Origin: a virus
IMG/VR virus record: IMGVR_UViG_3300045051_000978
Location: 32,001-96,000 of that record
Direction: 5' to 3' (one strand)
DNA: 64,000 nucleotides
Below, one piece after another: positions 1 through 64,000 of the stretch. The stretch's first letter is position 1; each line of letters starts with the position of its first letter. The translations under genes were made by a program, and so were the position numbers. The notes under the pieces are model-generated. The model was not told the DNA's origin. It worked only from the letters and a program-made list of their open reading frames with translations, and made no database searches.

Positions 1-68
1 AAACAATCTGCGCTGCTGCCGTGAAAGCACAGTTGCTGCGGGTCTTCGTCGTATCGTTGCCAACGTCG

Positions 69-1583
69 TCAGTCGCCTTGAGGCATACCCTGCTCTTGGG
101 TGATGTCGATGGCCGACACGTCCCGCACGATCTGGTCCTTCCCGACCTTCTTGGAGAACTCGTGGAACTCTTCCACGGCACTCTGAATTGAAGCGAGCGT
201 CGCTTCGATCTGCGCTGCTGGACGCTTGCGTTTGGACGGCACCAGCGGATGCGCAATCCCACGCTGCTGGACACCTCCCTGAGGTTGCGCCTGGGCTGCA
301 TCCGGCGCAGCAGGTTCTGGGGCTGCTGGTTGTTCAGCAGGCGGCTGTTCAGCAAAGGACTTCAGTGCTTCGATGAACTCCTCGTAGGATATTTCCTGGC
401 CCGATTCGAGGTGAACGCGCAGCGTGTCGTACTTCACGACCAACGCCACGAAATTGTACCGCGCACGGCGAAGCCCTGTGCCTCGACCGTGCATGAAACT
501 GCCAAGAGGCGTGTGGATGGTCATGTAGCCGACCATGCCGCCGTCGGTTGCTCTCTGCCACGCAGTCGAACGCGCCTGCTTCACGTCGCTCATGAACGTG
601 TCCTTGTTGGCCCATGGCCACGCGTCCACTCCATACCGCACCGCGGCAGCGTAGGTCAGCGGCACGATCAGCGTGACGTTGTCGTCGTCGTAGACCGTCG
701 TCTTCTCTTTCCAGCGCCCCACACGCACGTCGGAACGAGCAGAGCGGGCCTGCCAGAAGTGCTTCACGCGACGCACAACGTCCTGCATCACGCCAACGTC
801 GCGGATGTCGTCAGGCGTCAGCGGTACCGGCTCGACAGCGTCCTCACCTGGATCAAGGTGGCGATACTTGTCGGAAATGACTTCGTTCATTTCGACGGCT
901 TTCCTGTATACAGAGAAGAAAGCCGTGGTGGTCTTTTCAACCATGTCGTACCGACCGACGGCTGCGACATGCCCTGGAAAGTCGTAGGAGTAACCGAACG
1001 GGGACCCTTTGGCGTGCGTCGTAAGGCGCGCAATCATGTCCTCTTCGGCATTCGAGGCCAGCCTCAGCGCGTCTGCACGCCGCGGTTCAAGTTTCGCCTC
1101 AACCTCACGGTTGATTTCTTCAGCAGCGCCAGGAGGCCAACGTCGCGAATCTGAGGGCAGACCGCGGTCTTTGACGGCCTTCTTGAGATAGCCGTCCATG
1201 AGACCGCGCTCAAGGGCAGCAGCAATCGCTGGCGCACGCTTGCGAGCCTCCTCACCGCCGCCAGCCTCAAAGAAAATCCAGTCGGTCCAGATGTGATTCG
1301 GCGTGGGGTCGAGTGCCATCAAGCGCTGCGCAGCGCGAAGGCTGATCTTGGAATCAGCGTAGCGCTCCTCGTCACGGGCGTTCGTAAACGAAAAATCAGA
1401 GCGGGACGGCGTGGGCGTCTTGTACGCGACGATCACCGGTTTACCGTCACGGACAAGGCCGTATTTTTCGAGCACGTCACGCTGCACCTGATCCAAGGTA
1501 GCAAGCCAACGGTGCCATGCAGGAGTAAGCGCTTCCTGCTGCCGCTTCATCTGCTCGGCCTTGGAATTTGCGGGAACTGGCAT
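69..1583 (-). CDS. Large-phage protein with DPT..W.DWI and YDDD..LIVP.T..A...YG motifs (divergent PcfJ/'WCT'-like family)
   Basis: Start re-called to ATG 1583 (MPVPANSK), 8 nt after TACTTA; motifs DPTPNHIWTDWI and VYDDDNVTLIVPLTYAAAVRYG. Confidence 0.6.
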   Translation of the reverse strand: MPVPANSKAEQMKRQQEALTPAWHRWLATLDQVQRDVLEKYGLVRDGKPVIVAYKTPTPSRSDFSFTNARDEERYADSKISLRAAQRLMALDPTPNHIWTDWIFFEAGGGEEARKRAPAIAAALERGLMDGYLKKAVKDRGLPSDSRRWPPGAAEEINREVEAKLEPRRADALRLASNAEEDMIARLTTHAKGSPFGYSYDFPGHVAAVGRYDMVEKTTTAFFSVYRKAVEMNEVISDKYRHLDPGEDAVEPVPLTPDDIRDVGVMQDVVRRVKHFWQARSARSDVRVGRWKEKTTVYDDDNVTLIVPLTYAAAVRYGVDAWPWANKDTFMSDVKQARSTAWQRATDGGMVGYMTIHTPLGSFMHGRGTGLRRARYNFVALVVKYDTLRVHLESGQEISYEEFIEALKSFAEQPPAEQPAAPEPAAPDAAQAQPQGGVQQRGIAHPLVPSKRKRPAAQIEATLASIQSAVEEFHEFSKKVGKDQIVRDVSAIDITQEQGMPQGD

Positions 1584-1620
1584 AACCAGCCTAAGTACCG
1601 ATTGTTTTCTGTTCTCTCGG

Positions 1621-2163
1621 ATGAGCATGCCGCGCTGGACATCCGAACAGTGGAACCAACACCCCAAGCGAGATTCGCTTATCGCCGGGACAGCCTCGAC
1701 GCCGCCCTCGACGCCGAACGCAGCGCCTGAACCAAAAACTGCGCCCGAAAATCCTCCAGCAGAGAACGCCGAACGCAAAGTGAAAATTCACTCGTTCGTC
1801 GTCCCCACGGAGCCCATGGGCAAACCGCGGATGACACGCAGCGACTCCTGGCGAAAGCGACCGGTCGTCCTGCGCTATCGAGCCTTCTGCGACACGGTAC
1901 GCGAACACGCTGGGCAGGTACCCGACAACGTTTTCAGCGTCGCCGTCATCAGCTACATCCCAATGCCCGCATCCTGGAGCAACCGAAAGCGAGACGCGCT
2001 GCGGGGGACGATGATGCGCCAAAAGCCAGACTGCGACAACGTCCTCAAGGGTGTCATGGACGCTCTGTTTGAAGACGACTCAAGCGTCGCCATCGGCACA
2101 TCGGTCAAAGTCTGGTGCGACGAAGCCGACACCCAACTCAGCATTCACCTGATCCACCTATGA
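1621..2163 (+). CDS. rusA: RusA-family Holliday junction resolvase
   Basis: MGKPRMT...KPDCDNVLKGVMDALFEDDS matches the RusA KPDxDNxxKxxxDAL...DD signature; start uncertain (1621 or 1780). Confidence 0.85.
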   Translation: MSMPRWTSEQWNQHPKRDSLIAGTASTPPSTPNAAPEPKTAPENPPAENAERKVKIHSFVVPTEPMGKPRMTRSDSWRKRPVVLRYRAFCDTVREHAGQVPDNVFSVAVISYIPMPASWSNRKRDALRGTMMRQKPDCDNVLKGVMDALFEDDSSVAIGTSVKVWCDEADTQLSIHLIHL

Positions 2164-2507
2164 GTATGTTTACACAGTCCTACGTCGAAGAAGCTCACCG
2201 CATCGCGCTGGAAGCGTCGCTGCGCGGTCGGGCAGGGTTGACGCCTCCCCTGCTTCTCAAGCTCTACAAGCACGCGCACGACGCCGCGCTCACCGGACCG
2301 TCGAAGGAAAACGGATTCTTCCACTCCAGAATCCAGACCGAAGCCTACGTCATCGGAACGTGTACGGACGCGAAGACCGGCTTCTACGTGCAGCTGGTGA
2401 AGCGCAGCAATGAGCCGCACATGCTTCTGACCATCGGGCAGAAGTTCGCCATGGAAAACGTCGATGCTGTACGCGGCAACATCAACACCCAGTTCTGGCA
2501 GGCATGA
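2160..2507 (+). CDS. Hypothetical protein
   Basis: ATGA overlaps with the genes on both sides. Confidence 0.6.
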   Translation: MSMFTQSYVEEAHRIALEASLRGRAGLTPPLLLKLYKHAHDAALTGPSKENGFFHSRIQTEAYVIGTCTDAKTGFYVQLVKRSNEPHMLLTIGQKFAMENVDAVRGNINTQFWQA

Positions 2508-3304
2508 GCACGCATACGCGAACCTACGACGGGCGAGTTGAGGCGGTCATCGTCTGCCTGAACTACGCGGACTTCCTTGCCGAAACTCTGCCGCGCAACC
2601 TGTCTCACATCGACAGGTTGGTCGTTGTCACCGGCTTCGAGGATCACGCCACACGTGAAGTGTGCCGGCGATGGTCTGTTGAGTGCGTCGTCAGCGATGT
2701 GTTTACGGAAAAAGGGGAGACGTTCAACAAAGGCGCAGGGATCAACTTCGGCCTGGGCGCGATCCGACAGAAGGGCTGGATCATTCAGATGGACGCCGAT
2801 GTGGTTCTGCCGAACAACTTCCGGAACATGCTCGACAAGTCCGCTCTGGACCGAGGCTGCCTGTACGGGTGCGAGCGTGTGAACGTCGTCGGTTACGACC
2901 GCTGGGCCAAGCTGAAGGAGGAATGGTTTACCGATCCGCAGTTCGCCTACCGGTACCTTGTCAGCAGTTCGCCCGATCTCCCCATCGGCGCGAACGTCGT
3001 ACACAAACAGTACGGCTACGTGCCCATTGGATTCTTCCAGCTCTGGCACTCCGCCTACATGCACGAATACGAGCTGCGCTACCCTGAAACGGAGGGCACG
3101 GCCGAGAACATGGACGTGCAGTGGGCGCTCCGCTGGCCCCGCGCCAAACGGCGCATGCTTCCAACCTTCCGCGTCTTCCACCTGGAGAGCGAAGGCGCAC
3201 ACATGGGCGCAAACTGGAATGGGCGCAAGACCAAACCGTTTACACCAAACGGCCAGCCTATGCCAGTGCCGCAGCGACCGGCTGGCTACGGGTACTGCTC
3301 TTAG
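2504..3304 (+). CDS. Glycosyltransferase, GT-A fold (GT2-like)
   Basis: AVIVCLNYADFLAETL, FNKGAGINFGL, DxD motif MDADVVLP, IGFFQLWH. Confidence 0.85.
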   Translation: MSTHTRTYDGRVEAVIVCLNYADFLAETLPRNLSHIDRLVVVTGFEDHATREVCRRWSVECVVSDVFTEKGETFNKGAGINFGLGAIRQKGWIIQMDADVVLPNNFRNMLDKSALDRGCLYGCERVNVVGYDRWAKLKEEWFTDPQFAYRYLVSSSPDLPIGANVVHKQYGYVPIGFFQLWHSAYMHEYELRYPETEGTAENMDVQWALRWPRAKRRMLPTFRVFHLESEGAHMGANWNGRKTKPFTPNGQPMPVPQRPAGYGYCS

Positions 3305-4949
3305 CGCAGTCGCTGTCCTTCGGAAGGAACTGGTTGACGTAGTTGACCAGCTCAACAGTCACCGGTTGGTTTTTCTGGCGCGCTGCAAGGCGCGCCAATT
3401 TGATCAGCGCCTTCACGCGCCGGCCACTGATCCCCTCGAACATGCTCGTCAGCGTGTCGATCTGGTCCTCGTCGAATTCCAGCAGGTAGTGATCCGAAAG
3501 AACGCGCCAGATGCGGCGCAGCGCTTCCTTCGTCGGGTAGGTGTACTCGATGTAGGCGGTAGCCCTGGAAAGAATGGCGTCGTCGATGATGGTGGCACGA
3601 TTCGAGGTCATGAAGAGCACGCCTCGATACGCTTCCAGGACGCGCAGGAAAACGCCCACAATGGCGTTTTGGTGAATGTCGTTCCCGCGTTCGTGGATGT
3701 ATACGTCCGCCTCGTCGATCAAGAGAATGGCGTTCCAACGCGTTGCGCGCTGCAACACCTTGCGCAGCTCCTTTTCAAGAGCCTCCTCGTCGGTGCCAAG
3801 CTGTGAACACTGCACCTCGTAGAGCGGGCGCTTGATCTGTTCGCTGAAGACTTGCGCCGTGAGCGTCTTACCCGTTCCAGGCGGACCAACGCAGATGACG
3901 ACAACGCCGCCCGTCTTGCCCTTGACGATGTCCTCCATCAACTGGCTGGACCCCGCAACCAGCATGCCGACCAGCGTCTTTCGGTCCTCGGGCAGCACCA
4001 GCTTGTCGATCACAGTCTCGTCGTAAACGTATTCGACGAGGTAGCTCACGTGCACCTGAAAATGCTGGTGAGCCTGGAGATCGAACACCGTGACATACGG
4101 GTGCAACGGCACCTCGGCAACTTCCTCGTCATCTGAATCCGGATCAGGAGTTTGACTCTCCGTCTTCCAAAACGAAGTCGAAGCGATGCTCGGACGCGAC
4201 CTGGACGACTTTTCCTCTCCGTTTTCTCCGCCTTCGTCCACGACAACCCGCGCCGGCTGACCCTCGCGCTCAAGGCTGACCCACTCGCGCCCGTAGCCCC
4301 ACGACGAAGCGGCCATGCCGTACCCATGAAACTGGTGGCCGATTTTTGCAGCCACCTCACGGTAACGGTCGATGGTGCCCTCGTACTCCTCAACCATGGA
4401 AGGCGTTTCCAAGTAGTAGCCTCTGGAGTTGAGCAGCTCGATGATGGTCTTGCGCTGGAAAATGTCGTCGCTGTAGAAGGTCAACATTTTGTCCGTGTTG
4501 CCGCCTCGCGTGGCGTACACCATTTTGATCGTGGCGTGCGCAGGCCCGCGGTCACGACTGCCCGGCGTGTAGTTGGCATCCACCACGTAAAGCGGCAGGG
4601 CTGCGCCGTCCTCCTCGTTCGCGTAAAACAGCCACTTGTGCGGCAGTGCCCCGACGCAGTGCTTCACAGCCACAGGCACCTGTTCAAGCTTGGTGATCGG
4701 CGCGCCGCCTGGCTTCGCTTTGAGCTTCAACCAGGAGTTGATCTTGTTGATCACTCCACGCGTTTTTTCATTTTGCAGGGTGCCCAGGTAGGCCAGGACG
4801 GCGCGAATCTCGATGTCCGTGAACTTGCCCAGCTCAATGTCGGCCATGGCGTCGTCGCCACGATACCGAAACGTCTCGATGAACTCGTCACGCAACGCCT
4901 TCTGCGTCACGAGTGCTCTGATCCAGGAACCCTTGAGATTTACGCGCAT
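3258..4949 (-). CDS. AAA+ ATPase
   Basis: Walker A GPPGTGKT, Walker B LLIDEAD, sensor FMTSNR, arginine finger IDDAILSR; starts 8 nt downstream of the tRNA. Confidence 0.9.
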   Translation of the reverse strand: MRVNLKGSWIRALVTQKALRDEFIETFRYRGDDAMADIELGKFTDIEIRAVLAYLGTLQNEKTRGVINKINSWLKLKAKPGGAPITKLEQVPVAVKHCVGALPHKWLFYANEEDGAALPLYVVDANYTPGSRDRGPAHATIKMVYATRGGNTDKMLTFYSDDIFQRKTIIELLNSRGYYLETPSMVEEYEGTIDRYREVAAKIGHQFHGYGMAASSWGYGREWVSLEREGQPARVVVDEGGENGEEKSSRSRPSIASTSFWKTESQTPDPDSDDEEVAEVPLHPYVTVFDLQAHQHFQVHVSYLVEYVYDETVIDKLVLPEDRKTLVGMLVAGSSQLMEDIVKGKTGGVVVICVGPPGTGKTLTAQVFSEQIKRPLYEVQCSQLGTDEEALEKELRKVLQRATRWNAILLIDEADVYIHERGNDIHQNAIVGVFLRVLEAYRGVLFMTSNRATIIDDAILSRATAYIEYTYPTKEALRRIWRVLSDHYLLEFDEDQIDTLTSMFEGISGRRVKALIKLARLAARQKNQPVTVELVNYVNQFLPKDSDCAKSSTRSQPVAAALA

Positions 4950-4957
4950 AGAAGAGG

Positions 4958-5031
4958 TGGTGCCTGCGGCAGGAATCGAACCCGCTTGTCCCGGTTTAGA
5001 GTCGGTAGGCCAGCCAATGGCCCACGCAGGC
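4958..5031 (-). tRNA. tRNA with CUA anticodon (amber suppressor), 74 nt, CCA encoded
   Basis: Acceptor GCCTGCG/CGCAGGC, D stem GGCC/GGCC, anticodon loop CT-CTA-AA, T arm GCGGG-TTCGATT-CCTGC, discriminator A then CCA; anticodon stem has only 3 Watson-Crick pairs. Confidence 0.88.
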
Positions 5032-5039
5032 TTTCAAAA

Positions 5040-5068
5040 TGTTTACACTTTTTCGCGAAACGGGTCAA
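5040..5068 (-). promoter_or_regulatory. Sigma70-like promoter for tRNA(CUA) and the AAA+ gene
   Basis: TTGACC-17 nt-TAAACA, 8 nt upstream of the tRNA 5' end. Confidence 0.55.
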
Positions 5069-5089
5069 GCGTTTCGGTTCTAAGAACTG

Positions 5090-5239
5090 ATGAACGTGCC
5101 AGAAGTGCATACCCTTCAGTTCAGCGCCAGCACGCTTTCCCAGAGGCTCAGCATGTCCTGGGTTTTCGCCAAAGCGGCGCTGATGGTTTTGTTTACGGGC
5201 ACGTCGCGCTTGCCGTTCCGCAAGAAAATAGAACCTTGA
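5090..5239 (+). CDS. Small hypothetical protein (49 aa)
   Basis: Read by hand (MNVPEVHTLQ...KKIEP); fills an intergenic gap. Confidence 0.35.
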   Translation: MNVPEVHTLQFSASTLSQRLSMSWVFAKAALMVLFTGTSRLPFRKKIEP

Positions 5240-5264
5240 CTGCGGTAGTGAAATCGTTTACAGG
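5236..5264 (+). promoter_or_regulatory. Early sigma70-like promoter, leaderless
   Basis: TTGACT-17-TACAGG; ATG 6 nt downstream. Confidence 0.65.
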
Positions 5265-5270
5265 TCCGCC

Positions 5271-5444
5271 ATGGCAAAAAAGTATACACGCCACTCGGGA
5301 GCTGATGCTCGGAGCGTCATCCTGACTTTCCGCATCAGTAAATCAGACCTTCGTGCCCTTCGCAGCGTCAGGGTTCCACGTCGCGAAACGGACAACACTG
5401 CTGCCCGTCGCATCGTCCTGGCCCACCTTGGACTGGCCGCATGA
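5271..5444 (+). CDS. Putative ribbon-helix-helix DNA-binding protein (57 aa)
   Basis: Read by hand: SVILTFRISKSDLRALRSV...TDNTAARRIVLAHL; ATGA-coupled to the next ORF. Confidence 0.55.
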   Translation: MAKKYTRHSGADARSVILTFRISKSDLRALRSVRVPRRETDNTAARRIVLAHLGLAA

Positions 5445-5710
5445 AAGCGCCTCCTCAATTCAACCAGCGGGAGATCAACGATCTGAAGGACGTGATCATT
5501 CTGCACCTCGTGGAAATGGCCGAGGCCAACTACGAGGGAGACCTGCACGCGAAGCTGGTAACGGGTAAACCGCTCGACCAGGGCGAATGCGGGCACTACG
5601 TCGATCTCATGCGAAGGCAGAACTTGCCTGACCGCTTTCGCCCCCTACTCGATAAGCTGGAACGCCTTGCTCGCGAAAGTACGCCGCATCCTGCTTCGTC
5701 CGCGCCTTGA
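5441..5710 (+). CDS. Hypothetical protein
   Basis: ORF track; coupled start. Confidence 0.55.
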   Translation: MKAPPQFNQREINDLKDVIILHLVEMAEANYEGDLHAKLVTGKPLDQGECGHYVDLMRRQNLPDRFRPLLDKLERLARESTPHPASSAP

Positions 5711-6107
5711 CCTTGTAGGTTCGGAACACCTGATCGAGTGCTTTGCCGTCAATCGGCTTGGCCAGAATACCCACGACGCCGATCTCGGCAGCCTGCTGAG
5801 CGGCGTTGCTTTGCGTATACCCGGTGACGATGACCACAGGGACGTTGGGCCACTTGGCCTTGATAGCGCGCAGCACGTCCACGCCACTGATCCCGGGCAG
5901 GCACAGGTTGAGGAAAATCAGGTCGAACGGTCCAAGCTGGTCGATGCACGCCAAGGCATCTTCGCCCGTCTTCGCCCACTTCAGCTCGCACTCGTATTGG
6001 TGCTCAAGCCAGTATACAATTCCTGCGCCTACCGCTTCGTCGTCCTCCACTAGTAGCAGCTTTGGCGGACGAATCAGCGTTTCGAGCAGCGCAGTGACGG
6101 AACTCAC
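5607..6107 (-). CDS. Stand-alone response-regulator receiver domain; phosphoacceptor Asp replaced by Asn
   Basis: LLLVEDDE, FDLIFLNLCLPGISG, VVIVTGY, LAKP; GTG start overlaps the upstream stop. Confidence 0.85.
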   Translation of the reverse strand: MSSVTALLETLIRPPKLLLVEDDEAVGAGIVYWLEHQYECELKWAKTGEDALACIDQLGPFDLIFLNLCLPGISGVDVLRAIKAKWPNVPVVIVTGYTQSNAAQQAAEIGVVGILAKPIDGKALDQVFRTYKVKARTKQDAAYFREQGVPAYRVGGESGQASSAFA

Positions 6108-6502
6108 GGCTTCATCCAGTCGATCACGGTTTTGAGCACGACGGGTATCACAATCGTCGCCAGCCAAAACAAAATACCGGTCTTCCCGACGACAGCCGAC
6201 TTCCAGTCGCGCAAAGCCTGAACCTGTCCGCTGATCTCGCTGACCGCCTTGTCGTGGTTATCGATTTTCGGATCGATCTTGCCCTTCCACTCTTCGGCAT
6301 TCGACTGCCGGCGTGCCAAATCCACGACCATGCGATTCTGGTGCGCCAAGGACTGGAACATCCACTCGTACTGGTTCTCCAGGCGGCTGAGCGTCTCGAT
6401 CATGTGCCGCTCACCGTCGCTCAGCTTCCCAAGCAGATGCACCGGGATCGTCGATTTGAACTCCCGGCTGACCAATGGCTCGTATAGTCCAGGATCGGTC
6501 AT
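6104..6502 (-). CDS. Coiled-coil protein with C-terminal TM helix
   Basis: Heptad region then GILFWLATIVIPVVL; ATG 5 nt after TATTTA. Confidence 0.6.
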   Translation of the reverse strand: MTDPGLYEPLVSREFKSTIPVHLLGKLSDGERHMIETLSRLENQYEWMFQSLAHQNRMVVDLARRQSNAEEWKGKIDPKIDNHDKAVSEISGQVQALRDWKSAVVGKTGILFWLATIVIPVVLKTVIDWMKP

Positions 6503-6550
6503 TGTCCTAAATAGCGTGGTCACACCGTTGTAGGCACGAGAAATATAAGC

Positions 6551-6579
6551 GTGACGCCACGCCTAAAATTGTATACAGT
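6551..6579 (+). promoter_or_regulatory. Early sigma70-like promoter, leaderless
   Basis: GTGACG-17-TACAGT; GTG 6 nt downstream. Confidence 0.6.
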
Positions 6580-6585
6580 TCTCGT

Positions 6586-7674
6586 GTGAAGCCAAACGAG
6601 ATCGTTGAGATCATCGCCCGAGACTTCCCGGACACCTGGAAGCTCTGCCACCCAAGGCGAATTCTGCCACCCACTGGCTTCGTCAATCCAAAGCTGTACA
6701 GCGCCGCGATTTGGAGCCACGTGCGCCTCTGGTCAGACAACCAACTCGTGGCACAGCCGCACTTCACAACAGCAACCAGCTCCATGGCTTTGATCGCATC
6801 GGGCGTTCCGACGTACTTCGTCGATCCTGAGTTTTCGAGAGCAGTTGCACGCACACGTATCCCTGAAGGGCTAAGGCTGTCCGACCTGCGTTGGCCGCTC
6901 GCGTCGATGCTGCTGTGTCTGCACCCGTCCTTCGCGAAGGAATTTTTCGGCTACGACGTGCCCTTCATCAGTTTGAGTCGGTTGCCCGCTGGTAACTACC
7001 CCGACTGCTTGACCAAGATTCCGTGGGGTAGATTTTTCGGGCACGGCCAAGGGTTGACGTACACCAGCGACCGCATGAACATCGTCGGGTACTTCATCAT
7101 TTCAGACCCGTCCTTTCCGACAGAGTATTCTGGCACGTATCCGCTACACGCCGACCTGAATAGCGTCAAGGACGCGCCGTTCAGCGATGCCACACCGTCA
7201 GAGTGTGCTCAACTTGGCATCGCCGTCCCAACGGGAGGCACGACAGAGGAAGAAGATCGCACGCACAGCGAGCGCCTTCTATCGTTCGCAGTCAAGATGC
7301 TGCTGGTGCTGAGCGCAGCGCCCAGAACAGTGCGCTCTGGCGGGCTCGCAAGACCCATCAAGCTGAAGAAAGGACGCGTGGTGCAGGAGGAGCTGTGGCA
7401 CCCGAACGTCATCGGTTTCGGCTACAGGATCAGCAACAAGAGCGCGCCCAACCACGGCACGCACGCAGCACCTGGATTTCATATTCGATGGGGTCACTTC
7501 ACGCACCAAGTCAAGGGATCACGAGGTCCTGACTTTGTGTCTACAAGTCAGCTGCCGAAGAAAGCCGACGGTCAGATTGATTGGTCCCGGGTTGACGAGG
7601 ACACGCGGCTGCGCTTCTGGCAGAATCATGAAATCCGCTGGATTGAGCCTGTTGCCGTGAACACGCCGGCATAA
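6586..7674 (+). CDS. Phage early protein with C-terminal HxRxGH motif
   Basis: GTHAAPGFHIRWGHFTHQ...RWIEPVAVN. Confidence 0.65.
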   Translation: MKPNEIVEIIARDFPDTWKLCHPRRILPPTGFVNPKLYSAAIWSHVRLWSDNQLVAQPHFTTATSSMALIASGVPTYFVDPEFSRAVARTRIPEGLRLSDLRWPLASMLLCLHPSFAKEFFGYDVPFISLSRLPAGNYPDCLTKIPWGRFFGHGQGLTYTSDRMNIVGYFIISDPSFPTEYSGTYPLHADLNSVKDAPFSDATPSECAQLGIAVPTGGTTEEEDRTHSERLLSFAVKMLLVLSAAPRTVRSGGLARPIKLKKGRVVQEELWHPNVIGFGYRISNKSAPNHGTHAAPGFHIRWGHFTHQVKGSRGPDFVSTSQLPKKADGQIDWSRVDEDTRLRFWQNHEIRWIEPVAVNTPA

Positions 7675-7680
7675 TTGAGG

Positions 7681-7709
7681 TTGACGCAAGCGACGAATTC
7701 GTATACACT
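7681..7709 (+). promoter_or_regulatory. Early sigma70-like promoter, leaderless
   Basis: TTGACG-17-TACACT; ATG 6 nt downstream. Confidence 0.75.
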
Positions 7710-7715
7710 TTGTCC

Positions 7716-8114
7716 ATGCTTGAAATCGGCAAGACAAGGCAGGTGCGCGTCAGGCGTCGTGTAAACAAGAAGCTCGTTTACACCGACGAGACCAAGATCG
7801 TGGCCCGAGAAATCTGGGCTCAGACGAAGGATGAACTGGGCGGACACTTCGGACCCGACCGTCACCGCCGGCTCGTCGTTGGCCTCGTTGCCGGCGATGT
7901 GCTGGTCCTGTACCCGAAGGGAACGCGTCAGCAGGTCACCGTGCAGCTCAAAGACGTGTACGGCTGGGCCGTGCGCTCGAAGGCGCTGCGCACGCAGTTG
8001 GAGAAGGCCCGTGAGCGTAAGGCCAAACTGGCAGAGCAGCGCGAGGCGCGCAGGCGCGATGCTGCCGAACGAAGACTGCGCGATCAGGCCAGAAAGGACC
8101 GCAATGCGCAATAG
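7716..8114 (+). CDS. Basic hypothetical protein
   Basis: ORF directly after the promoter; Arg/Lys-rich. Confidence 0.6.
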   Translation: MLEIGKTRQVRVRRRVNKKLVYTDETKIVAREIWAQTKDELGGHFGPDRHRRLVVGLVAGDVLVLYPKGTRQQVTVQLKDVYGWAVRSKALRTQLEKARERKAKLAEQREARRRDAAERRLRDQARKDRNAQ

Positions 8115-8448
8115 CCTCTTGATCGCACTGGCAGCCGTGGCTTGCTCGTGCACGACCGTCTACGAAGCCCAGGGACCGTGTCAGCCCTCGCGCTCGAACA
8201 TGGCCGACCACACCGTCCTCAACAACACGCGCCTCAAGCTCGACGTGATCCAGGACGGCAAGACGGTTTACGCAGGTCTGAATCCGGGACAGTCCATCGG
8301 CGTGCGCCCGCGGCTCTGGAACGGTGTCTCCTGCGTGTCGGTCACCGGCTACACCGCCGAAGGCGATTACGTCGGCGCAGCCAACTGGGCGTTCATGTGG
8401 AACGTGCCTGAAACCTGGATCGTCTCCAGTCTCCAGCCTGCGCGCTAG
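8104..8448 (+). CDS. Putative lipoprotein
   Basis: MRNSLLIALAAVACSC signal peptide/lipobox. Confidence 0.6.
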   Translation: MRNSLLIALAAVACSCTTVYEAQGPCQPSRSNMADHTVLNNTRLKLDVIQDGKTVYAGLNPGQSIGVRPRLWNGVSCVSVTGYTAEGDYVGAANWAFMWNVPETWIVSSLQPAR

Positions 8449-8885
8449 CCGAGCATCCGCCGAACGATCTCACCTGCCGCCGTCTCAACCTGCGTCGCCT
8501 GCTGGCGCACCATGTTGAGACGTTTTTCTTTTTCAGGACCGTCTGCCATCGCCTGCGCCTGCTCCCAGGCGGCGAGAACGCCGTCAGGCGTCAGCACCTG
8601 CTCATCCGCGAAGTCGCGCCCCCACGGGTTTGCGATCTCAGTGCTCCGCGCTTCCTCGGCCGTCTCGGCGATCAAACGTCGGTCGTCATCACGCATCCGC
8701 TCGAAGTATGCGGTGGCGCGCCGAGCCGCAAAGGGCTCGCTGACCAGGGCCACACCGCGCCACTCTCGGCCAGCGAAGCTCTCGCGCAGCACACCGCGCT
8801 CCAGCACGCTGAAGTGGGTGCCGCCCTCGTTGCGGATTTCAACGCCGGGGTACCTCGGGTCGGTGTAGATTCGTGGCTCGCTCAT
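8445..8885 (-). CDS. Hypothetical late protein
   Basis: TACTTA upstream; C-terminus EIVRRMLG resembles the LLE-type leader. Confidence 0.6.
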   Translation of the reverse strand: MSEPRIYTDPRYPGVEIRNEGGTHFSVLERGVLRESFAGREWRGVALVSEPFAARRATAYFERMRDDDRRLIAETAEEARSTEIANPWGRDFADEQVLTPDGVLAAWEQAQAMADGPEKEKRLNMVRQQATQVETAAGEIVRRMLG

Positions 8886-8959
8886 GCCTTCTGGGTTTAA
8901 GTACCTCGCGGTAATTAGGGTATGCGGGCTCCGCCGGCAATCCAGCCAAATCCAGCACC

Positions 8960-10129
8960 GTGAGCAACGTCTGTGTCTACGCCTATTCCGATGCAGCCGG
9001 CGTCCGAAAATACGTCGATAACACGGATTTCAACTTCACGGGCACTTGGTCCGCGTACGGCAGCTACGTCAGCGACCGCGACGTGGTTGTCTACAGCGAC
9101 ACCAAGTACATGTCCATCCGGACGAATGTCGGAGCCAATCCGATAGCACCGGTCACCAGGACACAGCCCGCAAAGTGGTCCCCGCTGGTGCTCCTCTACG
9201 AGTACCAGTGCAGCGGCGGTTCTGGCACAACGTCCCCTGGAGAGGATGCTGTCGCCCGGCAGATTGCCAGCGACGCCTACGCGCTCGCGCAAATCGGCAC
9301 CAACACTGGAACTGCCGCCTACGACCTGGCTGCAAGCGCTTACGCTCTCGCCCAAATCGGGACCAACACGGGCACCGCGGCCTACGACCTGGCAGCGGCG
9401 GCGTATGCCCTCGCGCTCTCCGGCACCGGTTCGTACATCCACGACGCTCCAGACACGGTCAAGGACTACCACATCGACTGGGGCAGCGGAACCAACCAGG
9501 TCGATGCGAGCGACGTGCCATACGCCAGCAGTGTCTACAGCACGGTGGCGGCTGCACTCGATTACCTGCTCTACGTGCCGGTGAGCATCAGCTCGTTCAC
9601 GAACAACGTTGGCACGGTGGAGATCGGCAGTTCCGTCGGCTCAGTGCAGATCGACTGGGCACTCAACAAGACGATTCAGACCCAGGTCGTGTCTCCCATC
9701 GGATCGCTGGCTGCTGCGCTTCGGACGTACACAGAAACCGGGCCGTTCACGTCTACTCGGACGTACGGTCTCACCGTCAGCGACGGCACTACGAACGCCA
9801 ACGCATCCACCTCCGTGAATTTCCGTCAGAAGCGCTACTGGGGCGTTTCGGCCAACACTTCGTTGACGGACCCGCAGATTCTGGCGCTGAGCAGCGAATT
9901 CGCGACGAGCCGAGCCCAGACACGCTCATTTACGCCGTCGGCGCAGTACATCTACTTCGCGTATCCGACCTCGTTTGGATCAGCGACGTTCACGGTCAAC
10001 GGACTGCTCAACACCGCCTGGACTCTGGTTCAGCGCACGTTTGTAAACGCTTCAGGATACAGCGAGCAGTACAACATCTACAGGTCGGACAACCTGCTGA
10101 CCGGGAGCTTCAGCGTGACCATCAGCTGA
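8960..10129 (+). CDS. Virion structural/fibre protein (CBM5/12-like N-terminus, AQIGTNTGTAAY repeats)
   Basis: N-terminus aligns with 19280..21127; two AYALAQIGTNTGTAAYDLA repeats; beta-rich C-terminus. Confidence 0.7.
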   Translation: MSNVCVYAYSDAAGVRKYVDNTDFNFTGTWSAYGSYVSDRDVVVYSDTKYMSIRTNVGANPIAPVTRTQPAKWSPLVLLYEYQCSGGSGTTSPGEDAVARQIASDAYALAQIGTNTGTAAYDLAASAYALAQIGTNTGTAAYDLAAAAYALALSGTGSYIHDAPDTVKDYHIDWGSGTNQVDASDVPYASSVYSTVAAALDYLLYVPVSISSFTNNVGTVEIGSSVGSVQIDWALNKTIQTQVVSPIGSLAAALRTYTETGPFTSTRTYGLTVSDGTTNANASTSVNFRQKRYWGVSANTSLTDPQILALSSEFATSRAQTRSFTPSAQYIYFAYPTSFGSATFTVNGLLNTAWTLVQRTFVNASGYSEQYNIYRSDNLLTGSFSVTIS

Positions 10130-10132
10130 TCT

Positions 10133-10762
10133 ATGGCCACAATCCCAGGCACAATCGTTTCTGCCAAGGTCACCACAGGTGACACAGCCAACACGTATCC
10201 GGTAGCCGACCAGAGCGAAATCAGGGGCGGCAACCACTCCGTTGAAACGCTCACGGATCGGGACAACATCCCGGCCGAGCGGCGCATGGAGGGCATGACC
10301 TGCTGGGTCGGCTCCGAAGGCAAGGAGTACCGACTCGTCAACGGCACGAACAATGGCGATTGGCTGGAAGTCGTCGATGGTGGGGGTGCCAGCGGCACCT
10401 ACGTACTCAAAACCGGCGACACCATGAGCGGCCGGCTCGAAGCGCCGGCCTTTCGTGTCCAGGAAGAGGTCGTTGTTTTCGGCACTTCCGTCGTGGCCAA
10501 CTTCGACGGCAAGGCGTTTCAAACGGGAACGCTTACCAGCAACGGCACGTTCTCGACGACCAACCGGGGGCTCGGCAAGCAGGTAGCTCTACGTATTTTT
10601 TCAGACGGCACCGACCATGAGCTGGTCACGACGAGCGGCATTCGCTCGCTCAAAAACCCGCCGCCATTCTTCCTCCAGGCCGGCAAGATCGCCATCGCCT
10701 CCTTCGCCAGCTTTGGTGCGTCCGAAAACGACACGGTCATGGTCTTTGTCGAGGAGGGCTGA
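10133..10762 (+). CDS. Tail-fibre-related structural protein
   Basis: RDNIPAERRMEGM and YVLKTGDTMSG fibre motifs. Confidence 0.7.
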   Translation: MATIPGTIVSAKVTTGDTANTYPVADQSEIRGGNHSVETLTDRDNIPAERRMEGMTCWVGSEGKEYRLVNGTNNGDWLEVVDGGGASGTYVLKTGDTMSGRLEAPAFRVQEEVVVFGTSVVANFDGKAFQTGTLTSNGTFSTTNRGLGKQVALRIFSDGTDHELVTTSGIRSLKNPPPFFLQAGKIAIASFASFGASENDTVMVFVEEG

Positions 10763-10821
10763 ACCAACAAGAATCAACCACGCCGTAGTTAAACGAAACG
10801 GCACAACGAGCCCAAGATCAC

Positions 10822-12384
10822 ATGCCAACCACGATCACTTTTCCACGCAAGTTTCACGCCACAGTCAAGGGCTACTACCGCGCCAGCGTCGTCGATGCCA
10901 AGGGTGGTATCGTTTCGTCTACGGATTGGCATCCAAACCTGATCCTGGACAGCGGTCTGGACAAAATCGCGAGCATGCCGTGGGCTCAGGTCTTCCAGTT
11001 CTGCCTCGCCGGCAACAAAACTGGACCGACGGCTCCAGCCATCTCTGACACCAAGCTGGAGCAGCCGTACGCCCTCAACAGCTTCTGGCTGACCGGCTCC
11101 GAAAACTGCGGTCACTCCATCGCTGGCAACGTGCTCAAGCTGTACCGCACGTTCGACTTCTACCGGTTTCCGACCACGGTCATCATCACGGAACTCGGCT
11201 TCAAGGAGTCGCCTGCCGCAACGTCCCTCTTCAGCCGCGTGGTGCTTCCCAAGGCACAGCAGGTTGGCCCCGGACAGTTCCTACGCGTCAACTACGAGCT
11301 GAACATCACGCTGAATCCTGGCGCGGCGCAGTCGCCCAGCCCGGTGCCAACCATCGGCGGCTGGACAACAGGTGCCAGCGACAGCGAGTCGCTTCAGTTG
11401 TACGGCCTCTGCGGCATCTCAACCTCGACTTCGTTGGCCACGGCTATCGACGTGGGTGGGTTCTGCAACGAGCCGTTCGCGCCCGGCACGCGCAGCTTCG
11501 GTCCTGGCTACGGATTCGTGAACCGATGGCAGAACGGCGCAGACGTGGACTATATCGGTGCTTCCGGAAGCATGTCCACCAGGGTCGGACCGCTCTTCGA
11601 CTACGTTGGCGTCTACCAGAATCCGCACCAATTCCTCCAGTCGCGCATTCAGCTCAGCAACTCGGAAAGCGGTGGATCAAACAAAGGCAGCCTCACCAGC
11701 GCGGCCGGCGTCTTCAAAAATTACTACGACAAGGCGTTCCTGAACGCCATGGCGGCTGCCCACGGGTACTCGCTATCGTTTGGTAGCTCGGGCAACAACG
11801 GAGAAGTCACAAGCGTCAGCAACTCCAGCTACACCGACAAGACGGCTCCGTCTTCCGTAGACAATCGAGCGCACATCTGGGACCCGGTGGCGAAATACTA
11901 TCAGAGCCAGGACCTCCACGCGTGCAACGACTTCTTTTTCGATCCAGCGCTCAACGACGCCAGCAAGAGCTACGTCGCATTTCCTGGCAGCGTTGAACAG
12001 CCGGCGATCAACGCACCATTCTGGCAGGACTGGGTCGTCGCCGGGGCCAGCTGCTTCTTGTCCACAAACGCCACGGCACCAACGACCCTCGGTAGCACCG
12101 TTGACCGGGCGACCGCGGCCACGCAGTACGAACTGCCGCTCAGGTTGGATGTCTACACCCCTGGCAGCTTCACGCGCACCAAGTACGCGGTGTTCGACAC
12201 GTTCATTGCCAACGCAGGCTGGCGGTCCATCGGAATCGGCCCCACAAGCGCTGAGATCACTCCGAGCCTGATGAACGACGCAGCCACCAGCAACGGCTAC
12301 GTGTACGTCTTCAACGGCACGAACACCAAGGCCAACACCCACCAGCTGCGCATCGCGTTCGTTTACACGTGGGCACGCGCTTGA
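10822..12384 (+). CDS. Tail/baseplate structural protein
   Basis: NLILDSGLD...ITELGF...LFSRVVL...LRVNYEL pattern typical of fibre-proximal baseplate proteins. Confidence 0.6.
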   Translation: MPTTITFPRKFHATVKGYYRASVVDAKGGIVSSTDWHPNLILDSGLDKIASMPWAQVFQFCLAGNKTGPTAPAISDTKLEQPYALNSFWLTGSENCGHSIAGNVLKLYRTFDFYRFPTTVIITELGFKESPAATSLFSRVVLPKAQQVGPGQFLRVNYELNITLNPGAAQSPSPVPTIGGWTTGASDSESLQLYGLCGISTSTSLATAIDVGGFCNEPFAPGTRSFGPGYGFVNRWQNGADVDYIGASGSMSTRVGPLFDYVGVYQNPHQFLQSRIQLSNSESGGSNKGSLTSAAGVFKNYYDKAFLNAMAAAHGYSLSFGSSGNNGEVTSVSNSSYTDKTAPSSVDNRAHIWDPVAKYYQSQDLHACNDFFFDPALNDASKSYVAFPGSVEQPAINAPFWQDWVVAGASCFLSTNATAPTTLGSTVDRATAATQYELPLRLDVYTPGSFTRTKYAVFDTFIANAGWRSIGIGPTSAEITPSLMNDAATSNGYVYVFNGTNTKANTHQLRIAFVYTWARA

Positions 12385-12387
12385 TCC

Positions 12388-13281
12388 ATGGCCCAGCAGA
12401 TCATCAACACCGGTACAGTCGCCAACGACGGCACAGGCGACTACGTTCGCACAGCCTGGACCAAGGCCAACGCGAACTTCACCGAGCTGTACGCCTCGGT
12501 AGCCAGCCAAGGCGTTGAGATCGACGTTCTCCAGGCCGTCTTCGTCGGCACAAATCGCACCTACTACGTGTCCACCAGTGGGTCGGACGCGTTCGACGGC
12601 CTGACCATCGGCACGCCGCTGCGCACAGTCCAGGCGGCGGTCAACAAGGTCAAAGGAATCATCACAGCCCCGTCAGTCGCGACTACCATTCAGCTGGCTG
12701 ACGGAACCTACGCGGAGTCCGTGCTCGTCAGCGGACCGTTTATCGGAAGTGCCAGCGTTACGATTCAAGGCAACGCAGCCAATCCTCCGGCCACGGTGAT
12801 CAGTGGAAGTTCTTGGGGAGTTCAGGCAGCCAATCAGGGGGTGATCAATCTCCAGTCCCTTCGCCTTGCCGCTTCCGGAGGCCCGTGCGCCTTTTCCAAC
12901 GCGAGCTATGTCCTGGCTACGAACGTGGACTTTGTGGCGGGCGCTTCATGCGTGCGTGCGCAAAATGGTGGTAGCGTGCGGATTCAGACCACGGGCACGT
13001 TTTCAGGCGGCGGCTCCGCGGCCCTGTACGCCGTAAACGGCGGCGTAATCGACATGTCCTCCTGCGCTGTCACCGTCCGAAACGCGCCAACCTACTCGAC
13101 AGGATTCGCCTATGCCGAGGCAGGAGTCGTTGCAGCCTCAGGCTGTACGTTTTCCGGATCGTCAACAGGCACACGGTACTCTTCGATCCTGAACGGCGTA
13201 ATCAATACGGGTGGCGGCGGGGCCAACTTCTTCCCCGGAACTTTCGGAGGATCAACAGCAACTGGCGGTCAATACGCGTAA
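12388..13281 (+). CDS. gp9/gp10-like N-anchor plus beta-helix-like domain, paralog 1
   Basis: MAQQIINTGTVANDGTGDYVRTAWTKANANFTELY; YYVSTSGSDAFDGLT; QLADGTY. Confidence 0.75.
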   Translation: MAQQIINTGTVANDGTGDYVRTAWTKANANFTELYASVASQGVEIDVLQAVFVGTNRTYYVSTSGSDAFDGLTIGTPLRTVQAAVNKVKGIITAPSVATTIQLADGTYAESVLVSGPFIGSASVTIQGNAANPPATVISGSSWGVQAANQGVINLQSLRLAASGGPCAFSNASYVLATNVDFVAGASCVRAQNGGSVRIQTTGTFSGGGSAALYAVNGGVIDMSSCAVTVRNAPTYSTGFAYAEAGVVAASGCTFSGSSTGTRYSSILNGVINTGGGGANFFPGTFGGSTATGGQYA

Positions 13282-13296
13282 CCACGAGCGTCGAGT

Positions 13297-14802
13297 GTGC
13301 GTTTTACTCTACACGATCTGCCGTTTCTCGCGTCGCTCGGAGCAACCGGAACTGTCGTCATCATCGACGCCGGCACCGAGTTCGGCAGCCACTATGTAGG
13401 CGTATTTGACGGCACGTACTTCGACGTTCCGGACGACCAGGCGTCGTACTTCCTGGCCCTGACTACGGGGACCCTGTTCGACTACACCGTAGACAATTCG
13501 TCGCTCCAGGTCTACGTCAGCGGCGGTACCCAAACGTCGATCACCGCCGAGGCCGCGTTCGGGTTCATCCAGGTCGCCTCAGGAACGTACAGCCTGGCAA
13601 CACCGGATAGCGCTGTCACCGAAACCTCCGTCACCAACGGCTCCTATTACACGCCCACTCTGGACCTGGCGACAACAGGTCTGCACGTGCAGAACGGCAC
13701 GTACACGTCCGCTTCGGTTGACAGCGCGACAGGCTCTTCATCGGTAAGCACTGGAACACTGGCAACACCAAGCACCGACAGCGCTTCTTCATCAGCTCTC
13801 CTCGGATCAGGCACGATTTCAACGCCGACGCAGGACACAGCGGACCACACGGCAAGCATTTCAGACGGAAGCTACGCACCTGGCGCGCCTGACCTCAGCC
13901 AGACAGCCTTGGCCGTATCCGCGGGCACGCACGTGCCCTACAACGTTGATTTCGCATCCGGCATCGAAGGAATTTCAAACGGCGACTACCAGACAGCCAT
14001 CGTCGATGAATCCACGAACCAGCCTGGCGTTGCTTCAGGCACCCTGACCCTTCCTGAAATCGACAGCACCGACAGCACTGTAGCGGTTTCAAACGGGACA
14101 CTGATCGTTTACAGTCCTGATGCTTCAACTTCCAGCACGGCAGTCTTCGACGGCACCAACCAAGCCGCCAACACGGACAACATCGCCTGGTTCCTCGCTG
14201 TGTCCGATGGTTCGTATGCAAGCTACGCTGGCGACGCCAGCAGCGCTCTCGTCGCGCTCGGCACAGGCACGTACAGCGCGTATACGCTAGACACGTCAGC
14301 TGGCACGACCGCCCTTCTACCGACGACAGGAACCATCGATCACTGGCTCCGGCAGAACGAGTGGGAAGCACTCGACATTACTGTCGTCGATTTCGGCAGC
14401 TACACGTACCCCTACGCGCTGGAAGTCCAGCTGCTCTACCCGATCTCTGGAGCGCTCCGCAGTGACGCACGTCTGTATACGGCAGATCGTACGATTTTCA
14501 CATGGCCCTTGTTCATGGGCAACTCGCCGTTCTGGTACAACCCACGCAAGTGGACCTGCGACGACGAGGGAACGATCACGTGCGACCTTGATCGCTCGGC
14601 CAGCGACACAGCAGACCTGACCACGATCACGGCAGACGCGTCGCTGATGGCGATGGACTCCACCGAAGAGACCTTTGACTCAACCAGCCTGACACTGGAT
14701 ATTTCCAACACTACCGACCTCGGATCGGCGCGGTTCGACGATGGCACAAGCTCGCCGACCGTTGACGAAACCGTCTGGTCCTGGGCGCACGTTCCGGTAT
14801 GA
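13297..14802 (+). CDS. Ser/Thr/Asp-rich repetitive virion protein
   Basis: ~21-aa degenerate repeats D.....VS.GT(Y/L); C-terminal TADLTTITAD motif. Confidence 0.65.
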   Translation: MRFTLHDLPFLASLGATGTVVIIDAGTEFGSHYVGVFDGTYFDVPDDQASYFLALTTGTLFDYTVDNSSLQVYVSGGTQTSITAEAAFGFIQVASGTYSLATPDSAVTETSVTNGSYYTPTLDLATTGLHVQNGTYTSASVDSATGSSSVSTGTLATPSTDSASSSALLGSGTISTPTQDTADHTASISDGSYAPGAPDLSQTALAVSAGTHVPYNVDFASGIEGISNGDYQTAIVDESTNQPGVASGTLTLPEIDSTDSTVAVSNGTLIVYSPDASTSSTAVFDGTNQAANTDNIAWFLAVSDGSYASYAGDASSALVALGTGTYSAYTLDTSAGTTALLPTTGTIDHWLRQNEWEALDITVVDFGSYTYPYALEVQLLYPISGALRSDARLYTADRTIFTWPLFMGNSPFWYNPRKWTCDDEGTITCDLDRSASDTADLTTITADASLMAMDSTEETFDSTSLTLDISNTTDLGSARFDDGTSSPTVDETVWSWAHVPV

Positions 14803-15704
14803 GCCAGCAGATTATCGACATCGGCAACGCCTCTGACGACAGGCGCGGCGATTCGCCACGTCTAGCCGGTCAAAAGATCAACGCCAACTTCAGCGAACTG
14901 TACCCCTACTTCAACCGGAACAGGGTCGTGACGGACGTGGTGCTGTACGTCAGCACGACCGGCAACGATTCAAACAACGGACTCACTCCGGGCACTCCGT
15001 TTCTGACCGTCCAGAAGGGCGTCGATGTCGCATTGGCGGACTACATCATCCCCGACGGCAAGCGCGTCACAGTTCAGTTGGCAGACGGAACGTACACGCT
15101 ATCCACGGCTGTCCGATTCCGCGGACCACGCTTTGGTAATGCCATCGTTTCGTCGCGCTCCCTGATCATCCAGGGAAACGTTGGCACGCCAGCCAACGTG
15201 ATCGTCCAGTGTTCGACGAACAACGTCTTCCTGATCTATAACGGCTTCATCGAACTCCAAGGCATGGAGCTTCGCTGCACTTCGGCTGGAGCTGCCTGCG
15301 TCTGGGCTGAAGGCTTTTCGCGTGTAAGCTTGGCCTCCATGCGTTTCGGAGCCTCAGCTGCGGCGGCTGCCCACATCAACCTCTTCTACAACTCGTACTG
15401 CTTCGCCACTTCGTATACAGTGTCAGGCAGCTGCGCACGCCACATCAATCTGAACCACGGCAGCATGTTCCGGATGAGTTCAGCCACCATCACGTTCTCC
15501 GGAGCACCAGCGTTTTCCACTACGCTCTTGCAAGGACTGCTTGGGTCGGTTTTTGACCTGAACGCTGTAACCTACTCGGGAGCCATCACCGGCACACAGT
15601 ACGCGCTTACGAATCTGAGCATCCTGTCTTCCACCAACACAGTACCTGGGACAGCTGGAAGCGTCTCTACGGGCTCAAGGGTCATCAGCACAAGCTACAG
15701 GTAG
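14799..15704 (+). CDS. gp9/gp10-like N-anchor plus beta-helix-like domain, paralog 2
   Basis: MSQQIIDIGNASDDRRGDSPRLAGQKINANFSELY; LYVSTTGNDSNNGLT; QLADGTY. Confidence 0.75.
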   Translation: MSQQIIDIGNASDDRRGDSPRLAGQKINANFSELYPYFNRNRVVTDVVLYVSTTGNDSNNGLTPGTPFLTVQKGVDVALADYIIPDGKRVTVQLADGTYTLSTAVRFRGPRFGNAIVSSRSLIIQGNVGTPANVIVQCSTNNVFLIYNGFIELQGMELRCTSAGAACVWAEGFSRVSLASMRFGASAAAAAHINLFYNSYCFATSYTVSGSCARHINLNHGSMFRMSSATITFSGAPAFSTTLLQGLLGSVFDLNAVTYSGAITGTQYALTNLSILSSTNTVPGTAGSVSTGSRVISTSYR

Positions 15705-15705
15705 T

Positions 15706-16611
15706 ATGGCGCAGCAAACCATAGATGTCGGCAGCGCAGCGAACACTGGAGGAGAGTCCTTCTACTCCGGCGCGACGAAGATCAATGCCAACCTCACGGA
15801 GCTGGAAAGTAAAATTCTTGCTCCAGCTGAAGACGATCTGATCATCTATGTTTCCCCTTCGGGCAGCGACTCAAACAGCGGGCTTACTCCGTTTGACCCG
15901 GTCCTCACACTCGTCCGTGCGACCAGGATAGTTCACGACACCTATTTCACCACGAACGGCCAGGTCATCACGATCAAGCTGGCGGATGGAACGTATACAG
16001 CATCAACGGAGTGCCTTCCTGTACACGGCAACGGCGTCGTTCGCATCCTCGGAAATTCTGTAAACCCTGCAAACGTCCTGCTCACGACAGGGTCGAGTTC
16101 GACGCTGCTGTTCGCAACGCCGTGCCGCTACCTCCTGGCGGGCTGTGAGGTGCGTTGCTCAACTGGTTCCGGCACGGCCTGCGTCGTCGCCCGCCAGATG
16201 GCCTACGTCCAGATCGGGACAGGGATGATTTTTGGCCCAACGTCGGCGTCTTCAGATCACATCAACGCGACCGACCAGGGAATCGTGTCTGCTGTCGGAA
16301 ACTACTCGATCAACGGAGGGTGTCGGTATCACTACCACGCCAACTACGACGGACTCATCAAGGCAAACGGCATCACCTGCACAGTGACCTCATCTGTCAG
16401 CATGACGCGGTTTGCAAGGGCCATTGTGGCTGGAACTATCGAGTCGTTCAGTAGCACGTACGTCAACAGGAACAACGTTTCCACCTCCGCCTTCAACGCG
16501 GACATCTACGAAAACAGCGTCATCAACTGCCAAGGCGGTACCACTGCCAACTATTTTCCTGGTAACGGAGGCCCGGACGCCAACGGAACCAGCAACGGCT
16601 ACTGCTACTGA
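15706..16611 (+). CDS. gp9/gp10-like N-anchor plus beta-helix-like domain, paralog 3
   Basis: MAQQTIDVGSAANTGGESFYSGATKINANLTEL; IYVSPSGSDSNSGLT; KLADGTY. Confidence 0.75.
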   Translation: MAQQTIDVGSAANTGGESFYSGATKINANLTELESKILAPAEDDLIIYVSPSGSDSNSGLTPFDPVLTLVRATRIVHDTYFTTNGQVITIKLADGTYTASTECLPVHGNGVVRILGNSVNPANVLLTTGSSSTLLFATPCRYLLAGCEVRCSTGSGTACVVARQMAYVQIGTGMIFGPTSASSDHINATDQGIVSAVGNYSINGGCRYHYHANYDGLIKANGITCTVTSSVSMTRFARAIVAGTIESFSSTYVNRNNVSTSAFNADIYENSVINCQGGTTANYFPGNGGPDANGTSNGYCY

Positions 16612-17483
16612 TGATCACCACACCGCTCAGCATCGGCAATCCGAACAGCTGCACAGGCGACACGCTGCGCTCGGCTGGTCAAAAGCTGAACGATTCGTTT
16701 ACAGCCCTGTATGCGCTGCCAGCCGTCGGCTATGCGACCGACTACACCCTCTACGTCTCACCAACCGGCGACGACGCGAACGACGGAAAGACGGCACTGA
16801 CGCCTTTTCTGACGATTCAGAAAGCAGCCGACATTTTTCATCAGCACCAAAACCTGCAACAGAGCACACCTACGATTCAGCTGGCTGACGGAACGTATAC
16901 GCTCAGCGATGCAGTCTATCTCGGCAGGGTGTACGCCAACGGATTCCCAACCATTGTCGGAAACACGAGTGCACCGGCCAACGTCATCATCACCGCGGCG
17001 AATTCAAACTGCTTCAACGTGACGACCGGCACGTTTTGGATCATGAGCGGCCTTGAGCTGCGCTGCACGCTGTCCGGTGGTGCGTGCATCAGCATTGCAG
17101 AGCACTCCCGCGTTCAATTCGGCGCAGCCATGCGTTTTGGAACGTCTACAGGTGCGAACCACGTGGAAATCAATGATCACGGGATGTTCACGAACACGGT
17201 CGCTACAGCCATCACTGGCGGTGCTGCGCGGCACATCTACGCCATGAACTGCGCCTCGGCTCGTGTGGCTGCGGCGTACACGTTGACAGGAACTCCGGCT
17301 TTCAGCACCGCTTTCGTTCAGGCGAAAAACAGGTCGAACCTGAACCTCACCGGCTCCAGCTTCACCGGATCAGGCACGGGGAAGCGCTACGACGTAACAG
17401 GAATTGCCGTCGTAGCTACTGCCGGGCTGACCTTGCCCGGCAACGTCGGGGGCACAACCTCAAACGGCGGCATTTACTCATAG
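16611..17483 (+). CDS. gp9/gp10-like N-anchor plus beta-helix-like domain, paralog 4
   Basis: GDTLRSAGQKLNDSFTALY; LYVSPTGDDANDG; ends TAG in frame with paralog 5. Confidence 0.75.
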   Translation: MITTPLSIGNPNSCTGDTLRSAGQKLNDSFTALYALPAVGYATDYTLYVSPTGDDANDGKTALTPFLTIQKAADIFHQHQNLQQSTPTIQLADGTYTLSDAVYLGRVYANGFPTIVGNTSAPANVIITAANSNCFNVTTGTFWIMSGLELRCTLSGGACISIAEHSRVQFGAAMRFGTSTGANHVEINDHGMFTNTVATAITGGAARHIYAMNCASARVAAAYTLTGTPAFSTAFVQAKNRSNLNLTGSSFTGSGTGKRYDVTGIAVVATAGLTLPGNVGGTTSNGGIYS

Positions 17484-17486
17484 CTT

Positions 17487-18362
17487 ATGGCACTCCGCAC
17501 AATCAGCCTCGGCACGCAGGCCAACGACGGCACTGGCGATCCACTGCGTTCTGCGTTCAACAAAATCAACCAAAACTTCGCAGAGAGCTACCGCGAAGTT
17601 ATCGGCAGCGACCGCACCTACTACGTCGCAACTACCGGCAGCGATTCCAACGACGGTCTGACAATTTCAACGCCGTTGCTGAACATCCAGACCGCCGTCG
17701 ATCTCATTGCCAACACGCTCTTCATTCCGTCGAGCAGAACCGTCACCGTTCAACTCGCAGACGGAACGTATACAGTGAATACGTCCGTCGTTTTGCGCCC
17801 AACGGCCGGCGGAGGCACGTTCATCATCAGCGGCAACGCAGGCAACGCTGCATCTGTCATCTGCACCATTTCTGTAAACGGCGGAGTATACCTAGCGTCC
17901 GACATCGCAGGTCTCTGGAACATCCGTAATCTGACCTTGCAGAGTTCAGCCAGTGGCAGTGGTCTTGTCGCAGAGCGCGGAGCGTCCATCGCATTCCAAA
18001 ACCTGATCTTCGGATCAGGCATGTCCAGCCACCTGGTTCCGGCTACCAATTCGGCCATCCGGGCAACTGGCAACTACACGATCACGGGCAGTGCGACGCA
18101 GCACGTCAACTCTGTCGTCGGCGGCACGCTCGACGTGACAAATCGCACCATCACCCTCACGGGCACACCCGTCTTCACCTACTTCTGCAACTGCGGCTAC
18201 GCAGCGACCGCCAATTTTGCCGGCTGTACCTTCAGCGGATCGGCTACCGGCTCACGCTACCAGGTTTTTGCCAACGGCGTCATCATCACAGGCGGTGCCA
18301 GCGCAACGTTCCTGCCTGGAAACGCGGTGGGCACTACCCTGACCGGCGGCGTGTACGCCTAA
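17487..18362 (+). CDS. gp9/gp10-like N-anchor plus beta-helix-like domain, paralog 5
   Basis: GTQANDGTGDPLRSAFNKINQNF; YYVATTGSDSNDGLT. Confidence 0.75.
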   Translation: MALRTISLGTQANDGTGDPLRSAFNKINQNFAESYREVIGSDRTYYVATTGSDSNDGLTISTPLLNIQTAVDLIANTLFIPSSRTVTVQLADGTYTVNTSVVLRPTAGGGTFIISGNAGNAASVICTISVNGGVYLASDIAGLWNIRNLTLQSSASGSGLVAERGASIAFQNLIFGSGMSSHLVPATNSAIRATGNYTITGSATQHVNSVVGGTLDVTNRTITLTGTPVFTYFCNCGYAATANFAGCTFSGSATGSRYQVFANGVIITGGASATFLPGNAVGTTLTGGVYA

Positions 18363-18386
18363 TGCCCAAAGGGGTAGTTAGCTGCG

Positions 18387-19283
18387 ATGGCGCAGCAAAC
18401 CCTGAATCTCGGCACCGGAGCCAACACCGGAGATGGCGACTCGCTTCGCGCTGCTGGCCAGAAGATCAACAGCAACTTCACCGAGCTGTACGCTCGGGCA
18501 AACATCCTGGCTCCTACAGGAAGCCTGACGCTTTATGTCGCCACGACAGGCAGCGACAGCAACGACGGTCTGACGGTCGGCACGCCATTCCTGACGGTCA
18601 ACAAGGGCCTCACAGAAGCCGCCAAGTACATCTCCTTCGGCATCGCGGTGACAGTTCAGGTTGCTGACGGAACGTACAGCACACCTCTGATCCGCATTCC
18701 CAGGCTTCTCACGACCGGGCAAGCGAGCGGTGCCTTGATCCTGCAAGGCAACCCGACGACGCCAGCCAACTGCGTCCTGAGCGCACAAGCCGCCATCGGC
18801 TCCCTGCTATTCGCTGACGGTCCGCTCAACGCGGCCATCACAGGCTTCCGCCTCGTCGGAAATGCCACGACGTATGCAATCGATGCCCGCAGCTACGCAC
18901 GCGTCGCTTTCTCGGCGATTGAGTTCAGCACCGGATTTACCATCCACATCCTTGCCGGCGAACCATCAACTGTCACGGCAGCAGGCAACTATTCCATATC
19001 CGGCGGAGCGGCTTCACACGTCTACGCGGCAAACAACGGCTACGTAAACCTGGCTGGGCGCACGGTCACAGTCAGCGGTTCGCCGGCATGGTCCAGCTCG
19101 TTTGTAGACATTAACCGAGGCGCGGTGCTGCAAGCGCAGAGCATGACGTTCTCCGGAACCGCGTCCACCGGCCAGCGCTACTTCATTTGGGCCAACGGAG
19201 TCGTTTACATTAACAGCGTCTCCACCACCTACTTTCCCGGCAGCCTTGCGGGCGTGATTCAAACCGGAGGTCAGTACCTGTGA
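18387..19283 (+). CDS. gp9/gp10-like N-anchor plus beta-helix-like domain, paralog 6
   Basis: MAQQTLNLGTGANTGDGDSLRAAGQKINSNFTELY; has its own TAGTTA motif 6 nt upstream. Confidence 0.75.
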   Translation: MAQQTLNLGTGANTGDGDSLRAAGQKINSNFTELYARANILAPTGSLTLYVATTGSDSNDGLTVGTPFLTVNKGLTEAAKYISFGIAVTVQVADGTYSTPLIRIPRLLTTGQASGALILQGNPTTPANCVLSAQAAIGSLLFADGPLNAAITGFRLVGNATTYAIDARSYARVAFSAIEFSTGFTIHILAGEPSTVTAAGNYSISGGAASHVYAANNGYVNLAGRTVTVSGSPAWSSSFVDINRGAVLQAQSMTFSGTASTGQRYFIWANGVVYINSVSTTYFPGSLAGVIQTGGQYL

Positions 19284-21127
19284 CCATCGACGTTTCAAAA
19301 ACCTACGCCTACACCGACGCGAACCTCGTTCGCGTTTACGTCGAAGGCACGGAACTTCAGAATCGAGGCAGCTGGATGCCCATCGGCACGTACGCCATCG
19401 GCGACGTGGTCGATTACGGAGACGCGCTCTATTTTTGCATCGCCGGCAACACCGGCATCGCACCGACAGGCGCGCTCGACGACTACTGGAGCCCCCTGGT
19501 CGAAATCAACGAGAACACTCCGATCACGAGCGCCGGGAGCGACGCGTACGCCCGTGAGGTGGCTCTCGCCGCGTACGGCACAGCGCAAATGGCCCTCCAG
19601 GTCGGGTCATCTGCCTACGATCTCGCGCTGCAAGCGCTGGAAGCGGCTTCGTCTGGAACGACCAGCGTCACCTACCTGGTCGCTGAAAACGCCTACTACC
19701 TGGCCGGCGACGCGTACGCGCTCGCTGAAAGCGGCACAACTCAAGCACAGGCGGCACAGGGAACGGCCAACAGCGCCTTCTCGGTAGCCAACGCGGCCTG
19801 GGTGCTCGCGCAGATCGGAACGAACACGGGGACCGCGGCGTACAACCTTGCCGGAAACGCTCTGAGCGCAGCAGGGGCAGCGCAGAGCACAGCCAACAGC
19901 GCAGCGTCGGCCGCAGCGTCGGCGCAGAGCACAGCCAACAGTGCCTACAGCCTGGCAGCAACAGGAACGACCGCGGCGGCAGGGGCACAAAGCGCTGCGA
20001 ACTCCGCGCAGTCTACAGCTCAAGCGGCTTACGCGCTCGCTGTAGACGGAACTGAATCTAGTGCCGCGGCGCAGAATAGAGCGGATGCAGCGTACTCGCT
20101 CGCTCAGATCGGAACGAACACTGGCACTGCGGCGTACAACCTCGCTGCGGCTGCTCTCGCGCTGGCTCAACAGGGAACGTCAGCAGGAGCAGCGTACTCG
20201 CTGGCTGAAGCAGCCTATGCGCTCGCTCAGATCGGCACCGATTCCAGCGCGTCAGCGTTCAGTGTCGCGCAAGCGGCGTATTCGCTCGCTCAGATCGGTA
20301 CAAACACGGGTACTGCGGCGTACGATCTCGCCGCAGCCGCGTATTCGCTCGCAGCTTCCGGTACAGGGGCCACAGAAGCGCTCAGTTTGGCGCAAGCAGC
20401 CTACGCGCTCGCGCAGATCGGAACGAACACGGGGACGGCAGCGTACCAGCTGGCCGATGCTGGCAGCAGCCTCGCATGGACAGCGTATCAGCTGGCGCTC
20501 CTCGGCACGACGCAAGGAGGCGGAGGCGGAGGTGATGGCGCTCTGTCGCAGGCGGCGTGGAATCTGGCACAGATCGGAACAAACACCGGGACGGCAGCGT
20601 ACAACCTGGCCGGACAAGCGTGGGCGCTGGCTCAGGCCGGCACCAACACAGGCACGTTCGCCTACAACCTGGCTGCCTACGGCACCGTGCTCGCAGGCCA
20701 GGCGTACACGCTCGCGGAAGAGGCTGTGCAGAACTTTGAGACCATCATGACGAACGGTCGCGTCGCGCTGGTGGTCCTTTGCTCAGCGTTTACACCTTCT
20801 TCGATTGGGCCTGATGCAGCGCAGGTCGTTGTACCGTACGAGTTCGACGGCAGCCAGGCCATCGACTGGACTGTCCGACGACTTCAGATGCGCGTGGCCG
20901 ATTTTGGCGGCTCGCCGTCTGTCCGACTGGAGCACTCAACGAGCGCAGGGGCGTTTGCGGCAAACGCGCTGACCACGCTGACGCTAGGATCGAACACGTA
21001 CGAAAACGGCACCTACGGCATCTTCGGAACCGTCACCAGCGGTGACAAGCTGCGCATGAATGTGCTGGACCTCGGAACTGCCCAAAACTGGTTCGTGTCG
21101 GTGCAGTTGTACCATCCATACACCTGA
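19280..21127 (+). CDS. Ala-rich coiled-coil fibre protein with AQIGTNTGTAAY repeats
   Basis: Five exact QIGTNTGTAAY copies plus variants; N-terminus paralogous to 8960..10129. Confidence 0.75.
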   Translation: MTIDVSKTYAYTDANLVRVYVEGTELQNRGSWMPIGTYAIGDVVDYGDALYFCIAGNTGIAPTGALDDYWSPLVEINENTPITSAGSDAYAREVALAAYGTAQMALQVGSSAYDLALQALEAASSGTTSVTYLVAENAYYLAGDAYALAESGTTQAQAAQGTANSAFSVANAAWVLAQIGTNTGTAAYNLAGNALSAAGAAQSTANSAASAAASAQSTANSAYSLAATGTTAAAGAQSAANSAQSTAQAAYALAVDGTESSAAAQNRADAAYSLAQIGTNTGTAAYNLAAAALALAQQGTSAGAAYSLAEAAYALAQIGTDSSASAFSVAQAAYSLAQIGTNTGTAAYDLAAAAYSLAASGTGATEALSLAQAAYALAQIGTNTGTAAYQLADAGSSLAWTAYQLALLGTTQGGGGGGDGALSQAAWNLAQIGTNTGTAAYNLAGQAWALAQAGTNTGTFAYNLAAYGTVLAGQAYTLAEEAVQNFETIMTNGRVALVVLCSAFTPSSIGPDAAQVVVPYEFDGSQAIDWTVRRLQMRVADFGGSPSVRLEHSTSAGAFAANALTTLTLGSNTYENGTYGIFGTVTSGDKLRMNVLDLGTAQNWFVSVQLYHPYT

Positions 21128-21129
21128 TC

Positions 21130-22113
21130 ATGCCCTGGAAATACTACTCATCGTCTGACGCGAGCGCTCCGACTCTCAGTGGAACCGCCGGAGATGCCAT
21201 CACCGTTCTCGACGCCTGTCTGATCAACGGCTACGGAGCCAAAACAGGTCTCGGATGGACGAAAGATTTCAGCGGCACGAATTTGGCCGTATACAGAATG
21301 GCCGCTGGAAACACGAGGTACTACCTTCGCGTTGACGACAACGCTCCAGTCTCAGCGACAGAGGCACGCCTTCAGGGCTACGAGACGATGTCCGACGCGA
21401 ACACCGGCACAAACGTGTTCCCGACCTCTGGATACTGCCATCTGCGCAAGTCCTCCGCTGCCAGCGTCACGACACGCTCCTGGGTTCTGGCGGGCGATGA
21501 GCGAACGTTCATCATGGCTGTCGCGTACACAGGCAGCTACTTCCTCAACGGCATCTATTTTGGAGAAATCTACAGCTACGTGCCCAACGACGCGTACGGC
21601 GTAGCTCTGATTGGCAGAACTACGGCCAACAGCGCCAACACGTACGCCGTTGACGCCTTGCACAGACTGGCTACCAGCGCCAGTATTGTAAACGACGTGA
21701 ACGGCCACTTTCTGGCTCGCGATACCACGGGCCTCGTTGTTGGGCAAGGTTTTGAGAAGAGACCAGCAAACAGTGCTACCGGAACCGCAGGTCTGGTCGC
21801 GCTGACAGGTGACTACCTGTTTCCAAATCCAGCTGATGGATCGGTTGCCATGGTCCCGATTTACGTCAGCTCCCTAGAATCAGCACAAGGTGTGCTGCGT
21901 GGCAGGCTGCGTGGCATGTGGTGCCAGTTGCACAGTAATTTTGCCGATTACTTTGCTGCTGGCGACACCTGGTCCGGGACAGGTGATTTGACCGGTAAGA
22001 CGTTTGTTTACGCCGGAAAAACCGCTACCAACTCAAGCGACGGGTCTACCCCGCCTTCCTACTCCACAGGACATCTTATTTTCGAGTACAGCGGAACGGT
22101 AGCACACCACTGA
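21130..22113 (+). CDS. Tail-associated structural protein, paralog A
   Basis: YYSSSDASAPTLSGTAG..ITVLDACLINGYG; aligns along its length with 22116..23051. Confidence 0.7.
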   Translation: MPWKYYSSSDASAPTLSGTAGDAITVLDACLINGYGAKTGLGWTKDFSGTNLAVYRMAAGNTRYYLRVDDNAPVSATEARLQGYETMSDANTGTNVFPTSGYCHLRKSSAASVTTRSWVLAGDERTFIMAVAYTGSYFLNGIYFGEIYSYVPNDAYGVALIGRTTANSANTYAVDALHRLATSASIVNDVNGHFLARDTTGLVVGQGFEKRPANSATGTAGLVALTGDYLFPNPADGSVAMVPIYVSSLESAQGVLRGRLRGMWCQLHSNFADYFAAGDTWSGTGDLTGKTFVYAGKTATNSSDGSTPPSYSTGHLIFEYSGTVAHH

Positions 22114-22115
22114 CC

Positions 22116-23051
22116 ATGGCCTGGACCTACTATTCATCGGCGGATGCAGGAGCGCCAACGCTCAACGGAACAGTTGGCGCACTCATCACAGTTTTAGACG
22201 CGATCCTGATCAACGGATACGGGGCCAAGCCCGCAGCCGGATGGACGAAGCCGTTTTCAGGAACCAACGCCGCGGCCTACAGGATCAACGGCTCGTTTAC
22301 GAATTATTATTTCAGGGTCGATGACAACGCACCTGGTGCAGCTGGAGCCCGCGAGGCCCGCGTGACCATGTACGAAACGATGTCGGACGTAAACACCGGC
22401 ACCAACGCTTCCACGAACCGCTACGTCAGAAAATCAGGCACGCTGGACGCAACTGCCCGCACATGGAAAGCCGTGGCGGACGAAGTAACCCTGATCTTCT
22501 TCTGCTCTTTCGACAATTCCGCCGACTACAACGGAACGTACATCGGGCAGTTTTACAGCTACATGCCCAATGACCAGCACGGGGTAACCATCATTGCGCG
22601 CACATCGGAAAATCAGTCCGCATACACGCCAAATATCGAACAAGTCCTGCGTCTTGCGACAACAGCAGAAGCCGGCACGACTGTCGCTAAGTCTGTAAAC
22701 GGCATTACGCCAAACGTAAACGGTTTCAAAACGTGCGGACTCTACAGAAACGACGATTCACAGAGGTCACGCGGTCCGTACACCCTCCCGAATGCAGCAG
22801 ACGGGTCACTGGTATTGACTCCACTGTACATCAGTAACGTCGAGGGCGCGGACAAAACGCTACGCGGCAGAGTGCGCGGCCTATGGATACCACTGCACAG
22901 CAATCTCGACAGCGTTTTTGCCATCAACGACACCTGGTCTGGCACGGGTGACCTCGCCGGAAAAAGCTTTGTTTACGCCGGCAGCGCTGCAAGCGTAGGT
23001 GCAGGCGGCTTCATTGTCCTCGAAACCTCAAACACAGTCCCCAAAAACTGA
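22116..23051 (+). CDS. Tail-associated structural protein, paralog B
   Basis: YYSSADAGAPTLNGTVG..ITVLDAILINGYG; LRGRVRGLW. Confidence 0.7.
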   Translation: MAWTYYSSADAGAPTLNGTVGALITVLDAILINGYGAKPAAGWTKPFSGTNAAAYRINGSFTNYYFRVDDNAPGAAGAREARVTMYETMSDVNTGTNASTNRYVRKSGTLDATARTWKAVADEVTLIFFCSFDNSADYNGTYIGQFYSYMPNDQHGVTIIARTSENQSAYTPNIEQVLRLATTAEAGTTVAKSVNGITPNVNGFKTCGLYRNDDSQRSRGPYTLPNAADGSLVLTPLYISNVEGADKTLRGRVRGLWIPLHSNLDSVFAINDTWSGTGDLAGKSFVYAGSAASVGAGGFIVLETSNTVPKN

Positions 23052-23554
23052 TGCCAGACCAAGGTTCCATAGGACAGTCCGCCGGTTCTGTTTACGATCC
23101 GCGAATCGACCTTGGAGTTCCAAACTATCCAAAGGTCTACACAGGCTTGCGCATTCTTGGGTGCTTTGAACCAAACAACGAGCGCCTGTATTACGGCGGA
23201 CGCTTGGACACGGACGGCAACCCGCTACCGCCGTGTCTAAACATCCTCAATGGAGGGCGTATGCGCTTCGTGTTTCCCGTGTCCATCGGAACTCGAAGCG
23301 TCACGGTGAAGGTGCGCGAGACTTCCGACTTTATCAGCGCAGGCCGACGCCCGAAGTTGCGCGTTCTAGCCGACGCGGCCATGGGCATACCGACGACGCT
23401 TGAGGCGCAGGCACCGGTCGGTAGCGGTTGGTTCACGCTCGGACCGCTGACGTTTACAGCTCCAGCCACAGGCGCAATCGTCGTCGAGCTTGAATCCTTC
23501 AACGACAACAACGAGCAAAGCAACTGTCGCTGGGATTCTGTTCAGATAACGTGA
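23051..23554 (+). CDS. Hypothetical structural protein
   Basis: Coupled start within the tail operon; beta-rich. Confidence 0.6.
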   Translation: MPDQGSIGQSAGSVYDPRIDLGVPNYPKVYTGLRILGCFEPNNERLYYGGRLDTDGNPLPPCLNILNGGRMRFVFPVSIGTRSVTVKVRETSDFISAGRRPKLRVLADAAMGIPTTLEAQAPVGSGWFTLGPLTFTAPATGAIVVELESFNDNNEQSNCRWDSVQIT

Positions 23555-24081
23555 ACAGCGGTGATTTTACAGTCTGGCATTTCGGAGCGCCGCTGATTCA
23601 AGCCGGAACCAGCAGCGGCGAATTTATCGTCTGGAGCGACGACGCTCCTCTTGTTCAGCGCGCCGAGCCACCCGATCCAAGCACTGGTTACGTATACAGC
23701 GGCGACTTTTCAATCTGGGACGGGGAAGTTCCGATTCTACAGGTCGGAGCGTACAGTGGGGATTTTGCCTCCTGGCTCGATTCGGTACCGGTCGTTGCGT
23801 TTGGCAGCCTGCCCCCTGGACCGCCGTTCAATCGCCGAAGAGTCTGGATCGCCACGTACAACTCAGTCACACGCGCAACAAGCTACGTGTTTGCCAGGTT
23901 CACGTTCGAGCCGGCAAGCCTGGCTGGATGGGCTGTCGGACCCATCGTCGAGATCGTAGACCAGTTCACCTTTGAAGACGGCAGTCTTGCAAGCTGGACA
24001 GCTGAAGAGTGGTACGCTCCATTTGCGCTTCAACAGTTCGACTTCGAGGATTCCGACCTTTCAACCTGGGTAACCGCTTAA
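23551..24081 (+). CDS. Acidic protein with short internal repeats
   Basis: SGDFxxW x4 and FTFE..SLA.W x3. Confidence 0.6.
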   Translation: MNSGDFTVWHFGAPLIQAGTSSGEFIVWSDDAPLVQRAEPPDPSTGYVYSGDFSIWDGEVPILQVGAYSGDFASWLDSVPVVAFGSLPPGPPFNRRRVWIATYNSVTRATSYVFARFTFEPASLAGWAVGPIVEIVDQFTFEDGSLASWTAEEWYAPFALQQFDFEDSDLSTWVTA

Positions 24082-24085
24082 ACCT

Positions 24086-24820
24086 ATGGGAGTCTCCATC
24101 CAAACCGTAACGCTACCCCACGGCGCAGACAAAACTGCCCGCATCTCTGAGGGGTTTATGGCGCACACACTCAGCGTAGGCAGTACGTGGAACAAGTTGC
24201 GCGTCTGCTTTCGGCTTGGCCTCGTTGCTCCCGACGACAGCTCGATCACAGGAACACCACGATTGCTCCTCGGCTTGTGCAGTGGAACGACAAACATCCC
24301 TGGATCACTCAGCGTAACCAATTCACTCCTGTTCAGGTCCACCACTGCAACGTGGGCTGTAGGCGGCGGAACTCTTGGCGTACTAGGCCACTGCTCGTTC
24401 AGCAGCGCCGACTGGGCCTCGTACCACAGCGGCACTACTCAGACGAGCATCACTACTGCCAACGGAGGGTGGTTTACGCGCATCGCCCGAACAACTCACC
24501 CGTCTCTGCCGGGCAGTTCCGTGATCATTCTGGAGATCGAGAAAGGCGGAACCTGGACCGGGCGTGTTGTTGCGCCATTTCCGTCATCGATTGGCCCGAA
24601 CATCACACCTACGATGGCGATGAACGCGATGCAGGCGTACGACTTTTCGTTGGTGCCCGCGCTGCTTGACCCGGCGAACTACTTGCTCGTCAGCACGAGC
24701 CTTGGAGCCAACCCTGTGCAGGAATCAACGCGAGGATACCTGGACAGCGTGTGCATGGCCTGGAATCGCTTGACGCAGAACATGGAATTCTGCGAGGTGA
24801 TCATCGGCCGCTACTTCTGA
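24086..24820 (+). CDS. Hypothetical structural protein
   Basis: Last ORF of the plus-strand tail block. Confidence 0.6.
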   Translation: MGVSIQTVTLPHGADKTARISEGFMAHTLSVGSTWNKLRVCFRLGLVAPDDSSITGTPRLLLGLCSGTTNIPGSLSVTNSLLFRSTTATWAVGGGTLGVLGHCSFSSADWASYHSGTTQTSITTANGGWFTRIARTTHPSLPGSSVIILEIEKGGTWTGRVVAPFPSSIGPNITPTMAMNAMQAYDFSLVPALLDPANYLLVSTSLGANPVQESTRGYLDSVCMAWNRLTQNMEFCEVIIGRYF

Positions 24821-25245
24821 TCGAGAAGACTGTCTACGATTTGCCTGGCTTCGAGACGATACGAAGCGCGCATCCCGGCGAGCCGACCACGTTCAGCATC
24901 CATCTCGCGCTCCCGGCGCTCCACGTGCTTGCCTGCGAGGCGCTGGACTGCACGCTGAAGCGTCTGCAAAGCCACAGGAGGCAGGCGATTCTTGTCGAGA
25001 CCGCCGCCGATGCGCTCGATCAAAGCGTCCAGAGCGCCGTCAGGACCCAGGTCGAGGATCGGCTCAAGGTTGGTCGTGCCTTTGCCGCGCTGCGCCAGCC
25101 AGTCGCTGAGCGCTTGCAGGACATTGTCCGCGGCGTCGCCACGGTCCAGGGCCTGTTTGAGGGCCAGGAACTGCGGCGACAGGATGCCCGTCGGGTTTGT
25201 TGGCCCGCTGAGGTCGCTGAACTGCGCTGTAAACGCTTTAGGCAT
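24811..25245 (-). CDS. Hypothetical protein
   Basis: Start re-called to MPKAFTAQ; ends LEARQIVDSLLDQK. Confidence 0.6.
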   Translation of the reverse strand: MPKAFTAQFSDLSGPTNPTGILSPQFLALKQALDRGDAADNVLQALSDWLAQRGKGTTNLEPILDLGPDGALDALIERIGGGLDKNRLPPVALQTLQRAVQRLAGKHVERREREMDAERGRLAGMRASYRLEARQIVDSLLDQK

Positions 25246-25549
25246 GGGTCGAATCCTTCCTGGGAGGCGCTTCGCGATCAAGCATTTCACGCCAGCCAAT
25301 CCGCCCCTGTTTGATCGACTGGTGCAGACCGACAGCGCATCCGCCAATGATCACGCCGATCAGGTGGTTGCGAAAGTTCCATCCTTCGAGGATGCAGAAG
25401 CCGACAGAACCGAGACCGATGCAGATGTACGGCACGGTCCAGTTCGGAATCTTGGGCGTGGCGCGCAACGGCACGCACACCAACATCAGCGCCACAGAGA
25501 GAAGTAGCGCTCCTGGAGCAGACGTGAGAAACGACGTGTCGTCCATCAT
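25238..25549 (-). CDS. Putative holin (3 TM)
   Basis: Three hydrophobic segments; KIPNWTVPYI...AVGLHQSIKQ resembles phage holin families; basic C-terminus. Confidence 0.7.
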   Translation of the reverse strand: MMDDTSFLTSAPGALLLSVALMLVCVPLRATPKIPNWTVPYICIGLGSVGFCILEGWNFRNHLIGVIIGGCAVGLHQSIKQGRIGWREMLDREAPPRKDSTHA

Positions 25550-26013
25550 GAGATAAATACGCCCCACTTCTTCTTTGGACACGACTCATGCGCGACCTTG
25601 GCCTTGGCCAAACAGACGCATTTGCACAGCCGACATTGAAAGTGAACGTACTCTTCGCAGACCCGGCACTCACCGAGGCGTTTACCGTACTCGGCAGCGT
25701 TTACAGTTTTGAAACCCTCCTTGGCGAACTTGGCCATGGACGTAGCGAACGCCGCGAGCGCCTGGTTCCAGGTCAACGGCACGACATCATCCGTCTGCTG
25801 CGCGCCGCAGCACCCTTCACGTGGACCCGTCTCGGAAACCGGAGCAGCGTACGGCCTGTCCTCGTGGTAGCCTGCACCGCCCACCGGCTCGAATTTGCGA
25901 ATTGGGCAGCCCACCGGGCTCTGCAACGGGTGCCCCTTCAGGCATACGCCACGCCAATGCTCGCAGGCTTGGCAAACAGGCAGCCTCTGGTAGAAAACGT
26001 CCCGCGAAACCAT
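25546..26013 (-). CDS. Cys-rich metal-binding protein with duplicated DUF6171-like unit
   Basis: RL..CxxC...C...CP twice; ends SCPKKKW. Confidence 0.65.
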   Translation of the reverse strand: MVSRDVFYQRLPVCQACEHWRGVCLKGHPLQSPVGCPIRKFEPVGGAGYHEDRPYAAPVSETGPREGCCGAQQTDDVVPLTWNQALAAFATSMAKFAKEGFKTVNAAEYGKRLGECRVCEEYVHFQCRLCKCVCLAKAKVAHESCPKKKWGVFIS

Positions 26014-26032
26014 GCCGTAGTTACCGGTTAGA

Positions 26033-27763
26033 ATGAGCGCGCAGGCCCTTACTGATCTGCTTTTGGAGGCGAATATCCTCAATCCGAAGGACTATGAGCG
26101 CCGTGTAGACATTTTGGCAGCGGACATCAACGACGAACGCATGGCGGCGTGGTTCACGCGCACCGTGAAGTTCATGATCCAGAACATGGATCAGCTGACC
26201 ACCCGCAGCTACAGGCCGGAGCCCAAGCCGCGCTACAACATCACGGGAGTTCACGGCACTTCCAACCCGTTCGTCGAAGTCGATCCGGAAGACCTGCCCG
26301 TCGAGCGCGGAAGCAAAGACCTGCTGACGATGCTGACGCAGCGCTCCGGAAACATTACCAAGCCGACCTGGTTTTCCAAGGAGCCTCCCACCAGCAAAAC
26401 GGTCGAGGTGGGCTACCAAAATCCTCCCACTGAAGACGAGCAGCGCAGTTTGCAGACGCGCATGCAGGCATCGGGAAGGAATCAGCCGATCAGCCAGGCG
26501 GACTGGGATCGATGGCAGGCGCAGCGCGGCAGCTTCGAGCGCGAGCAGGCTGAGCGCTTTCGCAACGCTCCAAAGTACACGCCACCACCTCCGCCTGCCG
26601 AGAAGGCCAAGCGCGCCAAGAAAGCCAAGCGCGCCGTCGCTGAAGCACTGCTTGAGAACGATCCGTCGGCGCTCGTCGGCGGCAGCTTCAAAGCGCTGAA
26701 AACAGCCGTAGACAAAAAAGAAGAGCCTGACGTTGTCGAGCGGGCGCTCTACGCCTTCATGTCCGAAAACGGCATCGACGCTGAGGACGTGAACGTAGCG
26801 CTGAACAGCCACCACCCAGACGAAGCACTCGTTGAGCTGGTGCGCGGGCTGACAGATCGCCCACCGCAGATGGTTGTGCAAGCACTGCGTAGTGCGGGTG
26901 AACAGCTCACAGCCTACGCAACAAAGCTGCACCATGAGCCCTGGCGTAAGACGATGGCGCAGGAGTTCAAACCGTTTACAAAAGGTTCTGGCAGAGACCT
27001 ACCATTTTCTGAACCCGCAGAGACACCGGAGTGGATGGCCAAACAGCAGGCGAGCGGAAAATCGCCCGAGGCGCTGTTCTTTGACCCGCTTCGCATCAAC
27101 TCCCGCCCTTTCTGGAGCAACCTGGAAGCCCTCGTCAGCTACCTGAACTACATGGCGCTGGCCGCGGTAGAGCTGGTAGACTCCGACTCCGAGGAAGAGC
27201 GCGCAGACGCAGAGAAAGGCCAGCAGCTGCTCGCTACGCTCGACAAAGGCAAAGCGGCCGACATCGACCTGTTCCTCAACCTGCTGAGCGCAGCGAAGGA
27301 GTTCGAGGACAACATTCCCAACATCCTGCTTCGACACAGCGCGAAGGTCATCGCGCAGTACGATAACCTGAAGCTGTACCAGCTCACTTCAGCCGAAGCC
27401 GTTCACGATTTTTCCAATCGGCAAACGACCTTCAGGCATCCTCCAAACAAGCGCAATTCAGCCGGACAGCCCGTCGCCGACTGGTGCACGAAAGACCTCG
27501 GCAATGCGAAAAGTTACCTAGGCTACGCAGACGGCGTCATGTACCAGGTATGGAAGGACGATCAGCCATACGTTCAGATCGCTGCGGGCGCAGGCACGAA
27601 CCAGGTGAAGAACGCTCACAATGAGACGATCAACGACCAAATCTTCACTGAAATTCTGCCAGTCCTGACCGCGTTGCCTGACCACGTCCTGAAGAGAATG
27701 GAAACGCCGAACACGCTTGAACGCGTTCGGCGTTATCGAGCAGAGCAAGGCCAGCGACGCTAG
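26033..27763 (+). CDS. Large late protein with C-terminal WCT (PcfJ-like) domain and LLE leader
   Basis: MSAQALTDLLLE; DWCTKDLGNAKSYL...PYVQI; TAGTTA upstream. Confidence 0.7.
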   Translation: MSAQALTDLLLEANILNPKDYERRVDILAADINDERMAAWFTRTVKFMIQNMDQLTTRSYRPEPKPRYNITGVHGTSNPFVEVDPEDLPVERGSKDLLTMLTQRSGNITKPTWFSKEPPTSKTVEVGYQNPPTEDEQRSLQTRMQASGRNQPISQADWDRWQAQRGSFEREQAERFRNAPKYTPPPPPAEKAKRAKKAKRAVAEALLENDPSALVGGSFKALKTAVDKKEEPDVVERALYAFMSENGIDAEDVNVALNSHHPDEALVELVRGLTDRPPQMVVQALRSAGEQLTAYATKLHHEPWRKTMAQEFKPFTKGSGRDLPFSEPAETPEWMAKQQASGKSPEALFFDPLRINSRPFWSNLEALVSYLNYMALAAVELVDSDSEEERADAEKGQQLLATLDKGKAADIDLFLNLLSAAKEFEDNIPNILLRHSAKVIAQYDNLKLYQLTSAEAVHDFSNRQTTFRHPPNKRNSAGQPVADWCTKDLGNAKSYLGYADGVMYQVWKDDQPYVQIAAGAGTNQVKNAHNETINDQIFTEILPVLTALPDHVLKRMETPNTLERVRRYRAEQGQRR

Positions 27764-28263
27764 CGTGTAGCGCGGGCTTCCTTGATGAGACGGTCGAGCG
27801 TCGTATCGGGGCCGCGGGTGCTGGCAGCAGGCGCTGAACCACCGAGTCCCAGCTTGAAGCCTTCGGCCGCTCCAGTGACGAAGGCTTCGGCGTACTCGAC
27901 CTGACGAAGATCGACCTGCTGGTTGAGGAACAAGTCGAGGAACGCGGGGGCCGCGGTCAGCACGATCTGCGCTTCATCCGAGGTCAGCTCATTCAACCCG
28001 TTGGCATTGGCGATTGTCACCACGGAAGCAATGTCCCACTGCTGTTCGGTGACCAGATCGTTCAGCCCGCTGCTGATCTTCGTGAGCGTCGTACGGCTGG
28101 TGGCGTCCTTGCGCAGCTGCAACTTGACCGCCGTGTACGCTGCAAGGCGAGTTACCTTTTGTACACGATCCGGCGTGACGACCGTGGTTTGACCGCCGTT
28201 CGGCGAGGTGCATGCCGCGAAAACGACGGTGACGAGTCCGATGAGGAATAGGCGTAGTCTCAT
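27760..28263 (-). CDS. Putative lipoprotein
   Basis: MRLRLFLIGLVTVVFAAC lipobox. Confidence 0.7.
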   Translation of the reverse strand: MRLRLFLIGLVTVVFAACTSPNGGQTTVVTPDRVQKVTRLAAYTAVKLQLRKDATSRTTLTKISSGLNDLVTEQQWDIASVVTIANANGLNELTSDEAQIVLTAAPAFLDLFLNQQVDLRQVEYAEAFVTGAAEGFKLGLGGSAPAASTRGPDTTLDRLIKEARATR

Positions 28264-28282
28264 ACGCCCAATAGAACCAGGT

Positions 28283-28531
28283 CTACTGCCAGCGTCCAGG
28301 ACGATCCCTAGCCATCGTGTCGATCCACTCCGAGATGTCTTCGGCGTGCACCGACGAATTCTGGCTGGTCAGCCAGGCGCGGATGCGTGGCAGTGCAGTG
28401 CCGTTTTTCTTCGCAGTCTCCCAATTGTTGCGCCAGTCGAAACGCCCAAGCTCCTGCTCCACAAAATCGGACGCGACATCCTCGATGTCGTCGTGCCGGT
28501 AGCGCTGCATCAGTTCTGGTGTCAGGTCCAT
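28283..28531 (-). CDS. Hypothetical protein
   Basis: ORF track; start re-called to MDLTPEL. Confidence 0.5.
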   Translation of the reverse strand: MDLTPELMQRYRHDDIEDVASDFVEQELGRFDWRNNWETAKKNGTALPRIRAWLTSQNSSVHAEDISEWIDTMARDRPGRWQ

Positions 28532-28557
28532 TGGGTTCTCCGTTCTATTTACTGTCG

Positions 28558-29271
28558 ATGGCAAGCGTTTGCGACATAACGGATGCCCTGGCTGAAGCCC
28601 AATTTTACGTGCTCCAGCGCATCAACCGGAAGTTCGAGGCACTGCGCCGCTTGGGGCAGCTTCTCGAACAACTGGGCGATTTGAGCAGTCTCATCCCGCA
28701 GATAGCGAACCTGATACCGGTAATCGACATCGATCTCAGCCTGTATACAAATCTTCGCTCCAACTGCCCATTCCTGAACCTGCCTGCTGCCAGCGAAGCG
28801 AGTCTGGAGAATTTGCGGCAGCAAGTGATCACGGCGTATTCGACGCTGACGGGGAATCTACTGAATCACCCCTGGATGCGCATGGGGCAGCTCCAGGATC
28901 AGCTGAGCAAGTACCAGCAGCAGGTGAACGCTGCCTTCGCCGAGGGTGGGCAGTACATCCAGTGTTTACAGGCCGCGTGCCAGACGGCGCGTGCCACAGG
29001 CCAGTTTCTGACCCGCGTCAGCCAGACTCAGATCGACGCCGAGTTTGCCCGCTTCGGTCGAAATTTCGTTGACAACGCCGGCCAAGTGCTGAATGACGCA
29101 GCCGCAGCAAAGTACGGTCAGGTTGTTGCTACTGTGAACCAGATGCGCGAGCTGGGCGCTGATGTCGGCACCGACTACAGGACGGCCAAAGCCGCGGTAA
29201 CTGCACAAACAGCTTCAACCGCAGTTCAAACGACGGATTCACCCAACACAAGTATCGCCACAGTTCCATGA
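28558..29271 (+). CDS. Helical hypothetical protein
   Basis: ATG 6 nt after TATTTA. Confidence 0.65.
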   Translation: MASVCDITDALAEAQFYVLQRINRKFEALRRLGQLLEQLGDLSSLIPQIANLIPVIDIDLSLYTNLRSNCPFLNLPAASEASLENLRQQVITAYSTLTGNLLNHPWMRMGQLQDQLSKYQQQVNAAFAEGGQYIQCLQAACQTARATGQFLTRVSQTQIDAEFARFGRNFVDNAGQVLNDAAAAKYGQVVATVNQMRELGADVGTDYRTAKAAVTAQTASTAVQTTDSPNTSIATVP

Positions 29272-29465
29272 GCACCCCCACCAATCCCAACAATCCTGCC
29301 GACGGCAAGCACGTCGTGATCCAAAACGGCCAGCGGGTCACCGGACCTGTGTCGGCTGACGAAGCCCAGAAGGAAGCGGCGCGTCGCAACAAGCTCACCG
29401 AGCAGACCGGACAACAGGTGCCTGAGGGGCAGCGCGCTCGCGTCGCCCAGAACATCTTCGGCTGA
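29268..29465 (+). CDS. Small hypothetical protein
   Basis: Coupled on both sides. Confidence 0.6.
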   Translation: MSTPTNPNNPADGKHVVIQNGQRVTGPVSADEAQKEAARRNKLTEQTGQQVPEGQRARVAQNIFG

Positions 29466-30199
29466 TGCAGAAGCCCGGCCAGCGCCCCATCAAGGGAGCC
29501 CAGAAGTTTCCCGCCAAAACTGCGCCGGCTGCCAAAAAGCCCGAGCCGCAGGAAACTGAAGTTGTCCCTTCGCCGGCTGTCCCTCCTCCGCCAAAATCGC
29601 GACGCCTGGTACCGACGCTATCGCCGCTGCCGACTTCACCCATTGAAGTCGTCAACAATGTCATCTGTCGCGACATCGTCGAAGAACCAGCGAACGACGA
29701 CCTGGACAAGGAGATTCCGCCTGATCCAACCATCGGTCTCCTGGAGTCTGTCGTCACTGGCGTCATCGACGGCAGCAGTCTCGAAGCGGTCAAGGACGAG
29801 GTAACGCGGCTGCTGGGTTGTCCGAGGGAGAAGTCCGACGTGATCGGCGCGCTCTTGCGCACGCACGACTACTACCGTGTCGCGCAGTGGGTGCGGGTGC
29901 GACACGACAACGAACGGCGCATCTTCAAAGCCAGCCAGCGCGGCGATCTGACCACCGCGGAGTCGCTCGCCTTCCTGCGTCTGGCGTGCGCTGAGATTTC
30001 CACCATCACGGCCAGCACGAAGGCCGAAACACATCCCGACTCAGGATCGATGGTGGACAAACTGGACAACGCGCAAGCGGAGCGCGACAAGCTGGCAGCG
30101 GAGAAGTACAAAGGCACGACGCCTCACGGGCGCGAGATCGTGCGCAAGAAGTTGGAAGCGGAGAAGAAGAAGCTCCTGGCCGAACGTTCGACCAGGTAA
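29465..30199 (+). CDS. Hypothetical protein (terminase small subunit candidate by position only)
   Basis: Helical ORF upstream of terL. Confidence 0.5.
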   Translation: MQKPGQRPIKGAQKFPAKTAPAAKKPEPQETEVVPSPAVPPPPKSRRLVPTLSPLPTSPIEVVNNVICRDIVEEPANDDLDKEIPPDPTIGLLESVVTGVIDGSSLEAVKDEVTRLLGCPREKSDVIGALLRTHDYYRVAQWVRVRHDNERRIFKASQRGDLTTAESLAFLRLACAEISTITASTKAETHPDSGSMVDKLDNAQAERDKLAAEKYKGTTPHGREIVRKKLEAEKKKLLAERSTR

Positions 30200-30305
30200 T
30201 CTGTTCTTTGCAGTGTGCACTGCAAAGACCCGGCGGTAGGCCATCCCGTTCTATCCGGCTGCGTAGGCTGCCGGGCGTAACCATCGGCGGCTCTTTGCAG
30301 TCACG

Positions 30306-30686
30306 ATGGGAAAACGCCAGAGAAAATGGGCGCGCCGTGCGTATGAAAAGCTTATTCTCCAGCTCGGTGGAAGATGCGTTGTCTGTGGCTCTCTCCATAG
30401 CCTGTCCATCGATCACAAAGACGGCAAAGACTGGAGGGCCTGCAAAGTCGAGTGGAGTCACCGCATCAGCATTTATCGACGCGAAGCTCGCGCAGGACTT
30501 CTCCAGGTCATGTGCGTCAAGTGCAACAGCAAGAAGGGCGCACCCGAACTCCCAGTTTTCAACGACGCAGACGACGGACAGTACAGTTTGTTTACACCCG
30601 ACAACGATGCTGTCGGCGATGCGGACGAAAGCCTGCTTCCGCAACAACCGTACGACTGGGCACCGACTGATGACGCGCCGTTTTGA
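30306..30686 (+). CDS. HNH endonuclease
   Basis: CVVCG...SIDHKDG...LQVMCVKCNSKKG. Confidence 0.85.
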   Translation: MGKRQRKWARRAYEKLILQLGGRCVVCGSLHSLSIDHKDGKDWRACKVEWSHRISIYRREARAGLLQVMCVKCNSKKGAPELPVFNDADDGQYSLFTPDNDAVGDADESLLPQQPYDWAPTDDAPF

Positions 30687-30933
30687 GGTGATGCCTGGCG
30701 CGTGCATTTCGGCAAACGAACTGAAGGTGCTTCACGCGGTTCGCGAGCTTCCGAACAAGTCCGCAGACTACATCAGTGCCGCGCTCGGCCTGAGTTCGCG
30801 CAGGCTCAGCGCCACCCTGCGCAGGCTCAAAAACGACGGATTTGTAAGGATCAGGTACGCACCTATGTGCGTATACACTTTAACCGCGAAGGGCTTTTCT
30901 GTCTGTGAGCACGCGCAAGCAAACCAAGACTGA
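30670..30933 (+). CDS. Winged-helix (MarR-like) DNA-binding protein
   Basis: ISAALGLSSRRLSATLRRLKNDGFV...YTLTAKG. Confidence 0.7.
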   Translation: MTRRFEVMPGACISANELKVLHAVRELPNKSADYISAALGLSSRRLSATLRRLKNDGFVRIRYAPMCVYTLTAKGFSVCEHAQANQD

Positions 30934-33037
30934 GCGCGTCGATAGCGCAGCCGAAGACGTACTCCAGGGTGGGTCCAAGGACAGCGAGCTGAACGAGTAC
31001 GAGCGCAAGCTGTACGACGAACTCATCGAACGTTTACGGAATGGTGAATCCGACGTGATTGGGGATTTGTGGCGCTTGGACTACGTCAAACCGCCACCGG
31101 ACATTCGGAAATTCATCCTCGACGACTACTACGTAGGCGCAAGCCTCCGACCTATTCCGGGTGAAAACGAAGGCATCTGGCCTGCCTGGCTGGAAATCTT
31201 CACGAGGGACTTCGACCTAGACAGCTACATCCACAACCTGGTCATCACAGGATCACTCGGTATCGGCAAGACCTGGATGATGGTCACGGTGCTGCTGTAC
31301 CGCATTTGCATCGCGACGCACCTGAAGAACCCGCAGAACTTCTTCGGCATCAGCCGCGGGTCACGCATCATCTACAACTTCCTGTCCGTGACCAAGGAAG
31401 CGGTCCGCGACACGGCTTTCGGCGACGCCATGAACTTCATGGGCAGTTCGCCATACTTCCGCGAGGTGTGCGGCTTCGATCCAGACATGGACTACGCCGG
31501 GTTCCGCATCCCGATGCTGAACAGCCTACCTGGAGGCGGCACGTCGAACATCTACCTCACCGCCGGTTCCAAGGGTCAGCACATCCTTGGTCGTAACGTT
31601 GTCGGCGTGGGACTGGACGAAGGTAACTTCCGCCTGGAAAAAGACCCTGATCTGAAAGCGTACGTGCTCTATGACGCCGTGCGCACGCGTATCAGCAACC
31701 GCTTCCAGAAGCTGTCAACGTTTCTACCTGCCCTCTCTGTAATCGCGTCCTCGGCAGCAGACGAATCCAGTTTCACTGAAAAGGTCGTAGACGAAATAGA
31801 GAAGCAGAACGCGGCCCGCGATGCCGACAACGCAAAGCTGCCGCCTAGTCAGCACATACCCAAGACTCAGGTCGTTTACAGAAATGCCGTATACAAAATA
31901 AAACGGCACGCGCTTCAGGACATTGGCCCAAACCACCTCTGGTTCAAGGTCGCGTACGGGCTCAAGAACATGGAGCCCTACATCCTCACCGGCTGGTACC
32001 GTGAGGACGGAACACCGGTAGGCGACGAGTCCCACGAGGAACCACCGTCCGGCGCGAAAACGGAGCTGGTTCCGAAATTCTACTACGAGGCATACCGGCG
32101 CAACTGTCGCACGAACCTCCAGGCCCTGTCCGGCATCAGCGTCAGCGGCGCACACCGCCTGTTCGCCTCGATGGTGGATGTTGAGTGGTGCATCGCGCAG
32201 TCAGAAGCCGAGGGCGTTCCAAACTCCGTGCGCCCCGGCATCGAGCGCATGGCGATTTCCAACGAGGACGGCTCAAACATCTGGGATTTCCTCATCCACA
32301 AAAACTTCGTCCAACGTGTCGCCAGCCGCCACATTCCGAAAAGGCATCCTGATCGTTTACGATACGTGCACATCGACTTGGCTACGCAGAATCTGTGCGG
32401 CGTAGCCATCTGCCACCTGGTCGGCGCTCAGCTTGTTGAGGGCATCGTGAAGGAAGGAGGGCAACCATTCGACGAATACCGCTTGATCGTCGAGTACGAC
32501 TTCATCCTGACCATCTGCGCAGGTCAGAACAAACCCATCTCCATTGAGAAGGTGCAGAACTTCATCTTCTGGCTGCGTGATATATGCGGTTTCCGATTCG
32601 GAAAGGTAACTGCCGACATGTTCCAGTCCGAAAGCATGCTCCAGGCCCTCGACGCAAAGGGATTCGAGACGGACAAGCTCTCGCTGGACCGCGACAAGTC
32701 CGTCTACCATGCCTGGCGCTCTGGCTTCGAGGAGCGTCGAATTCGTTTACCGCGCAACGCCCAGATGATTCGAGAAGCCGAGGCCCTTCTCGAAATGGAC
32801 AAGAAATACGACCACCCACCGGACGGTTCAAAAGACACCACCGACGGCGCGGCCGGGGCCTACTACAACGCGATCACGTCTGAAGAGACGATGACCCTCA
32901 TGAGCGTCAATGCACCGACACTGGTCACGAATCGGCGCGCTGACGATCCGGAGGCGCAGCAGGTCGAGCGAGCGAAGGTACCTATCGAGACCGTTTTGCC
33001 GAAGGGGTACACCCGCGTGAAGAACTTCACTGCATGA
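30905..33037 (+). CDS. terL: Terminase large subunit
   Basis: Walker A GSLGIGKT, Walker B VGLDEGN, nuclease YVHIDLA, VTADMFQS, DHPPDGSKDTTD. Confidence 0.9.
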   Translation: MSTRKQTKTERVDSAAEDVLQGGSKDSELNEYERKLYDELIERLRNGESDVIGDLWRLDYVKPPPDIRKFILDDYYVGASLRPIPGENEGIWPAWLEIFTRDFDLDSYIHNLVITGSLGIGKTWMMVTVLLYRICIATHLKNPQNFFGISRGSRIIYNFLSVTKEAVRDTAFGDAMNFMGSSPYFREVCGFDPDMDYAGFRIPMLNSLPGGGTSNIYLTAGSKGQHILGRNVVGVGLDEGNFRLEKDPDLKAYVLYDAVRTRISNRFQKLSTFLPALSVIASSAADESSFTEKVVDEIEKQNAARDADNAKLPPSQHIPKTQVVYRNAVYKIKRHALQDIGPNHLWFKVAYGLKNMEPYILTGWYREDGTPVGDESHEEPPSGAKTELVPKFYYEAYRRNCRTNLQALSGISVSGAHRLFASMVDVEWCIAQSEAEGVPNSVRPGIERMAISNEDGSNIWDFLIHKNFVQRVASRHIPKRHPDRLRYVHIDLATQNLCGVAICHLVGAQLVEGIVKEGGQPFDEYRLIVEYDFILTICAGQNKPISIEKVQNFIFWLRDICGFRFGKVTADMFQSESMLQALDAKGFETDKLSLDRDKSVYHAWRSGFEERRIRLPRNAQMIREAEALLEMDKKYDHPPDGSKDTTDGAAGAYYNAITSEETMTLMSVNAPTLVTNRRADDPEAQQVERAKVPIETVLPKGYTRVKNFTA

Positions 33038-33396
33038 ACGCTCGACGCATCATCTCGACCCTCATCTTCTTTGCGCTGCTCGTCGTTTCCGTTTACACGC
33101 GAGCAGGTAAAATCGACCTGGAGTGGGATCACAGTCCAGACCCGCTGGTCGTCGGCTACCGCATTTACGCCGGCACGAACAGCGGCATGTACACGCAGAG
33201 CCAGACGGTCCCTCGAACCAACTGGACGACGTTTTCAAACCTGACCTACGCCGTGCGCTACTACTTTGTGGCAACCGCCTTCAACGCAGCCGGCGTCGAG
33301 AGCATTCCGTCGAACGAAGTCGCAGCCACCATAGGCCAGCCTCGCACGCCTTCCAACCTGGCACTCACCAACGCGCCGCCAAAACCCGGTACCTAA
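33034..33396 (+). CDS. Secreted single-Fn3 protein
   Basis: Signal peptide; LEWDHSPDPLVVGYRIY...YYFVATAFN..GVES.PSNEV. Confidence 0.8.
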   Translation: MNARRIISTLIFFALLVVSVYTRAGKIDLEWDHSPDPLVVGYRIYAGTNSGMYTQSQTVPRTNWTTFSNLTYAVRYYFVATAFNAAGVESIPSNEVAATIGQPRTPSNLALTNAPPKPGT

Positions 33397-33399
33397 GCT

Positions 33400-33723
33400 A
33401 TGAGGAAAACGCTCGCGCTCAGCTTTCTGGCCATCGTTGCCCTCACGTGCAGCGCCGGTCTGCGCGTCCGCTGGAAGGCCAATCCGGTAGAGGACAACGT
33501 GGTCGATTACCGCGTGTTCTGCGCCACAGGCGACACGCTGGTCTGGGTCAAATCCGCCGGCACAGCGACGCAGCTTGACCTCACGGGAACGGTACCTGAA
33601 GGACTGCTTCGACTCCACGTCACTGCCGTAGACGAAATCGGACTCGAAAGTCTGCCGTCTGCTCCAGCCTACTACACCAACAAGCGCCCCAGCCGGCCAA
33701 ACCTCAAGCAACCACAAGGCTGA
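33400..33723 (+). CDS. Secreted single-Fn3 protein
   Basis: Signal peptide; VRWKANP..DYRVF...VTAVDEIGLESLPS. Confidence 0.75.
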   Translation: MRKTLALSFLAIVALTCSAGLRVRWKANPVEDNVVDYRVFCATGDTLVWVKSAGTATQLDLTGTVPEGLLRLHVTAVDEIGLESLPSAPAYYTNKRPSRPNLKQPQG

Positions 33724-33956
33724 TGAACCCAATCGTACGTCGAGTCCTCGGAGAATCCGTTGAAGCCAAGCCCCTGGTGCGCTCGTCCAAGCCGCAGGAC
33801 ATCCTCGTGTGCCCGCACTGCCAGAAGGAAGTCTTGGAGAAGCACACGTACTGCGAGAACGGCGTCGATTATCACAGCGACTGCGGAGGGGCCATCGCGT
33901 TTCCGAAGCCGGACCCCGCTTCGATTCCTGCCTGGCTCAAACCCTACATGCCATGA
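33723..33956 (+). CDS. Small zinc-ribbon protein
   Basis: CPHC...HSDC; leader MNPIVRRVLGE. Confidence 0.6.
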   Translation: MNPIVRRVLGESVEAKPLVRSSKPQDILVCPHCQKEVLEKHTYCENGVDYHSDCGGAIAFPKPDPASIPAWLKPYMP

Positions 33957-34297
33957 TCGAGCCTTCCGAAATCGTAGACAGTCTGCTCGAAGCCTCGGGC
34001 AGCAAAACGCGCCGTCTGATTCTTCAGAAAATGGATGCTGTGCGAAAGCGTCCAGGCTTGAGCGCAAATTACGCTCAACTCGTCTCAGGCCCATTCGGTG
34101 CCATTCCATCGTATGCCGAAGAGGACCCCAACTCGGAGTGGTGGGATAGTTCTGCCGCTCAAAACCTGTTGCGAACGCTGACCGACATGCTGTCCCCTGA
34201 CAGCGATTACGGTGTCAAACCCGGTGGGCCGACCCACGTGTACCCCGGTGCCCGTCAGAGCTGGCAGAAGACTGACCGCGATGTTGCCGGCCGATAG
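33953..34297 (+). CDS. Hypothetical protein with LLE leader
   Basis: MIEPSEIVDSLLE; ATGA-coupled. Confidence 0.6.
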   Translation: MIEPSEIVDSLLEASGSKTRRLILQKMDAVRKRPGLSANYAQLVSGPFGAIPSYAEEDPNSEWWDSSAAQNLLRTLTDMLSPDSDYGVKPGGPTHVYPGARQSWQKTDRDVAGR

Positions 34298-34304
34298 TTA
34301 GAGC

Positions 34305-34625
34305 GTGGCAGGCCAACGCATCGAGCTTCCAAAGCACAGCATGTGGAGCGACACTCCCGTCTACGAAGTAGGCGGCGAGGTGGTGTTCGGGCTCCTCAAA
34401 GATTCTGTCGTTCCCGATGCTTCCGACGAGCTGTACGTCGTGCCTACGGCCGGTGCGGGCAGGCTGGACCTGATCTCTGACCACGCCTACGGCACGCCTG
34501 AACTGTGGTGGGTCATCGCCCGCGTCAACAACATCGCTGACCCGTTCATCGGACCATCAACCGCACAGGAGCTGCGCATCCCAACGCGTGCGCGCCTGGT
34601 CAACCTCGGACTTCTCCAGGTATGA
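34305..34625 (+). CDS. Baseplate wedge gp53/LysM-like protein
   Basis: GRLDLISDHAYGTPELWWVIARVNNIADP...LRIP. Confidence 0.85.
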   Translation: MAGQRIELPKHSMWSDTPVYEVGGEVVFGLLKDSVVPDASDELYVVPTAGAGRLDLISDHAYGTPELWWVIARVNNIADPFIGPSTAQELRIPTRARLVNLGLLQV

Positions 34626-35281
34626 GCGCCGCATCCCGCATCGTGCATAAGCTCCTGGAAGATGATTTTGATTTTGATCTGCGAGACGAGATCGAACAGA
34701 TCAAAGCTCCCAAGACGCATCGTTGGAAAATTCAACAGCTGACGTTTCGCGGCTGGGCTGACGTAAAGGTTTCGACAAACAGAGGGTGGTACAGAACGCT
34801 GTATTTCGGCTCCGAAGCAGGCGCACGCGCTGAAATAGCCGGAATGCGCATCCCCGGCAATGACGATGACGAGTACCGGGTGGTAAGTGAGGAAGTACCT
34901 CAGGAGTTCGACCTGTACGAAGACGAGGACGATTTTCGCGACGAGATCGAAGCGATCCCCGTAACAAGCCGAACCGTTACGCGCATCGACGGTCGGTACA
35001 CGGAAGACGGCGATCTGTACGACCACGACACCCATGACCCCGTCGTCATGGAACTTGACGAGTACGACATCGAAGACGGGAAAACGCTTACAGACATCGT
35101 CGTTCGGCACCTAGTTGACGACGGCGCATGCTTCGCATCCAGCTCACACTTTCATCCTGGCGTCTGGTACGACGGTCAGTCCGAGTTCATCGACGATGGC
35201 AGCCAGCAATCGAGCTGGCATCTCAAGGGGTTCTCTGAGGAAGAGGAAGAAGCCATCTTCAAATCGATGATGGGGCGATAA
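34622..35281 (+). CDS. Acidic two-module protein with LLE leader
   Basis: KLLEDDFDFDLRDEIEQI and internal LYEDEDDFRDEIEAI. Confidence 0.65.
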   Translation: MSAASRIVHKLLEDDFDFDLRDEIEQIKAPKTHRWKIQQLTFRGWADVKVSTNRGWYRTLYFGSEAGARAEIAGMRIPGNDDDEYRVVSEEVPQEFDLYEDEDDFRDEIEAIPVTSRTVTRIDGRYTEDGDLYDHDTHDPVVMELDEYDIEDGKTLTDIVVRHLVDDGACFASSSHFHPGVWYDGQSEFIDDGSQQSSWHLKGFSEEEEEAIFKSMMGR

Positions 35282-35293
35282 AACGTAAACACT

Positions 35294-35767
35294 ATGCCAT
35301 ATCTCACAGAAAACCAACTTGCAACGACGCTGGACATGCCGGTGGCGCTGCCAGCCACTGAGCTGCGCCAGGGAGATTGGCTCGTGATCGCTTCCATCTC
35401 CGTCGTCACGCCCATGCGCCTGCGCTTCAAGCAGGTGAACCTCAGCCTGCTCTCCTGCTCGGTCAACACCAGCCTGATCGCCAACAGCAATCGCATCTTC
35501 GGCAACCTGGGATTTGTCTACCTCGCTCTCCGCAAGGACTACAGCGGAGAATCTCCCGGTTCGGCTGACGCGAAGGACGTTTTCGGCGTCACGGCGCTCG
35601 GAACTTACGCCAGACCCGGAGAAGAGCTGGTGCTGTCCGAAAGCGGTGTCTACTCTTGGATCATCGCCAACAACATGAAGGCGAGCGCCACGTCCAGCGT
35701 CCCTACCGACACCGAAATCAATTTCAGGGTCGCTGTGACAGGTATGGCTCGTCTGGAGATGGAGTAA
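35294..35767 (+). CDS. Putative structural protein (paralog of next ORF)
   Basis: LP.TEL..G...IA and G.Y..I..NN shared with 35772..36191. Confidence 0.65.
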   Translation: MPYLTENQLATTLDMPVALPATELRQGDWLVIASISVVTPMRLRFKQVNLSLLSCSVNTSLIANSNRIFGNLGFVYLALRKDYSGESPGSADAKDVFGVTALGTYARPGEELVLSESGVYSWIIANNMKASATSSVPTDTEINFRVAVTGMARLEME

Positions 35768-35771
35768 ACCC

Positions 35772-36191
35772 GTGTCTTACGTCAACACCGCCAGCTACGC
35801 CAAAACGCTCACAATCCCAATCAGCCTGCCCCAGACCGAACTCAAGCGTGGTCGGTCCGTGCGCGTGGCCAGTTGGAACCTGAAGCTGGGCGAGAGGCTT
35901 GAACTGCGCTCGTTGACTCTGCACGTCCTGCGCATCCTGACGCCAGGGCCGCAACCGATCTACACCAACACCGCGCTCGGAGCTGCCAGCGCCGGCATCT
36001 ACCTCGGGGAAACCGTCACGAGTCCTATCGCATGGACCTTCGTTGGAAGCGTGGGCGCAGCTTCCACCAACCCGTTCCACGTGCGCCGAATGATCACGCC
36101 AGGCACGTACACGGTCATCGTCAGCAACAACACTGCGAACCTTGATCTGGCGGTCTGCGCCACCGGCTGTGTTCGCCTGCTCAGCCTATGA
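35772..36191 (+). CDS. Putative structural protein (paralog of previous ORF)
   Basis: LPQTELKRG; GTYTVIVSNN. Confidence 0.65.
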   Translation: MSYVNTASYAKTLTIPISLPQTELKRGRSVRVASWNLKLGERLELRSLTLHVLRILTPGPQPIYTNTALGAASAGIYLGETVTSPIAWTFVGSVGAASTNPFHVRRMITPGTYTVIVSNNTANLDLAVCATGCVRLLSL

Positions 36192-38686
36192 ATCAGCTCG
36201 AATCAGCCCTGGTTCTCCGCCTTCGGACTCCGTTCAAGTGGGGTTCTGCCATCGACGCAACGCCGGGTTCAACGATCTCTGAAAGCGGCGTCCTGCATCC
36301 TGTCTACGGAACGCAGACGTTCAACCCTCTGGACTACCAGTACCGCGACCGGCAGCTGCGCTACCTGGACCTGATCAACGCCGCGGCACTGGTGGACGTG
36401 GCGATGCAGGTCTCCGATGTCTGGAACGCTCCGACCGACTATCCATCGATGGAGGGTCCGGCTCCCAAGGCGATGCCGGCCATCGTGAGCGCGCAGCTCA
36501 CTTCGTACGGCGTCGGAAGCCTCGTGCGCTACGTCTCCGGCACCTCGACGCCCTATGACGCCCGCACGACCGACAACGACCTGTACGGCCGGGACCTGCT
36601 CCTGCACGAAATCCTGGCGCGTGCCTGCGCCATCTTCAACGAACCACCCATCACCCCGCTCGACAGCACAGGCACCGTCGTCCCCAGCACAGGCACCTGG
36701 TCGCTGGCGGACGGTCTCGAAACCCCAGCGGACATCAACGCAGCGCTCCCGCTGACCAAGTCCCTCTTCAAGAATCCGGATCGGCATCTGGCCGACCGCG
36801 ACAACCAGCTCGCAGCCTACGTGGCCCGCGTCGTCCAGGCGCTCAAGAACCCATTCGCGTTCGCGCATCGCCTCTACGTGCAGGCTGAGGACGTAGAGGC
36901 CACAGAGCCCGAGGTGTTCGTCCTGACCTCCGACACCAGCGCGCAGCGCGTCTGGACTGCCGAACCCGCTCTGAGCGGCCGGAACCGGATCATCTACGAC
37001 ATCGCCGACCAGACGCTTCAGTGGTTCCGCGAACGCCTGGATGAAGTCCACGTGCCCCAGCTGGTCGCCCTGGAGATTCCTGGCGTGCTGCCTGGGCAGA
37101 TCGTCAAAACGCTGCCGAACATCCCCAGTCAGACCGACGCTCAGTTCTGGCGGCAGAAGGCCGCTCGCGTGATCCCATTCGGTGGCTCCGTTTCAGACGA
37201 GCTTTCGCTCGGCTTCACGGCGTCCGACGCCGCGGTTGGAGGCTACACGCAGATCAAAGCAGCAAGCCTCACAGTCCCTGGAGAGCTTTCCATCACGCTC
37301 GACGGCGCTCTGGATGCCGGCGTACACCGCGTCGCCGTCCTGGCCGTACCGAACCCGACAGTCGAGATCGCCGGAGCCAGCAACGCCACCAACGACAGCG
37401 GGACGGACGGCGGAGCCACGTTTGCGGTGAACGTGGCCAGCGGAGCCATCGGAGTGAAGCGCTACCTGGTCATTGGCGGCGATGGCATCATCTACAACTC
37501 CGGCACCTACTACAGCGGAAACGTCTTCGACGGCGTCGATGGAGTCACCACGTACACACAGGTTGGCGCACCTTCCACCGTACGGCAGTATGCCATGGCC
37601 TGGAAGCTGGCGCTGCCCCCTGGCGCGTGGAAGCTGCGGATCGACTACACCAACGTCAGCGGTTCCACGACAGGCTTTGGCGTTGGAGCCAACTACGTCG
37701 AGGGAGGCAACACAGTCCAGGTCATCAAGGACACGACAGCGCTGCCGTTTACAGAAGCGAACGGCGTCGTTGTGTCGAGTGCCGAAGGCGCTTTTGACGT
37801 GCTCAACGGCAACGAATTCTCGATGCCGATCTACTGGAGCTACGGCGACGGTCAGCTGCACATCCGCAAGCTCACCTTCACCAACACCGACCTGACCGAC
37901 TGTCGGATCGCGATGTCCGGAACCATCGGCATCGGCGAAGCCCAGGTCAACGTGGTCGGCACCCGGTACCAGCCAGAGGTGCTCCTGTTCACTCTCCAAA
38001 ACGACGCCCAGACGCCGCAGACGGTCGTCACGTTCCGAATGGGCGGCACCATCGGAGTGGACCCTTTGCTGCCGATCCAGATCAAGCAGGTGGCTGTCCA
38101 GAACGTCGGCGACTACAATGCCACGCTCGATGCCGACGGCTTCCAAGGTTGGCGGCAGGAGTGCGTAGACCGTGCGGAACGCGCCATCGCGACGACGTAC
38201 AACACCACCGTGCGCGAATACGGCACAGCCTTCTTCCCGACCTTCTACAGCTCAGGCACCGCCTGGAGCGCCTACAACACCGAGGTGTGGATGGCCGTCG
38301 CGCAGGCCAAGCACCCAAGGCTGCGCGAGCTGACCGCGATTCCGACCACAGGGATCGCTCCGGGACGACAATACGAGGTAACGACCGGGCCAGTCACCTA
38401 TGCCAGCTCCGTCTACGTCGCAGGCGAGACTTTCTACGGCGTCGAAGGCGAGACCACGTATGCCGGCGGCAGCGTGGATCAAATCGGGGCCTTCCGGAAA
38501 TCGAACCCGGGCCACATCGGCAAACCTTGCCTTGTCCCGTACGGCCTCTCGTTCAACGGCAGCGTTGCATCCCTGACCGTCAACGGCACATCCGCGGTGC
38601 CCAGCGTCGTCGCCGCCCAACCGTGGATGATCGACCTTGGCTTCTACACGGCCCAGGAAGACTTCTGGATGCCCGAACAGCGTTGA
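36188..38686 (+). CDS. Large putative virion structural protein
   Basis: 832-aa beta-rich ORF in a late operon; repeated Y.V..G.I.Y....Y..G..F.GV.G.TTY unit. Confidence 0.65.
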   Translation: MNQLESALVLRLRTPFKWGSAIDATPGSTISESGVLHPVYGTQTFNPLDYQYRDRQLRYLDLINAAALVDVAMQVSDVWNAPTDYPSMEGPAPKAMPAIVSAQLTSYGVGSLVRYVSGTSTPYDARTTDNDLYGRDLLLHEILARACAIFNEPPITPLDSTGTVVPSTGTWSLADGLETPADINAALPLTKSLFKNPDRHLADRDNQLAAYVARVVQALKNPFAFAHRLYVQAEDVEATEPEVFVLTSDTSAQRVWTAEPALSGRNRIIYDIADQTLQWFRERLDEVHVPQLVALEIPGVLPGQIVKTLPNIPSQTDAQFWRQKAARVIPFGGSVSDELSLGFTASDAAVGGYTQIKAASLTVPGELSITLDGALDAGVHRVAVLAVPNPTVEIAGASNATNDSGTDGGATFAVNVASGAIGVKRYLVIGGDGIIYNSGTYYSGNVFDGVDGVTTYTQVGAPSTVRQYAMAWKLALPPGAWKLRIDYTNVSGSTTGFGVGANYVEGGNTVQVIKDTTALPFTEANGVVVSSAEGAFDVLNGNEFSMPIYWSYGDGQLHIRKLTFTNTDLTDCRIAMSGTIGIGEAQVNVVGTRYQPEVLLFTLQNDAQTPQTVVTFRMGGTIGVDPLLPIQIKQVAVQNVGDYNATLDADGFQGWRQECVDRAERAIATTYNTTVREYGTAFFPTFYSSGTAWSAYNTEVWMAVAQAKHPRLRELTAIPTTGIAPGRQYEVTTGPVTYASSVYVAGETFYGVEGETTYAGGSVDQIGAFRKSNPGHIGKPCLVPYGLSFNGSVASLTVNGTSAVPSVVAAQPWMIDLGFYTAQEDFWMPEQR

Positions 38687-38711
38687 CCGTGGACGCGAAA
38701 TCGTATACAGT
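38683..38711 (+). promoter_or_regulatory. Early sigma70-like promoter
   Basis: TTGACC-17-TACAGT; ATG 9 nt downstream. Confidence 0.7.
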
Positions 38712-38720
38712 TTCGGCAGC

Positions 38721-38927
38721 ATGAAGCTCAGCACCGAAACCACCACGGGAACACTGCACAAGGACACCGCCGGCAAATGGTACGCCAGGACAGGCTTGAT
38801 TGCGAAGGCGTACCTCGACGGAACGATTCAGCACCGACCCGATCCCAACCTCGAAGGCGTCGAGGTCAACGTGACCCTCAAGGGCGCTGGACCCACCTGG
38901 GTTGTCACCGAGTACAGCTTCATCTGA
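38721..38927 (+). CDS. Small early protein
   Basis: Lies between promoter and terminator. Confidence 0.65.
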   Translation: MKLSTETTTGTLHKDTAGKWYARTGLIAKAYLDGTIQHRPDPNLEGVEVNVTLKGAGPTWVVTEYSFI

Positions 38928-38943
38928 TCCCGGCCTTGAAAGC

Positions 38944-38975
38944 AAAAAGCCCCCGCCAGCAAGCGGGGGCTTTTT
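38944..38975. terminator. Bidirectional intrinsic terminator
   Basis: AAAAAGCCCCCGC-cagcaa-GCGGGGGCTTTTT between convergent genes. Confidence 0.9.
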
Positions 38976-38991
38976 CGTGCTTCCAGGCACC

Positions 38992-39126
38992 TCAGCCGAG
39001 GAACGAAATCTGCGCAGTCGGGTACCTGGCAGTGATGATGCCCCGCGCCTGGGACTGGCTGGTTGCCTGGACCGTTTCGGTGAAGGTTTGGCCGTTCACG
39101 AAGACTCGCCAACGATAGGTGTTCAT
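38992..39126 (-). CDS. Small protein (44 aa)
   Basis: Read by hand MNTYRWRVFVNGQTFTETVQATSQSQARGIITARYP; TTTACA-16-TATAGT upstream, terminator downstream. Confidence 0.65.
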   Translation of the reverse strand: MNTYRWRVFVNGQTFTETVQATSQSQARGIITARYPTAQISFLG

Positions 39127-39163
39127 CGCCGAGCACTATACGCCCCGTTGATATTTTGTAAAC

Positions 39164-39191
39164 AAAAAACCACCGCCGTGAAGCGGTGGTT
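39164..39191 (-). terminator. Intrinsic terminator
   Basis: AACCACCGC/GCGGTGGTT stem followed by a T-run on the minus strand. Confidence 0.8.
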
Positions 39192-39215
39192 CTGGAACCG
39201 AAGCAAAGCGAAGGA

Positions 39216-39545
39216 TCAGTAGCCGCGAGGAGCCCGCGTGCCGACCTTGCCGGTGTAAGGGTTGATGTTGGGGTAGGTGGAGAAGTTGTTGTTGAACGAC
39301 CGATCAGGCGTCGTGCGGAAGTGCGGGGCGACGTAGGTGCCGTTACCGCGGAAATACGGCGAAACGGTGGTCACGCTGGGCGACGGCAGTCGCGGCATGG
39401 TGTACGTCGGCATGGTGTACGTCGGCGTACGGGGCATCGTGTACGTCGGCGTACGGGGCAACCCGTACCGATCCGCACCGCGGGATTCGCCACCAGGAAT
39501 GAGAAGAGCCGCGAGGGCAACTGCGACGAGAAGCATGGACTTCAT
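39216..39545 (-). CDS. Small secreted protein (Y.R.NGTYV.PH.R...N.NPYTG family) with PTYTM repeats
   Basis: Signal peptide; PYFRGNGTYVAPHFRTTPD...NINPYTGKVGT. Confidence 0.75.
   Translation of the reverse strand: MKSMLLVAVALAALLIPGGESRGADRYGLPRTPTYTMPRTPTYTMPTYTMPRLPSPSVTTVSPYFRGNGTYVAPHFRTTPDRSFNNNFSTYPNINPYTGKVGTRAPRGY
39390..39459. repeat. Short tandem coding repeat (PRTPTYTM / PTYTM)
   Basis: GTGTACGTCGGC occurs three times. Confidence 0.8.
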
Positions 39546-39589
39546 GGGCGTGAGCCTGCCTGAATGGCTGGCGAAGTTCAAGAACTTGT

Positions 39590-40015
39590 TTACGAAAAGT
39601 GCTTGCAGGCATCCCGAATCTGCCGAGCGTTTTCCCAGGCCAGCTCTGGCAGGTTCGACACCTTGGCCCAACGCACCTTTTCGGCGTCATCGTCGGCCAC
39701 CGCCTTCGTTCCTGCCGGCACCCATGTCCAGAAGAAGGTGAGGTGACCGATGTCTACGTCATCCTCCTCGAACTGGTGCATCTCGTCCGCCTCGATGCCC
39801 GTCTCCTCGGTCAGCTCGCGGTACGCTGCATCGCGGTCGCTCTCTCCGCTGTCCACGTGGCCACCTGGGCATGCCCATTTGCCCTTCATGGGCTCACCGC
39901 CACGCTTGATGATCAAGGCTTCCGGGTCCTCGCGGTTACGCAGGACGACGATCCCGACGTAGCGTGCCTGCTCTTCCAGCAAGCGCGCCGCGACTGCGTG
40001 AGCGATGCCTCTCAT
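39590..40015 (-). CDS. Nudix hydrolase with LLE leader
   Basis: Nudix box GGHVDSGESDRDAAYRELTEETGI; N-terminus MRGIAHAVAARLLEE. Confidence 0.9.
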   Translation of the reverse strand: MRGIAHAVAARLLEEQARYVGIVVLRNREDPEALIIKRGGEPMKGKWACPGGHVDSGESDRDAAYRELTEETGIEADEMHQFEEDDVDIGHLTFFWTWVPAGTKAVADDDAEKVRWAKVSNLPELAWENARQIRDACKHFS

Positions 40016-40368
40016 GCTGTTGTCTCCACCCACTTGTAGGCGCTGATCGCGCCGCGCAGCGTCGGCTTGCACACACCGGCACGATGCGTGTTGCAGCAGT
40101 ACCAGGTCTTTCCGTTTACGACAGACTTCCAGACGGCCGGTGTCGGTTTGTCCTGGTGGCTGTAGTGCCAGACTGCTCCTGCATCCATGACCTGCTTCCG
40201 CTCCTTGGCTGTAAGCGCCACCTTGCCACGCTTCAGCTTCGCCATGGTCGGCCCGCGCTTGGCCTCCAGGACGCGCCGCGCAAATCCAGGCGGCATGTCC
40301 AGGACAACTTCAACCAGAGCCTTGACCTGAAAAGGCGTGTAGAATTCAGTCGGCATACGGGCAATCAC
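40012..40368 (-). CDS. Hypothetical protein
   Basis: Coupled in the operon; WYCCNTHRA. Confidence 0.6.
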   Translation of the reverse strand: MIARMPTEFYTPFQVKALVEVVLDMPPGFARRVLEAKRGPTMAKLKRGKVALTAKERKQVMDAGAVWHYSHQDKPTPAVWKSVVNGKTWYCCNTHRAGVCKPTLRGAISAYKWVETTA

Positions 40369-41585
40369 AAACTCTCACGCCAGCGCGCAGACGCCAGAAA
40401 GGTTTCAGTCGTACCGGAAATCCTGGTCGCGCAAATCCAAATCTGGTCGCTGACCCCGGCGATGCTTGCTCCGAGCGAAAGAAAGCCCCTGATCTCTCCC
40501 GATGACGAAGGCGAATACCCACCGCCTTGCTGATCGTACCCGCTGAGCACGATGAAATTCGGACTGCTTACTGTTGTCGCATTGGTTGGAGTAGCCGATT
40601 CAAGCGCACTGTTCGTGACTGGTACCCACGTCGGCGCTGTACCGGCCAAGGTAGGGTTGAAGCACACCACGTATCGGTACGTGGCCGTAGACGTACACAA
40701 AATGTTAAAACTGATCGGTCGAACAGTTGCGCTTTGATGCGTGGATTTCAGGCGAAGCCCGAGCACTGGATAAAGACTAGTGTCGTTGTTCGTTACCAAC
40801 CCAGTGATGCCAGTATCAACTCCGCGCTCAACACCCGTATCGTCAAGACCACCCTCACTGGTTACCGTGCAGCAGATGCAGTCCATGCTCGTAGCTGCTC
40901 CGGCTCCCGTGTTGCTAATCTCGTAGCGCATCGGGAGGTTAGGCGTCGAAGTGTAAACAGACGTTTCAATGTTGGCGTGGTCGATCTGATGCGCGATCAA
41001 GATACGACCATCGAGCACGAACCCAAGGCGTATGCTGCCAACGCCAAGCCACTCGAAATCGAAGTAGAACAGCTGCGCTTTTGTCAGATCGAGTGTGAAG
41101 CCGCTGTAGCCGCCACCGTCGAGCCTGTCGAGATTCCAACCTGACTGAGGGTATACACGATCAACACCTGCCTTACGAACGACGAACGACAAAGTCGTAC
41201 CGTCAAGTTGAAGGAAAACACCGTTGTTGCTGTCGTACAAACCAGCCCGTTTGATCACGCTAGCCACACCGCCATTGAAATTGAACGTCATGAACGCAGT
41301 GTGGCTCTTACCCGGCTGGTAATTGAACCGCCGGAAAGTCTGGCGCACACGTGTGCCAGCAGTAGCGTTCGAGACAGCCAGCCGAATGCGAGCGTCGGAC
41401 TGCAAGTACGTGCTCGAAGTTCCTGAACCTGAAATTTGCTGATCGTCCCAGAAGAGGGTCGGCATGTCCGCCACGATCAGCTTCGAGTCGAACAGCGTTT
41501 TTGGCTCGCTGGTGCGCAGTCGGCCGAAAGCGTCTCGGTACGCTTGAGCCTCGTTGGGATGCGGATTTGGTTGAAAAAGTCCCAT
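40365..41585 (-). CDS. Putative virion structural protein (RQT..RFNYQPGKS family)
   Basis: DAFGRLRTSEP, RQTFRRFNYQPGKS, DFEWLGVG, NLPMRYEI motifs seen in large-phage virion proteins. Confidence 0.7.
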   Translation of the reverse strand: MGLFQPNPHPNEAQAYRDAFGRLRTSEPKTLFDSKLIVADMPTLFWDDQQISGSGTSSTYLQSDARIRLAVSNATAGTRVRQTFRRFNYQPGKSHTAFMTFNFNGGVASVIKRAGLYDSNNGVFLQLDGTTLSFVVRKAGVDRVYPQSGWNLDRLDGGGYSGFTLDLTKAQLFYFDFEWLGVGSIRLGFVLDGRILIAHQIDHANIETSVYTSTPNLPMRYEISNTGAGAATSMDCICCTVTSEGGLDDTGVERGVDTGITGLVTNNDTSLYPVLGLRLKSTHQSATVRPISFNILCTSTATYRYVVCFNPTLAGTAPTWVPVTNSALESATPTNATTVSSPNFIVLSGYDQQGGGYSPSSSGEIRGFLSLGASIAGVSDQIWICATRISGTTETFLASARWRESL

Positions 41586-41588
41586 AGG

Positions 41589-41939
41589 TCACCTGATCAA
41601 TTTACGTTTGGCAGCCGCAGCTACAGCCACGAGCGTCTCCGCCATCCTCACGAGCCACGCCTTCTGTGGTGGCGGCAGCTGATCCTCTGGTTTGTTCTTG
41701 CTGCGGGCTTTACCGGTCATCTCCAGCACTACCTCTCGAACCAACGGCTGCACGACGTGTCCGTCTACACGTGGCATACCGTCCGAACGATTGGCCATCA
41801 CGTAGACAACGCAGTCATGCGTTACGTTTACAGAATTGTAGCCGGGTCGTCCGGCCACCTGCCGAATGAACTCCCTGATCAATTTCTTGATCTCATCGCG
41901 ATGCTCACCGACATCGGGTGATTCGTAGCGCTGGATCAT
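41589..41939 (-). CDS. Hypothetical protein
   Basis: ORF track; coupled start. Confidence 0.55.
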   Translation of the reverse strand: MIQRYESPDVGEHRDEIKKLIREFIRQVAGRPGYNSVNVTHDCVVYVMANRSDGMPRVDGHVVQPLVREVVLEMTGKARSKNKPEDQLPPPQKAWLVRMAETLVAVAAAAKRKLIR

Positions 41940-42478
41940 CGAACGCTGCCGAGGTAAGTTGTCAGTACACCGTTACCGGCGACGTAGGCCGCGCTGATAT
42001 ACTTGCTCGGACCAACCAGCACGTGCACGACCGACTCCCTGTCCACCGCTTCCACGTGCCAGTTCACGCCGTCCATGGAGCTGCGCGTCTGCACAGACAC
42101 CGTCCCGTTTATCAGGTGCTGCACCGTGTGATATAGGCGACCAGCAACAAGCGCCGCTGGCGAAGCCCCTGGGCCTGTGGCGGCGTTGAAGAGCGTGGTC
42201 TCGTAGAGCGTACCCGCACTGACGGACAAGGCAATCGCCTCCAACGTAGACTGGCGCAGGACGTTGCCTTCGTCGTCCACAGGCTGAACAGGCACGACGA
42301 CAGACGCTGCTCCGCGAGGCTCCGCAGCCGTTCCGAACGGCAGCCGAACTTCAGTTCCAGCCGACTTCAGCTCAACCGCGCCAATGGCGTTGGTACCTGA
42401 CGAAAAAGTCGCAGTGATCGCAGACGTTACATCTGGATCACGCACAAAGGTCACCGGTAGACCGCCGCTGTCGATCAT
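41936..42478 (-). CDS. Putative structural protein
   Basis: SSGTNAIGAV motif; beta-rich C-terminus. Confidence 0.55.
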   Translation of the reverse strand: MIDSGGLPVTFVRDPDVTSAITATFSSGTNAIGAVELKSAGTEVRLPFGTAAEPRGAASVVVPVQPVDDEGNVLRQSTLEAIALSVSAGTLYETTLFNAATGPGASPAALVAGRLYHTVQHLINGTVSVQTRSSMDGVNWHVEAVDRESVVHVLVGPSKYISAAYVAGNGVLTTYLGSVR

Positions 42479-42506
42479 CTTGTCCTACCTACCCGTTCTT
42501 AGAGGC

Positions 42507-43106
42507 ATGTATTCGCAGAACGACGAGGAACGCCACATTGTAGAACACCTTTCCGGAATTGCGCCGGCTGACGGTCGCTTCCTGGACATCGGCGCGTACG
42601 ACGGCAAAACGCTCAGCAACACCTACCGCCTGGTCGAGCTGGGCTGGGGCGGGCTGTGCATCGAGCCATCGCCGTACTGCTTCACCCAGATGCTCAACAT
42701 TCACCGCGGCAACGAGCGCGTGCAGCTGCTCAACACTGCCGTGATCCCGGGAGCCCACGCGGCCATTCTACCATTCCACGATTCTCAGGGTGACGCTGTC
42801 AGCACCCTGGTGGACTCGCACGTGGCCCGCTGGTCCTCCTCGGTCAAATACCGAAGCTTCTTCACCCAGGCCATGCCGTTGCGCGCCGTGTTCGCCCAGT
42901 TCGGCGTCAACTACGACTTCATCAACCTAGACGTGGAAAGTCTGAACATCGACCTGTTCCGCGAACTGCCGTTCGACCAGCTGACCCGCCTGAAGCTGAT
43001 CTGCGTCGAACACGACGGCCACTACCCGGAGATGCTGACCGAGCTGGCCAAGCACGGTTTCCGCCTGTTGGCGCAGAATGGCGAGAACATCATCGCCGGC
43101 CGGTAA
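42507..43106 (+). CDS. FkbM-family SAM-dependent methyltransferase
   Basis: YSQNDEE, FLDIGAYDGKTLSNT, GWGGLCIEP, DFINLDVE. Confidence 0.9.
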   Translation: MYSQNDEERHIVEHLSGIAPADGRFLDIGAYDGKTLSNTYRLVELGWGGLCIEPSPYCFTQMLNIHRGNERVQLLNTAVIPGAHAAILPFHDSQGDAVSTLVDSHVARWSSSVKYRSFFTQAMPLRAVFAQFGVNYDFINLDVESLNIDLFRELPFDQLTRLKLICVEHDGHYPEMLTELAKHGFRLLAQNGENIIAGR

Positions 43107-43161
43107 TTACGGTGGAGCCGTTTGGGCTTGAAAACCGTAAACAATTTGATACCCTGCTGCC

Positions 43162-43644
43162 ATGTCTGAAATCGCGCCCAGCCTCGTCGGTAAGCTCCTG
43201 GAGGACGGTGAGCAGCCTAATCCCGAACGGGAAGAGCTGCATCGTCCGGAGGACGCAGACAAGTGGGAAGGTGCCTACAGGACCTTCGACGAGCTGTGGG
43301 CGCTCAAGCAGAAGCAGATGGAGCTGTTCCGCGAGCTGGGCGCGTCCATCGCCTACCGGCGGGCTCTGCACAAGGTCGGTCTGGTGCCTGGACAGGTGAA
43401 GAATGTCGTGCGCGCCAGTGACATCTACGAGACGACGCCCATCACGCCTGGGCACCCGCTCAAGGCCATCCGCTTCAGCTACGCGAAGCGGTATCCGAAT
43501 GCCCTGGTCGGTGTCGTCACCAAGGACGACCGACACGTCTACTTCCACGATCCCGTGCCGCGGCAGTACGGCGAGCAGGCACCGACCTACGCCGAGTTCA
43601 ACGCTAAGCGGCAGGCGGCTCGGGAACAGGCAGCGGGTTACTAG
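43162..43644 (+). CDS. Hypothetical protein with LLE leader
   Basis: MSEIAPSLVGKLLE; TAATTA and TTGAAA-16-TACCCT upstream. Confidence 0.65.
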   Translation: MSEIAPSLVGKLLEDGEQPNPEREELHRPEDADKWEGAYRTFDELWALKQKQMELFRELGASIAYRRALHKVGLVPGQVKNVVRASDIYETTPITPGHPLKAIRFSYAKRYPNALVGVVTKDDRHVYFHDPVPRQYGEQAPTYAEFNAKRQAAREQAAGY

Positions 43645-44482
43645 GCTCAGCGTAGAAAGCCGAGAAGGTGACGGGCAGAATTTCGGACGTGCGCAGCCGC
43701 ATGTCGTCGGGCAGATGCACGCGGACGTTTACAAATCCGCGATCCATGAGGTGCTGCCGAATGGTGCGCGCAATGTCGCCGACGTTCTGCCGCGTCATCT
43801 TCTGCCGCAGCCTTCGCCCACCTGACGCGTGCGTGATGACGCGGGCGCTTACGTTGACGATTCCCTTCCCCTCGTACCAGTTGACGTGCTCGATCTCGTA
43901 GACACCTGGCACGACAGCGCGCAGCTTCGGCAGGAGATCGCCGTGCTCGTTGGGCCACTGAATCTCGTCGGCGATTGAGCCGTCGTCGTCCAGGCTCTCT
44001 TGGCGCGAACCAAACTTGCGCTGCCACTCCTGTTCCTTCCAGAGCCTGCGTTTCTTCGCGATGGACCACCAGTCCCTGTACTTCGGCGGCGCGTACAGCT
44101 TGGGCGCGACCCTGAACGAGACCATGCCTCGCCCAGGCGCATCACTGAGGTTCACGTAGACCTCCACGACAAAAAGATCGTGGGCCGTCGCGAAGCGCTC
44201 TGCACCGCGGCGCAGACGCGTGCGTAGAGCCGACTGTGATGTCTCGGGCGGAGCCTGTACGTCAACCTGGAGGTAAACGTCCCGGTCATCGTGGCCGAGA
44301 TCGCGGCTGTCGTGGGCCAGGTGAAACTTCCAGGGTTGAAGATTGTCGTTGAAGAATTTGACGACCTCTTCTTTTGAAAACGCCGTGGGCGACGCGGCAC
44401 GAACCAGCTCCTCCGAGTCAAAGTCATCGGGCGCTCCATCTTCCAGGAGCGCCCGCGCAACCGAACTGGCCGACGAGATCAC
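43604..44482 (-). CDS. Two-module protein with LLE leader
   Basis: MISSASSVARALLEDGAPDDFDSEE; internal QESLDDDGSIADEI; TAGTTA 4 nt upstream. Confidence 0.65.
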   Translation of the reverse strand: MISSASSVARALLEDGAPDDFDSEELVRAASPTAFSKEEVVKFFNDNLQPWKFHLAHDSRDLGHDDRDVYLQVDVQAPPETSQSALRTRLRRGAERFATAHDLFVVEVYVNLSDAPGRGMVSFRVAPKLYAPPKYRDWWSIAKKRRLWKEQEWQRKFGSRQESLDDDGSIADEIQWPNEHGDLLPKLRAVVPGVYEIEHVNWYEGKGIVNVSARVITHASGGRRLRQKMTRQNVGDIARTIRQHLMDRGFVNVRVHLPDDMRLRTSEILPVTFSAFYAEPSNPLPVPEPPAA

Positions 44483-44835
44483 GCCCTAACTAGCGGCGTC
44501 TGCGCGGCCAGCCATGCCTGGTAGCAGCGTTCCGCGGCCAGCTTGGAATCGTCGCGAGCACTCATCATCTCGCGAGCGCGTTGCTTGGCCTTGAACAGCA
44601 ATCCTGTCGGGAACCAGTGCGGCGCGGCAACGCTCAGGCGCTGACGGATCGCCTCGTAGCGTGGCGTATCCACCTCCGCCCGCTGCTTCACAGCGCTGCC
44701 TGAGTTCGGGTTGACGGACCGAAGCCGGTGCTTGTGCGCCCACTTCAGGTCACGGATGTTGGCACTCAGCTGTCTGTACTCGGCGCGCCACTCAGAACGC
44801 CACAGCAGGTAATCTTCCTTGGTCTTGAATTCCAT
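44479..44835 (-). CDS. Helical phage protein (F.TKE.YL.WR..W...Y..LS..IR), third gene of the amber operon
   Basis: ATG 2 nt after the upstream TGA. Confidence 0.7.
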   Translation of the reverse strand: MEFKTKEDYLLWRSEWRAEYRQLSANIRDLKWAHKHRLRSVNPNSGSAVKQRAEVDTPRYEAIRQRLSVAAPHWFPTGLLFKAKQRAREMMSARDDSKLAAERCYQAWLAAQTPLVRA

Positions 44836-44837
44836 AA

Positions 44838-45074
44838 TCAGCGATCAAATACGGGGTTGATGTCAGCCAGTCTGTAAACGTTATCGACGCGCCTGTCGTT
44901 CTCCTTCCAGTCCTTGTTGATGGACTCGGCGAAGCGACACGCAGCCGCGTCATCCTCGAAGGTCAGCACTTCCGTCTGCGTATCGGTTCGCCGGCAACAG
45001 CCGCAGAAGTAGCCGTTGCCAACGGTGTAAACAACGAGGTAGGGCACCTACGTGGGTTCAGTCTGTTCGCTCAT
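44838..45074 (-). CDS. CGCC-motif protein with in-frame TAG at codon 9
   Basis: ATG 45074 overlaps the pth2 stop (ATGA): MSEQTEPT-TAG-VPYLVVYTVGNGYFCGCC; the ORF track starts at the GTG right after the TAG. Confidence 0.65.
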
Positions 45075-45499
45075 GGTATCAGTCGAAGGCGCTTGGTGAT
45101 GTGTTCCACTTCGTCTCTGGTGGCCGGGCCAAATCCGAGCGCCGTAACGGTCGGCTCGCCGCCAAAGAAATCGGGGCATCCTGAGTCCACGACCAGGAAA
45201 TGGGGGATGCCAGAGGAAGCGCAGAGATCGGCTGCGCGCAGGAGATGAGAGTAGGACGCGGTGAGGGCGACCTTGGTGCCAGGAAGGTCAGCAGCGTACG
45301 CACGCGCCACCTCCGGCCGGGAGGACTGCGAGGACAAAAAAGAGCCCAGGAACGCGTGTCCAGCTTGGCTGGCAGCTTTTCCTGGGGTCATGCCGGCGTC
45401 GGAGCGGACGACGGCGTACAGACGAAGCGTTGGGTCAGACGACACCTCTTCCGTGAGGATCGGAGGAGGGGTAGAGTTGGAAACCTACGTCGGCTTCAC
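45071..45499 (-). CDS. pth2: Pth2-family peptidyl-tRNA hydrolase with in-frame TAG at codon 5
   Basis: LYAVVRSDAGMTPGKAASQAGHA...VDSG...GEPTVTALGFGP; GTG 45499 sits at the leaderless position: MKPT-TAG-VSNSTPPPILTEEVSSDP. Confidence 0.8.
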
Positions 45500-45506
45500 G
45501 TGGGAC

Positions 45507-45535
45507 ACTTTTGCTTGAAGCGTTGAAGGTGTCAA
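45507..45535 (-). promoter_or_regulatory. Sigma70-like promoter of the pth2 operon
   Basis: Perfect TTGACA-17-AAAAGT (weak -10); GTG 7 nt downstream. Confidence 0.6.
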
Positions 45536-45543
45536 GCGCGAGT

Positions 45544-45951
45544 TCAGAACTGACGGTGAAAAGCTTTGATCAGCTCTTCACCGCCGGCATCCAGTGCCTT
45601 CAGGCGCTTGCGCACGCTGTGCTTCCCACCGTGGTCACGACAGGAGACGTGCCGACCCTGCACGCCGTGGAACACCTCAGCTTGGTAACCGATACTGTCG
45701 AGGTAAACGTCCAATCGCCAATCGGGCAAGCGCCCAGTGAACACCTGAACGTCTACAGTTCTGACGATTACGAAGCCGGCACCTTTGACGCCACAGAGCT
45801 TCAGCTGCCCAGGTTTCACGACCTCGACAGATCGAAGATGAAAGGCAGACCCTTCGGAAATGATCACAGGCTGCGTGCCGTTCCGCATGACCGGAGTTGG
45901 GCGTGTGAACACAGCCAGCAAACCATCACGGACTGCCTTCTCGTGCTTCAT
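45544..45951 (-). CDS. Hypothetical protein
   Basis: ORF track; coupled start. Confidence 0.55.
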   Translation of the reverse strand: MKHEKAVRDGLLAVFTRPTPVMRNGTQPVIISEGSAFHLRSVEVVKPGQLKLCGVKGAGFVIVRTVDVQVFTGRLPDWRLDVYLDSIGYQAEVFHGVQGRHVSCRDHGGKHSVRKRLKALDAGGEELIKAFHRQF

Positions 45952-46475
45952 GCCTGGATGGTTGGAGGCGTGGGGCGCTCAGGCGCAGGCTCCGCGGCGG
46001 GCGCAGAGACCGCAGACTTCTTGGGTGGCGCAGACTTCTTGGGTGCCGTCGGTTTGGGCGTAGGCTTCTTGGGTGCCGCGGTCGGCTTCGCCTTGGTCTT
46101 CAACGCAGCCTTGGCTTTCCTGTGTGCCGCCCAGCGCTTCTTGGCTGCCGCGACGATCTTGGCGCGGCCGGCTTCGCTCAAACGGTACGGAGCCTTGCTC
46201 GACTGCTTGGGCGCGGCCCCGTAAACCGTAGACGGCTGCACGACGCGCACCGTCGCGTCGGTGACCAAGCCCATGCGCTGAAGAATGGTGCCGACAGCAC
46301 CACGACACGTCTGCGCGAACGGCTGGGCAGGGTCGTACAAATGCCAGATGTGCCACCAGAGGTTCAGATACTTGGGCTTGAGCATCTCGTCGATGGCCCG
46401 CACATCGAACTGCATGCACGCCACAGTCCATCTCTGCATGAACTGCTTGATCTCGGCTTGGGACGGGGTCTTCAT
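45948..46475 (-). CDS. Protein with basic histone-H1-like tail
   Basis: LSEAGRAKIVAAAKKRWAAHRK then K/A/P-rich PKK repeats. Confidence 0.65.
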   Translation of the reverse strand: MKTPSQAEIKQFMQRWTVACMQFDVRAIDEMLKPKYLNLWWHIWHLYDPAQPFAQTCRGAVGTILQRMGLVTDATVRVVQPSTVYGAAPKQSSKAPYRLSEAGRAKIVAAAKKRWAAHRKAKAALKTKAKPTAAPKKPTPKPTAPKKSAPPKKSAVSAPAAEPAPERPTPPTIQA

Positions 46476-46478
46476 GGA

Positions 46479-46775
46479 TTACTGTCTCGACGCCAACGCC
46501 CTTTCGTAGAAGAAAGCACGGTGCTCCGGAGGAACGCGACAAATCACGACCGTGGGTGAAAGCTGGGTGATCATCGCTTCATACCCGGTGTTCCCGCCTT
46601 GGGTAAACCGGACAACCAGCAGGCGCATCGTGGGCGAAATGCCTTCAAACCCAGAAGCTGTCCCGCCTTTCGGAGCCGGCGGAGGCGGGTTGCACGCCGT
46701 CCAGACGAACTCCGTTGCGCGGGCGCGATCCATCAGATCGCAGACTTGGGCTTGAACTCCCTTGAACAAGGACAC
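46479..46775 (-). CDS. Hypothetical early protein
   Basis: GTG 6 nt after the -10 element. Confidence 0.6.
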   Translation of the reverse strand: MSLFKGVQAQVCDLMDRARATEFVWTACNPPPPAPKGGTASGFEGISPTMRLLVVRFTQGGNTGYEAMITQLSPTVVICRVPPEHRAFFYERALASRQ

Positions 46776-46809
46776 GGCAGAACTGTATACGATTCTGCCG
46801 TTCCGTCAA
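46775..46809 (-). promoter_or_regulatory. Early promoter with overlapping inverted repeat
   Basis: TTGACG-16-TACAGT; CGGCAGAA-ct-GTATAC-ga-TTCTGCCG palindrome. Confidence 0.65.
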
Positions 46810-46817
46810 CCGCAATC

Positions 46818-47774
46818 TCAGCTGTACCCGGCGAACTCGAAACCGTCAGGCAGGCCATCACCGTAGCCGTTCACCTCGTTTACGTGCCGCTCTGGATCGT
46901 GCCGGATCGTGATGTATACGCGGTCCATCTCGCCACGGGGCATCGCCTGTCCAGGCTGAAGCTTGATCTTGGAATTGTCGCAGAAAACCGTGACCGTGTA
47001 CCCCTTGTAGCCGTAATCGGCGATCTCGGCAAAATGACGACGCAGGTCCTCGTAGATGCGCTGCATGTCCGACCTGGTGATCCTGCGGTCGAGCGACCGA
47101 GGAACCGCGGTGACGCACAGCTCCTGCGGACCTTTTGACGAACGCCGCCGGTAGACGCTGACGCCGAAGCCCATTCCGCGGAAGACCCGGCGGATTGAAG
47201 GGATGTCGATTTGCATGAGCGGCTCCATGCTCGAAAGCAGCTCGTCGAAATCGTACGCGCTGTCGTCTTCGACGGACTCGCTGATGCTCTGACCGATCTT
47301 GCGGAACCTGTCGAGGACCTGGCCGCGCTCCTGCCAGTCTCTGATTGAGCTTGCCTGCCCGATGACCTCCTCGATCTGCTCCAGGAAGTACCTCAGGCGC
47401 GACCCCTCGATGTCAGGTGTTTTGACGACGAGCTTCGTGTTCGCCTGAGGCGTCGCACGCGGATTGTGCGGGTCATCGCTATCCGTAGACAAAACTGCCC
47501 CAAGCCATTCAGTGAGCTGCTCCCCTGAATCACCGACGCGAGTGCGACGAATCAAAGTGACGACAAGACCGGACCATGTGAACGCGCTCCAATCGCTGCC
47601 AATATCCCACGCTGGATCGAGCTTGAAGAGCTTTCGGTACGGACCTTCGGGTTCGCGCTTGTTGGTCGTGTAGCCGTACTCGCGAAGCGCAGACCTGTAG
47701 TCGAGCGCCTCGACCTCGTCGGTAAAGTCGAAGTCGTCCTCCAACAGCCTGTTTACGATTGCAGCAGCGCGCAC
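46818..47774 (-). CDS. Two-module protein with LLE leader
   Basis: MRAAAIVNRLLEDDFDFTDEVEAL; internal ISESVEDDSAYDFDELL; TAGTTA 4 nt upstream. Confidence 0.7.
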   Translation of the reverse strand: MRAAAIVNRLLEDDFDFTDEVEALDYRSALREYGYTTNKREPEGPYRKLFKLDPAWDIGSDWSAFTWSGLVVTLIRRTRVGDSGEQLTEWLGAVLSTDSDDPHNPRATPQANTKLVVKTPDIEGSRLRYFLEQIEEVIGQASSIRDWQERGQVLDRFRKIGQSISESVEDDSAYDFDELLSSMEPLMQIDIPSIRRVFRGMGFGVSVYRRRSSKGPQELCVTAVPRSLDRRITRSDMQRIYEDLRRHFAEIADYGYKGYTVTVFCDNSKIKLQPGQAMPRGEMDRVYITIRHDPERHVNEVNGYGDGLPDGFEFAGYS

Positions 47775-47784
47775 ACCGTAACTA

Positions 47785-48204
47785 TCAACGTGCGCGCAGC
47801 TCCATGCACAAAATCAGCTGCCTGCCGCACTCCGGGCACCAAGCTTGAAACGTCGCTTTCACTTCGTCTTCAGGCTTTGACAGCCGTCGAAAAGCCTTCA
47901 TGTCGAACGGCACTGTGAACCGTGAATGGTACGTGTTTTCAGCCGAAAACAGATGGGCGAACCTACCCGATAAAAAGCCCGTCTGGAGGTAACCAACTTG
48001 TCCGGCCCCTGGTAGTTTGGCTGCGATCTTTGCCGCCCTGTCAAACATGAGCGTGTTGTACCGCTCGTTTTCCATCAGCACGACAGCACGCGAGTGCAAG
48101 CCCCGCAAATCGTGGTCCAGAGACCGAGCTGCCGTCTGAAGCAAAGATCGGTACGAAATAGAAGTAAACCAGCTCAGCGTGAGAGCTGTTCTGTTTACAC
48201 TCAT
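47785..48204 (-). CDS. Hypothetical protein with CxxC
   Basis: ORF track. Confidence 0.5.
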   Translation of the reverse strand: MSVNRTALTLSWFTSISYRSLLQTAARSLDHDLRGLHSRAVVLMENERYNTLMFDRAAKIAAKLPGAGQVGYLQTGFLSGRFAHLFSAENTYHSRFTVPFDMKAFRRLSKPEDEVKATFQAWCPECGRQLILCMELRAR

Positions 48205-48272
48205 GAAATTAGGAGTTGAACGAAAGCGCCGACAGATGCAGATTACCGGAATAGCGTTCGGTTTGTCTACAG

Positions 48273-48746
48273 ATGAAACTCAAGGTCATCATCAGCGGAG
48301 GGCAAACTGGAGCCGACCGCGCCGGTTTGGATTTTGCACGCGAAAACGGGATGTACCACGGCGGCTTTTGTCCGGCCGGCAGGCGTGCAGAAAACGGACG
48401 AATACCAGAACAGTACAAGCTGATCGAGCTGGACACGGACGACTACGCAGTGCGTACCGGCCTGAACGTGCTCATCAGCGACGCAACCGTGATCGTACAC
48501 GCCAACCCGATCACGCCTGGATCGGCGCTGACGATCCGCTGCTGTGAAGAAGCCAATCGGCCCTACCTGCTGATTCCTGTGAACATGGTTCCTCTGGAAG
48601 CAGCTTCAGCCCTCAGGAAATGGGTGTGGGCGCGAAATATCCGAGCGCTGAACGTGGCTGGCTCCCGCGAATCGCGCTGCCCAGGCGTCTACGCCTACAC
48701 GCTCGACATCCTCAATCGAGCGCACGCGATGGATCAGCCCGAATAG
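48273..48746 (+). CDS. SLOG-superfamily ('molybdenum carrier'/YpsA-like) protein
   Basis: KVIISGGQTGADRAGLDFA, HGGFCPAGRRAENG, RTGLNV..SDAT, LNVAGSRES. Confidence 0.85.
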   Translation: MKLKVIISGGQTGADRAGLDFARENGMYHGGFCPAGRRAENGRIPEQYKLIELDTDDYAVRTGLNVLISDATVIVHANPITPGSALTIRCCEEANRPYLLIPVNMVPLEAASALRKWVWARNIRALNVAGSRESRCPGVYAYTLDILNRAHAMDQPE

Positions 48747-48753
48747 TTAGGCC

Positions 48754-49011
48754 GTGAACAGTCTGGTCGCAAAGGTCACAGGCATCAACGAAGCCGCGGA
48801 GCACACGGTGGAAGGCTTCATCGCCATCGGACCTGACGGCCGGGTGTTCAACGGCAACGGGCAGACCGGAGCCTACGTCGTGCGCAGCGCCAATTACCTC
48901 GCCAGGATCGCCTTCCCGGGTTCTGCCATCGTGCCGGTCAAGCTGACGATCCAGGCTGACCCCTCCATCGACCCCGCAGTCCTGGCTCGCGCCATCGAGA
49001 GCATGCGCTAA
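48754..49011 (+). CDS. Small late protein
   Basis: TAGTTA 4 nt upstream; leader MNSLVAKVTGINE. Confidence 0.6.
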   Translation: MNSLVAKVTGINEAAEHTVEGFIAIGPDGRVFNGNGQTGAYVVRSANYLARIAFPGSAIVPVKLTIQADPSIDPAVLARAIESMR

Positions 49012-49162
49012 AACGCGGACGCCCTGCGACCGCGCCCAAGAAACGCAGCCGCAGGGCTCCTTGCATGGCACTCAAACTCCCGCTTACGTCCTAACTACGT
49101 TGGAGCAAATCGTCAACAATTTGCTTGCACCACTACTGTTTTCGCGTATGCCCATGCCCTGC

Positions 49163-49798
49163 ATGAAGCACATTATCCTCAGCCTCCTGATGGCCGCGGC
49201 ATTCTCCGCCAACGCCTCCAACATCACCATCGACACGCTTCCGGCGACTTCCAACGTCGGACCGTTCTCGGACACCTCCATCGCAACCTGGGGCCAGACG
49301 TTCCGCTCTCCTGGAGCTGGCACGCTCGACCGGTTCCGGCTGTCGCTGGACATCGTCGAACCGGGCGAGTTCAAGTTCTACCTCAGCGAGTGGGCCGGCG
49401 ACCGAGCCACCGGAGTCCTGCTCTACGAGAGCATCCTGCTCAGCCCTTCCGCTGGCGATTTCCTCCTCGACGTTCAGCCGAACGTGGCGCTCAAGGCCAA
49501 CACCGACTACGTCGCGTTCGTAAACAATTCGGCGTTCAGGAACACCGGATTGCCCCTGAACGCCGGAATCGACACGGGTGCCAGCTACCTCGGCGGCAAC
49601 CTCTATTTCAACGACAACGGCACATCGTTTCCCGCCTTGTCCGTCTCATCCTGGATTGACGTTGGTCTCGACGCGGCTTTCCGCGCCGACATCACCGTCT
49701 CCACTGTCCCCGAATCCGGAAGCACGACGCTGTACGGTGCGATGGCCCTTGGTGTACTGGCCTGGCTACGGTTCCGTCGGAATCAGCAGCAGGTTTGA
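49163..49798 (+). CDS. PEP-CTERM (VPDSG-like) surface protein
   Basis: Signal peptide MKHIILSLLMAAAFSANA; C-terminal TVPESGST, TM helix, RFRR. Confidence 0.85.
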   Translation: MKHIILSLLMAAAFSANASNITIDTLPATSNVGPFSDTSIATWGQTFRSPGAGTLDRFRLSLDIVEPGEFKFYLSEWAGDRATGVLLYESILLSPSAGDFLLDVQPNVALKANTDYVAFVNNSAFRNTGLPLNAGIDTGASYLGGNLYFNDNGTSFPALSVSSWIDVGLDAAFRADITVSTVPESGSTTLYGAMALGVLAWLRFRRNQQQV

Positions 49799-50200
49799 TG
49801 GCACCCCCTCGACCACGCCGTTCAACGCCGACATCGAGACGAACGTCAACGGCTTACTGCCGCCGGCTACGCCACTCATCAAAACCTTCTGCGCTGTCTT
49901 GGGAAGGTCCACTGAGTTTGTAGCACCACCGCTTCGCCACCAGTACAGGCGATACCCGCTGATTGAAGTGTCTACGGTTTGATCAGGCAGCAAAGGCTGC
50001 GTCCAGGAAAACACCTGAGCACCGCGGCCCACGATGTAGACACCAGACAGGTTTGTAGCGTCCGTCACAGGGACGCTTGGAGCCGCTACCGCAGAGACCG
50101 AGATGACGCGCAACGCGCCTTTCTCGGTCTCTTTCTTTGCCGGAGCAGCCGTCTTGCACCCAACGGCCATCAGGAGCAAGACAAGCGGTAGGAAGCGCAT
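49766..50200 (-). CDS. Lipoprotein with Fn3-like domain
   Basis: MRFLPLVLLLMAVGC; FSW...ISGYRLYW...EGVPSN. Confidence 0.65.
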   Translation of the reverse strand: MRFLPLVLLLMAVGCKTAAPAKKETEKGALRVISVSAVAAPSVPVTDATNLSGVYIVGRGAQVFSWTQPLLPDQTVDTSISGYRLYWWRSGGATNSVDLPKTAQKVLMSGVAGGSKPLTFVSMSALNGVVEGVPSNLLLIPTEP

Positions 50201-50202
50201 GC

Positions 50203-50817
50203 TCAGTTGCGGCGCACGTTGACGGACGCCGGGATGCGGAGGTTGAGCGCAGCGCTCTGCGCGGACTCAAGGCTGTTCGTGCCGACGGCTGAAACCTGCA
50301 CGGCGTAGAGCACTCCGGGCACGAGGGACGGCAGATCGATCACCACAGGTGACGCTGTTCCACGTGGAACGGTGAGCATCAGCACGCCGTTCGTAGACAC
50401 CTTGAAACTGCCCACCGAGGTGTCGGCGTACGGAAACGTGACGCCAGCCTTACCGCGCCCACGGTTTGCTGCGGCAAGCGACACAGGAACCGCCGGAGGC
50501 TGCGGCGTTGCTACCGTCGCCGAAACTTCGTTCGAGAACTCCGACTCCAGCCCGGCCGAGTTGAACGCGGTGACTGCGAAGTAGGTGGTGATGTCGTAGA
50601 AGACGTTGGTGACTGTATACGTCGTCACCAAACCCAGCGTGACGGTGTTCGTGTAATTCCGAGAGGCCGTACCGTAGTAGACCTTGTACCCTGCCAGATC
50701 GGGCTCCGTGTTCGCGTCCCACGCGAGACCCACCGAGGCAGCATTGATTTTCGGGCCAATGAGAATGGCCACGAAAAGCGTAAACAACAGGACAACTTTG
50801 TTGGTAATGTTCTTCAT
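50203..50817 (-). CDS. Secreted protein with two Fn3 domains
   Basis: Signal peptide; VGLAWDANTEPDLAGYKVYYG...YFAVTAFN.AGLES.FSNEV; second unit LVPGVLYAVQVSAV. Confidence 0.85.
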   Translation of the reverse strand: MKNITNKVVLLFTLFVAILIGPKINAASVGLAWDANTEPDLAGYKVYYGTASRNYTNTVTLGLVTTYTVTNVFYDITTYFAVTAFNSAGLESEFSNEVSATVATPQPPAVPVSLAAANRGRGKAGVTFPYADTSVGSFKVSTNGVLMLTVPRGTASPVVIDLPSLVPGVLYAVQVSAVGTNSLESAQSAALNLRIPASVNVRRN

Positions 50818-50865
50818 GGGCAAAGTGGGCCGTGGTTTGCGGCCCTGCCCTAAGTAGAACCCAAC

Positions 50866-51120
50866 TCAGCCGTGCAGTATTTGCGGCCCCAACGTAGCGC
50901 CCATCACGCGAGGCGGCTCAGGAAGGTCAAGCGGTCTGAGCGCTATCCGCACCATCACCTGCGCATAGCTGCTGTTGAATGTGTTCTGGAGCATCTCTCC
51001 CTGAAGCGTCCAGCCCTTGGCCAGAAGGGCGTTTACCCCTGTCTCGAAGTCCTCGGCGGTTGCGGCGCGCACGATCTTCAGCTCTACGGGTTGCGGATGC
51101 AGCGGCATGTTCATGCTCAC
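50866..51120 (-). CDS. DUF1737-like small protein
   Basis: FETGVNALLAKGWTLQG...YAQVMV. Confidence 0.7.
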   Translation of the reverse strand: MSMNMPLHPQPVELKIVRAATAEDFETGVNALLAKGWTLQGEMLQNTFNSSYAQVMVRIALRPLDLPEPPRVMGATLGPQILHG

Positions 51121-51799
51121 GTAGAACCGACTTGGCGCGAATCTTCCGCCGAAGCTTGTCCAAAATCCGACCGTGCATCTGGCATACGGCAGCCAGCGTT
51201 ACCCCGAAGTGGTTGGCGATAGCCTCGAACGTCGAATCGTGCATGTAGCGCTGAATCAAGACGTAGCGCTCGCGCTCAGAAAGGTCGTCGAGATAAGGAG
51301 CCAGGGACCGAAGCTCGTCGCTGAGTTCGACGGCAGCGCTGGGCGTCGGCCGGTCGTCTGGCAACACCTCTTCCGGGGCGACTCCGTGGCAATAGGTGTC
51401 GATCAGCTTGAACAGCTCGACTTCAGACTCCGGCAGGCTGAGCAGCTCGCCGATCACGTCATGCGCGACATCCGCGCCGCGCAGCTGCTGAATCGTCTGC
51501 CTGTGCTCGTCGTACCGGTTGAAGCGCTCCAGCTCAGATCGCGTGAAGAAGCTCTGCCGGCGAAGCTCGTCGTAGATCGCGCCTCGAATTCTGAGGGCCG
51601 CGTACGCCTTGAAAGTTGCTGGATTACCTCCAACGCCTCGAACCGCCGCCTTCCACAGCCCTACGAGCCCTGCCGAGCGTAGCGCCTCAATGTCCAGCGA
51701 CCCTACCTGGCTGAGGCCCGAGATCACGTTCTGAGTGACCCCAAGCGCGTACCTGTAGTATTCCTCGAATAGGCGCTCAGCCTCGACGTTCGGCTGCAC
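50927..51799 (-). CDS. RNA polymerase sigma factor, FliA/WhiG (sigma28)-like
   Basis: SAGLVGLWKAA, FKAYAALRIRGAIYDELR (region 2), LSERERYVL..RY..TFEAIANHFGVT...VCQMH (region 4). Confidence 0.9.
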   Translation of the reverse strand: MQPNVEAERLFEEYYRYALGVTQNVISGLSQVGSLDIEALRSAGLVGLWKAAVRGVGGNPATFKAYAALRIRGAIYDELRRQSFFTRSELERFNRYDEHRQTIQQLRGADVAHDVIGELLSLPESEVELFKLIDTYCHGVAPEEVLPDDRPTPSAAVELSDELRSLAPYLDDLSERERYVLIQRYMHDSTFEAIANHFGVTLAAVCQMHGRILDKLRRKIRAKSVLREHEHAAASATRRAEDRARRNRRGLRDRGKRPSGQGLDASGRDAPEHIQQQLCAGDGADSAQTA

Positions 51800-51807
51800 G
51801 CCATAAC

Positions 51808-53157
51808 CTACGCATGGGGATCGGCCAAAACGCCAGTGGTAAACGTCTTCTCAACGCTGGTGCGCCCTTCGGAGTAGAGCGCCAGCGGAATGCGAAGCCC
51901 GACCGAGAACAGGTTCGCAAGGTCGTCCGTTTTGAGATTTTCGACGCGGCAGGACGTGATCGGACGCACACGTTCCAGCTGCGCAGACTGACGTTTACGC
52001 GCTTCCAGGTCGTCAGCGTCGAGCGGCTTGAGGGCGAACGGCTGCGAACTGCGAAGGCCCTCGGTAAGGCGAAAATCACCCACGCGAGCAATCTGGTCGA
52101 GGCAGGTCACTGCCAGCGCGTCGAGCCCGCCGTTTGTCTTGGCGACATCGATGCTGTACCGGAGGATGTCCAGGTTCCACCAGCCGCAGCGAAGCTTGCT
52201 CTGCCACGGATTCTCGGGGTTGTACTCGTCCGGCAGCGCCTGCGTAAGCAGATCATCCTGACCTACAAAAGGCCCGGCTCCGTGGCGTGTGGCGTAGGCG
52301 CGGATGACTCCGATGACCGTCCGTGGGCACCTGACCTCAGCTTCGTCCAGGACGACGTGCGCGTTGCGCGCCGTGGTGGTGGACCAAGTCGTGTACGGAT
52401 GGAATCCGTAATTCTCGTCGAGGAGAACGCCCTGGGCACCCTCCATGATCGCCGTATCGTACCGGTTGAGCAGCTCCGCAACCTCCATCGGATCGTTCAG
52501 GATCGTGACCTTCTGGCCCCAGGCCACGTAGCGCTGGACCAGGTCTGAAACAGGCACGTCCATGGTGCTCAACTCCTTGACAACGATCTTGTTGGTCAGA
52601 TCGAGCGGAAAGCGCCCCACAGTCTGCCGCATCACGGTTCGCAGGTGCTGAAGCTTGGTTTCAAGCAACTCAGGCTGAAGAACATCTTCGATCACCGGAG
52701 CCATGGTGAGCGCCGCGGTGGCGTAGGCGACCGTCTCGCCGATGCCCATACCGCAGCTGCCGTGCCGGTTGTCGCCGCGGGCCAGCTCGCGCAGCCGGTT
52801 GGCCATCCGGTGGTAGGGCGTGGTCATCAGGCACCGGCCGTCCACGTACATGCGGTTGAACGCTCCGGTGACGCCTTGCTTCACGAGGTGAGCTTCCTCG
52901 TGGACCATCGCCAGCGGGTTGACCAGACACGGCCCGGCCAGGAGCGTCCGGCACCCTGGAACAAACGTCCCTGAGCCGAACTGCGCGAAGCAGTGGTGCT
53001 TCCCTGAGATCGCATCGACGACGTTATGGCCGGCTTGGGCTCCTCCGTTGAAACGGACGACCAGCTCGGCTCCGTACCGGCGCACCAGGGCATCCACCAC
53101 GGTGCCCTTGCCGGAGTCTCCGTATCCCAGGTCAACGACGACGAACGCGTTTTTCAC
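51808..53157 (-). CDS. purA: Adenylosuccinate synthetase-like protein (divergent PurA clade)
   Basis: DLGYGDSGKG, RFNGGAQAGHNV, HGSCGMGIGET, EGAQGVLLD, YATRHGAGPF, TCLD. Confidence 0.85.
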   Translation of the reverse strand: MKNAFVVVDLGYGDSGKGTVVDALVRRYGAELVVRFNGGAQAGHNVVDAISGKHHCFAQFGSGTFVPGCRTLLAGPCLVNPLAMVHEEAHLVKQGVTGAFNRMYVDGRCLMTTPYHRMANRLRELARGDNRHGSCGMGIGETVAYATAALTMAPVIEDVLQPELLETKLQHLRTVMRQTVGRFPLDLTNKIVVKELSTMDVPVSDLVQRYVAWGQKVTILNDPMEVAELLNRYDTAIMEGAQGVLLDENYGFHPYTTWSTTTARNAHVVLDEAEVRCPRTVIGVIRAYATRHGAGPFVGQDDLLTQALPDEYNPENPWQSKLRCGWWNLDILRYSIDVAKTNGGLDALAVTCLDQIARVGDFRLTEGLRSSQPFALKPLDADDLEARKRQSAQLERVRPITSCRVENLKTDDLANLFSVGLRIPLALYSEGRTSVEKTFTTGVLADPHA

Positions 53158-53314
53158 GGTAGCTCACTCGATCAGGTTCAAAGTTCAACTCACGCCGCGT
53201 CATGTTGCGCACTTCGGCGTCCGCATGCAAAATCGATTCCGCAGTCACCTCGCCCTCCATCTTCACCTTGACGCCTCCGGATTTGCCGGTGGCGCGGAAG
53301 GCGTATCGTTTCAA
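53132..53314 (-). CDS. Small hypothetical protein
   Basis: TTG start overlaps the upstream TGA. Confidence 0.4.
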   Translation of the reverse strand: MKRYAFRATGKSGGVKVKMEGEVTAESILHADAEVRNMTRRELNFEPDRVSYREKRVRRR

Positions 53315-53670
53315 AACGGGTGCAGCTCCATCTCCATCTCGTCGATCTGTTGGCATAGGTCAAAGTAGCGTTCGGTCCATTTCAGATCACCGCGTTTACA
53401 CCCGAGCGAGTTCACCTCGCAGGTGTGTCGAGTGCAGATCGGTCGAAGATGAGGGAGCACCGTACACCCGGCCGGTCCCATGAACGGCAGCCGAGGATGA
53501 CCTGTTCGCGCCAGGGTGACGCCCCACTTCTCCTGCGCCCAGCGCTCCGCTTCACGGCAGTATTCGGCACCGCAGCACGAGTTGGGTACTCGACACGCAG
53601 CGCACTCCGGCCGCGTCAGGTCCGACAGCTGGCGGTACAGCTCAACCAGCTGCTCTTCGCCAGGGCTCAT
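53311..53670 (-). CDS. Cys-cluster (CxxC...CC) metal-binding protein
   Basis: CAAC...SCC...C; GCTV..HLRPICTRHTC. Confidence 0.65.
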   Translation of the reverse strand: MSPGEEQLVELYRQLSDLTRPECAACRVPNSCCGAEYCREAERWAQEKWGVTLARTGHPRLPFMGPAGCTVLPHLRPICTRHTCEVNSLGCKRGDLKWTERYFDLCQQIDEMEMELHPF

Positions 53671-53972
53671 ACCGACTTGATGAAGCTGGAAATATCCCTG
53701 ACCAACCGCAATTGATCCTCGGGGAATTTTTCCAAGGTGCGTTCATCGGCAACCTCCAGGTCCTTCTCGCCGTATACCAAAATCGCGCCGCAACGACCGC
53801 AGACCGACAGGTCACCCGGCTTAGGTGAAACCTTGTCAGCATCAGTGACCGCTGTCGCGCCGTCCATCTTGACCAAGCACACCGGGCACTCGTACCACTT
53901 TGTTTTCACGGAGTGCTCCGCGACAACGATGACGCGCTTTTCAGGGCGCATCGGTCCAGTGGGGTCTCTCAT
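53667..53972 (-). CDS. Zinc-finger protein
   Basis: CPVC...PKPGDLSVCGRCG; TTGAAA-17-TAAACT promoter upstream. Confidence 0.65.
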   Translation of the reverse strand: MRDPTGPMRPEKRVIVVAEHSVKTKWYECPVCLVKMDGATAVTDADKVSPKPGDLSVCGRCGAILVYGEKDLEVADERTLEKFPEDQLRLVRDISSFIKSV

Positions 53973-54011
53973 TGTTTACAGTTTACGCATCAGTGCCTTC
54001 AGTTTCAATAC

Positions 54012-54040
54012 AAAACGGCCCCAGGTTTCCCTGGGGCCGT
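54012..54040 (-). terminator. Intrinsic terminator after the vWA gene
   Basis: ACGGCCCCAGG/CCTGGGGCCGT stem followed by TTT. Confidence 0.75.
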
Positions 54041-54092
54041 AGTGCTGAACAAGCCAACCGACCAAGCTGCCTGGAAGCCGACCAGGCAAAGA

Positions 54093-55100
54093 CTACAACC
54101 GCGGCGTGCGCTTGCCGGCGGTCTCGACCAGGGTTCCGCCCGTGACCTTGGCACCCTTCACCACGCTCTTGGTGCCTGCATACGTCGCCAGCGCCGTCGA
54201 AGCAGCAGCGACCGCCGCGGCCGACAGGCCGACATCCTTCAGCGCCGTGCCGACCTCGTCCAGCTCGTAGCCCTCGCAGAGCCCGATGGTCGTCGTGATG
54301 GTCTCCACAACCGTACCGGCATCAGCCATCTTGATCAGGTTCTGGCCGAACATCTCCTTCAACGGCTCGACCACTTTGGGATCATTGAAATGGCTCGTGC
54401 CTCCTGGCAGCAGCCAGAACACCTCGAAGCGCTCGCGCAGCTCCGCCAGGATGGACGGCGTGGGAATCGGTTCGCCGATGTCGTCGCCGATGACCTTCTT
54501 CACCTCGGCAGGGCTGACCTGCTTGTACGGCAACTCGTCACCAAGGAAAAAGGCGTAGCCCTTCTTGCCCCGCTTGTTGACGCTGTCCAGATCGGTGTGC
54601 CGCGCCAGGAAGTACATGCCCAGCTCGTAGGACTCCGTGTGCTGCCCGCCGCCGTTGCCCTCCAGGAAGATGTTGGTCAACGCCGCATCCATCTCGTTGC
54701 CGGCCTCGAACTGCCCGACCTGGAGGGGCACCTCGTCGCTCTTCGCGTCGCCGATGGCACCGAAGAGAATGTGCGGATGCTCGATGAAGCCGCGCTTCAC
54801 CAGGGCAGCCATCAGCTTGCCGAGTTTTTCGACGAAAACACGCGGCGTGTTCGCCATGGACCCGGTCACGTCGAACATGATCGCGACCGGGATCGAGTTG
54901 GGATGAACGTCACTGTCGAACGACTCCCGAATGACCTTGCCTGCCTTGTTCTTGCGTGACGGATCGAGGGTTTCGTGCAAGGAAGACGCTGCCGTGCCTG
55001 CCCTGACGGCAGCAGTATGTGCGAACACATCCGCTCCGGTTGATTTCGCCGTCGTGAGACGGGCCGAATAGACTGCATCACTGTAGCTGGAACCACCCAT
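54093..55100 (-). CDS. vWA-domain protein
   Basis: MIDAS FDVTGSM, AIGDA, EGNGGGQ..ESY, FFLGDE; SD AGGAG. Confidence 0.85.
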   Translation of the reverse strand: MGGSSYSDAVYSARLTTAKSTGADVFAHTAAVRAGTAASSLHETLDPSRKNKAGKVIRESFDSDVHPNSIPVAIMFDVTGSMANTPRVFVEKLGKLMAALVKRGFIEHPHILFGAIGDAKSDEVPLQVGQFEAGNEMDAALTNIFLEGNGGGQHTESYELGMYFLARHTDLDSVNKRGKKGYAFFLGDELPYKQVSPAEVKKVIGDDIGEPIPTPSILAELRERFEVFWLLPGGTSHFNDPKVVEPLKEMFGQNLIKMADAGTVVETITTTIGLCEGYELDEVGTALKDVGLSAAAVAAASTALATYAGTKSVVKGAKVTGGTLVETAGKRTPRL

Positions 55101-55129
55101 GGGTATCTCCTCTTCTGGTTGTTGACGGT

Positions 55130-55678
55130 TTACTGACGAGACTGAAAAATCGTAGACAGCGTAAGCGCGCCATCAGGGATGGGAGGCAGGTTGGGAGGCT
55201 CAGGACGCTCGGTCTCCAGATTGGCAGCAGCGCGTTCCTCGTCCCGCTTCTGATCCTCAAGCGCCCGGTTGTTCTGGTACGCCCAATGACCTGGCACGTA
55301 CTCGACGAAATGAACGTTCGGGCCAGAAAAAGGAAACCGGTCAGGTCCGCTACCGCCCAGGACCATCAGCTGACCCTCGGCTGCGCGCTTCAGCTGCACC
55401 TCGGCCAGAAGAGCATCGACAGCCCCCGGCGGCACCATGCGGCTGTCGATGCAGGCCACGCCAAAAGGCAGGTCCTTGAACTCCATCGCGAAGAACTCCA
55501 GGAACTGGTTGCGCGGAGTCTGCGGCCTGAAGTAGCGCCATTCGAGCGCTGTCACGAAGTGCAAGAAACCGGCACGGAGAGCCATGCCGACGTAGCACTG
55601 AATGTGTGGGTTTTGCTGAACAGCGCGCACCGCTGGCATCAGCGGGCTTTCAATCACGCCGGACATGTCTTTGAACAT
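55130..55678 (-). CDS. Hypothetical protein
   Basis: Between the kinase and vWA genes; start re-called to MFKDMSG. Confidence 0.55.
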   Translation of the reverse strand: MFKDMSGVIESPLMPAVRAVQQNPHIQCYVGMALRAGFLHFVTALEWRYFRPQTPRNQFLEFFAMEFKDLPFGVACIDSRMVPPGAVDALLAEVQLKRAAEGQLMVLGGSGPDRFPFSGPNVHFVEYVPGHWAYQNNRALEDQKRDEERAAANLETERPEPPNLPPIPDGALTLSTIFQSRQ

Positions 55679-55682
55679 AGAT

Positions 55683-56753
55683 TTACAGTGTGAAGTGCCG
55701 AAACGAAGGTTTGCCGAAAGCGTTCCGAAGAACCGTGTCAAAATCGGTATACAGTTCAATGGCCTCCTGCGTCCGGCCGCTGTAGCCGAGCAGGCAGGCG
55801 CGCAGCACCGAAGCCATCGCCCTGGGCGCGTGGTCGAGCCCGCCGATCAGCTGCTCGAAGCACTTCACCGCCATGTACAGGTCGAGCCCATAGCTCGCCG
55901 GCATCTTCTTGCGCACGTCCTCCGGGTAGTAGAGTGCGCTGTCCTCGGCCATCGCCTTGGGCTTGTCGCCCTTCTTCACGGCATAGGAGAAGTCGAGAAG
56001 GATGCCGTTGTGCGCTCCCTTCTCGGTCTTGTCCAGGAGGCAGACCAAAACGTGCTTCGGCACAACAGCCGTGTGCACGTACCCGGCCCCATGCACGGCC
56101 ATGAGCGCACCGACGAGCCGGCGGAACATCCAGGCCGCGTCCGGCACAGCGATGCCGCACGGGTGTCGCTCGATGATCTCGGCCAGAGTGTGGTAGCCCG
56201 CACCCGGGTCTTTCAGGACGTTGACGCGCCGACCGTCCACATCGAACTGGTCAACGAAATGTGGCAGGTGAAACTCGCAGAGCTGCTCGGTCTTCGCTGC
56301 CGCGGCAGCTTCACGTATGGCTTTCAGCGCAGCGCGCTCGTTGTCGAGCAGATCGTTGTCACCTGGGTGACGCGCCGCTTTGAATATCAGGGGCGCGTCC
56401 TTGGCGCTGGACGCGTAACCGCTGTAGACGTTCGAGATGTCCCCAGGCGGGCGCACGCGCACGAGTTTGTACTCGGCCTTCTTGGTCGCGACGGTGATGT
56501 TGACGACATCGCGCTGTCCGAAGGTACCGGCAGCGATCTTGTCGTCTGCCTCCACTTTGAAGTCGTCGAGCAGCTTGAAGCACTCCTCCGCGATCTTCTT
56601 TTCGCGCTTGCCGCTGTACAGGTCAGGATGAACCACCTTGGCCAGCTCGCGATACCGCTTCTTAACGTCTTCGTCCGGTTTTCCGTTTACAGGAAACACG
56701 TCCTCGCAGTAGCGAGCTTCAGTCAAGATTGTCCTGGCCTCAGTGAGCGTCAT
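55683..56753 (-). CDS. J-domain plus protein-kinase-like fusion
   Basis: YRELAKVVHPD (J domain); GDISNVY, IFK, LLDNE..AL, VHGAGYVHTAVVPKHVL, LLDFSYA. Confidence 0.8.
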   Translation of the reverse strand: MTLTEARTILTEARYCEDVFPVNGKPDEDVKKRYRELAKVVHPDLYSGKREKKIAEECFKLLDDFKVEADDKIAAGTFGQRDVVNITVATKKAEYKLVRVRPPGDISNVYSGYASSAKDAPLIFKAARHPGDNDLLDNERAALKAIREAAAAAKTEQLCEFHLPHFVDQFDVDGRRVNVLKDPGAGYHTLAEIIERHPCGIAVPDAAWMFRRLVGALMAVHGAGYVHTAVVPKHVLVCLLDKTEKGAHNGILLDFSYAVKKGDKPKAMAEDSALYYPEDVRKKMPASYGLDLYMAVKCFEQLIGGLDHAPRAMASVLRACLLGYSGRTQEAIELYTDFDTVLRNAFGKPSFRHFTL

Positions 56754-56902
56754 TGCGTGAGTAGCGAATAGTTGACCGGCGGCATTGGAATCACGTTGTT
56801 GGTGCTCGGCGGCGCGAGCGGAGGCGCAGGAACGGGCGCAGGCTCCGGAGTGCGGCAAGCGGTGAGGACGACGAGACCAAGGAGAGCAAGAGCTGCTTTC
56901 AT
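56750..56902 (-). CDS. Small Pro-rich lipoprotein (50 aa)
   Basis: Read by hand MKAALALLGLVVLTAC-RTPEPAPVPAPP; ATGA overlaps at both ends. Confidence 0.6.
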   Translation of the reverse strand: MKAALALLGLVVLTACRTPEPAPVPAPPLAPPSTNNVIPMPPVNYSLLTQ

Positions 56903-57384
56903 AGGCGGAAGAGCATGCAGGATTGGATTTCGGTTTTCGACGGCCGAAGGATACGACCGTTCTGTGGTTCCATGAAACCGATTTCCAAAGTGCCGCCTTG
57001 GTGCAGCGTGTGAAAAAACGCGTTGACCGCGTGCGGCCCCTGCGCAGGCGTAAACCAGAATTCACCGAACGCCAAACCGGCCGCAGGCTTCACCGGTCCC
57101 TTGCCCGGCTGGCGGGACTCCTGGATGGTGCGATTGTTCAGGAGCTGCGCGTAGCCGGCGCACATGCGGGAGAAGTCGTCACAGTCGTTGGCGTCCGCCT
57201 GATACTGGCCGATGCCGAGAACCTGCATGGTCTGCAACCACGCGTCCGAGAACGTGGACTCAACCCACGGAAGCGACGGCAGAAGGTAGGTCTCGTCCGA
57301 AAACAGCAGCGCGTTTGCGCTGATGCCACAGGCAACAGCAGCACGGACGAGTTCGTGAGACTGGGCTTGAGTGAAGTAGCTCAT
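56899..57384 (-). CDS. Papain/transglutaminase-like domain (DCDDF...HA.N)
   Basis: YQADANDCDDFS, HAVNAF, FMEPQNG. Confidence 0.7.
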   Translation of the reverse strand: MSYFTQAQSHELVRAAVACGISANALLFSDETYLLPSLPWVESTFSDAWLQTMQVLGIGQYQADANDCDDFSRMCAGYAQLLNNRTIQESRQPGKGPVKPAAGLAFGEFWFTPAQGPHAVNAFFHTLHQGGTLEIGFMEPQNGRILRPSKTEIQSCMLFRL

Positions 57385-57791
57385 GCTGGGGAGAACTCCA
57401 TTCGAGTGTAGTCCGCAAAGCGCTTTCCGGATTTGCGGTGCGCGTTGATGGCGACGACTTCACGCAGACCGGCGCTCGTGAGGCTGACAATCGGATGAAT
57501 ACCTGTGCCACCGACACTGACGTAGCCTGCCTTCTCCAGGTCATCCAGACAGTCCCAGTCATCGTGCCCGGATTCGGTTCCGTTTTTCAGGCGGGTGGAG
57601 TACACCTCCCGCCAAGTCAAAAGCGCCGCGTGCCGATCCGTGCGCAAACCTGGATGCCGACCCACATTGCAGCGCAAGCGGCTGCGGTCTACTTCCGCGT
57701 GCTCACCAAGAAGGTTTGCGCAAGCTGCGCCGACGTAAGCCAGCAAACTCCAATGGTCCTGGCCAAATTCGTCAGGCGGAATCGTACGCAC
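57381..57791 (-). CDS. Hypothetical early protein
   Basis: GTG 6 nt after TTGACT-17-TACGGT; DHWSLLAY, HDDWDCLDDL. Confidence 0.65.
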   Translation of the reverse strand: MRTIPPDEFGQDHWSLLAYVGAACANLLGEHAEVDRSRLRCNVGRHPGLRTDRHAALLTWREVYSTRLKNGTESGHDDWDCLDDLEKAGYVSVGGTGIHPIVSLTSAGLREVVAINAHRKSGKRFADYTRMEFSPA

Positions 57792-57797
57792 AGTAAA

Positions 57798-57826
57798 ACC
57801 GTATACAAACAGGCAACGTGAGTCAA
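57798..57826 (-). promoter_or_regulatory. Early sigma70-like promoter, leaderless
   Basis: TTGACT-17-TACGGT. Confidence 0.65.
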
Positions 57827-57828
57827 CC

Positions 57829-58029
57829 TCAGTTTCGCACGATGTCCTTGACCGGCGTGATGTCGATCTCGCCGATGCTGCTCAGGTCGTTCTTATCCCC
57901 CACGCCGAGAACGCGCTGGCTGTACAAGCCGCAACGCAGACAACGTCTCCGCTGGAAGATCGTGTAGCCGTGAGCGTGCGACAGCATCCACTTCGACCAC
58001 TTGTGCATGAACGGAAAGCATCTTTTCAT
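57829..58029 (-). CDS. Small Cys/His protein
   Basis: C...HKW...RRCLRCG. Confidence 0.55.
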   Translation of the reverse strand: MKRCFPFMHKWSKWMLSHAHGYTIFQRRRCLRCGLYSQRVLGVGDKNDLSSIGEIDITPVKDIVRN

Positions 58030-58352
58030 GGCGTATACGGAATCAGTTTAAGGTCGTAATCGTCAACCACGCCAGTCTCCCAGTCCCTGCGCTCGTTGCA
58101 CGCGATGACCGTGTACAGCCCGTCTTCAACCGAGTCCAGGTTCACGATCATCTGCGCAGCCAGGTCAGCCCCAACAGCGCTGATCTCCTCTTCCAGAAGG
58201 CATGCCTGCGGCCCCGAGAGTTTACGCATGAAGCTCACGTCGCGCCTGACGGAAAGCCCGCGGCGCGTCGCCCAAGTGGACGTGCGCACGCGCACCACGG
58301 TGCGGTACAGCCGCTCCTTCGTCTCATCCACCGGATCGAGTTCCAGGTTCAT
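58026..58352 (-). CDS. Hypothetical protein
   Basis: Coupled start; RDWETGVVDDYD. Confidence 0.6.
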   Translation of the reverse strand: MNLELDPVDETKERLYRTVVRVRTSTWATRRGLSVRRDVSFMRKLSGPQACLLEEEISAVGADLAAQMIVNLDSVEDGLYTVIACNERRDWETGVVDDYDLKLIPYTP

Positions 58353-58627
58353 ACGCCAAGCTTCTGCCGCAGCGCGGACCACGCGGCGTCGGTCGGCTCA
58401 GCAAGGACGCCCATGCGGTGCAGCAGCATGATCTGGTAATCCCGTGCGCCGCGGCACAAGTGCGTCTCAGGCTTCCCGTGCAAACGAGGATGGTGGCAAA
58501 CCTGCGAAGTCTTCAAAACGCGTGCCTCCACCTTCGCACGAACCTGCCTGTCGCCTCGCGGTCCGAACGGGCACGTCGGACAACACTTGGCCATCACCTG
58601 CATATCCCTGACGATCACTTCATCCAT
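58349..58627 (-). CDS. Cys-rich hypothetical protein
   Basis: CPTCPF...CHH...LCRG. Confidence 0.6.
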   Translation of the reverse strand: MDEVIVRDMQVMAKCCPTCPFGPRGDRQVRAKVEARVLKTSQVCHHPRLHGKPETHLCRGARDYQIMLLHRMGVLAEPTDAAWSALRQKLGV

Positions 58628-58857
58628 TGCCTGAGCTGTTTGCTGAGCCGGCCGTAACGTCGCGCACGGCGCATCAACTGTTCGTGTTCAAACGAGCGCG
58701 GAGCAAAGCCGCTCGCCTTCAGACGAGCGGCTTGTTCTGCCTCAGCCAGTGCCCGCAGCAACGTAGGACTCTGCCTACGCACCGCGTACCCGAGCGTCGC
58801 GGCTTCAAAGTCTTCCAGCAGCGATGACGTGCTCGAAGTCTTCGGTTCGGAAGGCAT
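58615..58857 (-). CDS. Hypothetical protein
   Basis: ORF track; overlaps neighbours. Confidence 0.4.
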   Translation of the reverse strand: MPSEPKTSSTSSLLEDFEAATLGYAVRRQSPTLLRALAEAEQAARLKASGFAPRSFEHEQLMRRARRYGRLSKQLRQWMK

Positions 58858-59212
58858 AGTGGATGGCGGCGCGGCTCATCTGGGCATCCAGAGGGTGCAC
58901 GTTGCGCTGAACCAGGGCTTGGATGCGCTCGCGCACTTTGTTGACGGCCTTCTTGAACGCCGCCTCGGTCTTGATCTGCTGGTTCCAGGAGACGCTGATG
59001 TGAACCACGCGCAGGACGCCGTCTGCGTCTACGGACGCAATCATGCGCATGCCGTCACGCCAGTCGAACACGTGCTTACGCAGCTGACCAGGGCGCTTGA
59101 CGAGGCCGGCAACGACAGCGCCAGTCTGCACGTCCGGGTAGAGAGCCTTCGGAAAGCGCTCCCTGATCTCCTTGTCGGTTTCCGGCTCAAAGGGTAGGCG
59201 CTCGTCGCTCAT
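58805..59212 (-). CDS. Hypothetical protein
   Basis: ORF track; HVFDWRDGMRMIAS. Confidence 0.6.
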   Translation of the reverse strand: MSDERLPFEPETDKEIRERFPKALYPDVQTGAVVAGLVKRPGQLRKHVFDWRDGMRMIASVDADGVLRVVHISVSWNQQIKTEAAFKKAVNKVRERIQALVQRNVHPLDAQMSRAAIHYAFRTEDFEHVIAAGRL

Positions 59213-59214
59213 GG

Positions 59215-60015
59215 CTACGCCTCCAGACCCAGCACCAAATCGTCTACATTTTCAACGACAAACTGCGCGAGACGCAGCGGAGCGTCCGCATCCATCTTGC
59301 CCTCGGCATCCGGCTTGGCCGCAGCAGCGAGGCGGGCCAGCTCGAACCGAAGGCGCTTCGCGTTCAGGACCATGTCCACCGCAGCCATCACGTTGGGGAA
59401 ATGCTCCTCGATGATCGGCCGCACCGCGTTGGCCACCTGCCGGTGCTCCTTCTGCGTGGTCGGCTCCTCGCGCACCATCAGGTAGTGAATCCAGGACCGG
59501 ATGCTGCCCTTCATGTAAAGGCGCGTGCGCGTCGAAAGCGGCAGAACGAACCGAGCCGTTTCGTTGGATGCACCACGCTCGATGCACTCCTCGTACAGGA
59601 GAAACGAGCGGGAGATGTGATCGGTGACGCGCTCGTCCAGGGCCACGTTGCCCAAGGGCTCCTCGCTCGATTGCCGGCTGGTCGCGCCCGGCTTGCGCAA
59701 CTCGATGGGCTCCGACTGCGTGACCTTGGCATACCGCTGGCTGAACTCCTGGAAGCGAAAGGAGTGGTGGCGCAAAATCTGCGCAGCGATGGCCCGGCTC
59801 GTGGTGATCTCCACCGTCACATCCGCCTGATCGAACACCGACCAGTGCTTCTTGCGGATGCAGTAGGCAAGGAGGCGCGGAGCCGTGGCCGTGTTGAGCT
59901 GGTTGTTCGGATTGCTGACGCGTGCTTCGTAAACAATCAGCTGCTCTGCTGTCAGCTCCTGGCCGTCTTCGTCGCGGACAAAGGACTTGGTGATGGAAGC
60001 AATGGTGACGTTCAT
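59215..60015 (-). CDS. thyX: Flavin-dependent thymidylate synthase
   Basis: ARVSNP, HWSVFDQ, QILRHHSFRFQEFSQRY, ARFVLP, RSWIHY...TQKEHR. Confidence 0.92.
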   Translation of the reverse strand: MNVTIASITKSFVRDEDGQELTAEQLIVYEARVSNPNNQLNTATAPRLLAYCIRKKHWSVFDQADVTVEITTSRAIAAQILRHHSFRFQEFSQRYAKVTQSEPIELRKPGATSRQSSEEPLGNVALDERVTDHISRSFLLYEECIERGASNETARFVLPLSTRTRLYMKGSIRSWIHYLMVREEPTTQKEHRQVANAVRPIIEEHFPNVMAAVDMVLNAKRLRFELARLAAAAKPDAEGKMDADAPLRLAQFVVENVDDLVLGLEA

Positions 60016-60320
60016 ACGGGAGTTTGGTTTTCGGGTACTAGAACAGCGTCGATCTGGCTCTGAAGCACTGGGTCGCTGACATGCGGACGAACTGTACACA
60101 AAACCACCAGGACCTGCGCAAGCTTTCTGCGCAGCTGTTCGATTTCGCGTTTGGCAGATTGCGCGTACCCGGCACCATCGAGCAGCTCCTCGGTCTGGTG
60201 ATCCAGCCACTGCTCAATGGTGAGGTCCTTGCGGTCGAGGCTTACCCCGTACTTCCTCAACCCGGTCGCGTCGCGCTCAAGAAGACGACCAATCAGATTC
60301 TCCGTTACCTTAGACGCCAT
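60012..60320 (-). CDS. All-alpha NTP pyrophosphohydrolase-like protein
   Basis: GLRKYGVSLDRKDL...WLDHQTEELLDGAGY; adjacent to thyX. Confidence 0.65.
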   Translation of the reverse strand: MASKVTENLIGRLLERDATGLRKYGVSLDRKDLTIEQWLDHQTEELLDGAGYAQSAKREIEQLRRKLAQVLVVLCTVRPHVSDPVLQSQIDAVLVPENQTPV

Positions 60321-60325
60321 GCTCC

Positions 60326-60658
60326 CTAGAACGCGGCATCCGGATCGATGCGCGAGTACCAGAGGGAAAGCATATAAGCGACCGCGGCAACCTTGTGCCG
60401 ATAGCTGACGTGGAACGAACCCAACACGGCGCGCAGGTGGCGCATGGCTACCCTGTGGTCAATGCCGTCCTTGGGCTCGTAAACAGTTGCTTGAGGCAGC
60501 CCGTCGTAAAACCAGCGACTGGCCAGGACGTGCCAAGCGTTGGTGGTATCGTAGAATTCGGCAGGAATCGCCTCTTCGCCTGGAAGCAATGTTGCCGATT
60601 GCGTGGGTAACGCGGTGTCGAAGTCGCTTACCTCTTGTGGCTGGATTGGGATAGCCAT
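60326..60658 (-). CDS. Hypothetical phage protein
   Basis: WF..G...GID...A.RHL..VLGSF...HK.A.VAY.LSLW. Confidence 0.6.
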   Translation of the reverse strand: MAIPIQPQEVSDFDTALPTQSATLLPGEEAIPAEFYDTTNAWHVLASRWFYDGLPQATVYEPKDGIDHRVAMRHLRAVLGSFHVSYRHKVAAVAYMLSLWYSRIDPDAAF

Positions 60659-60855
60659 CGAGTGATAGCCGCCGGGCTCTGATCTTCGAGCTTCCGAACA
60701 GCGATGTTGTCCTCAGGACTGAATCGACGGTGGTCGCCACGCACCTCGCACATCAAACCCGCGTTTGGGTAACACAGGGTGACCTCACCTGAGGCTAAAC
60801 GCGCCTCGTAGAAGTCTTTGTCGTAATCCCCGTCCCACGCGCCGAATTCAGGCAT
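60628..60855 (-). CDS. Small hypothetical protein
   Basis: ORF track. Confidence 0.5.
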   Translation of the reverse strand: MPEFGAWDGDYDKDFYEARLASGEVTLCYPNAGLMCEVRGDHRRFSPEDNIAVRKLEDQSPAAITRWLSQSSHKR

Positions 60856-60904
60856 AGCTCAAAACGTGTCCGTACTCAACATAGGTAGCGAGGCTGCGTT
60901 TCGT

Positions 60905-61114
60905 TTACACAAAACTGTTGCAGCTGTTCGCAGGCTCGCCGATGTCGCCCAGTGCCGTGAGGTTGATTTTGCCGATCAAGCGGCGCAGGACAGCTCGATC
61001 CGCCTTGGTGACGCGCCAGAGCAGGGTCCTGTACGGGCTGCGCACTCCCCAAGTCGTGAGGTTGGTGACGTGAATTCGCAGCGTTCCGCGCTGCTGTAAC
61101 GTCAACCAGGTCAT
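60905..61114 (-). CDS. Small hypothetical protein
   Basis: Start re-called to MTWLTLQQ. Confidence 0.45.
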   Translation of the reverse strand: MTWLTLQQRGTLRIHVTNLTTWGVRSPYRTLLWRVTKADRAVLRRLIGKINLTALGDIGEPANSCNSFV

Positions 61115-61134
61115 GGGGATAGTTGCCGAAGCCT

Positions 61135-61479
61135 CTACGGCAACTGACCGGGCTGGATGTCGAACCTTCTTCGATGGCCGCTCTCCACCCAGATGCCCGC
61201 GATGTGGTTTCCGTCCTTGTGCGCGTGCACGCTTTCCAGGAGGCCGTTTTCGTCGCCTTGTGTCCATGTTCCAGTCTGGGTTGCCGGTGTGATGCGCAGC
61301 TTGTATCGGATTGGCCGGCGCGTCCGCTCGTCGATGCCCTTGCAGAATGAAGCCTCGAATGCCTCCGGCCGCTGCTGCACCCATTCCAGCTGGCAGGTTT
61401 CGACTGCGCCTCGGCTGTCGAACTCAGACAGCTTGATGTTCCACGGCTGGGGTGAAGGCTCGGTTGTCGGTGTCGTCAT
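61135..61479 (-). CDS. Hypothetical protein (TAG stop; readthrough would end at 61111)
   Basis: Start re-called to MTTPTTEP. Confidence 0.55.
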   Translation of the reverse strand: MTTPTTEPSPQPWNIKLSEFDSRGAVETCQLEWVQQRPEAFEASFCKGIDERTRRPIRYKLRITPATQTGTWTQGDENGLLESVHAHKDGNHIAGIWVESGHRRRFDIQPGQLP

Positions 61480-61648
61480 AAACGGTGAACTGATCGAGGT
61501 TGATGCCCGTGCAGAACTCGCGCAGGTCGTGCAGGAGCGCCTCTGTTGAAAAATACTGGCGCGTGTTGATGGCAATGGCGGTGCCATTCAACTCGAACCG
61601 GAACCCGTAAGTTCCAGGCACGTACTCGAACAGCACCAGCTTCAGCAT
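61424..61648 (-). CDS. Small hypothetical protein
   Basis: GGAGG SD before MLKLVLFEY. Confidence 0.55.
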   Translation of the reverse strand: MLKLVLFEYVPGTYGFRFELNGTAIAINTRQYFSTEALLHDLREFCTGINLDQFTVYDDTDNRAFTPAVEHQAV

Positions 61649-61664
61649 TCCATCCTCCAGAACG

Positions 61665-61943
61665 TCATTGGAGGTTGAGCTGCCACTTCGGGCTGTAGGG
61701 GTCTGCGGCGTCAGGGGTGAGGGGCTTGAGGGCATCGATGATCTTCTGGGTGGCTTTCCAGTCCACGCGCTTGACGTTCTTGCCCGGCGGGCGAAACACG
61801 AGATGCAGCTCGTGCCGACCTTCATCGACCAGGGTACGGAACTGGAACACACGATCCGGGAAGCCCGGCCTGTGGACCAGGACATGGTCGCCTTGAAGCT
61901 GCGTGATTGTCTCGCGTTGGGTCAGATCGAGAACAGGTCGCAT
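61665..61943 (-). CDS. Hypothetical protein
   Basis: ORF track. Confidence 0.55.
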   Translation of the reverse strand: MRPVLDLTQRETITQLQGDHVLVHRPGFPDRVFQFRTLVDEGRHELHLVFRPPGKNVKRVDWKATQKIIDALKPLTPDAADPYSPKWQLNLQ

Positions 61944-61966
61944 GGACTGAAGAACGGTTTTTGAAG

Positions 61967-61995
61967 TTGACCGGCGTGCTCAAAGTGTTTACATT
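61967..61995 (+). promoter_or_regulatory. Early sigma70-like promoter
   Basis: TTGACC-17-TACATT. Confidence 0.65.
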
Positions 61996-62024
61996 TTTCG
62001 AGGACGACGCAAGCCCTTTCAACC

Positions 62025-62231
62025 ATGACCACACGAGACCCGAGAAACGACCCGCAGCCTGGAGACGTGATCCGCAAAGGCACCGCCCACCGCGTCATCG
62101 AGCGGCACGTCCTTCGCGTCCACGAGAACAACGTCTACTACCGCACGTCCAACTCTCAAATCGAGAAGTGCGCCTGGATCACGACGTGGCGCACGTGGGC
62201 CAGGGACGCTTCCGTCGTCAACAAGTCCTGA
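62025..62231 (+). CDS. Small early protein (RDPR.DPQPGDV)
   Basis: First gene after the promoter. Confidence 0.65.
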   Translation: MTTRDPRNDPQPGDVIRKGTAHRVIERHVLRVHENNVYYRTSNSQIEKCAWITTWRTWARDASVVNKS

Positions 62232-62234
62232 GCC

Positions 62235-62909
62235 ATGGCCAGAGGCAAAAAGGACCGCAAGGTCGAGACGATCCATCACCGGTCAGGGGTGAAGGTGGAC
62301 ATCATGTTCGACCCGAACCCTGGCGGTGAGTACGGGCTCACCTTCAGTGCGCGTGTTGGCGACAAATGGTTTCGCGAGCCGAGCGCTGCTGCCATCAAGC
62401 GCGCCGTCTACAAGTACCTGGACGAGCAGGTTCAGATGACATGGATTCCCGTGATCATCGTTTCCGAAATCGCACCCTTCCACCCTGGGACCGCTTCTTT
62501 CGTCGGCATCGAGGTCACACGTGCCTACATGGCCAACGGTGCTGATGGTGCTGTCCGCCGGCTCAACTGGGACGACTACCACGCCGAAGCCAACACGTTC
62601 GCCGGTCCTTCCGAAGGGGAAAACGTGGACGCTTGGCGGCTCCTACGCGCCCAAACGGCGTACCTGGGCATCAAGAGCGTGCCTGACGGCCTACCCTTCG
62701 TCACCAAGAGCAGCGACAAGGAGACGCGCATCCTGCCGTACACGGAAGAATTGTACACAGGACTCGTCGAGATCGACCGCGGCATCGAGCGTCTGCGCGA
62801 GAAGCTGCGCGAGCTGCTTGGCAACAAGGATGGCTGGTCACGGATCGCCGAGATCGGCAGCCAGATGATGAGGATGCTTCCGGCTCCGACTGAAAATGAA
62901 GGCGAGTGA
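62235..62909 (+). CDS. Hypothetical protein
   Basis: ORF track; typical codon usage. Confidence 0.65.
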   Translation: MARGKKDRKVETIHHRSGVKVDIMFDPNPGGEYGLTFSARVGDKWFREPSAAAIKRAVYKYLDEQVQMTWIPVIIVSEIAPFHPGTASFVGIEVTRAYMANGADGAVRRLNWDDYHAEANTFAGPSEGENVDAWRLLRAQTAYLGIKSVPDGLPFVTKSSDKETRILPYTEELYTGLVEIDRGIERLREKLRELLGNKDGWSRIAEIGSQMMRMLPAPTENEGE

Positions 62910-63177
62910 AATCACCGTCGGCCGGGTCTACACGAACGGGCGCACCTTCCGGTGTGTCCTGGCCGTAGACGACGCCGGCAAGGTCCAGGTGGCCGAGGTG
63001 CAGCAGGGGCAGCCCAGGACGACCACCATGCGACGCTGGATCGGCAGGACGACGCTGGCGCGATGGGCGGTCCGCGACGCCCTCTGGAGCCAGTGCTGCA
63101 ATGTCCCCTACGACATCGTTGGCAGGACGACGCTGCACGCCAGATGCCCTACCTGTGGAGAATCCTGCGACCCATGA
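62896..63177 (+). CDS. Hypothetical protein with C-terminal zinc ribbon
   Basis: MKASEITVGRVY...WSQCC...CPTCGESC. Confidence 0.6.
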   Translation: MKASEITVGRVYTNGRTFRCVLAVDDAGKVQVAEVQQGQPRTTTMRRWIGRTTLARWAVRDALWSQCCNVPYDIVGRTTLHARCPTCGESCDP

Positions 63178-63428
63178 TTGCCTACATCGGCTGCCTTAGG
63201 AACACGCACACGGACGAGGTCGAACTCATCCGCAAGCTCTGCGCATTCGAGGGAATCATGGTGTTCGAGATGCCTGTCCAACACCTCAAAACCTACTACA
63301 AGGGCGGACGGCCAGTCGTCGTGTACGGCAACGAATTCATCGACGTACCCAGCGAGCGCCGCGTTGTCGTTTACGGTTTCTATGCTTTTGTCGAGCACCT
63401 CACCAAGCACGGTTTGATTCGCGCATGA
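63174..63428 (+). CDS. Hypothetical protein
   Basis: ATGA-coupled at both ends. Confidence 0.55.
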   Translation: MIAYIGCLRNTHTDEVELIRKLCAFEGIMVFEMPVQHLKTYYKGGRPVVVYGNEFIDVPSERRVVVYGFYAFVEHLTKHGLIRA

Positions 63429-63613
63429 ACGCACCAGGAAAAACCAGGCACAAGAAGCTTCTGATCGCCCTAGGCAGGCCCAAGCACTTTCTGTTTACGG
63501 TCATGAACCGACAGCGGCGGGCCTGCGGTGCAATGTCCGGAGAAGGTACCACCGACAAGAGTGAGGTCGATTGCCTTCAGTGCCGTAAAACCGTAGCCTT
63601 CAAGGAGAGCTGA
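63425..63613 (+). CDS. Small Cys protein
   Basis: H...ACG...VDCLQC. Confidence 0.55.
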   Translation: MNAPGKTRHKKLLIALGRPKHFLFTVMNRQRRACGAMSGEGTTDKSEVDCLQCRKTVAFKES

Positions 63614-63616
63614 CGC

Positions 63617-63877
63617 ATGAACCCACGAGGCCGACTCATTGCCCAGTGGTACGTGTTCTGCAACCTCTGTTCCAACCAGCACCTGCTTGGAAAGCCGCGT
63701 ACAACTTCAGTCAAGGAGGCTGAAAAGCGCATTCGGGCTGATGGCTGGGTCTCGCACCGCGAAATGGTCATGGGCGAGCGCCTGACCTACTGGACCTGCC
63801 CGTCTTGCGCGGCAGATCGCAAACGCTTCTTCGAGCGCGAGAAAGCGATTCGTCAACGCCGGCAATCTCGATCCTGA
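63617..63877 (+). CDS. Zinc-finger small protein
   Basis: CNLC...GW...CPSC. Confidence 0.6.
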   Translation: MNPRGRLIAQWYVFCNLCSNQHLLGKPRTTSVKEAEKRIRADGWVSHREMVMGERLTYWTCPSCAADRKRFFEREKAIRQRRQSRS

Positions 63878-64000
63878 AAGGCAGCCATGACCGAAAAAGA
63901 ATGTGAGGGTATCTTCACCACGGCCGGCATTCCGTTTACGCACAAATGGGAGCTGATGAACCAGTATTGGCCTCGTGCGTATCCCGACATGATCCTCAAC

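What the first reader, a model, noticed from the sequence alone, without database searches (positions are those of the whole stretch)
44479..45535. Amber-gated operon: a Pth2 peptidyl-tRNA hydrolase and the next gene each have an early in-frame TAG in the same Pro-Thr-TAG-Val context
Seen: a TTGACA-17-AAAAGT promoter puts a GTG (45499) 7 nt after the -10, the spacing used by the other leaderless early genes here. That frame reads GTG AAG CCG ACG TAG GTT TCC... (MKPT*VSNSTPPPILTEEV) straight into the Pth2 domain, with TAG at 45487-45485. The pth2 stop overlaps an ATG (ATGA, 45074) that reads ATG AGC GAA CAG ACT GAA CCC ACG TAG GTG CCC TAC (MSEQTEPT*VPY) into the next ORF, with TAG at 45050-45048. 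Both share CC(G/C) ACG TAG GT. A third gene starts 2 nt after the second stop, and the same genome encodes a CUA tRNA. Known: Pth recycles dropped-off peptidyl-tRNA; short minigenes (lambda bar) promote drop-off; PPP stalls ribosomes without EF-P. Inference: a readthrough switch in which Pth2 and its partners are made only when UAG is suppressed, by the phage tRNA or by loss of RF1 activity. It would sense termination failure and answer with tRNA rescue. I know of no description of this arrangement.
Basis: partly seen in the sequence, partly recalled or inferred. Interest (0 to 1): 0.92.

Follow-up and report, generated by a model that had tools for sequence, protein, structure and literature searches.

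The report
Suppressor-tRNA-gated phage Pth2 gene
A 127-kb soil phage that otherwise uses the normal genetic code keeps a UAG stop at the fifth codon of its peptidyl-tRNA hydrolase gene and carries its own UAG-reading tRNA, a pairing kept in dozens of distant phages, so the enzyme is probably made in full only when that tRNA overrides the stop.

Summary
The phage's only suppressor tRNA has a CUA anticodon (window 4958-5031).

- In 44 distinct homologous loci, window included, the Pth2 frame is closed by a stop (TAG 41, TGA 2, TAA 1). In 43 of 44 the stop lies 1-7 codons after an in-frame start.
- 32 of 44 loci have no canonical start after the stop.
- Where a suppressor tRNA was found, its anticodon matches the stop in 39 of 39 cases, 3 of them TGA-UCA. 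This includes the cultured phages Atu_ph07 (TGA/UCA) and Phosso (TAG/CUA).
- TAG is still an ordinary stop here: 35 of 194 rough gene calls end in it. This is a gene-specific gate, not a recoded genome.

The second gene is undecided. It has the exact CCC-ACG-TAG-GT context selected at Pth2 leaders, but its family normally starts at the position of the GTG that follows the TAG.

The RF1-loss, minigene and PPP ideas are untested. Five literature searches found no description. This scan has reported the same module on other DNA.

The parts
4958..5031 (-). Phage amber-suppressor tRNA: anticodon CUA, encoded CCA, G1-C72, A73, short variable loop. It is the only suppressor among the genome's 19 tRNAs.
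   Evidence: ARAGORN on the window and on the genome. Sequence read.
5040..5068 (-). Promoter-like site for the tRNA: TTGACC (5068-5063), 17 nt, TAAACA (5045-5040), then 8 nt to tRNA base 1.
   Evidence: Sequence and listing. A consensus match only; function not shown.
45507..45535 (-). Promoter-like site: TTGACA (45535-45530), 17 nt, AAAAGT (45512-45507), ending 7 nt before GTG 45499.
   Evidence: It is below the threshold of the consensus scan. Relative L065 has TTGACA-17-ATTATT-9-ATG at the same place.
45488..45499 (-). Pth2 leader: GTG AAG CCG ACG (M K P T). In-frame alternatives lie further upstream: GTG 45508 and TTG 45535.
   Evidence: In 43 of 44 homologous loci an in-frame start lies 1-7 codons before the stop.
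45485..45487 (-). In-frame UAG gate of Pth2, in the context CCG ACG TAG GTT.
   Evidence: TAG, TGA or TAA stands at this place in 44 of 44 readable loci. ACG TAG GTT or ATT recurs in L015, L018, L023, L025, L047 and twice in L065.
45446..45484 (-). Linker of 13 codons (VSNSTPPPILTEE) between the UAG and GTG 45445. It starts V-S-N like the nearest relatives.
   Evidence: L015 VSES.., L019 VSND.., L023 VSS.., L065 VSPA...
45071..45445 (-). Pth2 domain (124 aa counted from GTG 45445, stop TGA 45073-45071). GTG 45445 is a possible ungated start.
   Evidence: Pfam PF01981, 67.7 bits. A profile of the clade matches solved Pth2 chains over their full length, for example 2zv3 at E 3.3e-20.
45051..45074 (-). 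Gene-2 leader ATG AGC GAA CAG ACT GAA CCC ACG (MSEQTEPT). Its ATG overlaps the Pth2 stop (ATGA).
   Evidence: The N-terminus MTESTEK-PYL of family member P0016 resembles it. That could be chance.
45048..45050 (-). UAG in the context CCC ACG TAG GTG, directly before the gene-2 body.
   Evidence: The 12-mer CCC ACG TAG GT is identical to that of the L015 Pth2 leader.
44838..45047 (-). Gene 2, 69 aa counted from GTG 45047. It belongs to a small GNGYxCxCCR family of unknown function and is an insertion relative to the conserved Pth2 / gene-3 pair.
44479..44835 (-). Gene 3, 118 aa, predicted helical, family motif TKEEYLxWRxxWKxxY. It is the conserved neighbour directly after gated Pth2 genes.
   Evidence: Homologues follow Pth2 in L006, L008, L017, L018, L019/L021 and L065. 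No Pfam or PHROG family. The Atlas model gave no informative match.
43604..44482 (-). Gene 4, 292 aa, GTG start overlapping the gene-3 stop. No known family. Last gene of the co-directional block.

Best explanation
The Pth2 gene of this phage is a read-through-gated gene.

- Translation starts at a short leader: GTG 45499, or an in-frame start just upstream.
- It meets UAG at codon 5 and continues into the Pth2 domain only when the phage's own tRNA(CUA) (window 4958-5031) inserts an amino acid there.
- The amount of full-length Pth2 therefore follows the activity of the suppressor tRNA.
- The genes behind it (gene 2, gene 3, gene 4) are joined to it by overlapping or nearly touching stop and start codons, so part of their translation probably follows Pth2 translation.

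Shown by comparison:
- The stop, the short leader and the tRNA belong together.
- The stop and the anticodon change together.

Inferred:
- The tRNA is made, charged and decodes this UAG.
- Purpose: a stop-reading tRNA sends ribosomes past normal stops and raises the load of stalled or dropped peptidyl-tRNA. A tRNA-recycling hydrolase made in proportion to suppression would offset that cost (feed-forward). Alternatively it would act back on the suppressor (feedback).

In this phage a second start at GTG 45445 may add an ungated basal level.
For: 1. Family. Pfam PTH2 scores 67.7 bits against a cut-off of 23. A profile of the clade matches solved Pth2 chains end to end.

2. Conservation. Of 58 rows (57 fetched loci plus the window), 45 are distinct and 44 are readable.
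- Upstream in-frame stop: TAG 41, TGA 2, TAA 1.
- 43 of 44 have an in-frame ATG, GTG or TTG 1-7 codons before the stop.
- 32 of 44 have no canonical start between the stop and the first beta strand.
- GC content of these loci runs from 38% to 64%.

3. Covariation.
- A suppressor tRNA was found in 35 of 43 fetched loci, and all 35 match the stop: 33 TAG-CUA and 2 TGA-UCA, with 0 mismatches.
- Further matches are this window, L065, cultured phage Phosso (TAG with two tRNA-CUA) and cultured phage Atu_ph07 (TGA with one tRNA-UCA). The Atu_ph07 suppressor is also stated in PMC6102473, section 27.

4. Ribosome-binding sites in several loci are spaced for the leader ATG, not for the codon after the stop (L005, L029, L032, L033, L034, L040).

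5. The context ACG TAG GTT is shared with the nearest relatives, and occurs twice in L065.

6. Start-type codons are rarer in the linker (17 of 524) than in the Pth2 body (287 of 4820), Fisher p 0.0095. The loci are related, so this is only a hint.

7. The feature is specific to this clade. Five more distant phage Pth2 genes (XacN1, Phabba, Astolliot, Xoo-sp13, RAS14) have ordinary starts and no leader stop.

8. The genome is not recoded.
- 35 of 194 rough gene calls end in TAG.
- Reading TAG as sense lengthens ORFs no more than reading TAA as sense: 64 against 61 ORFs of 250 aa or more, with 49 under the standard code.

9. The base after a gate stop is a purine in 43 of 44 loci. After 29 ordinary TAG stops of this genome it is a pyrimidine in 21, my count from the list.
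Against: - Nothing is experimental. Expression, charging and identity of the tRNA are unknown, and no parent tRNA was recognisable.
- In this window a canonical GTG (45445) lies 13 codons after the UAG and would give a complete domain without read-through. 12 of 44 loci have such a start.
- One low-depth contig (X4, depth 3.3) has a 1-nt deletion at 45447. That would unlink the leader from the domain while leaving the GTG 45445 ORF intact. It may be an assembly error.
- The tRNA lies 40 kb from the gene here, not beside it.
- TAG ends about 35 genes of this phage, and there is no excess of nearby back-up stops: median extension 27 codons against 33.5 for TGA. A strong suppressor should therefore be costly.
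- The conserved acidic position aligns with the Asp of solved Pth2, but the position four residues later, a Thr in 2zv3, is not kept in this clade. The substrate could differ from that of classical Pth2.
- The loci are not phylogenetically independent.
Confidence: 0.8

Rival explanations
1. Gene 2 is gated as well. Ribosomes leaving Pth2 restart at the overlapping ATG 45074, translate MSEQTEPT, and need tRNA(CUA) at UAG 45050-45048 to continue into the 69-aa body, giving a 78-aa protein. The operon would then hold two amber gates in the same context.
For: - The 12-mer CCC ACG TAG GT is identical to the Pth2 leader of L015 and 11 of 12 identical to this phage's own Pth2 gate.
- Of 8 ACGTAGGT sites in 127 kb, only these two are sense-strand and in frame with an ORF start.
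- In 145,640 nt of related loci, 7 of 10 ACGTAG[AG]T sites are Pth2 gates.
- The ATGA overlap places the leader ATG exactly at the Pth2 stop.
- The codon after the stop is (A/G)TN, as in 41 of 44 Pth2 gates.
- P0016 starts MTESTEK-PYL, which resembles MSEQTEPT-x-V-PYL.
- The only listed strain difference in the leader (45054, CCC to CCG) is synonymous in the leader frame.
Against: - The GTG directly after the TAG is a canonical start. It gives MPYL, the usual M-x-Y-L N-terminus of the family: 15 of 20 aligned members begin within 2 residues of it, or later.
- The 74%-identical P0002 is also called from that position.
- 5 of 5 remote family loci have plain ATG starts and no leader stop.
- A leader-like start before a nearby stop is common by chance here: 17 of 83 genes.
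- Gene 2 is absent from the other Pth2 loci, so no comparative test was possible.
Confidence: 0.45
2. Both TAGs are ordinary upstream stops. Pth2 starts at GTG 45445 and gene 2 at GTG 45047, and the leaders are chance or relic sequence. In this phage the gate would have decayed.
For: - Canonical GTGs stand at both places.
- The GTG 45445 product has the same distance to the first strand as relatives have from their post-stop codon.
- The X4 contig has a 1-nt deletion at 45447.
- TAG is enriched just upstream of many starts in this phage as part of a TAGTTA / TAGG motif: 18 of the 38 in-frame stops that lie within 3 codons of a start are TAG.
Against: - For Pth2, the stop, the short leader and the V-S that follows are shared with the nearest relatives. 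L015, L018, L019 and L065 have no alternative start.
- The stop covaries with the tRNA in 39 of 39 loci.
- This phage keeps a CUA tRNA.
- The generic start motif is TAGTTA-N4-12-start, not ACG TAG GT.
Confidence: 0.12
3. There is no read-through. The leader is a 2-8-codon mini-ORF like the lambda bar minigenes, and ribosomes that terminate at its stop restart at the adjacent codon (AUU, GUU) to make Pth2.
For: - The leader is only 1-3 codons long in 31 of 44 loci.
- The codon after the stop is ATT, ATC or ATA in 24 of 44 loci. These are near-cognate start codons.
- Link between bar minigenes and Pth: recalled from the literature, not read here.
Against: - Restarting would not care which stop codon is used, yet the stop follows the neighbouring tRNA's anticodon in 39 of 39 loci.
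- In 20 of 44 loci the next codon is GTT, GTA, ACT, TAC, GAT or ATG, and all but the single ATG are poor or impossible start codons.
- L065 has two stops 31 codons apart in one frame.
Confidence: 0.05
4. The phage reads TAG as a sense codon throughout, as in the code-15-like recoding of crAss-like and Lak phages. The two TAGs would then be ordinary sense codons.
For: - A phage-encoded tRNA(CUA) is present.
- Such phages are described in the Borges et al. preprint 10.1101/2021.08.26.457843. I saw only its search listing and the start of its abstract.
Against: - 35 of 194 rough gene calls end in TAG. Among them are high-scoring genes followed at once by the next gene.
- Reading TAG as sense gives no more long ORFs than reading TAA as sense.
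- No other gene needs an internal TAG.
- Atu_ph07 has 267 genes ending in TGA according to its paper (PMC6102473, section 27), yet it gates Pth2 with TGA.
Confidence: 0.03

Closest known systems
Stop-codon recoding in phages with phage-encoded suppressor tRNAs (TAG or TGA read as sense; Borges et al. preprint 10.1101/2021.08.26.457843; metaproteomic support in PMC9523058). For both I saw only the search listing and the start of the abstract.
   Same: A phage-encoded suppressor tRNA lets the phage translate genes that the host alone would terminate. Translation of particular genes is tied to the presence of that tRNA.
   Different: - There, many genes, mostly late ones, carry many recoded stops and the codon is hardly used as a stop. 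Here TAG still ends about 35 of 194 genes.
- Here one gene, possibly two, carries a single stop at a fixed early position.
- Here the gated gene is always the same family, Pth2.
prfB (RF2) autoregulation through an early in-frame UGA (recalled, not read here)
   Same: A translation-factor gene carries an early in-frame stop. The fate of that stop reports the state of the termination or decoding machinery and sets the gene's own output.
   Different: - prfB needs a +1 frameshift, and its product is the factor that reads that very stop, which gives negative feedback.
- Whether Pth2 acts back on suppression is unknown.
Lambda bar minigenes and Pth (recalled, not read here)
   Same: Very short ORFs (AUG, one or two codons, stop) in a phage, linked by function to peptidyl-tRNA drop-off and peptidyl-tRNA hydrolase.
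   Different: - The bar minigenes stand alone and poison Pth-deficient hosts.
- Here the mini-ORF is in frame with a Pth2 gene.
- Here its stop covaries with a suppressor tRNA, which points to read-through rather than drop-off as the selected outcome.
Archaeal and eukaryotic Pth2 (PF01981; solved chains 2zv3, 1q7s, 1xty, 1wn2)
   Same: Same domain over its full length. The Lys of the GK motif is invariant in the six aligned clade members.
   Different: - A phage clade with its own signature, LYA(I/V)VR.DL.M..GKAASQAGHAFL.
- The acidic residue is D or E.
- The position four residues after it (T in 2zv3, P in this window's protein) is not conserved. Its catalytic role is recalled, not checked.
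- The substrate is untested.

Membership tests
Pth2 peptidyl-tRNA hydrolase (Pfam PF01981) | Sequence match to the family model above its curated cut-off, over the whole domain | tested here: met
   67.7 bits against a cut-off of 23; profile positions 2-114 of 115. The clade profile matches solved Pth2 chains 5-115 of 115 (2zv3, E 3.3e-20) and six more.
Pth2 peptidyl-tRNA hydrolase (Pfam PF01981) | Catalytic residues (Lys of the GK motif, an Asp, and a Thr four residues later; this residue list is recalled from the literature, not read here) | tested here: inconclusive
   - Lys is invariant (K23).
- Asp is present in the window's protein (VVDSG) but is D or E across the clade.
- The Thr position is P in the window and V or P in others.
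Pth2 peptidyl-tRNA hydrolase (Pfam PF01981) | Hydrolysis of peptidyl-tRNA | not testable with these tools
   Needs an enzyme assay.
Suppressor-tRNA-gated Pth2 module (as defined by the loci compared here) | A stop codon in frame between a short leader start and the Pth2 domain | tested here: met
   GTG, 3 codons, TAG, then the domain. The same layout holds in 44 of 44 readable loci.
Suppressor-tRNA-gated Pth2 module (as defined by the loci compared here) | A phage suppressor tRNA whose anticodon matches that stop | tested here: met
   tRNA(CUA) at 4958-5031 with TAG in the leader. It lies 40 kb away rather than adjacent. The nearest relatives (L015, L017, L018, L023, L025) also lack an adjacent tRNA within the stretch fetched.
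Suppressor-tRNA-gated Pth2 module (as defined by the loci compared here) | No canonical start between the stop and the first strand, so that read-through is obligatory | tested here: not met
   GTG 45445 lies 13 codons after the TAG. 12 of 44 loci share this exception.
Genome-wide stop-codon-recoded phage (code 15 or code 4 type) | The recoded codon is frequent inside genes and rare as a terminator; ORFs fragment under the standard code | tested here: not met
   35 of 194 gene calls end in TAG. ORFs of 250 aa or more: standard code 49, TAG as sense 64, TAA as sense 61.
prfB-type autoregulatory recoding | A +1 frameshift at the early stop, in a gene whose product decodes that stop | tested here: not met
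   Leader and domain are in the same frame. Pth2 is not a release factor.
Leaderless mRNA from a sigma-70-type promoter | -35 and -10 hexamers with the start codon at the expected transcription start | tested here: inconclusive
   - TTGACA-17-AAAAGT-7-GTG; the -10 matches at 3 of 6 positions and the scan reports no site.
- L065 has TTGACA-17-ATTATT-9-ATG.
- The tRNA has TTGACC-17-TAAACA-8.
- No transcript ends were available.

The most novel reading that the evidence does not exclude
The suppressor tRNA acts as a trans-acting translational activator of a small regulon, and the Pth2-like enzyme is its governor.

- The early stop measures how much charged tRNA(CUA) is decoding.
- The enzyme made in response acts on that tRNA's own products, either peptidyl-tRNA or acylated tRNA(CUA), or on the fallout of global read-through.
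- Suppression would thus be held at a level the phage can bear while it still uses UAG as a stop.
- In this phage the same gate context (CCN ACG UAG GU) has been copied onto a second, unrelated gene. That would be the first sign that the gate is portable.
Probability: 0.2. Interest if true: 0.9.

Novelty: new variant of a known kind. Interest (0 to 1): 0.8.

Why it matters
Papers on large cultured phages state that they could not say what their suppressor tRNAs are for. [quoted passage not shown] The Atu_ph07 paper only counts UGA stops (PMC6102473, section 27).

A conserved target whose stop codon tracks the tRNA's anticodon gives that question a concrete and testable answer. It can be tested in phages that grow in the laboratory.

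It also shows three further things:
- Gene callers truncate or miss this gene. The Atu_ph07 and Phosso CDSs start at an internal Met.
- A phage can keep a stop codon in normal use and still use it as a switch.
- A tRNA-recycling enzyme is the one function tied to that switch, which points to a cost of suppression that the phage has to manage.

This window adds three things: the gate works with an unlinked tRNA 40 kb away, a likely leaderless promoter, and a possible second gated gene.

Tried and rejected
**Genome-wide recoding.** Rejected. An early impression that adjacent same-frame ORFs meant recoding was my own error: stop-to-stop ORFs in one frame are always adjacent.

**Paralogues of gene 2.** Three other genes of the phage start MPYL, but they are unrelated in sequence.

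**Close relatives of the whole locus.** blastn of the stretch against GenBank phages gave no match. Gene 4 has no relative in IMG/VR.

**DNA context of gene-2 homologues.** Scans of viral contigs and genome contigs found nothing for the close family. tblastn against GenBank phages found nothing. The 74% homologue P0002 is known to me only as a protein. A wider family alignment gave 5 remote loci with plain starts.

**Back-up stops after TAG-ended genes.** No excess.

**Identity of the suppressor.** The best matches among the phage's own tRNAs are only 66% identical (Arg-GCG, Gln-CTG). Discriminator bases differ among the 39 suppressors aligned. No amino acid was assigned.

**Function of genes 2, 3 and 4.** Pfam, PHROGs and the Atlas gave nothing usable.

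**Small hairpins.** GUAGG...CCUAC at gene 2 and GUAGG...UCUAC at Pth2, the latter my own reading, are not present in L015 or L065. I dropped them.

**The gene behind the tRNA.** It is an AAA ATPase, not a translation factor.

**Habitat labels of the sequencing runs**. Not used as evidence.

**Not looked at.**
- Rows H9, H15, H17, H18 and H19 were not fetched.
- Supplementary files of papers were not opened. Supplementary Table S4 of PMC6102473 lists the Atu_ph07 tRNAs; I checked the suppressor by ARAGORN instead.

**Literature.** Five searches found no description of a stop-gated Pth2. Subscription journals are not covered by that library.


Full report
**What is in the window**

The window is bases 32001-96000 of a single 126,921-bp contig with 60% GC. 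A later call labels it a virus record.
- It carries 18 tRNA genes in one array outside the window. It has one further tRNA with anticodon CUA at window 4958-5031, minus strand.
Coordinates are given under the observation check and parts.
- Pfam places the frame after the first TAG in PTH2 (PF01981), at 67.7 bits against a cut-off of 23. The domain starts 7 residues after GTG 45445.
- A profile of the clade matches solved Pth2 chains over their whole length.

**Is the genome recoded? No.**
- A rough self-trained gene call gives 194 genes, ending in TGA 130, TAG 35 and TAA 29.
- Reading TAG as sense yields 64 ORFs of 250 aa or more. Reading TAA as sense yields 61, and the standard code yields 49.
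- TAG-ended genes show no excess of nearby back-up stops.
- TAG is therefore a working terminator in this phage, and the CUA tRNA is a suppressor in a standard-code genome.

**Comparison with homologues**

Pth2 relatives were fetched from IMG/VR, JGI metagenomes and GTDB genomes.

Of 58 rows (57 loci plus the window), 45 are distinct by the first 200 bases after the stop, and 44 can be read upstream:
- The in-frame stop that closes the Pth2 frame is TAG in 41, TGA in 2 and TAA in 1.
- An in-frame ATG, GTG or TTG lies 1-7 codons before it in 43 of 44.
- The codon after it is ATT in 20, GTT in 12, GTA in 4, ATC in 3 and another codon in 5.
- 32 of 44 have no canonical start between the stop and the conserved LYA..R strand.

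Further points:
- These loci span 38-64% GC and are 40-58% identical in protein to the window's gene.
- In several, a good ribosome-binding site is spaced for the leader ATG.
- Start-type codons are about half as frequent in the linker as in the gene body: 17 of 524 against 287 of 4820, p 0.0095. The loci are not independent.

**The decisive point: covariation**
- ARAGORN finds a suppressor tRNA in 35 of the 43 fetched loci, usually 10-630 nt away on the same strand.
- In all 35 the anticodon matches the leader stop: 33 TAG-CUA and 2 TGA-UCA (L024, L054), with no mismatch.
- The 8 loci without one are mostly short stretches. One of them, L008, has a tRNA-like gene with CUA in an 8-nt loop.
- L065 comes from a MAG labelled Verrucomicrobiota. 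It has a tRNA(CUA), then TTGACA-17-ATTATT-9-ATG, then two ambers in one frame, both as ACG TAG GTT.

Two cultured jumbo phages behave the same way:
- Atu_ph07 reads ATG ATT GGC GAA CAC TTT TGA ATT ... and has a single suppressor, tRNA(UCA).
- Phosso reads ATG AAG TAT TAG GTT ... and has two tRNA(CUA) and no other suppressor.
- The Atu_ph07 paper states the UCA suppressor, counts 267 UGA stops in the phage and names no individual target gene (PMC6102473, section 27, passages read).
- In both GenBank records the CDS is annotated from an internal Met, which cuts off the first strand.

As controls, five more distant phage Pth2 genes have ordinary starts and no leader stop: XacN1, Phabba, Astolliot, Xoo-sp13 and RAS14.

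A restart mechanism would not care which stop is used. The stop-anticodon match, 39 of 39 with the window included, therefore argues for read-through by the phage tRNA.

**This window within the family**
- Its nearest relatives share the context: L015 CCC ACG TAG GTT TCT, L018 GAC ACG TAG GTT, L023 CAT ACG TAG GTT TCG, L017 CCG ACG TAA ATA, L065 as above, and the window CCG ACG TAG GTT TCC.
- They also share a V-S start of the linker.
- In this subfamily the tRNA is often not adjacent. In the window it is 40 kb away behind its own TTGACC-17-TAAACA site.
- Two things weaken strict gating here. GTG 45445 could start a complete 124-aa domain. One low-depth contig of run X4 also has a 1-nt deletion at 45447 that would leave only that ORF.
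- An independent run (X3) has contigs identical over both TAGs. A 95% strain (X5, X6) keeps the frame, and its listed changes at 45476 and 45054 are synonymous in the leader frames. 31 further differences were not displayed.

**Gene 2**

For a second gate:
- Its TAG sits in CCC ACG TAG GT, the same 12-mer as the L015 Pth2 gate.
- Only the two sites of the finding, out of 8 ACGTAGGT in the genome, are sense-strand and in frame with an ORF start.
- In 145,640 nt of related loci, 7 of 10 such sites are Pth2 gates.
- Its leader ATG overlaps the Pth2 stop.

Against:
- Gene 2 belongs to a small family with a GNGYxCxCCR motif: 28 representatives at E up to 0.001.
- 15 of 20 aligned members begin at or within 2 residues of the GTG 45047 position, giving M-x-Y-L.
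- 5 of 5 remote loci have plain ATG starts.
- Such leader-like arrangements arise by chance in 17 of 83 genes here.
- One member, P0016, starts MTESTEK-PYL, which resembles MSEQTEPT. That may be chance.
- Gene 2 is an insertion. In L006, L008, L017, L018, L019/L021 and L065 the gene after Pth2 is a homologue of gene 3.

I put a real, selected read-through form of gene 2 at about even odds. Any ribosome that starts at ATG 45074 would meet a UAG in a context that the phage lineage has selected for suppression elsewhere.

**Mechanism**

Shown:
- A conserved three-part arrangement of short leader, stop and Pth2.
- A cognate suppressor tRNA.
- Covariation between the stop and the anticodon.

Inferred:
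- The tRNA decodes the stop, so Pth2 output follows suppressor activity.
- The purine after the stop (43 of 44 loci) against mostly pyrimidines after ordinary TAG stops here (21 of 29, my count) fits known context effects on suppression. Those effects are recalled, not read here.
- Why Pth2: most likely to match a tRNA-recycling activity to the damage done by global read-through. A feedback on the suppressor itself is the bolder alternative.

**Novelty**
- Five full-text searches found no description.
- The XacN1 paper says that no target of its suppressors could be identified (PMC5852040, section 8, passages read).
- This scan has reported the same module many times on other DNA: 425 notes hold the search words. 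My results were obtained independently here and agree with those notes.
- I class it as a new variant of a known kind, namely regulation by stop-codon read-through with phage suppressor tRNAs.

Noticed in passing
window 44486-44492, 48744-48750, 34295-34301, 18375-18381 and others; whole genome: The hexamer TAGTTA occurs 16 times in the genome, and 13 of these lie 10-36 nt before a called start codon on the same strand (for example CTAGTTAGGGC-GTG at gene 4). TAGTTAG occurs 5 times in the window against 1.15 expected, and 0 of 100 shuffles reach 5. TAG makes up 18 of the 38 in-frame stops that lie within 3 codons of a start. Shine-Dalgarno sequences are largely absent. This could be a start-proximal promoter or initiation signal.
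   Followed up: partly
window 42479-42506; genome 25471-25497 and 17829-17844: Divergent gene pairs whose start codons are only 16-28 nt apart share a motif (GAACGGGTA..TAGG / CTGTAGAACAGC). Their promoters must lie inside each other's coding sequence.
   Followed up: no
window 44479-44835; L006, L008, L017, L018, L019/L021, L065 just after Pth2: A helical protein family with the motif TKEEYLxWRxxWKxxY is the conserved gene directly behind gated Pth2 genes, often with an ATGA overlap. No known family matches it. It is probably a functional partner.
   Followed up: partly
L004 3402-3480, L005 3352-3429, L035, L039, L042, L043, L047, L049, L054 (not in the window): In many relatives a second tRNA-like gene follows Pth2. 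It has an 8-nt anticodon loop, which ARAGORN reads as anticodon GCAA, GTAA or GTTA. In L001 an 81-nt tRNA-Cys(GCA) stands at that place.
   Followed up: partly
L058 (MF403008.1 198552-198884) and L059 (PV764938.1 176653-176985): The GenBank CDSs of the Pth2 homologues of Atu_ph07 and Phosso start at an internal Met (LEMTAGK) and miss the first strand. The real frames begin upstream, across a TGA and a TAG respectively.
   Followed up: yes
window 44838-45047: Gene 2 belongs to a widespread family of phage proteins, typically 67-73 aa, with an invariant N-x-Y-x-C-x-C-C-R core within a GNGYxCxCCR motif (28 representatives at E up to 0.001). Its function is unknown.
   Followed up: partly
window 51808-51812: A PurA-like adenylosuccinate synthetase gene (449 aa, Pfam E 8.9e-60) ends in GCG TAG GTT, close to the gate context. 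Read-through there would add 27 codons.
   Followed up: no
window 4958-5031: The suppressor tRNA has a weak anticodon stem: three G-C pairs flanked by A.G and A.C mismatches. With its CCA it is only 74 nt long. Its CCA end lies 8 nt before the ATG of an AAA ATPase gene that itself ends in TAG.
   Followed up: partly
window 45447: A contig of run X4 (depth 3.3) lacks one base between the amber and GTG 45445. This is either an assembly error or a strain in which the leader is out of frame.
   Followed up: no
window 44437-44482 (N-terminus of gene 4): Gene 4 begins MISSASSVARALLEDG.
   Followed up: no
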